64,000 bases of DNA from assembly GCA_030390025.1 (NCBI GenBank), contig CM059431.1:127722001-127786000 (forward strand). The letters run 5' to 3'. The position numbers were made by a program, and so were the translations under genes. The notes beneath the pieces are model-generated. The model saw only the letters and a list, made by a program, of their open reading frames with translations. It searched no databases and was not told the DNA's origin. Positions 1-64,000 of this stretch are shown here, one piece after another (positions within the stretch are counted from its first letter, which is position 1; each line of letters opens with the position of its first letter). This stretch comes from Squalus acanthias. Lineage: Eukaryota.

Positions 1-450
1 CCAGCCTGTCTATGTTCTCTTGAAGTCTATCACTATCCTCCTCACTGTTCACTATACTTCCAAGTTTTGTGTCATCTGCAAATTTTGAAATTGTACCCTG
101 TACACCCACATCCAAGTCATTAATATATATCAAGAAAAGCAGTGGTCCTAGAACCAATCCCTGGGGAACACCACTGTGTACCTTCCTCCAGTCTGAAAAA
201 CAACTGTTCATCACTACTCTCTGTTTCCTGTCACTTAGCCAATTTCGTATCCATGCTGCCACTATCCCTTTTATTCCATGGGCTTCAACTTTGCTGGCCA
301 GCCTATTATGTTGCACTTTGTTGAACGTCTTTTGGAAATCCATGTACACTACATCAACCGCATTGCCCTCATCAACCCTCTGTTACCTCATCAAAAAACT
401 CGATCAAGTTGGTTAAACACGATTTTCCTTTAACAAACCGTGTTTGGCTT
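1..450 (-). mobile_element. CR1-type LINE RT fragment (runs off window start)
   Basis: Minus strand encodes RT motifs (YMDFQKTF, SGSPGIGSR for SGVPQGS, KFADDTKLG) matching the other CR1 copies in the window. Confidence 0.85.
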
Positions 451-480
451 TACATAGAATCATATGTTGGGAGCTTGTTG

Positions 481-1174
481 CCATTGGATTTTGCTGTAAT
501 AATAAGTGAGGCTATCAGTGCTCGCCGTTATTACAGGGTAAATCTGATAGCAACTTCTGGCGTCCGTACATGCTTAATTAAATGTGGAAATCCAGAAGTT
601 GCTGTCAGAGATACCCTACTCCTCCACAGGCATTGAAATTATTAATGGCATGAACTTAGGTTACTTACCCACGAGTTCCGTACTAAAGAAGGCTGAAAAA
701 ATTAGGGTTGGGGCATTTAGGAATAAGTGAGTTTTTAATGGCATAATAAGTAATAATTACTGCTGAACAATCTCTCTGGCCCTGAAAAAATCATTTTACA
801 AAGGTGGAGTCTCATTACCTCAGGAGAAAAGATTTAAAAAAAATGTTTTTGACTTTTTCTGTTTGTCTCTTTTATCTCTCTCCCTTAATCCCATTTGTAT
901 TTCCAAATCTTTATTTTGCTTCCTGTACATGATTTAAATGTAATTTCTATTTCCTGATTTTTACTTCCTGGTTTGCATTCTGCATATTTCAGTGAGGATA
1001 CTTCAATCTGATTGGGTAAAGAGCCTTGCTGTTGCTTGCCTGGCTCACAGACACACTGTAGGGGATGCTGCATTGAAAATCCACGCTGACAAGCCCGCTA
1101 AAAGTCTCTGGGCAACTGTAAGCGAGGTGAATGGCAAAAGCCGTTCCTTTGCCACTGAGAGCAAAATCTGGGCC
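481..1174. mobile_element. Non-autonomous Harbinger-type MITE (family 1)
   Basis: Ends GCAAAATCTGGGCC and starts with degenerate ..GGATTTTGC; colinear similarity with 48092-48783. Confidence 0.6.
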
Positions 1175-1805
1175 ATTATGGTAAACTAGACTGACCTCAG
1201 AAACTTCAGTGGGCTCAGGAAGTGAGAAAGAATTTCACCCTGTTATTATTCCACCTGGAATTTTGCCAAAGCAGAAATTCTGGGCTGTTATGCACACCTG
1301 TAATATTAATTAAACCATGGCCTACTGTTAGGTGCAAATAGACTCAGTAGATTTTTTTAATTGCTTGCTAATATATCAAGGGCTCGACTAATAGTCTTTG
1401 TCATGCTTTTGCTATATTTCATAGGTTCATTAAGCAGCCACTGATGGATGAGGAACAGATTAACTGGAATCCCTTTAATTGATGGTGACTGTCTCCCCAA
1501 CATCTGAACATCAGATAAGATTTGCAAACCATGTTTGACAGAAGATGATGTGTTGGTTTAACCTTCAACTCATGAAAATGTCAATTCTTTGAGAAGGATG
1601 AAAATTCTTCATCACGTGGCTATGCTAAAGGTACATGTGCCTGATCCTAGTAAAGCTGTATACTTTTCTTGCCAAGCAACAGATTTATTAACTTGTATAT
1701 CGGTATTGGAGTTTAATTCTCAGGGGCAACTATTCCTTTAAAAATGTATTATAAAAATATGAAAAACTAGAAATGGTGAAGTTTCCAACAAAGTGAATAA
1801 GAAAT

Positions 1806-2335
1806 GGCCCCGATTTTAACTCTGGTCGGGTTTTGGGTGGCGGCGTGAGTTAAAAACTCACTCGCTGCTCCAGAAATGAGGCATAGGGTAATTTGAATCC
1901 CCGGCTTCATTTAAATCCCACTGGCTGACTTCCCAACCATTCCAGGTGGGAAATGGTAGAAAATCACATGGCCTGGAGGCCACCCACTGACAGCAGATGG
2001 ATGGCTGGGATCAGCTGCTGTGGCTGTCTCACGGGGGTCTCACAATCATGAAGGGGTGTAGGGGGTTTGGGCCCCTTCTCGCCCCGATCCTCTTTCCCAC
2101 CGCCTTCACCTGGTGGGAAAACACTGCGGCTTCCTGCTCAAGTTGCCGAGTGAGATCATTGGGACCTGATAGGCATGTGTAAAAAAGGACCCCGTCGACT
2201 TGCTGCCTGCTCAGTTCAGCAAGTTAAAATTGAGAATACTCAGCTCCCAGCAATCGAGGGTGGGTAAGTAAACTTGCCGATTGTAACTGCCCACTCAGCC
2301 TGTTTCCATCGGGCGGGGAGGTTTAAAATTGCCGC
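1806..2335. mobile_element. Harbinger-type MITE
   Basis: Termini GGCCCCGATTTTAAC ... GTTTAAAATTGCCGC; GC-rich core; flanks AAT/ATT. Confidence 0.55.
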
Positions 2336-2829
2336 ATTGCTTCAATTTAAAATTGTAAGGTGTTGTGATGAGTAAACAGGAGCAAGATTGCAGTATAAGT
2401 GTTACAAGGCAGTAATGCATATTAAATATGAAGTTTGTACATTTTATTGACATTATCTCAACCCCTTGATGTGTTACTGTCTTAGAATATAGTCCAGATC
2501 ATATTGTAACATATAATTTGTATAAATGTAATAGTAATTTCTTACAACAATTCCATATTTTATGCAATAGTAGTGTCATGGTAGTCTGTTCGATGGAAAA
2601 TTCTTGTGAATGAACCAATTGATTTAACAAGCAGTGATAATGTAGTAGGTGAGGTATCGAGCAGTAATAATGGGATTATTTGATTCAATGATACACAGAA
2701 TATCCTAGAGGTAGATATTTGTCTTTGCTGCCTGGGTGGTCATCTGGTGGAGTGGATCTCCTGTCCATTAGAGAACCCGTCTGATTTTCATTCCACAATT
2801 CCTTAAAATTAGAGCTATGCAGTTCAGGG

Positions 2830-2992
2830 GTGATGTCAGGAAGGATAGTGGCAATCTGTAACTCTCTCCCCCAAAAAGCTGTTCAGGCTAGGCCAATTGA
2901 AAATTTTAAAACTGAGATTGATAGATTTTTGTTAGGCAAGGGTATTTAGGGTTACGGAACCAAGGCGGGTAGATGGAGTTAAGATACAGATT
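2830..2992 (+). mobile_element. CR1 LINE 3' fragment
   Basis: Similar to the NSLPQKAV...FKTEIDRFL/3'UTR region of the CR1 copies at 24040-24190 and 56280-56440. Confidence 0.7.
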
Positions 2993-3473
2993 CTGCTTGC
3001 CTCTATTGGATCTTTTCCATTCATGGTCAATGCTACAATCAGAAGGGTTGTGACTAGCTAAAATTGGTAGCAAAAATAAATTCAGTAAACCCCTCAAAAA
3101 AAAGAATTATGTCCTCAGTTGGTTTTTTTTCTAAAGGTTATGGTTAAAAAAATCAAAACATTAAGGAAACATGAAAAAATAAATCTCAGTTTAGGGCGGG
3201 GAGAATGATGTAATTGGTCATCATGTATAAAGTCCATTAGACCAAAAATTGTAAATTGAAATTATTTTAATCTGAGTTCAAGCAGAAAAAAATTAAATCA
3301 AACTGCAGCATAAAATGATTGCATTATATGATCTGTTATCTATACCAACTCTTTTAGAATAGTTTGCACCTTTTCTTATCTCATTACAATGATAGACAAT
3401 GAGGGTTTCTACAAGAGACAAAAACCTGGCTTCTTACCTTAAATCCAAGATTATTTCAAAGATACCTCATGAT

Positions 3474-3911
3474 TGTGTCAGCTGTGGCTCAGTGGGTAGC
3501 ATGCTCGCCTCTGAGTCAGAAGGTTGTGGATTCAGGTCCCACTCCAGGGACTTGAGCACATAAAACTAGATCTGACACTCCAGTGGAGTGCTGCACTGTC
3601 GGAGGTGCCGTCTTTCAGATGAGATGTTAAATCGAGGCCCCGTCTGCTCTTCAGGTGGATGTAAAAAATCCCATGGCACTATTTCAAAGAAGAGCAGGGG
3701 AGTTATCCCTGGTGTCCTAGCCAAAAGTTATCCTTCAACCAACATAACAAAAACAGATTATCTGGTCATTATCACATGTGGGACCTTGCTGTGTGCAAAT
3801 TAGCTGCCACATTTCCTACATTCTCACAGTGACTGTACTTCATTGGCTGTAAAGCGCTTTGAGATGTCCGGTGGTCGTGAAAGGCGCTATATAAATGCAA
3901 GTCTTTCTTTT
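3474..3911 (+). mobile_element. tRNA-derived Deu-domain SINE (SacSINE1/AmnSINE-like)
   Basis: Head has A-box (TGGCTCAGTGGG) and B-box-like (GGATTCAGGTCC) motifs; central GCACTGTCGGAGGTGCCGTCTTTCAGATGAG...CCCATGGCACTATTT block; LINE-like tail AAAGCGCTTTGAG...GGCGCTATATAAATGCAAGTC. Confidence 0.8.
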
Positions 3912-4990
3912 AACGACCTTTACAATTTCATTTGTCTGCTTCCATCAGGTGGGAGGCGGGCAGAATGAGCCCACCCCCTGCCCAATGGAATTAATTGGAG
4001 ACCCCAACCATTTTCATGGTTGAACTTCTTTTAACTATAATCAGCAAGCTGCCAGTGCTAAACAAGGGGTTGGGGTAAGTTAAAGGTGGGGTTGATATCA
4101 GGGTCGGGCAGTGCAAATCTGTCATTTGTAGCTGTCGATTTTTGTGGGACAAGGTGGAGCATTGATGTTCCTCCTAGCCCTACAAACAGCAGTGGGAATG
4201 GGTAGTAAATGCTCTACCATGATTTTTTATCATACTACCATCCCATTTCCACTGGTGGTGAAGATGAAAATCAGTCCATTTTTGTTTTGCTGATTTCCAT
4301 CAATAAATTCCTGGATTTTTCCAGGTTGATGGACCAGTAAAAAAAACAATTTCTGCCTGATTCTAACTTTCAAAAAAGATGAATCTTTTCTGGTCTCGGT
4401 GAATCCTGAGATGCTTGCACATTGCGTGATGGCGTACGTACGCAATGTGAGCGATGATGTTATAAAGTATTGTGCTCATATCCTGCGACCCAACCTTCCA
4501 AAACAAATGTTGGTAGGGAGGTAACTTGAGGAGACTTTGAGAGAGTTTGCATGGTGTCTCATGCCAAGCAAACCTGTCACGTAGTACCAAAAGGAAAATT
4601 GAGGTGTTATTCAAAGAGCATTGTGCAAAAATTTAATAGGCTAGCACACATAATAGGCATCATTCTGATTACTGGACATCCAAGCATCAGTCTGATGTAC
4701 ACAGCTGATCAGCATCCAAGACACTCCATTAAGCAAAGTAAGAGCATTTATGACTTATAATGGAGGTGGAACAAGAAATGAACAAAAATGTGTATGAACA
4801 TGCATGTCCATTAAGAACTTCTATAATGTGAAACTGAAGCAAATTGTACAAAATGAAGTATAATTGAAGACCCTTAATAAGATTACAACTACACATAATG
4901 ATTACAATATACTATTCACTGCAAAATTACATTTTAGCATCAATTTTATATTTTAGGCAGACTTTAAACTTTTTTGTTCTTCACAATAAT

Positions 4991-5581
4991 GGCCCTGATT
5001 TTGCGGTCAGAGGCGTACCTCCGGAGTACACCTCCAACCCAAGAAATATTTCCGAACTTAACTCTTGGCTTCACAGCTACGGAGAGTTCAGGTCCTGGGC
5101 TTCCAGGTGTACGCCTGCGTAAAGGCCCACGGATCCCAGGGATGCAGGCAGTTCGGAATAGTCCCTGGGATCATGTGGACCAGGTCCTCCAATGAGAAAG
5201 GAGGATTCCATTGCAGTCATTTCCAAACGGAATCCCCTAAAGACATGCAATGGAATCCCCAAATAATTAAACAATTTAGACAACTCTCATAAAAATAAAT
5301 GTTCGCATTTTCAAAGTTAATGAAAAGTCCCTTCAATACAGCAAATACAATAAACATTTATTTTTCTGAAAAATAGTTTTAAACATTTTAATCTGGGCCA
5401 AAATTTGTGTAAGTAACTTTAAGTGTTTGTGCAGCATTTTTTATTTTTACATTTCTAATTTAAAATTTATATTAACCCTTATGCTGGTGAAAGCAGGCCT
5501 TACGCCTGCTTTTACCAGCTGTAAGAGTTTTGTGGGCAGTGGTTGGGCGTATGCCGTCATCGGGAGTGCAAATTCTGGGCC
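4991..5581. mobile_element. Harbinger-type MITE (family 2)
   Basis: TIRs GGCCCTGATTTTGC / GCAAATTCTGGGCC; inverted homolog of 10842-11595. Confidence 0.7.
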
Positions 5582-7329
5582 ATTATAGTGATGATATACT
5601 ACTTTCAACATACATTTTGTGTATTTCGTGATCATGGGAACTTCTATTACATCGAAGCACACTTATTCCTGTTCTGCACCACATTTTAGGGTCATGATGA
5701 AAATCAAAACTGATTTTTTACCGATTTTCTCAAAATTCACCCTAATTTTAGGGATTTATTTTTTCCCCATGATTTTCTCTTGATATTTGATGCTACAAAT
5801 AAAAATTGAAAACCGCCCAGACTTTTAAATTGACAAAAATTGACTTTAAATGTCTTTATTTATGGCACAAGTCTTCTCTGGTGACACATTTCCCCTGCAT
5901 GATTGCTGTTCCAATGTCTCACCCTCCCTTTCCCTATAATTTTGCAGTTTTCCCTTCTGTAGCCAGTCCTGCAGCAAGAACGCACTTAACTTAAAGTAAA
6001 CCAACATTAAAGGGTTAAGCAGCTGTATTGTAAAGGCAGTTTTGTAAATTGACCAATCATAAGAAATTGACCAAGTATCACATCCCAGCATGCCTCGAGG
6101 AACCAACGGGACTTTTAAAAGAAAATTTAAAAAGCTGTAAGCTGAACGGAATGCAGGAGGAAATTATTCATACAGAGAGACAGACACAATTGATTGGCTT
6201 TATGAATATGCTAACCAAGAAAATAGCTGGAGTAATCAGACCACACAATGACATGTGTTTGTTTAAATTTAACTGACTGTCCTGTCCATTGAACCCTTGT
6301 GGTCAGGCTGTTAACAAGATGTACAAATCAACACGACAGGTAACGACCATGGCACCACCGAGTCTGGATCGGTTCCCTCACCCTTTGGAGATGTTAATAT
6401 CAAAATTGTTGCGGGAGTAAAACTCATTTGCCAACCTTCAGAATGCTGATAAGCCCGGAACTTTTCCCCATCAAAACACCTTTGTGTGATAATGGTTGAA
6501 AACATTGAACAGAATAAGGATATTTCCTTGTGTGATAATGGACTATTCACAGACCCAGGATGGGGAAGTGATCAAATCAAGCACTCTTTTCATTTGCAGA
6601 AACAGACCAGATTAAAATGGTACAATCAAAGGGGAGGGTGGGGGGGGGGGGGGGGGGGGGAGGGGGGTGGTTGCGTCAATCAATTATCACGGGTATGATC
6701 TTTGTATTATAATAAGGGTGCATTTAGGGACAAACTTCAGCAACTTGCAAGGGTGGGTTTGACCACCCGGACAGATGAAAACATACTCCTCCGAGTGATC
6801 GCCGGGGTGAGTGGTGTTTGAAATTAAAGAGAGTTAAAGTGAACAGTGTAGATGAGTACTGTTTGAAGTTAAAGGGAACAGTGCATTGACGTTTGTATGT
6901 TATCCGTAGTACAGTAAACAGTTAAAAGAATACTGAGTTGTACTCTGAGCCTTGACCATTTTACCCCACCAGAACGGGTTCAGGTCGGATTCTGGAATTA
7001 GAGTATAAGAGGGAAGGTGCGGGTTCACCTACTTACACTTCCATGTAGAATACGTAAGGTTTTTGTTTAAAATTTCTTCTAAATGAGGTTTTTCTGATCT
7101 AAATCCAAGCTGGACTGATGTCGTCAATCGCAAAATTAGCCAGAACTCCGTGCATTAACTATTGATTAACATTGCATACTACACCCATGGTTAATGATCC
7201 AGAAATCTTTAATGGTTCCCCAAGGTGCATATCGCCAATGCTTTAGATCTTCTAAGAGATGTTGAAGGTTCCCTGGATAGACTGAAGTACTAATTAATGA
7301 TGAAGACTAAATGTCACATTCTTCCTTCA

Positions 7330-7940
7330 TCTTTCGGATCTGGTAAGATTAATTAGAAAAAAATGTCTGAATATCCTGGTCTGGACCCATGGCTCTAATG
7401 ATGCAGGGAGGTGTTTTTAAAATTTTTCCAGCAAATATTAACAGCCTTCCTAGGATCCCTGTCCTAACTGCTGAACGACAATGTGAGATAGCTGAAGAAA
7501 AATAATACTAGTCCTGCAGAAAATGTGCTTGATCGTTATACAACTAAAGAAATAATATACAAATAAATCAACAATCAGCAATCAGGTGCCCCTCAGATCT
7601 TCTCAAACATCCCCAAGAGTCCAGGGACCTCAGTGGGAAAACATATCCTATAGGTGATCCATTGTGTTCTTGTTGGTGTTCCACGATTATCAAGTCAATC
7701 TCATGTTTTCAAATGAATGCCCCTTTTTTTTCTGGAGATAGATAATGCATCCTTCAAGCAATGATGAAGGAGGGTATAACTTGACTTTCACCAGGCTACA
7801 TTTTTTCTGGACCTGTCAACTGAAGTATCCTATAATATGAAAAGAAATCTGTCAGTATGAAATTCAAGCTGAGAAGCATTGATGTTCCCCTTCGGCTGCT
7901 GCACCCTGCCCGCCTAAAGATAAATTGAAAGGAAAGCAGA
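7330..7940 (+). pseudogene. Highly decayed L1/Tx1-type ORF1 remnant
   Basis: Hand translation gives, in order, SIVFLLVFHDYQV, TFFLDLSTEV and KLRSIDVPLRLLHPARLKI, resembling L1 ORF1p RRM/CTD motifs (PIIVRFH.YQ, IFPDLS.E, LLYPARLRI). Confidence 0.5.
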
Positions 7941-10841
7941 ACATGTTGTCCAGCCCATACGTTGTACTGGAAATTGTTGCCGTAAACATTTTCCAGCACA
8001 TCCAGAAATAGACTGATTTCCAATTTGATCATCCACTCAACATTTATCTTATGTCAACAAGTTCATGCAATGAACAGTGATCCTAAAACTTCCCCATGAC
8101 TGCACCATCGTCATAAGTAATAAGCGGAAGCGATATTATAAATAGCAGCACTTTCAGATACCACAGAATGTCGCAAAACTGGCATTTCGTCTTTCTCAGA
8201 TGAGGAATTAAGATCTGTTTCAAATGTGCTTTAAAAGCATACATAACAATCAGAAAAGTGATGCAAAATCATTACAGCTCATATTTTAATAGTCTTAATT
8301 ATTTCTACTTAAGTGGCAATACTTAATGGCCTGGAATTTCCTTGATCTGACGTACCACGACATTACGCTGAAATTTATGCTCGTTCCACACCAATATTGC
8401 CGATGGCAACTTATGCCAACATTTCCTGAGAATCTCATTGGGATACACTGGAACATAAAAAGCAGCGTAAAACAAGTGGAAATCGGCATAAACAGTCGGG
8501 GGCCCAAGGAAAGTGCGGAACATACAACATCTTCCTTGTTTACATCCCTCGCTATCTTATTGGTGTCATGAAAATTAAAGTTTGAAGCCACCAAACCATT
8601 ATTTATGCACATTAAGCACAGCATTTTCAAGTAATTGTGGAAGCTTTTCTCTTTTTCTGGTGACATAAAAAAGCATCCGAAAGTATGGAAAATACAGGAC
8701 GGGTCTCAGTAAAAAGAAAATTTTAAAAATCGCAATAAAACACTAAAAATAGTGATTTCAGGTCCTGCTGCGCCTAAACCTTTGGGTGCAAATTTAGGCC
8801 TATTCAGAACTGGCATAAATGCAGAAAACTCACATTTTCTGATCTTTTGGATGAAGTCGGAGATATGTTAATGAGCTAAGTGAGGTTTCAGCAGACATAA
8901 CTCGGGAGTGGCACAAAGATCAAGGAAACTTGCATGTAGCAATGTTATGGTGCAAAATCAGCGTCAATCAGTTACTTGCAAATTTCCTTGAAAAATATTA
9001 ACAACTCCGCTCTTGCGCCATAGTTACACCGAAACATTCCATGAAATGCTGGGTCAATGTCTATGATTAAAGTGGTAGTAATGACCACATCTTTTTATTA
9101 ATGTCACATAATCATTTATATATGTTCTATGTAAACATTATTGTTAGCGGATGGTGTTATTACTTACAAGTTACTCCTCAAAATAATAGGATTCGCAGCA
9201 TTACAGATAGATGTTCACAGATTTATTAAGCATATGATAATAGCAATTATTGACAATAATTAAACATACACTTAACAGCATGAATAACTTTAGTTTTACA
9301 ACTCCCAAACATTGGTATAGTTTTCACCCTGATTGATCTGTCAGTCATTCGACAGTTACAGAGTAAAATTAGGAGTGAAATTAACGAACTAACAAAGGCC
9401 TTATAACAAAATGTGAGGGTGTTATGTTCTTATCACCCTAAGCCGCATTCCTTTGACAGATGTAACCTTGTAAGGCTGTTTTTGTATGTAGCAATTTACA
9501 CAAACAGGCTATTCTCCACAGTTAGATATTGTGTTTCATACAATAATTGGAACTATAACTTCTTAATTTGATAGTTAAAACATATGGCCTTGCCATTGAC
9601 TATATAGCAGAGTAATGTCTATGTCTCACCAATACATTCCTTTTCTGCCGCATTTAGCTTACAGACATCTAATGATCATAGAAATGCTTCCCTGTGAACT
9701 TGGAACGATGAATAGACTGCAAGATGCCGTGCTGTCTACGTACCCACTCAGGCCTCGAAGCTCTCAAGGTCTTGTTAAGTTAGCTATAGGATCTGTTTAT
9801 ATCAAGGGGCTAATTAGACTGCTTGAGCCATGAGATCAGCTGCAATTGAAAAGTTACTGATCAGTTAATATAAAGAAATGAACATAAAGAGAATTCTATA
9901 GCAGTACCATCTGATTAGCACGTTTCTTACAATCAAACAAGATTGTAAGAAAATTGTTTCCACTCAGTTTTTGTAGCATTCAATCTCTTCAAATATCTGG
10001 GATTCTATTGTTAACAATGCAGTGACTTTCACAATGCACAAGTGAATATCCTGTGGCATTGCTCGTGGCAAGTTGAAGGTTATACTGTTGCAAATAGCAA
10101 AGTGGTTGGGGGCAGATCACAATGGAGGAGTGGGCAAGGACATGTGCACAGGTCGGGCGGAGTGCAAGGGATTAATTCCAGCTCTGGTTGCAATATGGAT
10201 TCTAAACATTTATGAAGTTAAGTTAACTTAAATTTAACACTCCAATATAAACTATGCCTAGATCTTTCTCCAGAAAAATAGTCAAGCATCTCAAAATGTG
10301 AAAAGCTTCTTTATCTCTTTGTCATGTTGTCCTGTGCTCATGTTCTACCTTTTCACAAAACACCTCATTAATATTATTATCTTCATTATTTTAAAAACTT
10401 GGATCCTGGCCCCTTACATTGTAGCCATAGTTCAATGATCTAAAACCTGTACAGATGAAGTCGCGGCCATAAGGGACATGACACCTGCTTACAGGAGTAA
10501 CCATTGATGCTGAACTAATGAGTATATTTCGAGTACACCTAAAATTTATAACAAAGCCACAAACTTTATTTAGCTTGCAGAATAACTTTTTCATTCTTAG
10601 CATTATTGACTTCACTCAGATCAGTGAAGGCTGAACCAGTTGAAGAATTCAAAAGGGAATTGAATCAATTTCTGATTCAGCAAAGAGTAGAGGTATATGA
10701 GATTCAGGTAAGAAGAAAATAATAAATGGTTAGTTTGGTTCACGAATGAATACTCTGATGGTAGAGTGATCTGAATGAGCTATTGGTCTTTTCTGATTCC
10801 ATAGAAGTTGTTGTTTATTTATCTATCTGGCCACAAATATT

Positions 10842-11595
10842 GGGCTGTAATTTGCGGCCCCTGCAGGTGCGTATGCGCCCATAGGGGCCGCGCAAGTTCC
10901 GGGTTTAGTCATGTGAAGCGCAGGCGGTAAAACCCGGAACTTGCGATCCATCAAGAATCTTCTTGACAGATCCTCCACATCCCCGGGAAAAGGGCATCCG
11001 CGGGCGGAGAGTTGCACTATTTGCCCAACTTCCGCTCGCTGAATGCCCGTGAAATTCCTATGCCTGGTAAAAGCAGGCACAAGGCCTGCTTTTACCAGTG
11101 TAAAAGTTTTAAAGAACAGAAAAAAAAAAATTTCAATAATTTATACATTGAAAAACCTGTGAAATAAGGTAAGTTTATTTTAGCCCCTTTAAAATATGTT
11201 AATTTATTTTTCAAAAAATTTAATTTTTGTTTAAAAAATTTAATTAAATTCCATTTTGATTCATTTTAAATATGTGATTTTTAAAAAATTATTTGAAGTG
11301 TACGTGTATTTTTGGGGGTATTCCCATTCATACTTATGAGGATTCCATACCTACGGAACCCTCATAAGTATGAATGGGGATCCCCTTCTCTCATTGGCTA
11401 GGCCGGCCCACGTGATCCCAGGGGTGCTTGCAAACCGCCTGCACCCCTGGGAAACGTGAGCCTCTACGCAGGCCTACGCATAGAGGCCCAGGAGTGCAAG
11501 TGTCCGAACCTCCAGGACCATCAGATAAGTTCATAGATTTTTTGCTGGTCGGAGGCATCCACCCATGGAAAGCTTCCGACCGCAAATTCAGGGCC
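10842..11595. mobile_element. Harbinger-type MITE (family 2)
   Basis: TIRs GGGCTGTAATTTGCG / CGCAAATTCAGGGCC; internal hairpins (CTGGTAAAAGCAGGC..GCCTGCTTTTACCAG; CCCATTCATACTTATGAG..CTCATAAGTATGAATGGG); homologous to 4991-5581. Confidence 0.75.
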
Positions 11596-11935
11596 AATAT
11601 AACTTTAGATATTGAGAAAAAGCAAATCTTAACTTTGCTCTGTACCAGATGAGTTATATTATTAAGTTGTAATCAGGAGAAAAGATAACTTATCCAGCAC
11701 TAGTGCTTAAGTATTTTGATGTGGGAAGTTTACATAACAATGAACCTAGTCATGTTTATGGCACAACCAGGTCAATTATTACCACTTTAACTCAATTGGC
11801 TGAAACACTGGCCTGTTTATTAGCTGGACAAAGGCTTTTATTGGATATTATTCCCCGGCCCCCTGCGACCCCCCCAATATTCAAAATGGATGTTGGGACA
11901 AATAAGGTTGAGGGAAACAGGTAAGTATTAAAATT

Positions 11936-12738
11936 CGCCCGGCACCTTCCCGTGCAAGCGCAGGAGATGCAACACATGCCCTTATACCTCCCCTCTTCCC
12001 ACTGTCCAGGGCCCCAAACACCCCTTCCAGGTGAAACAGTGATTTACTTGTACTCCTGCCAATTTAGTATACTGTATTCGCTGCTCACGATGTGGTCTCC
12101 TCGACATTGGGGAGACCAAACGCAGATTGGGTGACCGCTTTGCGGAACACCTCCGTTTAGTCCGTAAGGGGGACCCCGAGCTCCCGGTCGCCTGTCACTT
12201 TAATTCACCGCTCCACTCCCACTCTAACCTCACCGTCCTCGGCCTATTACACTGTTCCACGGAAGCTCAGCGTATGCTCGAGGAACAGCACCTCATCTTT
12301 CGTTTAGGCACCCTACAGCCCTCTGGACTCAACATCGAGTTCAACAATTTTAGATCATAACCCCTGCCCCCATCACATTTATATTTTATTTTTTCATCCA
12401 CCCTTTTGTTTGGCCCCCCTTTTTTTTTCCCTCCCAGAAGCTGGCAGCTGTCCTTCATTCTGCCAGTGCATTTCACACTTCTTTTAGCCTCAACCTGTTA
12501 CATCAACACCTCCTCTTGCCTTGATTATCTCTTAATGTCTCTCAATGTCTCTTAATCTCTCCTTTTGTTCTTTCATCCCCTCCCCCTTTTCCCAGCTTTA
12601 TACTTGCTTTAAATTTATTTCATTTCCTGCTTTCTTCCAGTTCTGACAAAAGGTCTTCGACCTGAAACATTAACTCTGTTTCTCTCTCCACGGATGCTGC
12701 CTGGCCTGCTGAGTTTTTCCAGCATTTTCTGTTGTTAT
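11936..12738 (+). mobile_element. 5'-truncated Penelope-like element (GIY-YIG end plus pLTR tail)
   Basis: Encodes NLVYCIRCSRCGLLDIGETKRRLGDRFAEH...LIFRLGTLQPSGLN; 14-bp TSD TAAGTATTAA(A/T)ATT at 11922-11935 and 12739-12752. Confidence 0.85.
12639..12675 (+). ncRNA. Degenerate minimal type I hammerhead ribozyme motif
   Basis: AGTT-CTGACAA-A-AGGTC-TTC-GACCT-GAA-ACAT-T-AACT; stems I and II pair; core and stem III carry CpG-type decay. Confidence 0.55.
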
Positions 12739-13158
12739 TAAGTATTAATATTGCTGTTTGGAAAAAATAGAAAAGCTAAAGTAGATTATATTAGATGGCA
12801 AAAATTAATAGTAGATTTAAACTAATACTATTACTGGGGAAGGAGAGAAAATGAGAGCAAATAGAAGACAGGGTAAGCTGAAGTGTGGGCCGTGATTTTA
12901 ACATCGGCGGCGGGTTGGAGTCGGGTCGGCTGTTCGGCGGGTTCCGGTCCCACTGCCGGTTTCAGCCGCTCTGAATTAACAATTTTCCCTTAACTGGGCT
13001 GATTAAGCCGGTTGTGCGCGTTGCCCGGCCCAATCAGTGGGTTCAGGTCTGCTGCTCGCCTCTGCTGACGTCTTCCATCCAGCTGCATTTAAGGGGCCCA
13101 TGCCGCCTTGTGGTTTTTCATTCCTATTCTGATGCTTCTCGGTGTGGCACATAGCGAA

Positions 13159-15010
13159 ATGACTGCTTCAAGACCAAAGGCCTCACCAAGATTCGATGAT
13201 GACTCCCTCCATGCTCTTGTGGAGGGAGTGAGAGGGCACCAAGAGGTACTGTTCCCCTCAATGGACGGAGGAAGCTTCCTCAGCAAACCAAAGCAGCCTG
13301 GCTGCAAATTGCTCCAGGTCTTTGTGTGCTCGCTCCTGGGTTCAGTGCAGGAAAAGGTTCAATGACCTGCTACGCTCAGCAAAAATGAGTATAACATCAC
13401 ACTTGCCTTCAATCTGCTCCCCATCTCCTCTCATCACCAGCACTCTGCATTGTCAACCTACTCCTGCACATCCCACTTTACCCTTACATCCCTTGCACCC
13501 TTAACCATCCCTCTCTCCCTATGTACAGAATCACTTCACCATTCTACTATGCACCCCTCACACTCGCTATCACTGTTATGCAGTGACAACAACTAACAAT
13601 GCACAGGGAGGGCCCTTGGTATTGACACCTCACTCCATCTTTGTCTCCCTCTAAGCATCTATGCTATGGATTCTCTACACTCACTCCAACATTCTCACTC
13701 AAACTCCACTTGTGTCCCTCATTGCAGGAAAAGAGAGCCCACAATAAGAGGCAGAGGGGCAGGACAGGAGGAGGGCCACCTTCCATGGGGCACTTGACCA
13801 CCGCTGAGGAGGCTGCTCTCGACATCATCGGAGGTGCTGAGGAGCTGGAAGTGGGGGATGGAGAGACGGGCGCAGTAGAGCAAGCTGGTGACAGGATAGA
13901 TTTGCAGCCCTCTCATTTACATTGCATGAGTGACTGATATGGCATCTGATGATCATACAAATTGAGTTCTGATCATCTGCAAATGTCGATGTGTCTGCTA
14001 TGTTAATATCACATGTCTAACTCATGCCTTTACTCCACCACAGGACCATCGAGAGCGCCCCTCCCCACTGTCCAGGAGGAAGAGCCGGAAGGCTCCTCAG
14101 AGGATGCTGCAACCTCTGAGGGAGCAGCGTTAGCAGAATTGAGCGCACCGCGGTGGATCATTCATAAGATAGATTAGTGTTGTCACCTGGTGTATCACAG
14201 CTCACAAGTGAGCATCAGCAGATGGTGGAGACAGGGACAGCAGTGGAGAGTCCTCGTCGGAGGCTGCAGGACGCTCCCAGCTCTGCTCAGCTGCATGTGG
14301 ACCCTGTGCCTCTGGGGCCATCCAGAAAGAGAGCAGTGCTGGAACTTCAGGAACAAGTGCAGGAGTCTCTGACAGAGTTTGCAACCACTGTAACTGCGAG
14401 TGTGCAGAGAATGGAGGCGTTCATCTCAAACATGAGCAATGCCGTGGTGCACGCAATGGCGAATGTAGTTGCCGCCATGGAAAGGATGGCAACCTCCATG
14501 GAGGACATAAATCGCCAGAAGCAAATGAACATGGTGACTCTTCTAAATAGATGGTTTGCTATGGAGGATAGATAGACATCTATTGAAAAGAGGAATCAGA
14601 GGTACATGGACGTCCCCGTTATGAGGACTGTCAGTACAGAGATGGGTCCTCATGGCCCCACTGATGTGCAGCAAGGTGCTCTCCAGCTACTTGCTAGCAG
14701 TGAAGTGCGGGCAACCCATGAGAGGGATGTTGGTGGTCGACAACAAGGAAGTGTCGGCTCCTCTCCAAGCGCTCACACTCCCATGCCACTGCGGAGCCCT
14801 CAGTCAGAGCCCCAGATTCCTCACCCAACCGAGATGGCCATCTCAGCCCCTGCACAGCCACAGGAGGAGCAGACTGTTGCGGAGCCCTCCCAGGCTCCAA
14901 AACCCAGAGGACGCCCGCCAAAGGTATCGAAGCAGGAGCAGCATGAAAGTGAGCAAGGTGCCTCAACATCTGCTAAAGCCATAGGGGAAGCACCACGTAG
15001 AGAAAGTTAA
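13159..15010 (+). pseudogene. Harbinger Myb/SANT-like DNA-binding protein gene, 3 exons (approx. 13159-13384, 13728-13887, 14044-15010), disrupted
   Basis: PRFDDDSLHALVEGV...RSWVQCRKRFNDL and EKRAHNKRQRGRTGGG motifs; acceptors TTGCAG and CCACAG; donor GTGACA; first donor mutated to ATGAGT; frameshifts and stops. Confidence 0.8.
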
Positions 15011-15307
15011 CACACAAATAGTCATAAGGGTAGTCCCTTGGGTGTTTTGATGTAATACAAAGTAAAGATTATCATCGTTATTTCAATTGTAATAAAGAAA
15101 TGCGATGGCAAAGATTCAAAGACTTAGCCTATGTGTGCCCAGAAATGGAAGTGTCACAGTGAGGGGTCAGGGCACCTTTCATCTGTAATGATGGTGGTGA
15201 GAGTGATAGGAACACACAGTTTATTGTATAGATGCTGTATGGTGTGTTAAGAAGGTCAGCCAGACACTCATTTCCATGTGGCAGCCACATGTGTTTGCTT
15301 CATAAAC

Positions 15308-16530
15308 TTAAGCGAATCTGGCATGGATTAGTGCATCCCTTGTCTCACGGCCAGCAATGTGCTCGCGTGCAAGTGGAACTGGCACATTCGCCTCCACAAG
15401 GTCTTCCTCTTCCTCCTCCTCCTCCTCTGAGGAGGAGGAGGCTGTGCACTGAGCCACTTGTTCCTCAGGCAGCGGTAAGCCACGCTGCTGTGCGATGTTG
15501 TGCAGTGCACAGCAGACCACGATGATTCTGGAGACCCTGGCTGGTGAGTACTGTAGGGCTCCACCAGATCTGTCGAGGCATCTGAATTGCATTTTGAGCA
15601 GGCCGATGGTTTGCTCTAAGATGCCTCTAGTGGAAATGTGGCTCACATTTTAGCGCTCCTCAGCTTCGTTTGATGGCCTCCTCATCGGTGTCATTAGCCA
15701 CGTCTTCAGGGGATAGCCCTAGTCTCCAAGTAGCCATCCCGAAAGTTGGGTTGGCGGATTGAAGAGCTGAGGCACAGTAGACTGCCGCAGGATGAACGAG
15801 TCTTGGCAACTGCCAGGGAACTTGGCGCAAACATGCATAATGTTCTTCCTGTGGTTACACATCAGCTGGACGTTAACGGAGTGGAAGCCCTTGCGGTTGA
15901 CAAATACAGCTGGGTTGTGATGGGGTGCCCTAATAGCCACATGTGTGCAGTCTACGACACCCTGCACCCTTGACAAGCCTGCTATATTTGCAAAGCCAAC
16001 CGCACGCGCGGTTACACTTGCTTCATCCGTGGAGAAGTGAATGTAATTGTGCGACTTTGCAAAGAGGTCATCGGTAACCTGATGCAAGTGTGTGTGGCCG
16101 ACTGGGTGATGCCGCTGATGTCTGCTGATGATCCTTGGAAGGACCCTGAAGCAAAGAAGTTGAGTGCATTGGTGACTTTGACAGCCACTGGTAAGGAGTG
16201 TCCACCCGCTCCTCTGGGCTCCAGGTGTTGGTGCAGCATTGCGCAGATGTCAGCAACTACCTCTCGCGAAAGTCTCAGCCTCCTTTGGCACTGCTGCTCA
16301 GTCATGTTGAGGAAGGTCATCCTCGGCCTGTAAACCCTGTGTTGGGGGTATCTCCTGCAGCAAGGTGCAGCCCTGCACTGACGCCCTCTGCCCTGTGCAG
16401 CATCAGGTGGCTGAGGAGAAGGTTGGCGCTCCTGCTGTTGTTGCTGCTGTTGTGCCTGGTTCTGCTGCTGCCGCGGCTGCTCTTCCTCCAATTCTAAGGA
16501 CCAGGATGAGAGGGTATAAATGGTTCCCAT
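15308..16530 (-). pseudogene. Harbinger (HARBI1-like, DDE_Tnp_4) transposase, frameshifted
   Basis: [55 protein letters not shown] split over three frames. Confidence 0.9.
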
Positions 16531-18874
16531 TCTGCTGCTATATATCTCAGTTGAGGAATAGATGTTATAAGCGCTCAGTTAATGTGGGGAGAGGGTTTTC
16601 CAAGGAGGTCACCGTGCATATGGATCTCAGCTTAAACACTTACAAGCTCAATAGACCTGCAAAATATGTTCCAACACCTCAAAACACAAAGTTCTGCCAT
16701 CTGAAAGTCAGCCATGTTACAGGTCCGCTTTTATGCTGCACGTGCAGTTGTTAAGAATTCAGGTAGTTGCTGAACCCGGCACAATCAGCTGGCGTGATTG
16801 GCTTCCGATGTGGAACACGCTGAAAACGTAGTAAAATGGGTAGAGCCTGGTAAAATGGGATTATGTAGTCAGTTAACAAGCTGTTAACTGCCTTGAGTGC
16901 CTCTCCCGCCGTTTGGTGTCGGGTCTGATCGGGACTCGCAGACCCGACATTTTGTAAAGTTGCGTGGAGGCGGGATGGCGGCGGGTTCACAACCCGCCAT
17001 CAATCATTTAGATTTTCACTCCTGACCCGCCTTCAAACCCGCCCTCTGAGCGCCGGCAAAATTGTGGCCATAGTGTCTTTTTTTAACTTTTATTTCACTT
17101 TTTTAGGAGGCATAGGCTTAATATTTGGCAATAACGCTACTCCCTGCATTTCCTTTATTACTATAGTATTAATGTGTGTACCAGCATCATGCCATAACAG
17201 CTAAAAGCTCTTTAAAAAAATATATGGTCAAAACTGGACACCAGGAATTTCCCTGGACATACAATGTTAAGACAATTTTAAAAATAGGATAGTATACATG
17301 CATTAGATTCCCCTATGTGGAGTTGCCCTTTTAATATAAATTTCAAAGTTGCACAGTTAGTAGTTAAACAGCTCTCTGTTACCGCCTGCCAATTTCCCAG
17401 CATGAGCAAAGCTAGCATTATTCATAGCTATGGGTTATGGGGTCAAACAAATGTCATTAAAATGAAAGGCAGCCCTAAGATTTAATATAATTATTGGTCT
17501 CTTATCTGTATGGATATGCTTTGAAATATTCTCTGCATGATATTAAACATTTCAAATCAGAATCTTAATTACAGAATAAGAACATTGAGTTTTTAATCTT
17601 AGATGTTCCTCCTGGAGTGCTCAAGGCAACATTATTAGAACATAATTGCACATTAATATAATATTCCCATTCATTGAGGTGGGCGACAGCTATCATTTAT
17701 TCTATACATTATGAATCATTTCTGTTTACAAGAAAAGTTCTTATCTGCACACATACATTTGCATCAGGCACATATACAGTATTTTGCAAGTTTAAAGGTA
17801 TTTCATCAGTGATTTAGTTAAATCCGAAACTAGGGTCTTAAATCTAAACAGAGCAAACTATGTAGGTATGAGGGGTGAATTAGCTAAGGTAGATTGGGAA
17901 ACTACATTAAAAGGTATGACAGTAGACAAGTAATGACTAACATTTAAAGAAATAATACCTAATTTACAACAAATATACATTCCTTTAAGGCACAAAAACC
18001 CCACAGGAAAAGTGGTCCAACCGTGGCTAACAAGAGAAGTTAAGGATACTATTAGATCAAAGGAAGAGGATTATAATGTTGCCAAGAAGAGTAGTAAGCC
18101 TGAGGATGGGGTGGATTTTAGAATTCAGCAAAGGAGGACCAAGAAATTGATAAAGAAAGGGAAAATAGAATATGAGAACAAACTAGCGAGAGACATAAAA
18201 ACAGACTGTAAAAGCTTCTATAGCTATATAAAAAGGAAATGATTAGCAAAAGTAAATGTGGGTCCCTTACAGGCTGAGACAGGAGAAATTATAATGTGGA
18301 ATAAGGAAATCGCAGAGAAATTAAACAAATACTTTGGCCGCGATTTTGTCGGCCCTCAGAGGGCGGATTTGGAGGCAGGTCCACAGTTAAAATCTAAATG
18401 ATTGATGGTGGTTTGCTAACCCGCTGCCATCCCACCTCCATGCAACTTTACAAAGTGTCAGGTCTGCGACTTCCAATCAGACCCGACACCAAGCGACAGG
18501 AGAGCCACTTAAGGCAGTTAACAGCTTGTTAAATGCCTGGATAATCCTATTTTGAGAGGCTCTTCCCATTTTGCAACATTCTCAGCGTGTTGCACGTCAT
18601 GCGACAAACACGCCAGCTGATTGTGCCGGGTTCAGCAACGAGCTGAATTCTTGACAGGTGCACCTGCAGCATAAAAGCTGACCTGTAACATGGCTGACTT
18701 TCAGATGCCAGAACTTTGTGTTTTGAGGTTTTGGAACACATTTTGCAGGTGTATAGAGCTTGTAAGTGTTTAAGCTGAGATCCATATGCACTGTGACCTC
18801 CTTGGAAAACCCTCTCCCCACATTGACTGAGCGCTTATAACATCTATTCCTCAACTGAGATATATACCAGCAGA

Positions 18875-20102
18875 ATGGGAACCATTTATACCCTCTCATC
18901 CTGGTCCTCAGAATCGGAGGAAGAGCAGCCACGACAGCAGCAGAACCAGGCACAACAGCAGCAGCAACAACAGGAACGCCAACCTTCTCCTCAGCCACCT
19001 GATGCTGCACAGGGCAGAGGGTGTCAGTGCAGGGCTGCACCTCGCCGCAGGAGATACCCCCAACACAGGGTTTAGAGACAGAGGATGTGCTTCCTCAGCA
19101 TGAGTGAGCAGCAGTGCCAAAGGAGGCTGAAACTTTCGCCAGAGGGAGTCGCTGACATCTGCACAATGCTGCACCAACACCTGGAGCCCAGAGGAGCGGG
19201 TGGACACTCCTTACCAGTGGCTGTCAAAGTCACCACTGCACTCAACTTCTTTGCTTCAGGATCCTTCCAGGGATCATCAGCAGACATCAGCAGCATCCCC
19301 CAGTCAGCCGCACACAGTTGCATCACGCAGATTACCAATGCCTTCTTTGCCAAGTCGCACAATTACATCCACTTCTCCATGGATGAAGCAAGTGTTACTG
19401 CGCTGCCAGTTGTGTTTGCAAATATGGCAGGCTTCCCAAGGGTGCAGGGCGTCGTAGACTGCACACATGTGGCCATTAGGGCACCCCATCACAACCCAGC
19501 TGTATTTGTCAACCGCAAGTGCTTCCACTCTCTTAACGTCCAGCTGGTGTGTAACCACAGGAAGAACATTATGCATGTTTGCGCCAAGTTCCCTGGCAGT
19601 TACCATGACTCGTTCATCCTGCGGCAGTCTACTGTGCCTCAGCTGTTCAATCCGCCAACCCAACTTTCGGGATGGCTACTTGGAGACAATAGATATCCCC
19701 TGAAGACCGATGAGGAGGCCATCAAATGAAGCTGAGGTGCCCTACAATGTGAGCCACATTTCCACCAGAAACATCATAGAGTGAACCATCAGCTTGCTGA
19801 AAATGTACTTCAGATGCCTGGACAGATCTGGTGGAGCCCTTCAGGACGCACCAGCCAGGGTCTCCAGAATCATCGTGGTCTGCTGTGCCCTGCACAACAT
19901 CGCACAGCAGCGTGGCTTACCGTTGCCTGAGGAACGAGTGGCTCAGCGCACAGCCTCCTCAGAAGAGGGGGAGGACAAGGAGGAGAAGGATGCGGCAGAT
20001 GAGGAAGAACTTTAGGAGGCGAATGTGCCAGTTCCACCAGCACGCGAGCTCATTGCTGGCCGTGAGGCAAGGGATACACTAATCCATGCCAGCTTTGCGT
20101 AA
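18875..20102 (+). pseudogene. Harbinger (HARBI1-like) transposase, disrupted
   Basis: ORFs 18875-19075, 19085-19729 and 19794-20015 carry [36 protein letters not shown]; in-frame stops and a deletion. Confidence 0.9.
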
Positions 20103-20388
20103 GTTTACGCAGCAAACACATGTAGCTGGCACATGGAGATGAGTGTCTGCCCGACCTTCTTAACACACCATACAGCATCTGTACAATAAACTATGGTTTC
20201 CTATTACTCTCCCCATCATCATTACAGATGAAATGTGCCCTGACTCCTCACTGTGCATCTTCCATTTCTGAACACACATAGGTCAACTCTGTCAATCTTT
20301 GACATCCAATTTCTTTAATACAATTAAAATAACAATGAGAAACATAACTTTGTATTAAATCCAAACACCCAAGTGATTACCTTTGTGA

Positions 20389-22278
20389 TTATTTGTGTGT
20401 TAACTTTCTCTTACGCGTGCTTCTACATGGTGCTTCTCCTGTGGCTTCAGCAGATGTAGAGGCACCTTGCTCACTTCTATGCTGCACCTGCTTAGATGCG
20501 TTTGGCGGGCATCCTCTGGGTTTGGGAGCCTGGGAGGGCCCCGCAACAGTCTGCTCCTCCTGCATCTGTGCAGGGGCTGAGATGGCCATCTCGGTTGGGT
20601 GAGGAATCTGCAGCTCAGACTGAGGGCTCCGCAGTGGCATGGGAGTGAGAGCGCTTGGAGAGGAGCCCACAGTTGTTGTTGACCACCAACATCCCTCTCA
20701 TGGGTCGCCCGCACTTCACTGCTAGCAAGTAGCTGGAGAGCACCTTGCTGCACATCAGTGGGGCCATGAGGACCCGTCTCTGTACTGACAGTCCTCATAA
20801 CAAGGATGTCCATGAACCTCTGGTGTCTCTCCTCAAATAGATGTCCATCTCTCATCCATAGCAGACAATCTATTTTGAAGAGTGACCATGTTTTCGTTAG
20901 TCTGGCGAATTATGTCCTCCATGGCGGTTGCCACCCTCTCCATGGCAGAATGTTCATGCGCCATTGCCTCCACAAAGGCAGTGCTCATGTTAGAGATGGA
21001 CTCCTCCATTCTCTCCACACTCGCAGTTACCCTGGATGCAAAATCTGCCAGAGACTCCTGCAATTGTTCCTGGAGTTCCAGCACCGCTCTCTTTCTGAAT
21101 GGCCCCAGAGGCACAGCGTCCACATGCAGCTGAGCAGAGCTGGGAGCATCCTACGGCCTCCGATGAGGACTCTCCACTGCTGTCCCTGTCTCCACCATCT
21201 GCTGATGCTCAGTTGTGACCTGTGATACACCAGGTGACAACACTAATCTATCTCGCGAATGACCCACTGAGGTGTGGTCTCTGTGTTGGTGCTGGGTACA
21301 CTCATTTCTGCTAACGCTGCTCCCTCAGAGGCTGCAGCTTCCTCTGAGGAGTCGTCTAGCTCGTCCTCCTGGACAGTGGGGAGGGGGGCTCTCGATATTC
21401 CTGTGGGGGAGTAAAGGCATTAGTTAGACATGTGATATTAACGTAGCAGGCACATCCCATTGTGCAGATGATCAGAAGTCAATCTGTATGAACATCAGAT
21501 GCCATATCAGTCACTCATGAAATCTAAATAAGAGAGTTGCAAATCTATTCTGTCACCAGCTTGCTCTACTGCGCCCGTCTCACCGTCCCCCACTTCCAGC
21601 TCCTCAGCACCTCCATAGATGTTGATAGCAGCCTCCTCAGCATTGGTTAAATGCGCAATTGAAGTTTGCCCTCCTCCTGTCCTCCCCCTCTCCCTCTTAT
21701 TGTGGGCTCTCTTCTCCTGCAATGAGGGAGACAAGTGAAGTTTAAGCGAGAATGTTGGAGTGAGTGTAGAGAATCCATAGCATAGATGCTTAGAGGGAGA
21801 CAAAGATGGAGTGAGGTGCCAATACCAAGGGCCCTCCCTGTACATTATTAGTTGTTGTCATTGCATAACAGTGATAGCGAGTGTGAGGGGTGCATAGTAG
21901 AATGGTAAAGTGATTCTTTACATAGAGGGAGAGAGATGGTTAAGGGTGCAAGGGATGTAAGGGTAAGTTGGGATGTGCAGGAGTAGGTTGACAATGCAGA
22001 GTGCTGGTGATGAGAATAGATGGGGAGCAGATTGAAGGTAAGTGTGATGTTATACTCACTTTTGCTGAGCGTAGCAGATCATTGAACCTTTTCCTACACT
22101 GAACCCAGGTGAATGAACACAAAGACCAGGCGCTCACCTTCTCAGCAATTTGCAGCCAGGCTGCTTTGGTTTGCTGAGGAGGCTTCCTCCGTCCATTGCA
22201 CCCACTTACTCCCTCCACAAGAGCATTGAGGGAGTCATCATCAAATTGGGGAGAAGCCTTGGCTCTTGCAGCAGTCAT
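20389..22278 (-). pseudogene. Harbinger Myb/SANT-like gene (3 exons), disrupted
   Basis: PQFDDDSLNALVEGV, AWLQIAEKV, TWVQCRKRFNDL followed by a GTGAGT donor; C-terminal RSTRKRK; homologous to 13159-15010. Confidence 0.8.
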
Positions 22279-24679
22279 CTCGCTAACAGTAACACTGAGA
22301 AGCAGCAGAAAGTGAATAAAACACAAAGGCTGCATGGAACCCTTAAATGCAGCTGAATCGAAGACGTCAGCAGAGGCGAGCAGCAGACCCGAACCTGATG
22401 ATTGGGCCGGGTAACGCGCATGGCGGGCTTAATCAGCCCAGTTAACTCAAAATCCTTAACGCAGTGCAGCTGAAACTGGCAGCGGGACTGAAACCCGCCG
22501 AGCAGTGAACCCAAAGCAAACCCGCCTACGAAGGCAAAATCACGGCCTTTGTGTCTGTCTTCATGGAAGAGATGCAAAAAACCTCCCGGAAATCGTGGAG
22601 AACCAAGGGTCTCGCAAGAATGAGGAACTGAAAGAAATTAGTATTAGAAAAAATAAATAGTACTGGAGAAATTAATGGGACGGAAAGCCGATAAATCCCC
22701 TGGTCCTGATGGCCTACAACCTCGGGTTTTGAAAGAGTTGGCTATGGACACAGTGGATGCATTGGTTGTCATCTTCCAAAATTCCATAGGTTCTAGAACA
22801 GTTCCCGTGGATTAGAAGGTAGCAAATGTAACCCCACTATTTAAGAAAGGAGGGAGAGAGAAAATGGGGAACTACAGACCAGTTAGCATGACATCAGTAG
22901 TAGGGAAAATGCTTGAATATATTACTAAGGACATGGTAACAGGACACTTAGAAAATAATAATAGGATTGTGCAGAGTCAACATGGATTTATGAAAGGGAA
23001 ATCATGTTTGACAAATCTGTTAGAGTTTTTGAGGTTGTAACTAGCAGAATAGATAAGGGGGAACCAGTGGATGTGGTGTATCTGGATTTTCAGAAGGCAT
23101 TCGATAAGGTGCCACACAAGAGGTTATTAAACAAAATTAGGGCTCATGGGATTGGGGGTAATATACTAGCATGGATTGAGGATTGGTTAACGGGCAGAAA
23201 AAAGAGTAGGAATAAACAGGTAATTTTTGTGTTGGCAGGCTGTAGTGGGGTACCGCAAAGATCAGTGCTTGGGCCTCAGCTATTCACAATCTATATCAAT
23301 GATTTGGATGAGGGGACCAAATGCAATATATCCAACTTTACTGACGATGCAAAGCTGGGTGGGAATGTAAGTTGTGAGGAGGATACAAAAAGGCTTCAAG
23401 GGGATATAGACAGGCTAAGTGAGTGGGCAAGAACATGGCAAATGGAATATAATATGGAGAAATGTGAAGTTATCCACTTTGGTAGGAAAAATAGAAAAGC
23501 AGAATATTTTTTAAATGGTGAGAGATTGGGAAATGTTGGTGTTCAGAGGGACCTGGGTGTCCTTGTATACGAATCACTGAAAGTTAGCATGCAGGTACAT
23601 CAATCAATTAGGAAAGCAAATGGTATGTTAGCCTTTATTACAAGAGGATTTGAGTATAAGATTAAAGACGTCTTACTGCAATTATATAGGGCCCTGGTGA
23701 GACCACACCTGGAATATTGTGTACAGTTTTGGTCTCCTTACCTAATGAAGGATATAGTTGCCATAGAGGGAGTGCAATGAAGGTTCACCAGACTGGTTCC
23801 TGGGATGGGGGTATTGTCCTATGAGGAGAGATTGAGTAGACTGGGCCTATATTCTCTAGAGTTTAGAAGAATGAGAGGTGATCTCATTGAAACATACAAA
23901 ATCCTTACCGGGCTTGACAGGGTAGATGCAGGGAGGATGTTTCCCCTGGCTGGGGAGCCTAGAACCAGGGGTCACAGTCTTAGAATAAGGGGTTGGCCAC
24001 GTAGGACTGAGATAAGGAGAAATTTCTTCACTCAGAGGGTGGTGAATCTTTGGAATTCTCTACCCCAGAGGGCTGTGGAGGCTCAGTTGTTGAGTATATT
24101 CAAGACAGAGATCGATAGATTTTTGGGTATTGAGGGAATCCAGGGATAGTGAAGGAAAGTGGAGTTGAGGTAGAAGATCAGCCATGATTTTATTGAATGG
24201 CAGAGCAGGCTCGATGGGCCAAATGGCCTACTTCTGCTCCTATTTCTTATGTTCTTAGTACATCGAGCAGATTGAAAAGTAATATTGTTGGAAACCCTAA
24301 TATTTTGTTCATGTTTAGTGCTGATCTGACACTACTCCTGCAACAAAGGAGTAAAAAAGACTTGTGAAAGCCTTGTTAAGCATCACTAATAATGCAGAAA
24401 CACATCAAAAAGCAAGTATTTGACTACAGGTTAATGAGTTTAACAAAGAGTGAGATTTTGAATTATCACCACAGTACTAATTGAAGTACAGAGGACTTTT
24501 TTTCTCCAAAGCCATCTTTGTAACAGCTATTAGTGGGTCTATTGCAGTGGAGCAGGAAAAGGAGAGAATAGCTATAGAATGCCAATGACATATGAGGGAC
24601 ATGAATCACAGCAGGTAATACCCTAGGAATTGAGCAGGTACACTATGACCCGGATATTTATGGGAAGGTGAGGTGTGAA

Positions 24680-24798
24680 TGTAATATATGTGGGAAGAAC
24701 AAATGAAGGCCAGAGACATGATGAGTTGCTAGTCAAGGTGCTTGTTTACTAGGCCAGAGCAAACTGAGCATGTTCATACCAAACTATGTGCCATTACA
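24680..24798 (-). repeat. Gypsy 3' LTR (short); polypurine tract adjacent at 24799-24813
   Basis: Matches 34153-34397; on the minus strand GAAGGGGGAAAGCAG directly precedes it. Confidence 0.8.
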
Positions 24799-26104
24799 CT
24801 GCTTTCCCCCTTCAAAAAAATGTACATATTCTCCTCTCAAATACAACAAAACTATGGTCCCACCTTTCCCAGCATTAATGTACCATATAACAAAGACTCC
24901 TGTCATTTTTTCTTTTAAATTAACTACAAATGCTACAAATGAACTACAAATCCAGTTTAATAATAGGTTTGTGGAGCCTTCCTGATCTCCTTACAAAAGG
25001 TTTTGGTGTTGAACCATTTTTCGGGCTGTTTTGTTCTGGTCCTGAACTCAAAGAAGTAGGTCCCATCACTCTGTTTCCCCACTTGATACTACCTTGCCCA
25101 CAAGACAATTCAGTACAACGGTTATGGAATGGTTTCAATTCTGTGTCCATACACTGATCAGTCCATCCAGTGAAGGTGTTTTCATACACTCTCTTCAGTA
25201 CTGAGTCCTTTCGTGCCTCATCTGCAATCTTAGTTGCATTCACGGGAAAGTCTTTGTCAACTGCACCTAGCATGAAAATCGCACCTTCACTCCCAACACA
25301 CAAGTCCTCATGTGGCAACCTGGACAAGGAATCTGTGATTGCTTTTGCTTTGAAGTGCGATATTCAATCGTGTAGTCATATTGTGACAACAACACTGCCC
25401 AATGTTGCATTCTTGATGCGACCATTGCAGGGATGGCAGATTTGGGCCCCAATATTGCAAGGAGCGGTTTGTGATTGGTTATCAGGGTAAACTTTCTGCC
25501 GATCAGGAACTGTTGGAATTTCTTGGCGAGTGCTTCCTTTTCAATTTGTGCGTAGTTTCTTTCACTCTTTGTGAGGGTTTGCAATGCGAATGCGATTGGT
25601 TTCTCTTGGCCGTCATTCATTACGTGACTTATGACAGCTCCCACATCATAGCTAGAAGCATCACACGCTAACTTAAGTTCACGCTCTGTGACGGAGTGCA
25701 CAAGTAGAACATCACTAGAGAGACTTCTCTTACAAGCATCGTAAGCTTCCTGTTGCGCTTTTGTCCACTTCCACTGGGCATCTATCTTGAGGAGCTCATG
25801 CAATGGAGCTCGTGCAATCATCGTCAACTGCTTGGTTGGTAGTAAATTTGTAGTCACTGCACAAGCGTACAGTTTTGTCTGCTTTGGGCACTACCACAAT
25901 CGGGGTAGCCCATTCACTTTTGCCAGTTTTTACTAGCACTCTGTTCTCTCTCAATTTCTCGAGCTCTTCCTCCACCTGACTTTTGAACACATAGGGGACC
26001 GGCCTTGCCTTACAATAGACAGGCTTTGCGTTGGACTTGATGCGGATATGCGCATCATACCCAGTGATGCCCTCATAACTGTCTGAGAACATTCTTTTAT
26101 ACTT

Positions 26105-26952
26105 CCACCTCCAACATGATCCCACCACCAAATGCATCTTCCCCTCACCTCCCCTTTCAGCATTCCGAAGGGACCGCTCCCTCCACGACACCCTGGTCCA
26201 CTCCTCAATCACCCCTAACAGCCCTTCCCCTTCGTCCGGCACCTTCCCGTGCAAGCGCAGGAGATGCAACACCTGCCCTTTTACCTCCTCCCTTCCCACT
26301 GTCCAGGGCCCCAAACACCCCATCCAGGTGAAACAGCGATTTACTTGTACTTCTTGCAATTTAGTATACTGTATTTGCTGCTCACGATACGGTCTCCTCT
26401 ACATTGGGGAGACCAAACACAGATTGGGCGACCGCTTTGCGGAACACCTCCGTTCAGTCCGTAAGGGTGACCCTGAGCTTCCGGTCACCTGTCAGTTTAA
26501 TTCTCCGCTTCACTCCCACTCTGATCTCTCTGTCCTCGGCTTCTTACATTGTTCTAATGAAGCTCAATGTAAGCTCGAGGAACAGCACCTCATCTTTCGA
26601 TCAGGCACTTTACAGCCTTCTGGAGTCAACATTGAGTTCAACAATCTCAGACTATAACCCCTGCCCCCATTCTTCAGGCTGTATGATTTTGCCATCCCCA
26701 TTTGCAACATTTTATCTTTCCTGCCTCCTACCTTAGCACAGAATATTCCCTCAGTTCCTTCCTCCCCTCCCTGCCTCTGCACCTGCTTAAAATCTGTTAC
26801 ATCTCCAGCTTTTTCCAGTTCCGATGAAGGGTCCCAGACCTGAAACGTTAACTCTGTTTCTCTCTCCACAGATGCTGCCTGGCCTGCTGAGTGTTTCCAG
26901 CATTTTCTGCTGTTATTTCAGATTTCCAGCATCCGCAGTATTTTGCTATTGT
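26105..26952 (+). mobile_element. 5'-truncated Penelope-like element nested in Gypsy pol
   Basis: AFRRDRSLHDTLVHS, GIY-YIG NLVYCICCSRYGLLYIGETKHRLGDRFAEH; same tail as 11936-12738; approximate TSD ATTCTTTT..TACTT. Confidence 0.85.
26817..26853 (+). ncRNA. Minimal type I hammerhead ribozyme motif (core variant CCGATGA)
   Basis: AGTT-CCGATGA-A-GGGTC-CCA-GACCT-GAA-ACGT-T-AACT: stem I AGTT/AACT, stem II, palindromic stem III ACGT. Confidence 0.6.
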
Positions 26953-27971
26953 ATTCTTTTCTACTTGTTCAACATTGTGTCGAGTTGCTTCTTTGAAGCA
27001 TCTACACTGAAGATGTTTTTCCAGTCTAGTTTTAACTTTCTCAACCAGTCTTTGCCCATGAGAGTTGGCCTGTTGTTGTAGCTCGCTACAATAATAGGCA
27101 GCTTTACTGACTGGCCATTGTGTTGAACTGTACATTCCATTTGTCCACATGTCTCTAGGATTTCCCCGGAGTAGGTTCTTAACTCTACGATACTCCTTGT
27201 AAGTGGTTTAAACTTACTATCATATGTGTCCTTACTCATGATAGAGCAGTCCGCCGCCGTGTCGATGCACATATCAATATATTGGTCATTGATCAAAAGT
27301 TTTATACAGAAGTCTTTCTCACGACTGCTAGCATTGCTGCGAGTGGCATAAATACTGTAGATGCCTAGTTCCTCAATGTCAGGTATGTTCACTTCAATAT
27401 TGTGAATTCCACCCTTTTGTTGTCGGTGCTTTGCATCGCCACTAGAATGGTTCTTACTTCCTGCTTTCAATCTAGCTCTGCAAGCTGTTGAAATATGGCC
27501 TTGCCTCTGGCAGCGAAAACACTTCGCATTTCTGTACTGTCAGGTCTGTGGTGAGTGATTTCCATTGCAATGATAACAATTCACTGAACTGCTGTCACAA
27601 ACATGCTTTTGACTTGGTCTCACAGCTTTAGGTTTGGCAGTGGCTTTGTGACTGTAGACCTCAGCTGCACTAGTCACTTGAGTTGGACGGAGCTCCCTTG
27701 CATTCCTAGATACCATCTCCATAGACAGGGCAATATTACATGCTATGTCAAAGGTTAGGTTCGGAGTGTTCAGTAACTTGGACTGTGTGCGCTCACCCAC
27801 CAGTCCACACATAAACTTATCTTGCAACGCATGATCCAAAAATGTGCTGAAGTTACAATGCAAAGACAGGTTCTTAAGAGCTACAATGAACTCACTGATG
27901 GTTTCACTTTGTTTTTAGTTTTTGGTACCATCTTATAGCTCTTTGCTTTTTCTAATGGCTTTGGGTCGAAA

Positions 27972-30900
27972 TAAGAACATAAGAACATAAGAAATAGGAG
28001 CAGGAGTAGACCATTCGGCCCTTCGAGCCTGCTCCACCATTCAATGAGATCATGGCTGATCTTCTGCCTCAACTCCATTCACCGGCCCTATCGCCATATC
28101 CCTTGATGCCCTTACTAGTCAGAAATCTATCGACTTCTGTTTTGAATATACCCAATGACTGAGCCTCCACAGCCCTCTGGGGTAGAGAATTCCAAAGATT
28201 CACCACCCTCTGTGTGAAGAAATTTCTTCTCATCTCAGTCCTGAATGGCCTACCCTTTATCCTGAGGCTGTGGCCCCTGGTTCTAGACTCCCCAGCTAAG
28301 GGAAACATTCTCCCAGCTTCCATCCTATCAAGCCCTGTAATAATTTTGTATGCTTCAGTGAGATCCCCTCTCATTCTTCTGAATTCAAGAGAATACAGGC
28401 CTAGTTTACTCAATCTCTTCTCATACGACAGGCCCGCCATCCCAGGAATCAATCTCGTGAACCTTCGTTGCACTCCCTCTATGACAAGGATATCCTTCCT
28501 TAGGCAAGGAGACCATAATTGTACACAGTACTCCAGGTGTGGTCTCACCAAGGCCCTATATAATTGGAGTAAGACTTCTTTACTCCTGTACTTAAATCCT
28601 CTTGTAATGAAGGCCAGCATACCATTTGCCTTCCTAATGGCTTGCGGCACCTGTACATTCACTTTCAGTAACTCATGTACAAGGACACCCAGGTCCCTTT
28701 GAGCTTCTGCATTTCCCAATCTTTCACCATTTAGGAAATACTCTGCCTTTCAGTTTTTTCTACCAAAGTGGATAACTTCACATTTATCCACATTATATTC
28801 CATCTGCCATGTTCTCGCCCACTCACTGAGCCTGTCGAGATCCCCTTGAAGCCTCTTCACATCCTCTTCGCAACTGACACTGCCACCTAGCTTTGTATCA
28901 TCAGCAAATTTGGAAATGTTTCATTTAGTCCCCTCATCCAAAACATTGATATAGATTGTGAATAGCTGTGGCCCAAGCACCGATCCTTGCAGTACCCCAC
29001 TAGTCACAGCCTGCCATCCTGAAAAAGACCCGTTTATCCCTACTTTTTGTTTTCTGTCTGTTAACCAATTCTCAATCCATGCGAGTATATTACCCCCAAT
29101 TCCATGTGCCCTAATTTTGTTCACCAACCTCTTGTGTGGGACCTTATCGAAGGCCTTCTGAAAATCCAGATACACCACATCTACCGGTTCCCCTTTGTCT
29201 ACTCCATTAGTTACATCCTCAAAGAACTCCAATAGGTTTGTCAAACAGGAGTTTCCTTTCATAAATCCATGTTGACTCTGCCCAATCTTACTATTAGTTT
29301 CTAAGTGTCCAGTTATTGCATCCTTTATAATAGATTCCAGCATTTTCCCAACTACTGATGTGAGGCTAACAGGTCTGTAGTTCCCCGTTTTCTCTTTCCC
29401 TCCTTTCTTAAATAGCGGGGTTACATTTGCTATCCTCCAATCTGCAGGAACCGTTCCAGAATCTATAGAATTTTGGAAGATGACAACCAATGTGTCCACT
29501 ATCCCAATGGCCACCTCTTTCAAAACCCTAGGATGTAGGTAATCCGGTGTTTGGGATTTGTCAACTTTTAGTCCCATTAATTTTGCTAGTACTTTTTTTT
29601 ACTAATAATAATTTCTTTAAGTTCCGCATTCTCGCCACACCCTTGGTTTTCTCGTATTTCTAGGCGGTTTTATGTGTCTTCCTCTGTGAAGACAGAAACA
29701 AAGTATTTATTTAATTTCTTGCCATTTCCTCATTCCCCATTATAAATTCTCCCGTCTCTGACTGTAAAGGACCTACATTTACCTTCGCCAGTCTTTTCCT
29801 TTTCACATACCTATAGAAGCTTTTGCAATCCGTTTTTATATTTTTCGCTAGTTTGTACTCATATTCCATTTTCCCTTTCTTTATCAATTTCTTGGTCCCC
29901 CTTTGCTGATTTCTAAAAAGATCCCAATCCTCAGGCTGACCGATTTTTCTGGCAACTTTATAAGCTTCCTCTTTTGACTTAATACTAGCTTTAATTTATT
30001 TTATTAGCCATGGTTGGATCACTTTTCCTTTTGGGTTTTTATGCCCTAGAGGAATATATGTTTGTTGCAAATTATGCATTATTTCCTTGAATGTTAGCCA
30101 TTGTATGTCCACCTTCATACCTTTTAGTGTAGTCTCCCAATCTACCATGGCCAACTTGTCCCTCATACCCTTGTAGTTTCCTCTGTTTAGATTGAAGACC
30201 TTAGTTTCAGATTGGACTACATCACTCTCAAACTTAATGTAAAATTCAATCATATTATGGTCACTTGTCCCTAAAGGCCCCTTTACCACAAGATTATTGA
30301 TTAGCCCTTTCTCATTACACAGTACCAGAACCAGAATAGCCTGCTCCCTGGTTGGTTCCTCCACATACTGATCCAGGAAACCATCTCGCATGCATTCGAA
30401 GAATTTGTCCTCCACACCATTAATGATAATTTGATTTGCCCAGTCAATATGTAGATTAAAGTCCCCCATGATTACCGTATTGCCCTTGTTACATGCACTT
30501 CTAATCTCTTGATTGATCCTGTGCCCTACATTACCATTACTGTTTGGCGGCCTATACACAACTCCCACCAATGTTTTCCACCCTTTGCTGTTTCTTAGCT
30601 CCAACCAAACTGATTCCAGTTCTACATCACGATCTGCCAAGCTAAGATGTTTTATCTCTACCATACCGATCTCATCCCTTATTAACAGCGCTACGCCACC
30701 TCCTTTTTCCTTTTTGTCTGTCCTTCCTAAATGTTGAGTACTCTGGAACATTCAGTTCCCAGCTTTGGTTACCCTGCAACCATGTCTCTGTAACGGCAAT
30801 TACATCATACCCATTTACTTCTATTAGTGACATTAATTCATCCACCTTGTTGCGAATGCTACGTGCATTTAGATAAAGTGCCTTCAACTTTGCCTGTTGA

Positions 30901-32340
30901 ATATTTTTCTGCATTTTGACCCTCTTTACTGTTGGCCTTTGTTTCTGCTCCCTACTAGTTTTGCTGACTACTTTTCTAACTTGCACTTCCAGCTTTGTTT
31001 CTCTCCGTTCTGGGCCCACACTTAGGTTCCCAGCCCCCTGACAAACTAGTTTAAATCCTTCCCAACAGCACGAGCAAACCCCCCTGCAAGGATGTTGGTC
31101 CTGTTTCTGCCGAGGTGTAACCCGTTCAGCTTGTACAGGTCCCACCTTCCCCAGAATCAGTCCCAATGCCTCAGGAATTTAAATCCCTCCCTCCTACACC
31201 ATCTCTCCAGCCATGCATTCATCTGGCCTATTCTCCTATTTCTGCTCTCGCTAGCACGTGGCACTGGGAGTAATCTTGAGATTACTACCTTTGAGGTCCT
31301 GCTTTTTAATTTATTTCCTAGCTCCCTGTATTCTGCTTGCAGGACCTCATCCCGCTTTCTACCTATGTCGTTGGTACCGATATGGACCATGACCTCTGGC
31401 TGTTCACCCTCCCCCTTCAGAATGTCCTGCAGCCGCACAGTGATATCCTTGACCCTGGCACCAGGGAGGCAACCTACCATCCTGGAGTCACGTCTGCGGC
31501 CACAGAAACGTCTATCTGTTCCCCTTACGATAGAATCCCCTATCACTATTGCTCTCCCACTCTTTTTCCTCCCCTCCTGTACAGCTGAGCCACTCGCAGT
31601 GCCACGGACTTGGCTCTTGCTGCATTCCCCTGAGAAACCATCTCCCCCAGCAGTATCCAAAATGGAAAATCTGTTGGAGGGAGATGGACCCAGGGGACTC
31701 CTGCACTACCTTCCTAGTTCTTTTACTCTGTCTGGCGGTCACCCATTTCCTGTCTGCCTGTGCACTCTTTACCTGCGGTGTGACCACCTCGTTAAACGTG
31801 CTATCCATGAAGATCTCAGCCTCGCGGATGCTCCACATTGACTCCAGCCACAGCTCCAGCTCCGAAACGCGGATTTTGAGTAGCTGCAGCTGGAGACACT
31901 TCCTGCACACGTGTTTTCCCTGGACACCGAAAGTGTCCCTGACTTCCCACATAGCACAGGAGGAGCACTCCACGCTGCCGAGCTGCCCTGCCATGTCCTA
32001 CCCTTAATTTACTCCCTTTACTTCCTTTAAATTAAAGAATATTAAATACACTAGGGACATTACTTCACTTTAAACACTACTTACTCTAAACTAGAGACCT
32101 TACTTTTACTTTAACGATTGGACTGTAGAAATACTCACCAGGTCCTACTTACCAATCAGCTCCTTCCCTTGTGCCGACGTAACTTTTAATCTCTGATGTC
32201 ACTATCGAATGTTGCCTGCTTTGGTCCGCTCTCGCTGCTGCTCCCAATAGCTCGGTCTGGGCCTCAAGCCTCGGGCTTTATTTCCTCGCTCCTCCTTCGC
32301 CTGTTCCCTCACAGGTCGGTCCGCTCTCGCTGCTGCTCCC
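27972..32340 (-). mobile_element. Near full-length CR1 LINE nested in Gypsy gag
   Basis: ORF1 (CxxC..CxxC zinc finger; SGNH esterase IVIGDSIVRG, VHIGTNDIG) approx. 31092-31994; ORF2 APE (YLNARSIRNK, AVTETWL, MGDFN, SDH) plus RT down to 28069; (ATAAGAAC)n tail; frameshifts. Confidence 0.93.
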
Positions 32341-32593
32341 AATGGTCCTCGAGTTTCTCGACAATGTAACAAACGACACATCCATCGCTTTCCCTGGCGC
32401 AAGTAGGTTTGTCAACATTTTGTAGACATCTGGCCCGATCTCCGTTAGAAAACTTGCTTCTTTACTTTCACAAATTACTTTATTTTGAGCTTGAACATTC
32501 TCAGCTGCACCTTAGGTCTCATTAATGTTATTGGCCCTAAAAACATCTCCATCCGCTCAATATAAGAACTGAATGGTTCACGAGCTCGGTCAT

Positions 32594-33870
32594 ACATAGA
32601 ACATAGAACATGGAACATAGAACAGTACAGCACAGTACAGGCCCTTCGGCCCTCGATGTTGTGCCGAGCATTGTCCGAGACCAAGATCAAGCTATCACAC
32701 TCCCTGTTACTCTGGTGTGCTCCATGTGCTTATCCAATAACCGCTTGAAAGTTCCTAAAGTGTCCGACTCCACTATCACAGCAGGCAGTCCATTCCACAC
32801 CCCAACCACTCTCTGAGTAAAGAATCTACCTCGGACATCCCTTCTATATCTCCCCCCATGCACCTTATAGCTATGCCCCCTTGTAACAGCTGCCTCTACC
32901 CGAGGAAATAGTCTCTGAACATCCACTCTATCTATCCCCCTCATCATCTTATAAACCTCTATTAAGTCGCCTCTCATCCTCCTCCGCTCTAAAGAGAAAA
33001 GCCCCAACTCCCTCAATCTTTCCTCATAAGACCTCCCCCCCAAACCAGGCAGCATCCTGGTAAATCTCCTTTGCACTCTTTCCAATGCTTCCACGTCCTT
33101 CCTATAGTGAGGTGACCAGAACTGCACACAATATTCCAAATGTGGTCTCACCAAGGTCCTGTACAGTTGCAGCATAACCTCACGGTTCTTAAACTCAAAC
33201 CCTCTGTTAATAAACGCCAACACACCATAGGCCTTCTTTACTGCTCTATCCACTTGAGTGGCAACCTTCAGAGATCTGTGGATATGAACCCCCAGATCCC
33301 TCTGCTCCTCCACGTTCCTCAGAACCCTGCCGTTGACCCTGTAATCCTTATTCACATTTGCCCTACCAAAATGAATCACCTCGCACTTATCAGGGTTAAA
33401 TTCCATCTGCCATTTTTCGGCCCAGCTCTGCATCCTATCAATGTCTCTTTGCAGCCTACAACTGCCCTCCACCTCATCCACTACTCCACCAATCTTGGTG
33501 TCATCAGCAAATTTACTGATCCACCCTTCAGTCCCCTCCTCCAAGTCATTGATAAAAATCACAAACAGCAGAGGACCCAGCACCGACCCCTGTGGCACAC
33601 CGCTGGTAACTGGTCTCCAGTCCGAAAATGTTCCATCCACCACCACCCTCTGCCTTCTATGAGATAGCCAGTTACTTATCCAATCGGCCAAATTTCCCTC
33701 TATCCCACAACTCCTTACTTTCTTCATGAGATGACCATGGGGAACCTTATCAAACGCCTTACTAAAATCCATGTATACGACATCAACTGCTCTACCTTCA
33801 TCTTCACACTTAGTTACCTCCTCAAAGAATTCAATCAAATTTGTTAGGCAAGACTTACCCTTCACGAATC
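32594..33870 (-). mobile_element. 5'-truncated CR1 LINE (second subfamily) nested in Gypsy gag start
   Basis: Uninterrupted RT-to-C-terminus reading frame; (ATAGAAC)n tail at about 32596-32623. Confidence 0.9.
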
Positions 33871-33931
33871 CGTCGAGGCTTCCGATGAATCCCATAGATG
33901 CGGCCAATATTATCCTGATCCCATCAAACAA
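32687..33931 (-). CDS. Chimeric ORF: Gypsy gag N-terminus fused in frame to CR1 reverse transcriptase (414 aa); expression unknown
   Basis: MGFIGSLDG (gag) continues into FVKGKSCLTNL..YMDFSKAFD..GVPQGSVLGP..KFADD..RPHLEY with no stop. Confidence 0.5.
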   Translation of the reverse strand: MFDGIRIILAASMGFIGSLDGFVKGKSCLTNLIEFFEEVTKCEDEGRAVDVVYMDFSKAFDKVPHGHLMKKVRSCGIEGNLADWISNWLSHRRQRVVVDGTFSDWRPVTSGVPQGSVLGPLLFVIFINDLEEGTEGWISKFADDTKIGGVVDEVEGSCRLQRDIDRMQSWAEKWQMEFNPDKCEVIHFGRANVNKDYRVNGRVLRNVEEQRDLGVHIHRSLKVATQVDRAVKKAYGVLAFINRGFEFKNREVMLQLYRTLVRPHLEYCVQFWSPHYRKDVEALERVQRRFTRMLPGLGGRSYEERLRELGLFSLERRRMRGDLIEVYKMMRGIDRVDVQRLFPRVEAAVTRGHSYKVHGGRYRRDVRGRFFTQRVVGVWNGLPAVIVESDTLGTFKRLLDKHMEHTRVTGSVIA

Positions 33932-34128
33932 TGACTCAGCACGCTACCTGTGTACCTGTGAGAATCAACGCCACAGTTGCTGTGTATACATACACGCGAA
34001 GGCGAAGCACAGACTATTCTGCATCAGCATTAACGGTAAAACATCGTAACAAAATCAGTTTAGGTGTCCCAAATTCACCTTAAACTTTTCCACTCAAAGG
34101 TTGAACACTTTGTCCTTCCATGGCTTTG

Positions 34129-34148
34129 GGATCCCATTCTCATCGCCA
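34129..34148 (-). promoter_or_regulatory. Primer-binding site (tRNA-Ser-like)
   Basis: TGGCGATGAGAATGGGAT on the minus strand a few nt inside the 5' LTR; complementary to a tRNA-Ser 3' end of the ATCCCATCCTCGTCGCCA type. Confidence 0.75.
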
Positions 34149-34152
34149 AAAT

Positions 34153-34397
34153 TGTAATATATGTGGGTAGAACAAATGAAGGACAGAGACAAGATGAATT
34201 GCGAGTCAAGGTGCTTGGGTCATCGACCTAAAATGTTAACTCTGTTTCTCTCTCCACAGATGCTGCCTGACCTGCTGAGTATTTCCAGCATTTTCTGTTT
34301 TTATTTTATGCTAATCAAGGTGCTTGTTTATGAGGCCAGAGCAAACTGAGCATGCTCATACTAAGCCATGTGACAAACCATGTGATAATATATTACA
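34153..34397 (-). repeat. Gypsy 5' LTR containing a 92-bp Penelope tail insertion (34217-34308)
   Basis: Homologous to 24680-24798 once the insert and one copy of the 17-bp duplication TGC(G/T)A(G/A)TCAAGGTGCTT are removed. Confidence 0.8.
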
Positions 34398-34402
34398 GTG
34401 AG

Positions 34403-35011
34403 TGGGGTGGCAGTTTTGTGGTCGGGAAACCTGGGAGAACGGGCTTCTCTCAGGTTCTGCCGCATTTAACAGCAGGACCTGATTACCATTTTTGAAATCC
34501 GTTTCCCAGCCCCAGCCAGATTGAGAGGCTAGCTGGCTGCCGCGCAGTTAAGCCTACGGCCGCAGGCTGCAGTCGGGGAGTGTAGACGAGGGAGGTAGAG
34601 ATTGGGGGTCCGGGGGGACATTGATGGGGGAGCCCGGAGAGATTGAGGGATGAGGGGACAAGATCGTGAAGGCGCCAGGAGAGCTCTTGCTCCTCCTGGC
34701 CCACATGCAGTACTGGAAAAGCACTTACCTGTTCCATGCAGCAGTCCTCTCCTCCCTTTAGCTGCTGGGTTTACCGAGGCCCAGAAAACCCAGCCGGTCA
34801 GCGTTAAAGCTGAAACAAAGAAACAATCTGAGGCACACAGCTGCACTTGAATATTTAAATGAGGGACCTGGGAGCTGGTTAGTTGCCTGCCCCCAGTCCC
34901 GCCTCGGTTAAAACCGGAAGTGGGCGGGATTGAGCCAGGTTTGAGATATTTAACATTATTATTTCCCACTAAACACAAACCCACCCATTTTTGGGGGTTA
35001 AAATTCCCAGC
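34403..35011. mobile_element. Harbinger-type MITE, probably the right part of an element whose left end is 24647-24679
   Basis: Ends GTTAAAATTCCCAGC; GC-rich body like the other MITEs; degenerate left TIR GACCCGGATATTTA just upstream of the Gypsy element. Confidence 0.45.
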
Positions 35012-35184
35012 TCTGTGTCGAATAGTGTGTGGCATAACAGATTAATAGCTTAATATGGGTAACAAAGCTTATAAGTTAACTTAGTAAAGATATCATGATG
35101 TGGAGATGCCGGCGTTGGACTGGGGTGGACAAAAATGAGAAGTCGCACAACACCAGGTTATAGTCCAACAGATTTATTTAATTT

Positions 35185-35221
35185 TACAAGCTTTCGGAGC
35201 GGTTTGCTCCTTCCTCAGGTA
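35185..35221 (-). ncRNA. Minimal type I hammerhead ribozyme motif (left arm)
   Basis: Exact reverse complement of 36514-36550. Confidence 0.7.
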
Positions 35222-36513
35222 GGGTAGCAGTGAGAGAATCTCCTAGAATTCACAATATAAACACAGACAAAATCTATTCAAATCTTTCCCTACATCAAAG
35301 ACACACTAAGAGCACAGCCAAGACAATGAGATGTGTCCCAGGGGGTCCAACGTGTCAAAACACCTGCTGGCTGCATATCCTGTCAATTTGTGTTGATTCT
35401 TGTGTTAGTCTTTTTTTAAAAAAAAACACCTGGAAAGACCGGCCATGATGTCAAGTCACGTTCTGTATCGTGACATGAACCCGATATCGCGATTGAGGCC
35501 ATCCTCATGAGTGCGGAACTTGGCTATCAGTTTCTGCTCTATGATTTTGCGCTGTCGTGTATCCCGAAGGCCGCCTTGGAGAACGCTTACCCGCAGATCC
35601 GAGGCTGAATGCCCCTGGCTGCTGAAGTGTTCCCCGACTGGGAGGCAACCCTCCTGCCTGGCGATTGTTGCGCGGTGTCCGTTCATACGTTGTCTCAGTG
35701 TCTGCATGGTCTCGCCGATGTACCATGCTCTGGAGCATCCTTTACTGCAACGTATCAGGTAGACAACGTTGGCCGAGTCACATGAGTATGTACCGTGTAC
35801 CTGGTGGGTAGTGTCCTCACGTGTGATGATGGTATCTGTGTCCATGATTTGGCATGTCTTGCAGAGGCAACCTCTGCAAGACATGCCAAATCATGGACAC
35901 ATACCATCATCACACGTGAGGACACTACCCACCAGGTACACGGTACATACTCATGTGACTCGGCCAACGTTGTCTACCTGATACGTTGCAGTAAAGGATG
36001 CTCCAGAGCATGGTACATCGGCGAGACCATGCAGACACTGAGACAACGTATGAACGGACACCGCGCAACAATCGCCAGGCAGGAGGGTTGCCTCCCAGTC
36101 GGGGAACACTTCAGCAGCCAGGGGCATTCAGCCTCGGATCTGCGGGTAAGCGTTCTCCAAGGCGGCCTTCGGGATACACGACAGCGCAAAATCATAGAGC
36201 AGAAACTGATAGCCAAGTTCCGCACTCATGAGGATGGCCTCAATCGCGATATCGGGTTCATGTCACGATACAGAACGTGACTTGACATCATGGCCGGTCT
36301 TTCCAGGTGTTTTTTTTTTAAAAAGACTAACACAAGAATCAACACAAATTGACAGGATATGCAGCCAGCAGGTGTTTTGACACGTTGGACCCCCTGGGAC
36401 ACATCTCATTGTCTTGGCTGTGCTCTTAGTGTGTCTTTGATGTAGGGAAAGATTTGAATAGATTTTGTCTGTGTTTATATTGTGAATTCTAGGAGATTCT
36501 CTCACTGCTACCC

Positions 36514-36550
36514 TACCTGAGGAAGGAGCAAACCGCTCCGAAAGCTTGTA
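36514..36550 (+). ncRNA. Minimal type I hammerhead ribozyme motif (right arm)
   Basis: TAC-CTGAGGA-A-GGAGC-AAACC-GCTCC-GAA-AGCT-T-GTA: intact CUGANGA/GAAA core, 5-bp stem II, palindromic stem III, stem I TAC/GTA. Confidence 0.7.
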
Positions 36551-36629
36551 AAATTAAATAAATCTGTTGGACTATAACCTGGTGTTGTGCGACTTCTCAT
36601 TTTAGTAAAGATATGGAGCAAGTGCTTTG

Positions 36630-37522
36630 GGGGTAGAAATTAGGTCGCGCCCCATTTGGGGCGCAAATATCGTCTGGACGCAAATATTAGCGCCTGGCGC
36701 TAATTATCGGCACTGACTGGAAACTTCACTTTTACCGCCCCGGGAGGTGAGTGGAGCGCTAAAGCAGGCGCTGCACACCTGTCTTAAGGCGCAAAGGCCG
36801 AGCAGTGAGGCGCTAACTCAGAGCGCTGGCGAAGCTCATGTAATGTCAGTCAGCAATGGAACACACACACAATGGCACGGGCCAGTTCTTAAAGGGGATG
36901 GTTAATCTTGCTTTCCATCTACATCCTATTCATTGCAGCCTTGAATCTCGGCCTGGAGAGACTTGCACATCAAATGTGCTGGAAAGAACAATGGAGAGTA
37001 CCAGGCCAAGAGCTCAGAGTGCAGCTCCCACAGTCTCTGCTAAATCGATACAAGGAATGGCAAATCAAAATGAACCTGCAAAGTGCTGCTCAGTACCCAA
37101 AACTCCTTCACACAACGTTGAATCTCTCCAGAAGTCTCTCCCTCTCTCTCTCAGAATGCGTAGTTCAAAAATGCCACCAACAATAAAAGACACGAAGAGG
37201 CCCCCTTTAAATAGCGCCCCCCCCAGCCCCACAGCGATTGATAGCGTTCCAGTCTTCTGGTCGTTGCTAGCGTCAGGCGGTAAGGCAGGGGGCGCCACTC
37301 AATTTCCGCTCTGGGGCGCCACAAGGGCGTTGCACCATGAAATGACGTCACAATCTGCGCGCGCAGGTGGTCGCAGCGGTAAGTTTTAGCGCCGCCGCAC
37401 AATGTCAAGTTAAGTTCCCGAGCGGCGCAAACATCGCTGCGCCCGGGCGTTAGCGGCTTTGCGCCCCATTAGCGCCCTCTTAAGGCGCTAACGGGAGGCG
37501 CAACCAACTGAATTTTTACCCC
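36630..37522. mobile_element. Non-autonomous Harbinger-type element
   Basis: TIRs GGGGTAGAAATT / AATTTTTACCCC; CpG-rich subterminal GCGC repeats at both ends. Confidence 0.7.
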
Positions 37523-38138
37523 ATAGTGTTAAAGAAAAGAGAGACAGGAGCTACAGCAGGTGCCAAAACAACATTCCTGCAGAACAGACAGCCTAAGAAT
37601 TAATTGTATTTTTGTAGACAATAGATTCTTAGATGAAAATTGTATCACATGACTTAAGTTTAAGATAGTTAAGAGGGGTTGCTATGGATACAGAAGTACT
37701 GTGGAAGTGTACTGAGAAAAACAAGATGAAGTTACCTTGAATGAGACATAAGAGATGGGGCCTACTATCTAGCAGACTCGTGTTACACTGCTCAAGTGAT
37801 GAACTGCATGACTGGACAAAACTGGTTTGGAGATATGTGCTAGGGTTACATCGGCCGGAATCTTTACCTTGAAGTCGAGTTTTGTGCATGCAGGGCATGT
37901 AGCGGGTCGGGAACGCGATGTTGTGAGCAGCTTTTACTTAATGGCCCCAATTGAAAGACTCATGCGCGTTTCCCGGCCCAATTAAATGGAGCGGGTCTGA
38001 TGATGTCATCGATGACTAGTTTCCAGCGCTGGTATTTAAAGCAGCCTTGCACACATCTCATGGAAGGTTGATGAAGGAGTGTGCAAGGTCATTTCCAGAG
38101 GTCTGGCTACTATTACAAAGCTGATGAAAGTGTCACTC

Positions 38139-40010
38139 ATGGATACACAAAGGCAGAGGGCCGCACCAAGATTTAACGATTCATCCCTCGATGTTCTGGT
38201 GCAGGCAGTGAGAGCACGCAGGGAGGTCCTCTTCCCTGCTGATAGGCGGTAAAGATCACCCAAAGATACCAAAGGAGCATGGTTGGAGATTGCAGAGGAG
38301 GTCAGCAGCAGGGATGTGGTGAGGAGGATGTGGATCCAGTGCAGGAAAAGATTCAATGATCTCATGAGGTCAGGAAAGGTGAATGCTATGCTAAACTCAC
38401 CTTCATCCTGATGTGCCTGTCACCACATCCCCATCACTCTGCCTTCCCAAGCCTACTCCTGCACATCATTCCTCACACCAACCTACCTTGTATGTCCACC
38501 CATCCCTCTCTCTCTGTACATACTCACATCCCTATCTGACTAACCACCACTGACACTCACCCTCATCCTAATGCAATCATAGCAAGTAACACCACAGAAG
38601 GAGACCATTCGGCAATGTCATGCCACTCCGTCATAGTCACCCTCTACAGATGTAGCCCTTTCATTCCTTAAACTAATTCCTCACTCTCACTCAAAGTTCT
38701 CTTCTTTCCCTTCTTGCAGGAGAAAAGAGCCCAGTAAATAGGGAGAGACAGAGAACCGGAGGTGGCCCTCCAATATTCACTCAATTGACTCCAGCAGAGG
38801 AGGAGGCCTTGGAGATCTCTCAAGTTGCAGAGCTGCTGGCGGTGTGAGATGGAGAGAAGGGGACATCCCAGCAACCTGGTGACAGAATTACATCTCATAA
38901 AGCCACATGACATACAACAGTCACTCATATGGTGACTGATGTCAGCAGCCAGTGAATTTTCATCATGTGCACAATGGTAACGTAACCCATTCTCAATATA
39001 ACACTTCTAAATCATCTCTTTACTCTCCCACAGGTCCATCAAGTGCCCCCCCCCCACCCCCACTGTCCAGCCGGAGGAGGAAGACGATTCCTCAGAGGAG
39101 GCTCCAGCCTCTGAGGGGGCAGCGTCAGCAGACCCATGCACATCCAGCACCAGCGCAGATACACACACCTCGGTGGGTCCTGTGTGAGATAGAGTAATGT
39201 TATCACCTGGTGTCTCACACTGCACAAGTGAGCAAGAGCAGATGGTATTGACAGGGACAACAGTGCAGACTTCTCGCCAGAGGGCACAGGATGCTCCAAG
39301 CTCTGCTGAGCTCATGCAGACGCTGAGCCTCGAAGGCCATTGAGAAAGAGGGTAATCTTGGAGGGGCAGCAATAATTGCATGAGGCTCTGGCAGTTTTGC
39401 AGCTGCGATGTCTGCAAATGTGCAGAGAATGGAGGAGTCCATCTCCAACATGAGCACTGCCATGTCTCAGGCGATGGCAACGATATTCTGTTCCATGGAA
39501 AGGACGGCCACCTACGTGGAGCAGCAAATGCGCCAGTCACAAGAGCACATGCTAGATGTGGACAACAGATGGCAGATGCTCATAGACCTCCTCTCTAGGA
39601 GGGAAATAAACATAGACGTGGGCATTTATTGCCCCACTGCTGTACTGCAAGGTGCTCTCCAGCTCCTTGCTAGCAGGGAAGTGCGAGTGGCCCATGAAAG
39701 GGATGATGCTAAGAGGAGGCATGGAAGTGGGGGCTCTTCTCAAAGCGCTCCTACTTCTCCCCCATTGCCTCCCCCTTAGTCAGAGGCCCACATGCTTCCT
39801 TGGATCCCGATGGCCGAGTCTGCCCCTCCACAGGTGCAGGAGGAGCCGTCTTTGGCGGGGCCCTCACAGGCTCCAAAACCCAGAGGACGTCCACCAAAAG
39901 TGTCTAAACAGTCGCAGCAAGGAAATGAGCAGCCTGCCTCTACCTCTGCTGAAGCCACAGGGGTTGCACCTCGTCGAAGCACTCGGAAAAGAAAAAAGAC
40001 ACAATCGTAG
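38139..40010 (+). pseudogene. Harbinger Myb/SANT-like gene (exons approx. 38139-38378, 38720-38878, 39034-40010), disrupted
   Basis: APRFNDSSLDVLVQAV..AWLEIAEEV..WIQCRKRFNDL; GT-AG introns at the same positions as in copy A; ends RRSTRKRKK. Confidence 0.8.
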
Positions 40011-40308
40011 ATGCACAAGTATATGCACATGAGTGTATGAACAACTGTTAGTGTTAAGATTCAGTTATTTTTATGACACAGATAAATGTTTTTGTTTGCA
40101 CCACTTTCCGGTCTTGTCCATTTTTGCCTCAAACATTGGAAGTGGCTTTGTCACTTGGAGTGAATGGTGAGACATTAACCTCGAGCAATGGGGGTTTGTG
40201 TGACAGGAATGGCTTGGTCATTGTAGGGATGCTTTATGGCGTTGTTGGTGAGGGGTGGGGAGATACATAGTACAGCATGTGTCAGCCATATCGATGCATT
40301 GGAGCAAG

Positions 40309-41546
40309 TTAAGCAAATCTGGCCATGATGAGGGCATCCCTGGCCTCACGGGCAGCAATGTGCACTGCTGCTGGTGCTATCTCCACCTTAGGTTCCTCCT
40401 CCTCATCTTCTACCTGCTCCTCCTCCTCCTTGTCCTCCCCTGAAGAGGCTGTCCACTCTGCGCCTTTCTCCTCCTGCAACTCCAATTCTCGCTGCTGTGC
40501 TATGTTGTGCAGCGCGCAGCAAACAGCGATGATTTGGGAGACCCTGGCTGGTGTGTACTGAAGGGCTCCTCCAGATCTGTCAAGGCATCTGAAGCGCATC
40601 TTCAGCATGCTTATTGCTTGCTGTATGACACATCTGGTGGACATGTGGCTCTCATTATAATGCTCCTGGGTCTCAGTACTTGGCGTCCTCAAGAGCGTAA
40701 CGAGCCATGTCATCAGTGAATAGCCCTTGTCTCCAAGCAGCCAGCCGGTAAGTCTATCTGGAGGTGTGAAGAGCTGAGGGAGGGTGGACTGGCACAGCAT
40801 GAAAGAGCCATGACAGCTGCCAGGGAATCTGGCGCACACATGCATGATGATCTTTTTATGGTTGCAGATGAGCTGCACATTGAGGGAGTGGAAGCCCTTG
40901 CAGTTCACAAACACTCCTGGGTGATGAGGGGGTGCCTTGATGGCTGCATGTGTGCAGTCAAGGATGCCTTGCACCTGTGGGAAACCAACCAGAGCTGCAA
41001 AGCCAAATGCTCACTCAGTAACACTGCCTTCATCAGTGCCAAGGTTGACATAATTGGCTGACTTGTGAAACATGGCATCGGTCACCTGGGTGATGCATCT
41101 GTGGGCGGCCAATTCAAGATCCCACAAATGTCTGCTGCAGATCCCTGGAAGGAGCCTGAGGCGAAGAAGTTGAGGGTGGTGCTGACTTTGACAGTCACTG
41201 GTAAGGTGTGTCCACCAGGTCCTCTGGGCAGCAGGTTTTGTTCCAGCAAGCTACAAATGTCTGCGACAACCTGGCGTGATTACCTGAGCCTCCGGAAGCA
41301 CTGTTGCTCAGTCAAGTTTCGAAAGCTCATCCTCTGCCTGTATACCCTGTGTTGGGGGTATCGCCTCCGGTGCGGTCCCGCCCTGTGGTGCCCCCCTCTC
41401 TCCTGTGGAGCATCAGGTCGTTGAGGAGAAGGCTGCTGGTGTGGTTGCTGCTGCTGGTGTGGTTGCTGCTGCTGGTGTTGTTGGTGCTGGGGCTCATCTT
41501 GATCTGATTCCAAGGTCCAAGGTGAGAGAGCATAAGCGGCACCCAT
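40309..41546 (-). pseudogene. Harbinger (HARBI1-like) transposase, disrupted
   Basis: [42 protein letters not shown]-rich N-terminus. Confidence 0.9.
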
Positions 41547-42139
41547 GCTGATGTAATAGATGGCAGGTAAAGTGGAGATCAGAGGCCCAATCCCTCAATG
41601 TTGTGATAGTGACTAGCAAAGTGGTGAGAGTGACTTCCGAGGTTGCAGAAATGACCTGCAAACTGCTGACAGTTAAAACTCTGCACAAAATGGAGTCAGC
41701 AAGAGCCTTTCCATTAGCCAAGTAATCAGGTGTAATGTGGGAGTATTTATGTGTTTTTGCCAGCTCACAGTTAATGGACTCGCACAATGGCCACTGAGCT
41801 TCCGCCTCCCCTTCACAGCCGAGGTTCCTAAGGTGCGTGATACCCGCGTTCCTGAAGTTAAAGCCAAAACCCTCTGTTGAAAACCCTCTTAATGGTTTCT
41901 CAACAAGCAGTTAATTACTTGAATGAGGTTGCCCGCCTCTCCCGATCGGGTCCGTGACGCGCCTCCAAACACACCCAAGTTAAATGCAGAAGTCGGCGGG
42001 ATGATGGCGGGTTCCCGACGCGCTGGCAATTTCAGTGATTTTTTTACTGCCGACCCGCCCCCAAACCCGCACGCTCGGCAAAGGGAAAATTCCGGCCATC
42101 ATCTTTTATGATCAAAAGTAGGTGTTTTATAGAAAAACA

Positions 42140-44800
42140 TGTAAATATAGAAGGCAATGTATTTCAGTGGGATACTTCTGATCAGCAACAGCCTGGACTG
42201 GTAATGCTTCTGATTCCCAATGGTATTCCACTTTTGAGTGTAATAGACATATTCAGTTACTTGTAATCATGTATATGTTCTATAAATCTTGATAGTTAAC
42301 TTGTCTGTAGTGTCTAAGCAGTTATCAGGACTGGACTGGAAATCCTTACATGGTAACAGTTCACCACACAGTATAATGAATGAATGGTAGTCTGCAAGAT
42401 GTATTAAATGTGAATCAATTTTATTCAGTTCAGTAGTGGTAGGGATGTACAAGTGTCTTGCTGCCACACTTGCCCCTTTTGTGTTGTATCTTCTCCATCT
42501 TGGTTGTGGATGTGCCCTGATAAATACTTTCTTAGTTCAAGTGATGGCGTATCACTACATTGCAATTGTTCAACTACAAATAACACAGAAGGCTTATTAC
42601 CTACATCTGTGACTAAAGTTGAAGCAGGATCTCAGCTGCTGCAGTTGCTGTAAGCATCCTTGCATTGTTCCATTGCCAAGGTTACCAGCGCTCACAAGGC
42701 CCTTACCTTTACTCTGTTGGTATCAGTCATTTTTACCAAATGTAGTGTGCCCCATAACCACAATAACAAATGTAGTGACATTAGCCCCACTTAGGTGGCT
42801 CATAAGCTGCATGACATCTGTTAAAGGATCATTATTGCAGCTGCTCAAAGATTGGCTGATATTTTTTATTGTCCTAATGTAATAATATTTTCTTAAACTC
42901 CTTATTTCAAAGATGTTTGTCCTTATGATTTTGTTAATCATTTGTTAATTTTAAAGAACAACAGACATATCTCAAGTTGTTCATGAAAAGAAGAATATTG
43001 GACACTATGGATTGGATTTTAACTTTGTGACAGTGGGGTGGGGAGGTGGGGCAGGTCCAATAGCGCGCAGGAAACCCGGAAGTAATTGCAGCATGCCTGT
43101 CAGTGGCTTTTTCACCCAGTCACTGAATTATCATATCATTTCCAGCTATTCTGTCCAAAGGCTTCGCCTTGTCTTAGTGACGCCTCCCTGGATGTGCTGT
43201 GGGGGCTGTAAGGGCCCACAGCAAGATACTCTTCCCCATTGATGGGAGGAAGAAGCCTGCAGGTGAATCAAAGAAGGCGTGGCTGGAGGTTACCCATGAG
43301 GTCAGCAGTAGGAACGTGGTGCCACGCTGGTGGATTCAATACCGAAAGCGGTTTAATGACCTAAGCAGGTCAGGAAAGGTAAGTACAGTGGCACATTCAC
43401 CTACATCCTGATGTGGTTATCATCTCAACCCCCTCACTTTTAGCCTCTGAGGTGGATCAATGCTGGTTTATGCCGATCATCTCCAACAGCTCGAGGGACG
43501 AATCAACAGAAGTGACTGCTGTTACTGGCTGCAGAGACTCGTTGACCCGAGACCTCCACGCTGTCTCACCAGACATCTAACCAACCGTCCGTCCGGTCGT
43601 GGCATTCCGCTTTGGGAGTCGGAGATCACTCTCTACTGTCACGGGTTGTATGTCTATTATACTCAGCTTAAACCACATGTAATATCTGATTATGCTTTAA
43701 AACTGTAGCTCTTTAATAAAAAAGCCTTACAACTCCTAAGACCTTTTGGGTAATCTGTGTGTGACCTGTGATCCTAATCTTACACTAATGATCACTTAAA
43801 GCATTCGTACCTTGATAGTTCTAATTAATGTTGTTAATCTCCCACAGGGCCTTCAAGCATCCTGCAGGAGGTGGTCTGGATGGAAGATGACGACGACTCC
43901 TCAGAGCAGGCCACTCCCTTTGAGGGTGCACCATCACAGGACTCATGCTGACCATCTGCCAGCTCAGACACTCACACTTCGGTGAGACCGGTAAGGCAGA
44001 TAGTTGGGTTTTCACCTGGTGACTCACACATCACAAGTGAGCAGGGGCAGATGGTGGAGTCAGGGACAGCATTGGAGAGCCCACGTCGGAGGCCACAGGA
44101 TGCTCCAATCTCTGCTCAGCTGGACGCAGATGCTGTACCTTGGAGGCCATCGACGTACAGGATACTTCTGGAGCAGCAGCAGAGAATGTGCGATGTACTG
44201 GCAGGCGTTCCAGCCGCACTGTGCATGCTTGCAGACAGATTGGAGGAGTCCGTCTCAAGCATGAGTGGCATGATGTCGCTGGCCTTTGTGATGATGTCTT
44301 CGTCTATGGAATAGTGTCTACAATAATGCATATCAAAAGAAATGAACTTGAAGAGCTAGCAGCTAAAATCTGAATGGGAAAATGCCAAGAGGAACTTTGG
44401 TAATTTGATGTAAAGTAGGAAGGTCATGAGCTGCAGGATGAAAGTGTAAATAGTCAGATGATGTCAAATCAAAAGCTTAGAAGCCATCAACATGGGTCTT
44501 GATGCTTAGCAAATTTAGTTTGTCACTCTTTTAGCAAACACAGACATTTCCTATTAAGGCAAAGGTGGCATGTAAGAGTAGATTCTGTCCTTTCGTCATG
44601 GAGCTTTGCTCACCAGGATTGGAAATATTAGGAATTAGGAATACTGGAGGTCAGCTCCAAGAGAATTTTCCATAAATGAAGCTCTGCACTGGGAAAGATA
44701 ATTTGTACCCAAAAGACGCTTTGCTACCATTAATGACCCTTTGGCTAATATCTTGCCAAATCTTCTTTTTCCTTCCTTTGTAGTTGAGAGAGGAACTTTA
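42140..44800 (-). pseudogene. Ancient Penelope-like RT remnant (two pieces, approx. 44310-44800 and 42140-42950) split by Harbinger fragment D
   Basis: Ordered degenerate motifs ILAKG, GNVCV, LPTLHQITKVPLGIFPFR, TTFGKND*YQQSKG, AFCVI resemble PLE RT motifs (LAKGL, ADKGN, LYGLPKIHK..RP, YF....YQQ..G, YVDDTF). Confidence 0.4.
43009..44311 (+). mobile_element. Truncated Harbinger fragment D (Myb/SANT gene remnant)
   Basis: AWLEVTHEVSSRNVVPRWWIQYRKRFNDL then a GTAAGT donor; exon-3-like SPGDSHITSEQGQMVESGT after CCACAG; no right TIR. Confidence 0.75.
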
Positions 44801-44864
44801 TGAGGATAGTTATTCTACACTGTGCTCTTCACACCAGAGCTGAAATCTCATTATAAGATGACTG

Positions 44865-45222
44865 CTTCCCTTACCCTTTCAGCATTCCAAGGGACCATTC
44901 CCTCCGCGACATCCCAGTCCACTCTATCATCACCTCCAACACCCGCTTCCCTTCCCATGGCACCTTCCCGTGCAAGCGCAGGAGATGTAACACCTGCCCT
45001 TTTACTTCCTCCCTTCACAACATCCATGTGCCGTATGCACTCCTTCCAGGTGAAACAGCGATTTACTTGAACTTCTTTCAATTTAGCATAGTGTATTCGC
45101 TGCTCACGATGCGGTCTCCTCTACATTAGGGAGATTAAACACAGATTGAGTGACCTGTTGAGTATTTCCAGCATTTTCTGTTTTGATTTCAGATTTCCGG
45201 CATCCGCAGTATTTTGCTTTTG
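44865..45222 (+). mobile_element. Internally deleted Penelope-like fragment
   Basis: Homologous to 26150-26430, joined directly to the tail GAGTATTTCCAGCATTTTCTG...GCATCCGCAGTATTTTGC. Confidence 0.8.
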
Positions 45223-45667
45223 TCTCCTGGTACAATGTCTTTGGTCAGTGGGAATGTGGATCGGTGTCTGTGTATGGGTTAGTGAGTCCTATTCATGGCA
45301 ATCCTGATTTTCTCCTCTAATCTCACAAAATTAACCTTTATAATCCAAGTACAATACCAATTGGATGTCAGTGTAGGACCTGGTATTTGCATAATTTCAA
45401 TTTCCAGTGGATCTTATAAACTTGCCAAGTCTTGAAATCTGAATAAATCGCAACATAAGTAAATCCTACTGAGTACAGAGGGATAAATACTGACATTTCA
45501 TTTCCAGGACTGAAGGTCAAACCAAACCAGAATGATGAGATGAAAATTTCCTCCACTTGTTCAATGTAATGATCCTGTATGAAATTAATTGCAATCTAGT
45601 TGCAATCTAGGGCTATATTTCCCAGTTCTAATGCTGAGGCACCTGGACTGGTGTACTGCAGACCATG

Positions 45668-45842
45668 GGAGTAGTTTTAACCTGACCTACCCAGCCAGAA
45701 ACTGACGTGATCAGATTGACTTCCCATTTAACACCACTGCCGATTTTACTTTTCATTGACGTCAATGGAAAGTAAAATCAAACAGGGTGTAAAACGGGTG
45801 GTCGAGCCGATTCTGCCAGCTTCTTGATAGATAAGCCTGGGA
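45668..45842. mobile_element. Short hairpin MITE
   Basis: Central palindrome GATTTTACTTTTCATTGACGTCAATGGAAAGTAAAATC; similar to 61095-61282. Confidence 0.5.
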
Positions 45843-46252
45843 CTGAAGGTACAGCCTTCATGAGCAAGAGCGGGTAAGGATAGTGCACCTGTGGTGCAGT
45901 TGAACTTACTTTGCATCCTTCCTTTCAGCCTTTTGTAAAAGACACAAAAATACTCAAAGGAATTCCCATATTCTGTTAATTGGAGCAAACAAAATTGTTG
46001 CTTCTAAAAAATCCAACAAAGAATGCAAAAAACAAACAGGTAAATTAAACAGCTCTTGGAAATTCACTGTTGAAGCCCACTTTTGGAAATAGGCACAGGA
46101 AAAAATCCAATTGGTCCGCATAAGTAGTCAAATGGTAACGGCCGCAGCTGGAGTAATCCCCATCACCCATTTCGTATGAGCAAAGTAAGTGCACAGTGCA
46201 TACCCCCACTATAAAGTCAAGAAATGATGTTTCCCCCCCATTTACTGACATT

Positions 46253-47095
46253 CTTCTTCTCATCTTAGGCAGTCCCTCGGAACTGAGGATGACTTGCTTC
46301 CACACTAAAAATGAGTTCTCAGGTGACTGATGAGTCCAATGCGGGACCGACAGTCTCTGTCACAGGTGGGGCAGACGGTGGTTGAAGGGGCGGGTAGGTG
46401 GGGTGCTTGGGTTGACGTGCGATCCTTCCGCTGTTTGCGCTTGGCTTCTGCTTACTCCCTGCGAAGAGACTCAAGGTGTTCGGCGCCTTCCCGGATGCTT
46501 CTCCTCCACATTGTGTGGTCTTGGGCCAGGGATTCCCAAGTGTCGTTGGGGATGTTGCACTTTTTCAAGGAGGCTTTGAGGGTGTCTTTGAAGTGTTTCC
46601 TCTGCCCACCTGGGGCTCTCTTGCCGTGTCGGAGCTTCGAGTAGAGCGCTTGTTTTGGGAGTCTCGTATCGGGCATGCGGACGATGTGGCCCGTCCATTG
46701 GAGCTGATCGAGCATGGTCAGAGTTTCGATGCTGGGGATGTTGGCCTGAGCGAGAACACGGACGTTGGTGCGCCTATCCTGCCAATGGATTTGCAGGATC
46801 TTGCGGCGGCAGCAGTGGACCACTTTCCATACCTCAGGAGCCTACTGTCAACAAGGGCAGACGTCGATGACGAAGTCCAACACCGCCTTCAGTGTGCCAG
46901 TGCAGCCTTCGGTCGCCTGAGGAAGAGAGTGTTTGAAGACCAGGACCTCAAACCCGGCACTAAGCTCATGGTCTACAGAGCAGCAGTGATACCCGCCCTG
47001 CTGTATGCCTCAGAGACATGGACCATGTACAGCAGGCAGCTCAAAGCACTGGAGAGGTACCGCCAATGCTGCCTCCGCAGGATCCTGCAAATCCA
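46253..47095 (-). mobile_element. RTE (BovB-like) LINE 3' end with inverted 5' segment
   Basis: Minus part ILQIHWQDRRTN..RLPKQALY..FKDTLKASLK with (GAA)n tail; plus part VDHFPYL..LLYASETWT..CCLRRILQIH; TSD TTACTGACATT at 46242-46252 and 47096-47106. Confidence 0.88.
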
Positions 47096-48091
47096 TTACT
47101 GACATTACCATGCACTTAACTATTGAAATGAAACGCGTGCACATTTTGTATGAGAGCACTTTAAGCAAGCTATGCAAAAATTAGAGGAATATAGATCTCC
47201 ATCTAATTTCTTGATCCCTGCTCGGCAACAGTGTTACTCATCATGTGGAATGTAATCTTAACCCTCTAGTCTCTAGTCGACATTAGACTGCAATAAAACA
47301 AAATTTGGTACTAAATTGACAACCTTATTCAGAAAGACCACAAGGATGAATGGAGTAGAGAATGGAACAGAAAGTGTTGTATATCTGAGGTTGGGGTGAA
47401 AGCACATTGCGTAGAGGGAGCTTTATTCTGCACCTAATTGTGCTTTGCCTGACTACAGACTACTTGATGGTAAAATGGGAAATTTTCCATTCCCCTGCAA
47501 TATCATTCAAGTTGATGAACACAATATTCAGAAAATAAGATGCTATAAACTAAAAAACTAAGAAAGTCCCACCTTTGGGGTAAGATTAATTTTGGGACCA
47601 ATTTGGAGGCAACATGAAGTTCAGTATCAGCAGATTCACCTACCTAATGAGCTGTCCCAGGCAATCATTTCAGATTGCATATTTGCAACAAAGGCCATTA
47701 TTTTACATCGGATATTATATAGATCTGCTTCAGCTGTGTCCCTTAGCACAGCAGCAAAATAAATGACCTCATTTGTAAGAGAGAAACTGCTGTTGAAAGT
47801 AAGGCAAACAAACAATTTCCTCTTATAGAATCCCACTCACATAGTACATTCCAGAGCACTTTGTGGGAGGAACAGTAGACATCGAACAGGGAATACAGGA
47901 GAAGTTATAGAGATGACCATTTCACGGTTGGAGGATGCTTTTTAAGGAGGGAAGAGAGGGAATATGGGGAATACGCCTACGAAGAGGAGTCTAGAATTCA
48001 AATGCAGTGGTTGAAAGCTCTGTCACTAATGGTGGAACAGAAGGGTGGGGAGAACATCCAAGTGACAAGGTTAGGGTTTGCTTTAAATAAT

Positions 48092-48783
48092 GGGCCATAT
48101 TATGTTGTAGAAATAACAGTGAGGCCAACAGGGCTCACCGTTATTAAAGTGTAAATCGGACAACTTCCTGTGACCATACATGCGCAGTTAAACGCGAAAA
48201 TCGGGAAGTCCTTGTCCTAGTTGCCCTACTCCTCTAGAAACTGTGCTATCTCACTGAGAGACTCGGCATTGAAATACGTGGAAGGACATGAAGTTGCGGT
48301 ACTTACCCACTAGATATCCACTAAACTCGCCAGGAAATGTTAGCACTTGTCCATTCGAGTGTAAGTAGATCTTTAACAGCATGATTAGTGTTAATTACTG
48401 CCAAACAAACTCTCTGGGTCAGGACATTAACTTTTACAAGTGTGCAATCTCATTCCTTCAGATTTTAATTACTGTTGGAGATTTAAAAAAATAAGAAAGT
48501 TTAAATATTTTTTTTTATTTTTTTCTTTCTGTCTCTTATCTCTCTCTCTCTTAATCCTATCTTTCTTCCCTCTCTATTTCACTTTCTGTAGATTTTTTGG
48601 CATTGAATTAACTACTCTAATTGATACTTCCTGATTCAGACTCTGTGCTGCTCATTAACGATTCTGCAGAGGGTGCTGAGCTAAAATGGCTCTTTAATTA
48701 CAGTAAGTTCCAGTGCAAAATCCCATAGAAAGTCTGTGGGCAAGTGGCGCCTTTCAGTTGCTGCTGAGAACAAAATCTGGCTC
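48092..48783. mobile_element. Harbinger-type MITE (family 1)
   Basis: Colinear with 481-1174; termini GGGCCATATTATG / CAAAATCTGGCTC. Confidence 0.6.
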
Positions 48784-49139
48784 ATTCTTTCTGGTACAGT
48801 AGAGCTGGTTACTCCCCTAAATGGACCAAGCATGTTACGCTTAAGGGTATTCCCATTTTGTCTAATATATAACTATGTGATCCAAGGGGTGGGCTGGGGG
48901 GTGTAGGGGGTGGTGGAGTAACAGTCGTGTCTGAACTGGATATTGTGTCTTTTACATGTGTCCTCATGTGTGCTTCTCCATACTTTTTGAAGGCCGACTA
49001 AGAAACTAACAGTAAGATGTGGCCACATACAAATGGGTAAACTTCTTTATTTTACAAACAGTAAGTGAACTACAGAGTAATAAAGCAAATTCCATTTAGT
49101 TAGCTTAATCTCACTTTTCATCATGAAACCATGCATTGA

Positions 49140-50811
49140 GGGCTGAATTTTACTAACCATGGCGGGCGACGTCGGTGGTGAGTCCCAGCATCACTGCTGG
49201 CTCCAGCCCACTGTCCAAAATGATTTTCCCCTGATTGGGCTTGTTAAGCCCGACCAGCGCATTTGTCAGACACAATTGAAGGAAGCGGGTCTGATGAAGT
49301 CATTTGATGATGCTTCATCAGGCCAGTTTCTTAAAGGGACCATACGCAAATTGATTTTGACATTTGTACTGTCAGTGTTCTACAGCATTCAGGTGCTGCA
49401 AACACTGACAAGCACTGCACAAAGGTGCACGGCTGCACCCAGGCTCTCCCATGACTCCCTCCATATGCTTATGGAAGGAGTCACAGCACGCAGGGAGGTT
49501 CTCTTCCCTTCTCATGGGTGGAAAAGACCTCCCCAGGAGACCAACGCAGCCTGGTTGCACATTGCACAGGAGGACACAAGCAGGGATGTCGTCAGGAGGA
49601 CCAGGCTGCAGTGTCGCAAACCTTTCAATGATCTCAGTAGATCACGAAACGTTACTGCAAAGCCACACTCACACTAACATACCTTGCACCTCCACCCATC
49701 CCTCTCTATCTACATTATCACATCCCCATCTCACTAGCCACCCCTCACACTCACCCTCATCCTAGTACAATAATACCAACTAACAACACACAAGGGTAGG
49801 CACTTGGGTGTTTTATGCAATGTTTATGTAAAGTTTCTGTTAATGTGCTGGCAAACATTGAAACCTTTATTTTCAACACTTTGCGTTCTTGGACAGATTT
49901 GTGTGAACCTTTGGAAGTGGCTTAGTGAGTTGCAGTGAATGGTGAGACATAACGGTAACCCCCGCAATGGTGATGAATGTGAAAGAAATGGCTTGGACAT
50001 TGTAGGGATACTTTACGGTGTTGGTGTGGGGTGGTGCCAACCTGGTGCATCATTTGGCAGGGTGTACAGCAGCAAGCGAAGTAAATCTGGCTATGGTGAG
50101 GCCATCTTTGGCCTCCTGGGCAGCAATGTGGTTGGGTGCTGATGCCCTGTGTCCTGTGCAGCATTAGTTGATTGCGGAGAAGGTTGGTGTTGTTGTTAGT
50201 GCTGCTGGTGTGCCTGGTGCTGCTGGTGTTGGGGCTGATCGTGGTGGGATTCTGAGGACCAAGGTGAGATAGTTTCAAGGGCACCGATGCTGATTTAATA
50301 GATGGCAGGTGAACTTGAGATGACAGAAGCGATCTGTCAATGGTGAGACAGGTTGTTCCAATGAGGTGACACTGGATAGAGAGTTTGCTCCAAACACTTG
50401 CAACCTGCATAAAGCTCAATATGTCTTTCAAATGCAATAACAATAGCTTCTGAGTTTGGAAAGTGAACAGCTGTGAAGTGGGAGCTTTAATAGCACATTT
50501 GCAGCTGTCAAGTAATGAGATGATTCTATGGCCATTCAACCCCGCCCTGATTATCTGACGTGATCCCCGAGCAGTGTGGACCCCGTGGGCGACCAGGTAA
50601 ACTCTGAAGGTGAGCTGAAAATAGTTCTTAATGCTCTGTTAACAAGGTCATAATGACCTTAATTGCCTCCCCCGCCGCTGCATGTTGGATCTGCTCAGCG
50701 CTGACAGACCCGGCATTTGACAGCGGGGTCCCGACCCGCTGTCAAAAAAATCAATTTTCCTACTCGACCTGCCACCGATCACAGCCGCTGAATCCCCGAT
50801 AAATTCCCCCC
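49140..50811. mobile_element. Internally deleted Harbinger derivative E
   Basis: TIRs GGGCTGAATTTTA / TAAATTCCCCCC; keeps Myb exon 1 (AAPRLSHDSLHMLMEGV..AWLHIAQE..LQCRKPFNDL) and, on minus, the transposase 5' Q-rich start joined to its extreme 3' end. Confidence 0.8.
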
Positions 50812-53489
50812 TGTGTGTTTCTCAGTCAGCCTTTGAAAAGCTGGAGAAGCACATGTGAGGACATATGTGGAGGACACAATATCCAGCTTAGACCCTACTA
50901 CTACTCCACCCCACCCCCTCCCATCCCTCGAGTCACACTATCATATAGTTAGATATTAGGCACCCATTTCATTGTTGATTTGTTTTTGGCATTGCTCTAA
51001 GGAAAGGGTTAATCGGACTGTCTTGAAGTCTGCTAATGTTATATTGCTATTGATTTCTCAGTATATTGTAGTAACAGTGACCTTTAACTTATGCCTGTTA
51101 AGTGAGGAAGTATAAGTCAATTTAGATGCAGTGACCACTGAAACTGTTAAATTAAGACTGACCGTAAAGCAATTGTCAGTTTAGACAATAAACCTTAATA
51201 CAAGACATTCCAGTGCATACTGCAGTGCACTTTTAATAGCTGATTACAAGCTCTGCAGAAGGGCACATTTGCAACTGCATAATCCTTTTAAAAAGCAGGG
51301 GATTGGTATGGAATGGTACAGATTTATAATGACATGTTTCACTTGGTAGAATAGTAACAAGAGTGAAACTATCAATAAGATAGCAAAGTAGAGTAGTATG
51401 ATTCTTAAACTGTAATATCTTAAAGTAGTTTGAAGTATACAGCAATTCTAAGGTTATAACCACCTGCTTAATGAGAAAACTTAATAGGAGACATGGGAAA
51501 CAAAGGGTTCAGCACAGACACAGGACAGGCCGAAATGCTCCCTTTGTTCATTCATTAGAAGAGAGGCCTTAAAGCCTTACTTAAGATAAGCACCTGCCTG
51601 AGAAAGATCACAGCCTACAACCTGGGAAGTTAGGGAGTGTAGTCAAGTAAAGGGACAGAACATAATCAAATCAATGTTGAATGATACAAAATATGAAACA
51701 TGCAAATAATCACATAGAAGGAGTGAGAAAAAGGTATAAAAAGTGGGCGTTGGAACAGATACATTAAAATTCGATTAAGATCCGATCAAACTGTATACCA
51801 AGCTTGGAACTGTAACTCATTTGAATTCTCTGGCTAAAACTTGCAAGGTTTTGTCATAAGTATCATCCAAATGGCATCTCGCCCTCAACCTCCCCGTTAT
51901 TTTTAAGAACTTGCTGAATTTGCACATTAAACTTGCCGCCAAAAGTTAGGGCTCGTACTTAACAACGTAAGTACCTTTTTACGTGATAATATTAATACAA
52001 TACCAATCAACCTCTCCGGCCCAGAAAGGGAGCAATATTAACTGTTCAGTTTCATTTCCTGAATGTAGTAATTTCAAATTTTAAAACGGATAGAAAACAG
52101 GGAGGGGAGAGGAAAGGCAGTTCCCCTCCTCAGAGGGAAGTGTATACCTTTAAAAGCAAAAACAAACGTGTATCTATAAAGCACCAACCTCAGTCTAAAT
52201 CATTCGAATAACTGCAGCTTTTTCCTTTGAGTAATTAATCTGTGCCTGCGGCAAATTTGTATTAACACAGAGCCCAGTAATTGGCATGCACTGTTGAAGC
52301 AAACCTACTCTCAAATTTTAATTTCTCTGTAAGCAACTTATACCAAGTCCCACTTTGTTTCTGATAATTTGCTCTACTCTCAGATATGTATTTTGAGCAA
52401 ATAGTATTGATGTTGTCGCTTTATTCATAGCCAAACACAAGCAGTGCTCTCAAATGAGTGTGTGTTGTTCCACCCTGATTGTCAATTGCCAATTAACCAC
52501 GATAAATTACTTTTAAAATGATGCACAAGGCATGTTAATGTTTCATTAACATCAATGCAGAACTGCAACCAAATACCATAAATTTAACAGCTTATACAAT
52601 CACAAATCATTGCCAAAGCTGGAGAGGTCACAAACTTCAAAAAAGGAAAAACAGGACACCTGCAGATAAAAATCAATGCTCTCAAGATAGCGAAGCAACA
52701 TTAAAGGATTATTTTCTTTTAATGATACCTGAAATCCTCCTTTAAATATTGAATAAAAACTTCAGAGAGGATTGGATGGTGCAGTAGATTAAAACAATGG
52801 GGTTTTTTTCACTTCTGAAACTGCAAAGCAGCCCAGACTGATGGTATAAAACATTCCTCCCTTATTGACTTCAATGGGCCAGTTCTACTACCACTTTTGC
52901 GTCAAAGTGAAGCAGTTTTGGATGTACATCAATATTAAATCAAGATTGAGAGCAGCACCTCATGGAAGTAGTGCCACACTGCTTGGGTCCCCCACCAAGT
53001 GTAGTCATTTGAAGTGCCTGGGAACATTTTAATCTTAACTTTTAGCCCTGGAGTTTCTGCTTGGTTGCGTTGCTTTTATCGGTGTAATTCGGCCGAAATT
53101 GATGTAGCTGCCGCAAAAGATCGAGGAATATTAAGCGCAAATTACGTTCAGCGCAATTCGTTTTTCCACGATCTTTTTCGCTAGTTTAAAAACATTGTGC
53201 TAGAAGCTAGCCCCGCCCCCAAAACTGGCCACACCCCCAGGATGAATTAATCACCATTGGGAGTTTCTGTTAATTGTGCTCGTTTGTGGGCCTTTGAGGA
53301 GGCTCTAAAAATTAAGCTGGTTCCTTTGGGCGCAGGAACGTTTTAAAAGCTTTTGAAAGTTTTATTGTTAATTTACTAAGAAGCTGACTACTGTACCCCA
53401 ATATAACAAGAAATGTTTGTGTATATTTTTGAAAAGTAATTTTCACTCATTTAAAAATGGTTTACTCACAGGTGGTGGATTGACACTGT

Positions 53490-54334
53490 GGGCACGATCT
53501 TGCCAGACCTGGGGAGGCGGGTTTAGAGGCGGGACTGCCGGGAAAATGGCAGAATCTGGGGGCGGGTACCCATCCTGCCCCCAACCCGCCTCCGTGCCAT
53601 CTTCCCAGGAGGCGGGTAGCCGACCCGCGCTGGGTCCTGTCTCCTGGAGGCGGGAAGGGGATTACAGCCACTTAACTGCCTGTTAACAGGTAGTTAACAG
53701 GCAGTTAAGAGGATTATCCCCAATTTTCCAGCAGAGGTGCAGACTTCCCGATGTCGAGAAACCCCACCAGGGACACCGAGGCGAGCAGTGGGTCTGTGGG
53801 GGTCAGAGGGGTCCAAAAGTGCGCTGTGAAGGTAAGTGATGGGTGCAAGTATGGAGAGGTGAGTATGTGAGGTGAGTGGAAAGTGATAGAAAATGCTTAC
53901 TTACCTTTGTTTCTTCCTGCAGGCTTCAACAGTTGGGGATGCGGAGAGTCTCACATCTCACTGGCAGAGATGACAGATGGCTGCTGCATTCTCAGATGCA
54001 ACAGCCAACTAATTTCTGCTCACAAAAGAGGTTTGATGAGTCTCGAATACAAGAACTCATCAGACAACAGAGAATGTCAGTGTTTGACAGCTTCACAGAG
54101 CTGTCAAACTATGACAATTCATCTGTCAAAAATTTTTAACAGATGAAACGTCATACGCTGACATTCTCTGTAACTGGCTTCCCCTTAATTGGCCTGCTAA
54201 GCCCGCTGGGCGGGCTTAACAAGGTCAATCAAGGGAAAATAGCGTGGGTTGGCCAGAAGTCGATGGAGGCGGGACTAAAACCCGACAAGCAGCAGTCCCG
54301 CCTCCAACGCGCCCCCATTGACAAAATCGCCCCC
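53490..54334. mobile_element. Harbinger-type MITE (family 3)
   Basis: TIRs GGGCACGATCTTG / CAAAATCGCCCCC; TSD TGT; inverted homolog of 62815-63660; apparently nested in an older element (approx. 53045-54570). Confidence 0.8.
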
Positions 54335-54914
54335 TGTGATTAAAAATGCTTAATATTTGTAATAAACCCATTTTCAGCGATATTAATCAAACTGCACCAA
54401 GTTACCACTCTTAAATATATCAAGGAATATTTTTAAAGCAATTTTTTTTAAATTACGTTTTAAAATACTGCCTGATTGGGCAGATTTTGCGTCCAACGAT
54501 ATGTAAATGAGTTTGAGCAGAATTTGCGCCCGTTTCGCCCATTGCGCCAAAGCGGAAACCTTTAATGTTAGTAGAAATCTGAGTATGATGTTGGCTAGTC
54601 TCAACATTAAAATTTCCCAACATTTGAGAGCAAGTGGGCAGAGCTTAGCTGTTGCTGGGCAGCGTGCAAAACTGCCGGTCTTGAGTTGCACTCTACATAC
54701 AGAAATTTGGGAGCACTTCCGGTGTAACAGAGGGCAACTAATACCCAAAAAAACATCCCCCAGGAAGGAGTGAACATTTCAGGATTGGCAAGGGAATGAA
54801 AGAATCACATCTGATTTTGTAAGTTAAACAGTGACTAGCCATTTCACTTTGCATCATAACATTACATATTAAATCAGTTATTTCAGCTTATAATCCTAAA
54901 CAGATGAAACAATT

Positions 54915-55290
54915 AATCATAGAGATTTACAGCACACAAGAATCATAGAATAATACGACACAGAAGGAGGCCATTCGGCCCATCATCCCTTGCTAATTCT
55001 GAAGAAGGCCATTCAGCCCATTAAACCGGCTGAAAAAGCTGAAAGCTATCCATTTAGTCTTATTCCCTTACCCTTTCATCATAGCCTTTTAAATTTATCT
55101 TTTCCAAATATTTCTCCATTTTCATTTTAAAAACTATTATGGAATACAGAAAGCAGGGTAGGGCATTCCGTGTCTCAACTCTGAGTTAAAGAAAAACTGC
55201 CCTAACCTCTCTCTTTGTTCTTTTGGTGATGATTTTACCTTTATGCCCTCTAGTTACTGACTGACTGAAAATAGTTGTTCCCTATTTAGC
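54915..55290 (-). mobile_element. Old CR1 3' end fragments
   Basis: ATCATAGAA..ACAGAAGGAGGCCATTCGGCCC tail signature plus decayed 3' ORF2 sequence. Confidence 0.6.
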
Positions 55291-57012
55291 GGGGTAAATG
55301 ATAGAATCTATTATTAAGGATATGGTATCAGGGCACTTGGAAAATCACAATATGATTAGGCAGCATCAACACGGTTTTATGAAAGGTAAATCATGTTTGA
55401 CAAATCTATTAGAGCTTTTTGAGCGTGTAACTAGAAGGTTAGATAAGTGAGAACCAGTGGATGTAGTATATTTGGATTTTTAGAAGGCATTCGATAAGGT
55501 GCCGCACAAGAGATTGTTCCACAAGATTAGTGCTCATGGCATTGGGGGTAATACACTAGCATGGATTGAGGATTGGTTAACGGACAGAAAACAGAGTAGG
55601 AATAAACGGGTCATTTTCAGGATGGCAGGGTGTAACTAGTGGAGTACCGCAAGGATCAGTGCTTGGGACTCAGCTATTTACAATCTATATCAATGACTTT
55701 TATGAGAGAACCGAGTGTAATATATCCAAGTTTACTGACGATACAAAGCTAGGAGGGAAAGTGAGCTGTGAGGAGGACACAAAGAGACTGCAAAGGGATA
55801 TAGACAGGTTAAGTGATTGGGCAAGAAGATGGCAGATGGAGCATAATGTGGGGAAGTGTGAAATTACTCACTTTGGTAGGAAGAATAGAAGAGCAGAATA
55901 TTTTTAAAAGGTGACAGACTAGTAAATGTTGGTATGTAGACAGATTTGGGGGTCTTTGTACACGAATCATAGAAAGTTAACATGCAGGTACAGCAAGCAA
56001 TTAGGAAGGCAAATGGCATATTGGCCTTTATTGCAAGGGGGTTGGAGTACAAGAGTAAGGATGTATTGTTGCAATTATATAGGGCTTTGGTGAGACCACA
56101 CCTGGAGTACTGTGTAAAGTTTTGGTCTCCTTACCTAAGAAAGGGTAAACTTCTTACAGGACTAGACAGATTAGATGCAGGAAGGATGTTCCCAATGGCC
56201 GGGGAGTCCAGAACCAGGGGTTTCAGTCTAAGGATAAGGGGTAAGCCATTTAGGACTGAGATGAGGAGGAATTTCTTCACCCAGAGAGTGATGAACCTGT
56301 GGAATTCTCTACCACAGAAGGCAGTAGAGGCCAATTCATTAAATATATTCAAGAAGGAGTTAGATATATTTCTTAAAGCTAAAGCTAAAGGGATCAAGGG
56401 ATATGGGGAGAAAGCAGGGACAGGGTACTGAATTTGGATGATCAGCCATGATCTCATTGAATGGCGGAGCAGGCTCGAGGGGCTGAATGGCCTACTCCTG
56501 CTCCCATCTTCTATGTTTCTATGCCTTGGAGGGGGGACAACAAAGGTTCACTGGATTGATTCCTGGAATGAGGGGGCTGTCCTATGAGAAGAGATTGAGT
56601 AGTTTAGAAGAATGAGAGGTGATCTCATTGAAAATTATAACATTTTTCGAAGGCTTGACAGGGTAGAAGCTGAGAGGCTGTTTCCCCTGGCTAGAGAGTC
56701 TAGAACTAGGGGGTCTTAGTTTCAGGATAAGGGGTCGACCATTTAGGACTGAGATGAGGAGAAATTTCTTTACTCAGAGGGTTGTAAATCTTTGGATTTC
56801 TCTAAACTAGAGGGCTGTGGATGCTCAGTCGATGAGTATATTCAAGACAGAGATCGATAGATTTTTGGGCACTAAGGGAATCAAGGAATTTGAGGGTAGG
56901 GCAGTGGAGTTGATATAGATGTTCAGCCATGATCGTATTGAATGGCGGAGCAGGCTCGAGGGGCCATATAGCCTACTCCTGCTCCTATTTCTTATGTTAC
57001 TATGTTCTTATG
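55291..57012 (+). mobile_element. 5'-truncated CR1 LINE with a second CR1 3' end nested at approx. 56148-56523
   Basis: RT motifs KFTDDTKLGG and RPHLEY; two successive 3' ends (tails TTCTATGTTTCTATG and TTCTTATGTTACTATGTTCTTATG); host frame resumes after 56523. Confidence 0.88.
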
Positions 57013-57065
57013 TTAAACTTTTCTCATATCTGCTATTGGTGGTCCAGATCTCATTATATTGTTTA

Positions 57066-59047
57066 TTACACCTGTATCTTGGTCAATGTTAATTTTCTAT
57101 TATTCCACACATGCTTAGCCAATAGGCAGAATGTGGTAGTTGCCTTTCTGATGCAAGAGTTTAGTTCATTATTTATATCCAACACAGTTGATCCTAGGTA
57201 GCAGAACTTCTGTACAACTTCTAGCGTGTTGTTAGCTATTGAAAATTCTAGTCCAGTCAACGCACCCTGTACCGTGATCATTGTCTTCTTTGGACTGATG
57301 GTTAGTCCAAATTGATCGCAAGCTAGCAAAAAGCTATTGCAAAGTTGTATAAGTTCCAATTCCCTGTGTGCAATGAGCACTGCATTATTGGTGAAAATAA
57401 GTTCTCTTATCAATAGATGTTTGATTTTACTCTTTGATCTTAGGCATGCAATTATTAAAGAGTTTTCCATCTGATCTTGTATAGAGTAATGCATCTTTGG
57501 CACTAGAACGTAAAATGAAGCAACAAAGAGAAAAATATACCAAAGACTGTTGGTGCCAAAGCACATGCTTGTTTGACACCACTATGGATTTCAAAGCTGG
57601 CAAATTGATTACCATTGTACTGGATTGTAGCCTTCATGCTATTATCGAAGGAGGACTGGAGGGGTAACCAACTCTCCCCATCAATTGTAAAAGGCCCTTT
57701 CTGCTAACCTGGTCAAAAGCTTTTGTAGAATCCATAAAGGTCATGTAAATACGTTTTTTCTGCTTCTGACACTTTTCTTCCAGTTGCTGGGGTACAAAGA
57801 CTATGTTAACAGTTGATCTTCGAGCGTGAAAGCCGCACCCATTCTCTGGATCAGCACGTTCAACACATATCTGCAATATTTTAAGAATGGCTCATGCAAA
57901 TCCCTTTCCAGCAAGATCAAGGAGAGAAATTCTCCTATAGTTGTTGCAATTACTCTAATAACCTTTGTTTTTGTACAACAGAATGCTGTTGGCATCCTTC
58001 ATGTCTTGTGGTACCCCTCCTTCCATCCAGCAGGCATGCAAGACATTGCGCAGATGTTTAAGTGAAACCTGTCCTTTTTGTTTCAGTACTTCAGCTGAAA
58101 TTCCATCTTTTCCTGCAACTTTTCACAATGCTAGGGATGGGTTTGCCTTTTCAAGCTCATCTATGGGCTCTATGTTAAGCTCCTCGATGGTCTGAAGCCT
58201 GGAGATCACTTTTAATGCTGCTTCAGTAACAGTAGTTTCATGTGAATAAAGTTCATTATAATATTCTACCCAGCATTGCATCTGCTTGTCCTTATCAGTG
58301 ATGATGTTTTCATTGTGGGATTTGAGTGGTACAATCTTATTGACTGATAGACCTATTGCTTTCTGTATTCCATCATACATACCTCTTAGCTCTCCATTTT
58401 CAAAGGATGTTTGTATCTTCTTGCACAGATCTAGACAATATGATTGAGCACATTTCTTTGCTGTTTGATGCATTTTTCTTTTAGCCACTCTGAGATTAAC
58501 ACATATCTCAGGAGAGGGATTCATTCTGCGATGGAGATATGCTATGCATTTTACTTCAATAACTGGGACTATTTCCTCTAGGTATGCTGTTAACCAATCT
58601 TCATCTTGCACAATCTTTTACCATAAGCTAAGATGGCAGCTGTAAATATGTATTTGTTCTGAGTGATACCCTGCATCAACATTCAGGGGAGGTGCAATCG
58701 ATAATATTGCTTCTTCGAGATGCAGTAAAATGGAGACACCATCTTTGGTGTTTTGTATTTTTGATATTATTATGTGGGTAACATCTTTTGTACAATGGAA
58801 TATCCTTCATGAAAGCCTTATTTTACAGCATGCAAGTGCATGGTATGTGTGGCAATCTGCACTGTGAAAATTGCAAGAATGAAGAACATCCTGTAGATGC
58901 TTGCTATGGATGATAGTTAAATCTAGTTGGTGCCGGTGTCCAGATATGGGGTGTGTACATGAAATGTTCCAGTGGTGAGAGCCTTGGAATAGGTGTTGGT
59001 AATGTACATTTCTCAGTGGGAGCTTGAGAGCTCAAGAAGTCTTTGCC
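57066..59047 (-). mobile_element. Old RTE-clade LINE ORF (APE C-terminus to RT), decayed
   Basis: QRLLEL, CGFHARRSTVNIVF, FMDSTKAFDQVSR, FGLTISPKKT, VQKFCYLGS motifs. Confidence 0.75.
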
Positions 59048-59579
59048 ACAGTGCTTTTGCATTACCAGTGATAAGAGGTCTGTAACTATAGTTGAGGTGG
59101 ATGGGGAAAGTGTTTACATGGTTAAGTAGGGTTTTCCTATTCTAAATGTTTACATGAAGATTTTGGTGAAGTGTGGGGCTGGGTTCCAGGCATTGTGCAG
59201 AGGGCATAGGGCTGGGCGGTGAGTCGGAGAATGCAGGGGCGAGTGGGTTGTGAATCACCAAGAGAGTGGGGCCAGGAGCTGGGTTTTGTGTTGGGGAGAA
59301 GGGGGCTGGGCACCAGAGAATGAATTGGGGAATGTTGAAACATGAGCTGGCGATGTGTGTGCTTTGCTGGTCCAGGTGCTGGGTGGTGAGACGGAGTGCA
59401 GGATTGGGTGGTGGGCTGCAAATTGGCAGGAGAGTGGAGTTGGAATGGGGCCAAGTATAGTGGACATAGAGGAAACAATCTTGATAAAAAAAGGTGCAAC
59501 TGCCTTGCAGCTTGTTATTGGTTGAACAAATGCTAGGGGAGAAATCCCGTACCAAATCTGCAACTCAGCTCTTCCCACC

Positions 59580-60418
59580 GGCATCACCTGCAGCTGTGCT
59601 GGCTTTCAAATGTCTTGGCCTTCCAAACCTTTGATCCCAGTCCATATGGCTGAGATGGGGCTTTGGTCCTAAGGGAAGCCTTTGTCTCCTTATTTTTTTG
59701 CCTTGGATTATGCACCGAAGGTTTGGATAAGGTGGTCGCCCTCATCCGTACAGAGCATGCTGAGAATCCAGCAGCAATCCTAATAACCAAGGCTTACGGA
59801 TGGACTGCTTGCTCCAATTTAGGGACGGTCGTAGAAGAGGTGGGCTAGTCTACTATTCCTGATTGAAAACAACAATTTTAAAACTTGCTTGTTGGAATGT
59901 GAGGACAATGTGCATTTGTATGTCAAATGATCTAGAGTTTGTTAGAGACCCCAGAAAGACTACCATCCTCAATGGAGAGCTGGCAAACCATGACACTGAT
60001 ATTGCCACGCTCTCTGAGACCAGACTAACTGATGCAGGTTCTTGACGCAAGACGTATTATCACCTTCGGCATGGCAAGAGCCAATGGGACCTGCCGTGAA
60101 CACAGGGTGGGTTTTGCCGTTAAAAAATCATTACGACCCAAGATTGAATGTCCTGTTGCAATGTCAGAACACATTATAGCTTTAAGAATATCTACTACTG
60201 GGTGCTTTGCTGACAGCAACAGTATATATGCCCCAACACTTTCCTCTCCTCTGAAGATAAGAACTTGTTCCATCAGCAACTTGACAGCGTCATCAGTAAG
60301 GTACCACAGGGTGAGCGACTCTATCTGCTAGGAGATTTAACGCTAGAGTTGACTCAGATCAAGACATATGGCTGCTTTGCAATGGCCACCATGGAGTGGG
60401 GAAATGAACAACAATGGG
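59580..60418 (+). mobile_element. 5' part of the same RTE LINE (UTR plus APE N-terminus), inverted
   Basis: LKLACWNVRTM, DIATLSETRL, VGFAVK, SIYAPTL, LYLLGD, ending GEMNNNG. Confidence 0.75.
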
Positions 60419-60779
60419 TAGTAGTAATTGCTGTTTCGAGCTTAACATTAGGAATTTTAAAATGCATACTCAGTGCAGCAATTCGTTTTACAATTTGGAT
60501 CTTTTTGTTCCAATCAAGTTAGAAAAGGATAGCTGAATAAGCAGATAAGTAGTTATGTAATGTAATCTATTTATATTCATCTTGGGAACTGTTCTCGCAA
60601 TTGTTTACATTGGCTAATCATTACATTTGATGAGTTCTGCTCTGATCATTTTTTCTTTCTGATCTGAGGGGAAGAGTTCCGAGTACTTGATGTTTTAATA
60701 CAATTTATTTTAGTGTGTGAGGAAACTCGAATAGGAAACTTTCCGGAGTCAGATGTAAGGTGCCCCATTTGGTTTACAA

Positions 60780-61830
60780 TGAACCCATCTTGTGATATTT
60801 TTGGTTCTCACTGATTTTGTTAGAGTTGTAGTAGATTTAAAGTGGATGAGAATTTTGAAGTTGATGTGCTGAGGAACAAGGAGACAGTGGAGGTAAACAA
60901 GGATTGGGAGGATAGGTTGAACAGGGTATTGCATGGGTTAGGATGTGGATGGCAGAGTTCTGGACTAGTTGGAGTTTACATAGGCTGAAGCTTTGGATCC
61001 CAGAGAGGAGGAAATTGGAAAAGTGGAGTATGGAGGTGACAAAGGATGAATGAAGTTTCAGGTGCAGTGGGGACAAGGTTAGCACAGAGGCAATGGGGGC
61101 AATTTTAACTTAACTCACTTGCTGGGAAACCGACTGTATCGGGTGGAATGCTGAATTTACACCCCGCACAATATTACTCTCCATTGACTTCAACAAAGAG
61201 TAAAATTGGGCAGGGTGTAAAATCAGCATTGCACCTGATCCCATCAGTTTGCCACCAGACACGTTAGGTTATAATTGCCCTCAATCTTTTAGTGATGGAA
61301 ACAGATAGTCTTGATGATGGACTGGATTTGGAATTTGATGCTCAGCTCAGGATCAGCCAGGACACCACAGCTGTGTACACTGTCAGGTTATGTTTGTGCA
61401 GGCAGCCATGGAGAGAAATGGAATCAGGGCTAGGACACCATTTTTTGGCAGGAGTTAAACAGGATGGCTTTGGCGTTGCTGATTTGAGCTACAGAAAAGC
61501 TCTGGCTCATCCATAACTTGATGCCCAACAACAGGATAACAGTCATGAAGTCAAGCATGAAAGTGGAGTCATAAAGCTGGGTATTGTCGACATACATATG
61601 AAAGCTAAAACCTTGCTTACAAACAACGCCAATGTGCAAGGTAACATTAGAATATTGGGCCACACCAGACATAATCATGCAGGTATAGAAGGATGAGTCA
61701 TTGCCAGCGATATGCTGACTACATCGGGATGGGTAGCAATGGAACTGTCAGAGAGAAGTGGCATACAGGTGAAGCTATGGAAAATAAGTAGTGGAGGAAG
61801 GTGGTGTACCTGAGTGTGTTAAAAGGTCAC
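60780..61830 (-). mobile_element. Old L2-type LINE RT remnant interrupted by a MITE
   Basis: FHMYVDNTQLY (YADDTQLY-like), KLQLVQNSAIHILT, PILVYLHCLLV..INFKIL. Confidence 0.6.
61095..61282. mobile_element. Short hairpin MITE (Harbinger-type TIR)
   Basis: TIRs GGGGGCAATTTTAAC / GTTATAATTGCCCTC; TSD AAT. Confidence 0.7.
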
Positions 61831-62814
61831 AATGAATATGAGGAGGCATACTGCACCACAGTTACAGTCACTGATAACTTTAACAAGATGTCAATGCTGT
61901 GTGCAAAACGAAAATCAAATTGAAAAGATTCAAACATGGAGTAGAAAGAGTAATAACCAGGCACTAATACCAATAACAGAGCTGTTTGATTAATGGAATC
62001 CTTGGCTAAATAATTATTCCAAGCCATATTTTCAGAGCTATTGGTGGATATGTTGCTCTGGGAATATAGCTGAATGTCTCTAGCCCAGGCTTAGATAATT
62101 GCATGGTAGGAGGTAATGCAGCAGTTGAACAGGATTTCAAAATACAGGCTCAACCTGGCAGGAGGTTTGCAAAAAGTTTGACAAAAGAAATATTCTAAAA
62201 GTCAGAGGAGGTGAAGGTTTTGTTCAACTGCCAAACCAATCTCCAACCCTCAGAAAGGAAGGTGGTACAAAATCAACCTTGAAAGACTAGAGGCTATGGG
62301 TGAAGCTGAGCTAAAATATTCTCGTATAAACTCTAGTAAGTTTCTTCCAATGATGTTAACTCTGCTCATAGTATGATGAACAGAAACTGTACTGTTGGTG
62401 AAGAATCTATAATTTTTGCATTGCAACAATCTGATGTTACATTTTAAGTGTTCATTGTAATCTCTTGTGAATAAGCATTACTGATTTATGCTACATAAAT
62501 TATTAGAATCTTAGCTGGTGTGCTGAACGGTTATTTTCTTGGGGCTGAAATTCTTGACTTTGCTAATTTTAGTGAAAAAAAAGAACTACAGAAGTTTCCA
62601 GCACAGAAGGAGCCATTCAGCCCATCATGACTATGCTGGCTCTTTGCAAGATGACAAGAAAAAACGTCTACTTTTTTGTCAAATTCGCAAAGATGAATTG
62701 TAGTCCCTTTCTCTCCAGAGTTGAAGCTAGATATCTGTGAGTCCAACAACAAACTGTACAACATGGAAAGCCAAATATCCCCACGGCTACAATTTTGAGT
62801 TGCTTTGACACAGA

Positions 62815-63660
62815 GGGCTGGATTTTGTCAATGGGGGCATGTTGGGGGCGGGACTGCTGGTTGTCGGGTTTCAGTCCCGCCCCCAACGACATCCGGCCAA
62901 CCCACGCTATTTTCCCTTGATTGACCTTGCTAAGCCCGCCCTGCAGGCTTAGCCGGCCAATTAAGGGAAAGCCGGTGACAGAGGACATCAGCGTATGACG
63001 TTACATCCATCGAAAATTTTTGACAGATGAATTGTCAGCGTTTGACAGCTTTGAGAAGCTGTCAAACACTGACAATCTCTGTTCTAAGGTGAGCCCTTGC
63101 ACAAAGACTCACCAAAACCTCTTTCCTCAGCAGAAATCAGATGGCTGCTGCATCTGAGAATGCAGTAGCCATTCTGTCATCTCTGCCGTTGAGATGAGGC
63201 ACATCCGGATCCCCAAGGGTTGAAGCCTGCAGAAAGAAGCAAAGGTAAGGAAACTTTTTCCAACACTTTACACTCACCTCTCATACTTACTTGTCCATAC
63301 TTGCACCCATCAATCACCTGTACAGTGGACTTTTTGACCCCTCTCACCCCCCGCAGACCCACTGCTCGCCTCGCTGACCCTGGCGAGGTTCGCAGCCATC
63401 GGGAAGCCCGCACTTGTAGGGGTAAAATGGGGATAAGCCTCAAAACTGCCTGTTAACTACCTGTTAACAGGCAGTTAATTGGCTCTAATCCCCTTCCCAC
63501 CTCGAGGAGACGGGTCCCTGCACGAGTCGGGGACCCGCCTCCTGGGAAGATGGCATGGAGGCGGGTTGGGAGCAGGTTTGGTACCCGCTCCCAGTTTCTG
63601 CCATTTTCCCGGCAGTCCCGCCTCCATACCCGCCTCCCCAGGGCTGGGAAAATTCCCCCC
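62815..63660. mobile_element. Harbinger-type MITE (family 3)
   Basis: TIRs GGGCTGGATTTT / AAAATTCCCCCC; TSD AGA; homologous to 53490-54334. Confidence 0.8.
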
Positions 63661-64000
63661 AGAATGTGACTGTAACTTTGCAGAGTAGAAATTACTGTTA
63701 ACAATATTATTGAGCAAATGCTTAAATCTTTTGTGTCAATTTTTTCTCTGCTATTTTAATGTAGGCTATTCTGTTAATTTTAAATGAACTAATATCCCTT
63801 AAAATAGCAGTGGAAGAGAGAGCTATTTCACATGAACTGGGAAATTGTTCATAAAATATTACTGGACATAATTTTTACCTTTGGGTGTTTAGGACTTCTT
63901 TTAATTACAATGTTTTACAGTATTTGCAATGAATGTATTTCTCCCACCTACATAAAAAGACACATTTCTTGGCTTCTGTCTTACTAGCTTTTCCTTATCA

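Follow-up and report, generated by a model that had tools for sequence, protein, structure and literature searches.

Structure of the palindromic insertion

Two copies of the 3′ end of a Penelope-like element (PLE) lie head to head around a 3-base loop, enclosed by one target site duplication (TSD), within the 64-kb window, by which we mean the whole stretch of DNA analyzed here. The features of the insertion are these:

35081–35093, + strand: left TSD copy, 13 bp (35083–35093, 11 bp, if the shared TT is assigned to the element)
35094–35131, − strand: tail extension, on the left arm only, 38 nt (to 35133, 40 nt, with the 13-bp TSD)
35114–35169, − strand: terminal stem, by pairing of 35162–35169 with 35114–35121 (inside the tail)
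35132–35867, − strand: left arm, a 5′-truncated PLE 3′ end (part of the linker, endonuclease, 3′ UTR, hammerhead), by alignment
35185–35221, − strand: minimal type I hammerhead of the left arm, by strict descriptor
35456–35866, − strand: open 136-codon C-terminal fragment, with the second half of a CX4CxxC linker motif and a GIY-YIG-type endonuclease with CCHH residues
35866–35872, + strand: fold-back joint (GG, loop CAA, CC)
35868–35870: loop CAA
35871–36601 (to 36603 including the shared TT), + strand: right arm, an inverted tail-less copy, by alignment
35900/35901: 2-bp deletion in the right arm, shifting the frame
36514–36550, + strand: minimal type I hammerhead of the right arm, by strict descriptor
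36602–36614, + strand: right TSD copy, whose first 2 bases also match the T run of the element

The left arm (736 bp), reverse-complemented and aligned to the right arm (733 bp), differs from it by no substitution outside one homopolymer run, which is T9A7 in the left arm and T10A5 in the other. The right arm is without 2 bp present at left-arm positions 35835–35837, at a distance of 30 bp from the loop; it is the tailed (left) arm that has the in-frame version of this indel. The 2-bp deletion was not among the contig variants listed at a threshold of 2 in 100, and assembly error or mutation after insertion may account for both this indel and the difference in the homopolymer run. Outside the palindrome, we found no further copy of this PLE family in the 64-kb window, and a 22-base family motif had no match in the viral and metagenome contigs searched.

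The 13-bp direct repeat TTAGTAAAGATAT occurs at 35081–35093 and at 36602–36614, and a repeat of this kind at a fixed place would arise by chance with a probability of ~4e-8 (13 bases) or 6e-7 (11 bases). The TT at 36602–36603 fits both the TSD and the element, so that the tail measures 40 nt if the TSD is read as 13 bp and 38 nt if it is read as 11 bp. An earlier note on this DNA had described two ~735-bp arms around a CAA loop, a 2-bp indel near the center and a homopolymer slip, all of which the alignment recovers. The TSD that it placed around both arms and the tail that it placed on the left arm also stand; its combination of a 13-bp TSD with a 38-nt tail does not, given the shared TT. A perfect 12-bp palindrome, TAAGTTAACTTA, lies in the target at 35072–35083, where it adjoins and partly overlaps the left TSD copy, and may be there by chance.

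All 8 pairs of the terminal stem are Watson-Crick here, and 7 plus one G-U form in a relative, locus L001 (positions 1029–1088), in a comparison of two sequences only. The loop of this stem contains the position at which the tail-less arm stops. A second, overlapping pairing (35148–35156 with 35109–35117) could form a pseudoknot or an alternative stem. The family variants listed at 35131, 35134, 35135, and 35144 all fall between the paired strands of the terminal stem.

Identity of the element and comparison with known PLEs

Of 133 candidates in a search with the 136-codon fragment, 48 proteins matched; the top match, at 90% identity, is named from sharks. This best match (P0001, 90% identity over the fragment) carries a reverse transcriptase (RT) domain, as does a full-length relative (P0010); in both, the RT lies upstream of the endonuclease, and it is missing from the truncated palindromic copy. 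Because neither arm has an RT, the insertion is non-autonomous and dead. The protein alignment search confirmed one locus from 133 candidate stretches, namely L001, a 59% relative on a 1.36-kb contig. Pieces of the endonuclease region also occur in shark gene models that bear host-gene names (P0013, P0016, P0020, P0026, P0029, P0032, and P0043–P0048), and these may be read-through or exonized copies, or annotation errors.

The endonuclease reads VVYLIRC..C...WYIGET, followed downstream by R, H, H, E, and N, as in a GIY-YIG-like core with CCHH residues. The arm protein itself has no Pfam match; GIY-YIG is matched by three of the 14 alignment members, and between the fragment and a second PLE fragment in the window, one that does match GIY-YIG, identity is 34%. 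Profile searching of the PDB returned two matches, both with E above 0.2. Just upstream of the endonuclease, the homologues carry the linker motif C-H-G/S-N-L-C-K-T-C (CX4CxxC), inside which the insertion ends by 5′ truncation. A CX2-5CxxC linker upstream of the GIY-YIG core is described as the mark of Neptune and Nematis and as missing in Penelope/Poseidon (PMC8557442). The motif seen in the homologues thus identifies the arms as the 3′ end of a Neptune/Nematis-type PLE, an assignment that also agrees with those groups in the CCHH residues and in the RT upstream of the endonuclease, and that does not distinguish Neptune from Nematis (PMC8557442). Poseidon membership was considered and rejected, given the zinc-finger-like linker motif of the homologues.

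Head-to-head arms, a junction palindrome, a TSD and a one-sided tail are already described PLE anatomy (PMC3846280, PMC8557442). As in Pen2/Pen2a of Adineta vaga (PMC3846280) and in the scheme of Craig et al. 2021 (PMC8557442), an inverted 5′-truncated copy adjoins at the 5′ end; the joint palindrome, the single TSD and a 30–40-bp tail at one end are likewise common to Pen2/Pen2a, to the general EN+ PLE scheme and to this locus. TSDs in Pen2/Pen2a-type units measure 8–10 bp compared with 11–13 bp here, and the present insertion further differs from those units in that both arms are ~735 bp long, include part of the ORF and match in length to within 5 bases, without a third direct copy. PAc, the Poseidon of Anolis carolinensis (PMC11167929), shares with this locus a tail bounded by two end sites, an end site inside a stem-loop, a hammerhead in the terminal repeat and an AT-rich target (G+C of the 60-base flanks here is 23% left of the insertion and 48% right). 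Unlike the present element, PAc is without the linker motif, and the 5′-ATT-3′ that the anole enzyme prefers is absent from both inferred cuts here. Taken together, the locus is almost certainly one 5′-truncated insertion of an abundant shark-type EN+ PLE whose linker is of the Neptune/Nematis type, with its arms arranged head to head as usual. The earlier note had likewise read it as one PLE insertion event with the known inverted-copy and tail anatomy, and the arms, the single TSD and the one-sided tail support that reading.

A hammerhead motif in each arm

The strict type I descriptor matches twice in 64 kb, once per arm, against a mean of 0.03 in 30 shuffles, so the hammerhead noted earlier in each arm is real as a motif; Rfam at its gathering score gave no match within the 64-kb window. 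Both motifs have the CUGANGA and GAAA core, helix II, UH site and closing helix I that define a minimal type I hammerhead. In the right arm, the motif consists of a 3-bp stem I, a CUGAGGA core, an extra A, a 5-bp stem II and GAAA, with a palindromic AGCU in place of stem III and a predicted cut after 36547. In stem I, UAC/GUA here corresponds to CAC/GUG in L001, so that between these two sequences both sides have changed and the core is kept. Minimal hammerheads of metazoan PLEs are described as having an extra base after A9, a G10.1-C11.1 pair and a palindrome that replaces helix III (PMC4209133), and those of the palindrome show the same traits: an extra base between 9 and 10.1, G10.1-C11.1, and a palindrome for helix III. 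Compared with the minimal hammerheads of that report, among which opposite-strand pairs 100–700 bp apart were noted in Schistosoma (PMC4209133), stem I has only 3 bp and stem II 5 bp, and the two motifs lie ~1.3 kb apart on opposite strands. On shark PLE hammerheads, our literature search found nothing beyond one general review.

Because the two motifs are on opposite strands, they cannot dimerize within one transcript, and a read-through transcript of the palindrome holds one sense motif. For either strand of the full hairpin, forcing the hammerhead fold would cost 68.8 kcal/mol, compared with 2.6 kcal/mol in one arm. In vitro, cleavage was absent for a single minimal motif and weak for dimers (PMC4209133). 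Self-cleavage within the hairpin RNA, which the earlier note had proposed, is thus unlikely, since the motif would be buried by ~69 kcal/mol and the published single minimal motif is inactive.

Polarity of the central loop

Protein homology indicates to which arm the 3-base loop natively belongs. Among the 48 homologues, 22 match the linker-motif pattern; Asn precedes the LCK-type residues in 15 of these 22 and Cys in none. Reading across the loop gives G-N-L-C-K on the right arm, as in the homologues, compared with G-C-L-C-K on the left. Four contigs of sequencing run X9 diverge from the window at 35867, reading TTGCCGTGGCAG instead of CAACCTCTGCAA. Their first three letters correspond to the loop in inverted orientation; two matching letters follow, then three mismatches and three further matches. 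The homologue residues and these contigs together imply that the element natively contains the loop and the preceding GG in the orientation of the right arm. Judged by sequence, then, the loop is a continuation of the tail-less (right) arm, the native pairing beside it is the 2 bp GG/CC only, and the longer GAGGCAACCTC hairpin results from the inversion. A pre-existing fold-point hairpin of at least 4 bp was rejected, as GG/CC alone adjoins the loop, followed by three mismatches and then three pairs; the GAGGCAACCTC hairpin at which the earlier note had the element fold was therefore not there before the insertion, the native element pairing only GG/CC around the loop.

Evidence from family contigs

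Contigs of four of 20 listed sequencing runs were compared with 34400–35880. Run X1 gave 20,644 family contigs. At position 35396, both arms carry a letter that is rare among family contigs: the other letter makes up 119,602 of 119,721 in X1, 212,811 of 213,000 in X5, and all in X9 and X7, as summed contig depth, which is no copy number. That this rare letter is common to both arms points to one template lineage for the two.

Family contig pieces start at 35090–35096, and summed depth drops across 35094–35100. Among the loose ends listed for X5, 14 contigs end before 35126 and 37 before 35136, with mixed flanks. Other copies of the family thus terminate close to both of the start sites proposed below. 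Listed joints that link 35005/35008 to 35131/35136 have sides of 20–27 letters and unseen middles; we attribute these to other loci and rest little on them. No listed piece (32 of 39,452) or joint (15 of 42) bridges 35093/35094 or the loop, and no empty-site loose end appears among those rows or among the loose ends listed (24 of 914).

How the inverted copy may have arisen

The origin of PLE inverted copies is still called undefined (PMC8557442), and the later steps of insertion are described as unvalidated (PMC11167929). On balance, we consider it slightly more likely than not that both target ends primed cDNA here, at two known start sites, and that the tail-less cDNA folded back and was finished on the tailed cDNA. 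The endonuclease would cut the two strands 11–13 bases apart and leave two 3′ ends. The left end would prime cDNA at the distal start site (the tail end, 35094), and the right end at the proximal start site, in a U run (the equivalent of 35132–35134), where 2 target bases can pair. The tail-less cDNA would stop inside the linker motif, turn on the 2-bp GG/CC with a 3-base loop and extend as the sense strand, and this strand would finish on the tailed cDNA, because the tail exists on that cDNA alone. The switch could be immediate, if both cDNAs were long, or could come only near the end, if the second was short; fill-in of the other strand would then give a palindrome within one TSD.

This order of steps, with two primers and a template switch, is what we infer from the joints. 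The strand that crosses the loop natively starts at the right target end and is the antisense one in the tail-less (right) arm. A tail-less cDNA that copied itself would gain neither the tail nor the two frame-keeping bases, hence the second, tailed template. The fold-back reverse transcription proposed earlier accordingly keeps its fold-back step at the center and loses its plain one-cDNA form, the loop being native on the tail-less arm and the tail and in-frame indel lying on the other. In L1 twin priming, both target ends prime cDNA, the products are joined via short matches, and the non-overlapping 5′ part is inverted; here, by contrast, the same stretch is present twice.

Biochemical work on the anole PLE protein offers parallels: in vitro, it cuts and extends both target strands and is a predicted dimer, and it uses two adjacent start sites whose spacing equals the tail (PMC11167929). 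Its start sites did not differ between strands, it prefers ATT, and its template RNA spanned the pLTR-ORF junction, with both genomic ends tied to RT start sites (PMC11167929). Since that element is Poseidon-type and showed no strand difference in start sites, no fixed rule for which target end takes which site is predicted. The main text of that paper gives no model for inverted copies, and we found no two-primer model of PLE inversions there or in the literature covered, the scope of which did not include Evgen'ev and Arkhipova 2005 and Arkhipova 2006.

The published best reading of junction palindromes is that an antisense RNA folds at its 3′ end and primes sense cDNA, and that the hairpin is then trimmed on one side, so that the tail is lost from the RNA-derived arm, and integrated (Arkhipova et al. 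2013, PMC3846280). Under this reading the loop should lie on the arm derived from antisense RNA, in agreement with the polarity provided that the right arm is so derived, and the separate copying step for the RNA-derived arm permits the 2-bp deletion; the tail has been ascribed to endonuclease resolution (PMC8557442). The trimmed end must, however, coincide with many other tail-less ends of the family, and the anole template RNA and the correspondence of genomic ends to RT start sites (PMC11167929) also speak against it, so that we regard this route as unlikely here, though the strongest of the rivals. Somewhat less likely again is a single cDNA, primed at the tail end, that copies itself after folding back and is joined through TT to the other target end, 38–40 bases short. 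This would explain the equal arm lengths, the absence of substitutions and the TT match in few steps, but it predicts a loop native on the tailed arm; the loop is actually native on the tail-less arm, and a later inter-arm crossover flipping it would be required.

Other routes have far less in their favor. The family is so abundant in X1 that two independent insertions could be neighbors, and a single copy could later be duplicated in inverted form by a repair or replication switch. We nevertheless think either very improbable, as a single TSD surrounds the pair, the 5′ ends come together to within 5 bases, the rare variant is found in both arms, and the duplicated part terminates at a position where other copies of the family also end. 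Differences that consist of indels only resemble long-read consensus errors, and this, with the lack of a listed contig piece across the left junction or the center, is what an assembly or library fold-back artifact has to recommend it. A read fold-back, however, mirrors the flank too, whereas this unit has distinct flanks, is bounded by a TSD and carries a tail on one arm only, a combination unlike the product of such an event; the right end, moreover, falls on a family end site. An artifact is accordingly the least probable of all these explanations, if only slightly less so than separate insertions or duplication.

Priming from both target ends is thus the reading that we retain. It is drawn from one locus, with no second head-to-head copy found among the sequences searched, and a post-insertion crossover between the arms would invert both the loop and the 2-bp indel, erasing the polarity argument. 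More tentatively, and with somewhat less than an even chance of being right, we suggest that PLE head-to-head insertions normally arise when a dimer primes from both target ends, at the two start sites that delimit the tail, with a fold-back that needs no more than 2 bp and a handover of the tail-less cDNA to the tailed one, and that a conserved terminal stem around the proximal start site positions the primers.

The locus itself is one dead copy with textbook PLE anatomy, and its value is that of a clean specimen; the sole addition to the described layout is that the joints suggest that both cut target ends started a copy. Loop polarity can be counted in any shark assembly, by asking which arm of one-tailed copies bears the native spacer. 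A strong bias of the spacer would discriminate between twin priming, one-cDNA fold-back and antisense self-priming, and if head-to-head insertions do normally arise by priming from both ends, the spacer side in each young copy would record the order of strand synthesis.

Age and possible function

With no substitution in 733 sites, divergence between the arms is bounded at <0.41%. The earlier note had dated the insertion as very young. We reject this as a dating, since at the rate of 7e-10 per generation reported for the epaulette shark, another species (PMC10587355), the bound allows up to ~2.9 million generations. Youth is plausible, and conversion between the arms could also hide age.

Most likely, the palindrome has no present function. 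Were it read through, the transcript would be expected to form a 730-bp RNA duplex in which the ribozyme is inactive. A duplex precursor is not required for piRNAs. Cruciform extrusion, which the earlier note suggested for this DNA, can occur at long palindromes. In Drosophila, siRNAs match inverted-repeat regions of Penelope, and long inverted repeats are made by transposition (PMC3681739); since siRNAs have been reported for such repeats, the idea of a small-RNA source is not new. 

Other elements in the window

A second PLE family is represented by a fragment at 26079–26960, with a GIY-YIG match, inside an LTR-element-like stretch. It has a hammerhead at 26818 with the altered core CCGAUGA, and related pieces lie at 11934–12373, 12602–12739, and 44874–45223; no inverted partner was seen for these fragments within the 64-kb window. 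A short 3′-end copy of the same family at 34217–34306, with a direct repeat on both sides, is probably a small TSD-flanked insertion.

Similar 16-bp motifs flank the palindromic insertion at 34990–35005 and 36626–36641, and we take them to resemble the ends of Harbinger-type DNA transposons. At other loci among the family contigs, the PLE seemingly lies close behind such a Harbinger-like end as well. Elsewhere in the window, two 4.2-kb copies (12888–17089 and 18318–22547), 87% identical and inverted relative to each other, carry transposase-like and Myb-like frames and are presumably neighboring Harbinger-type elements.
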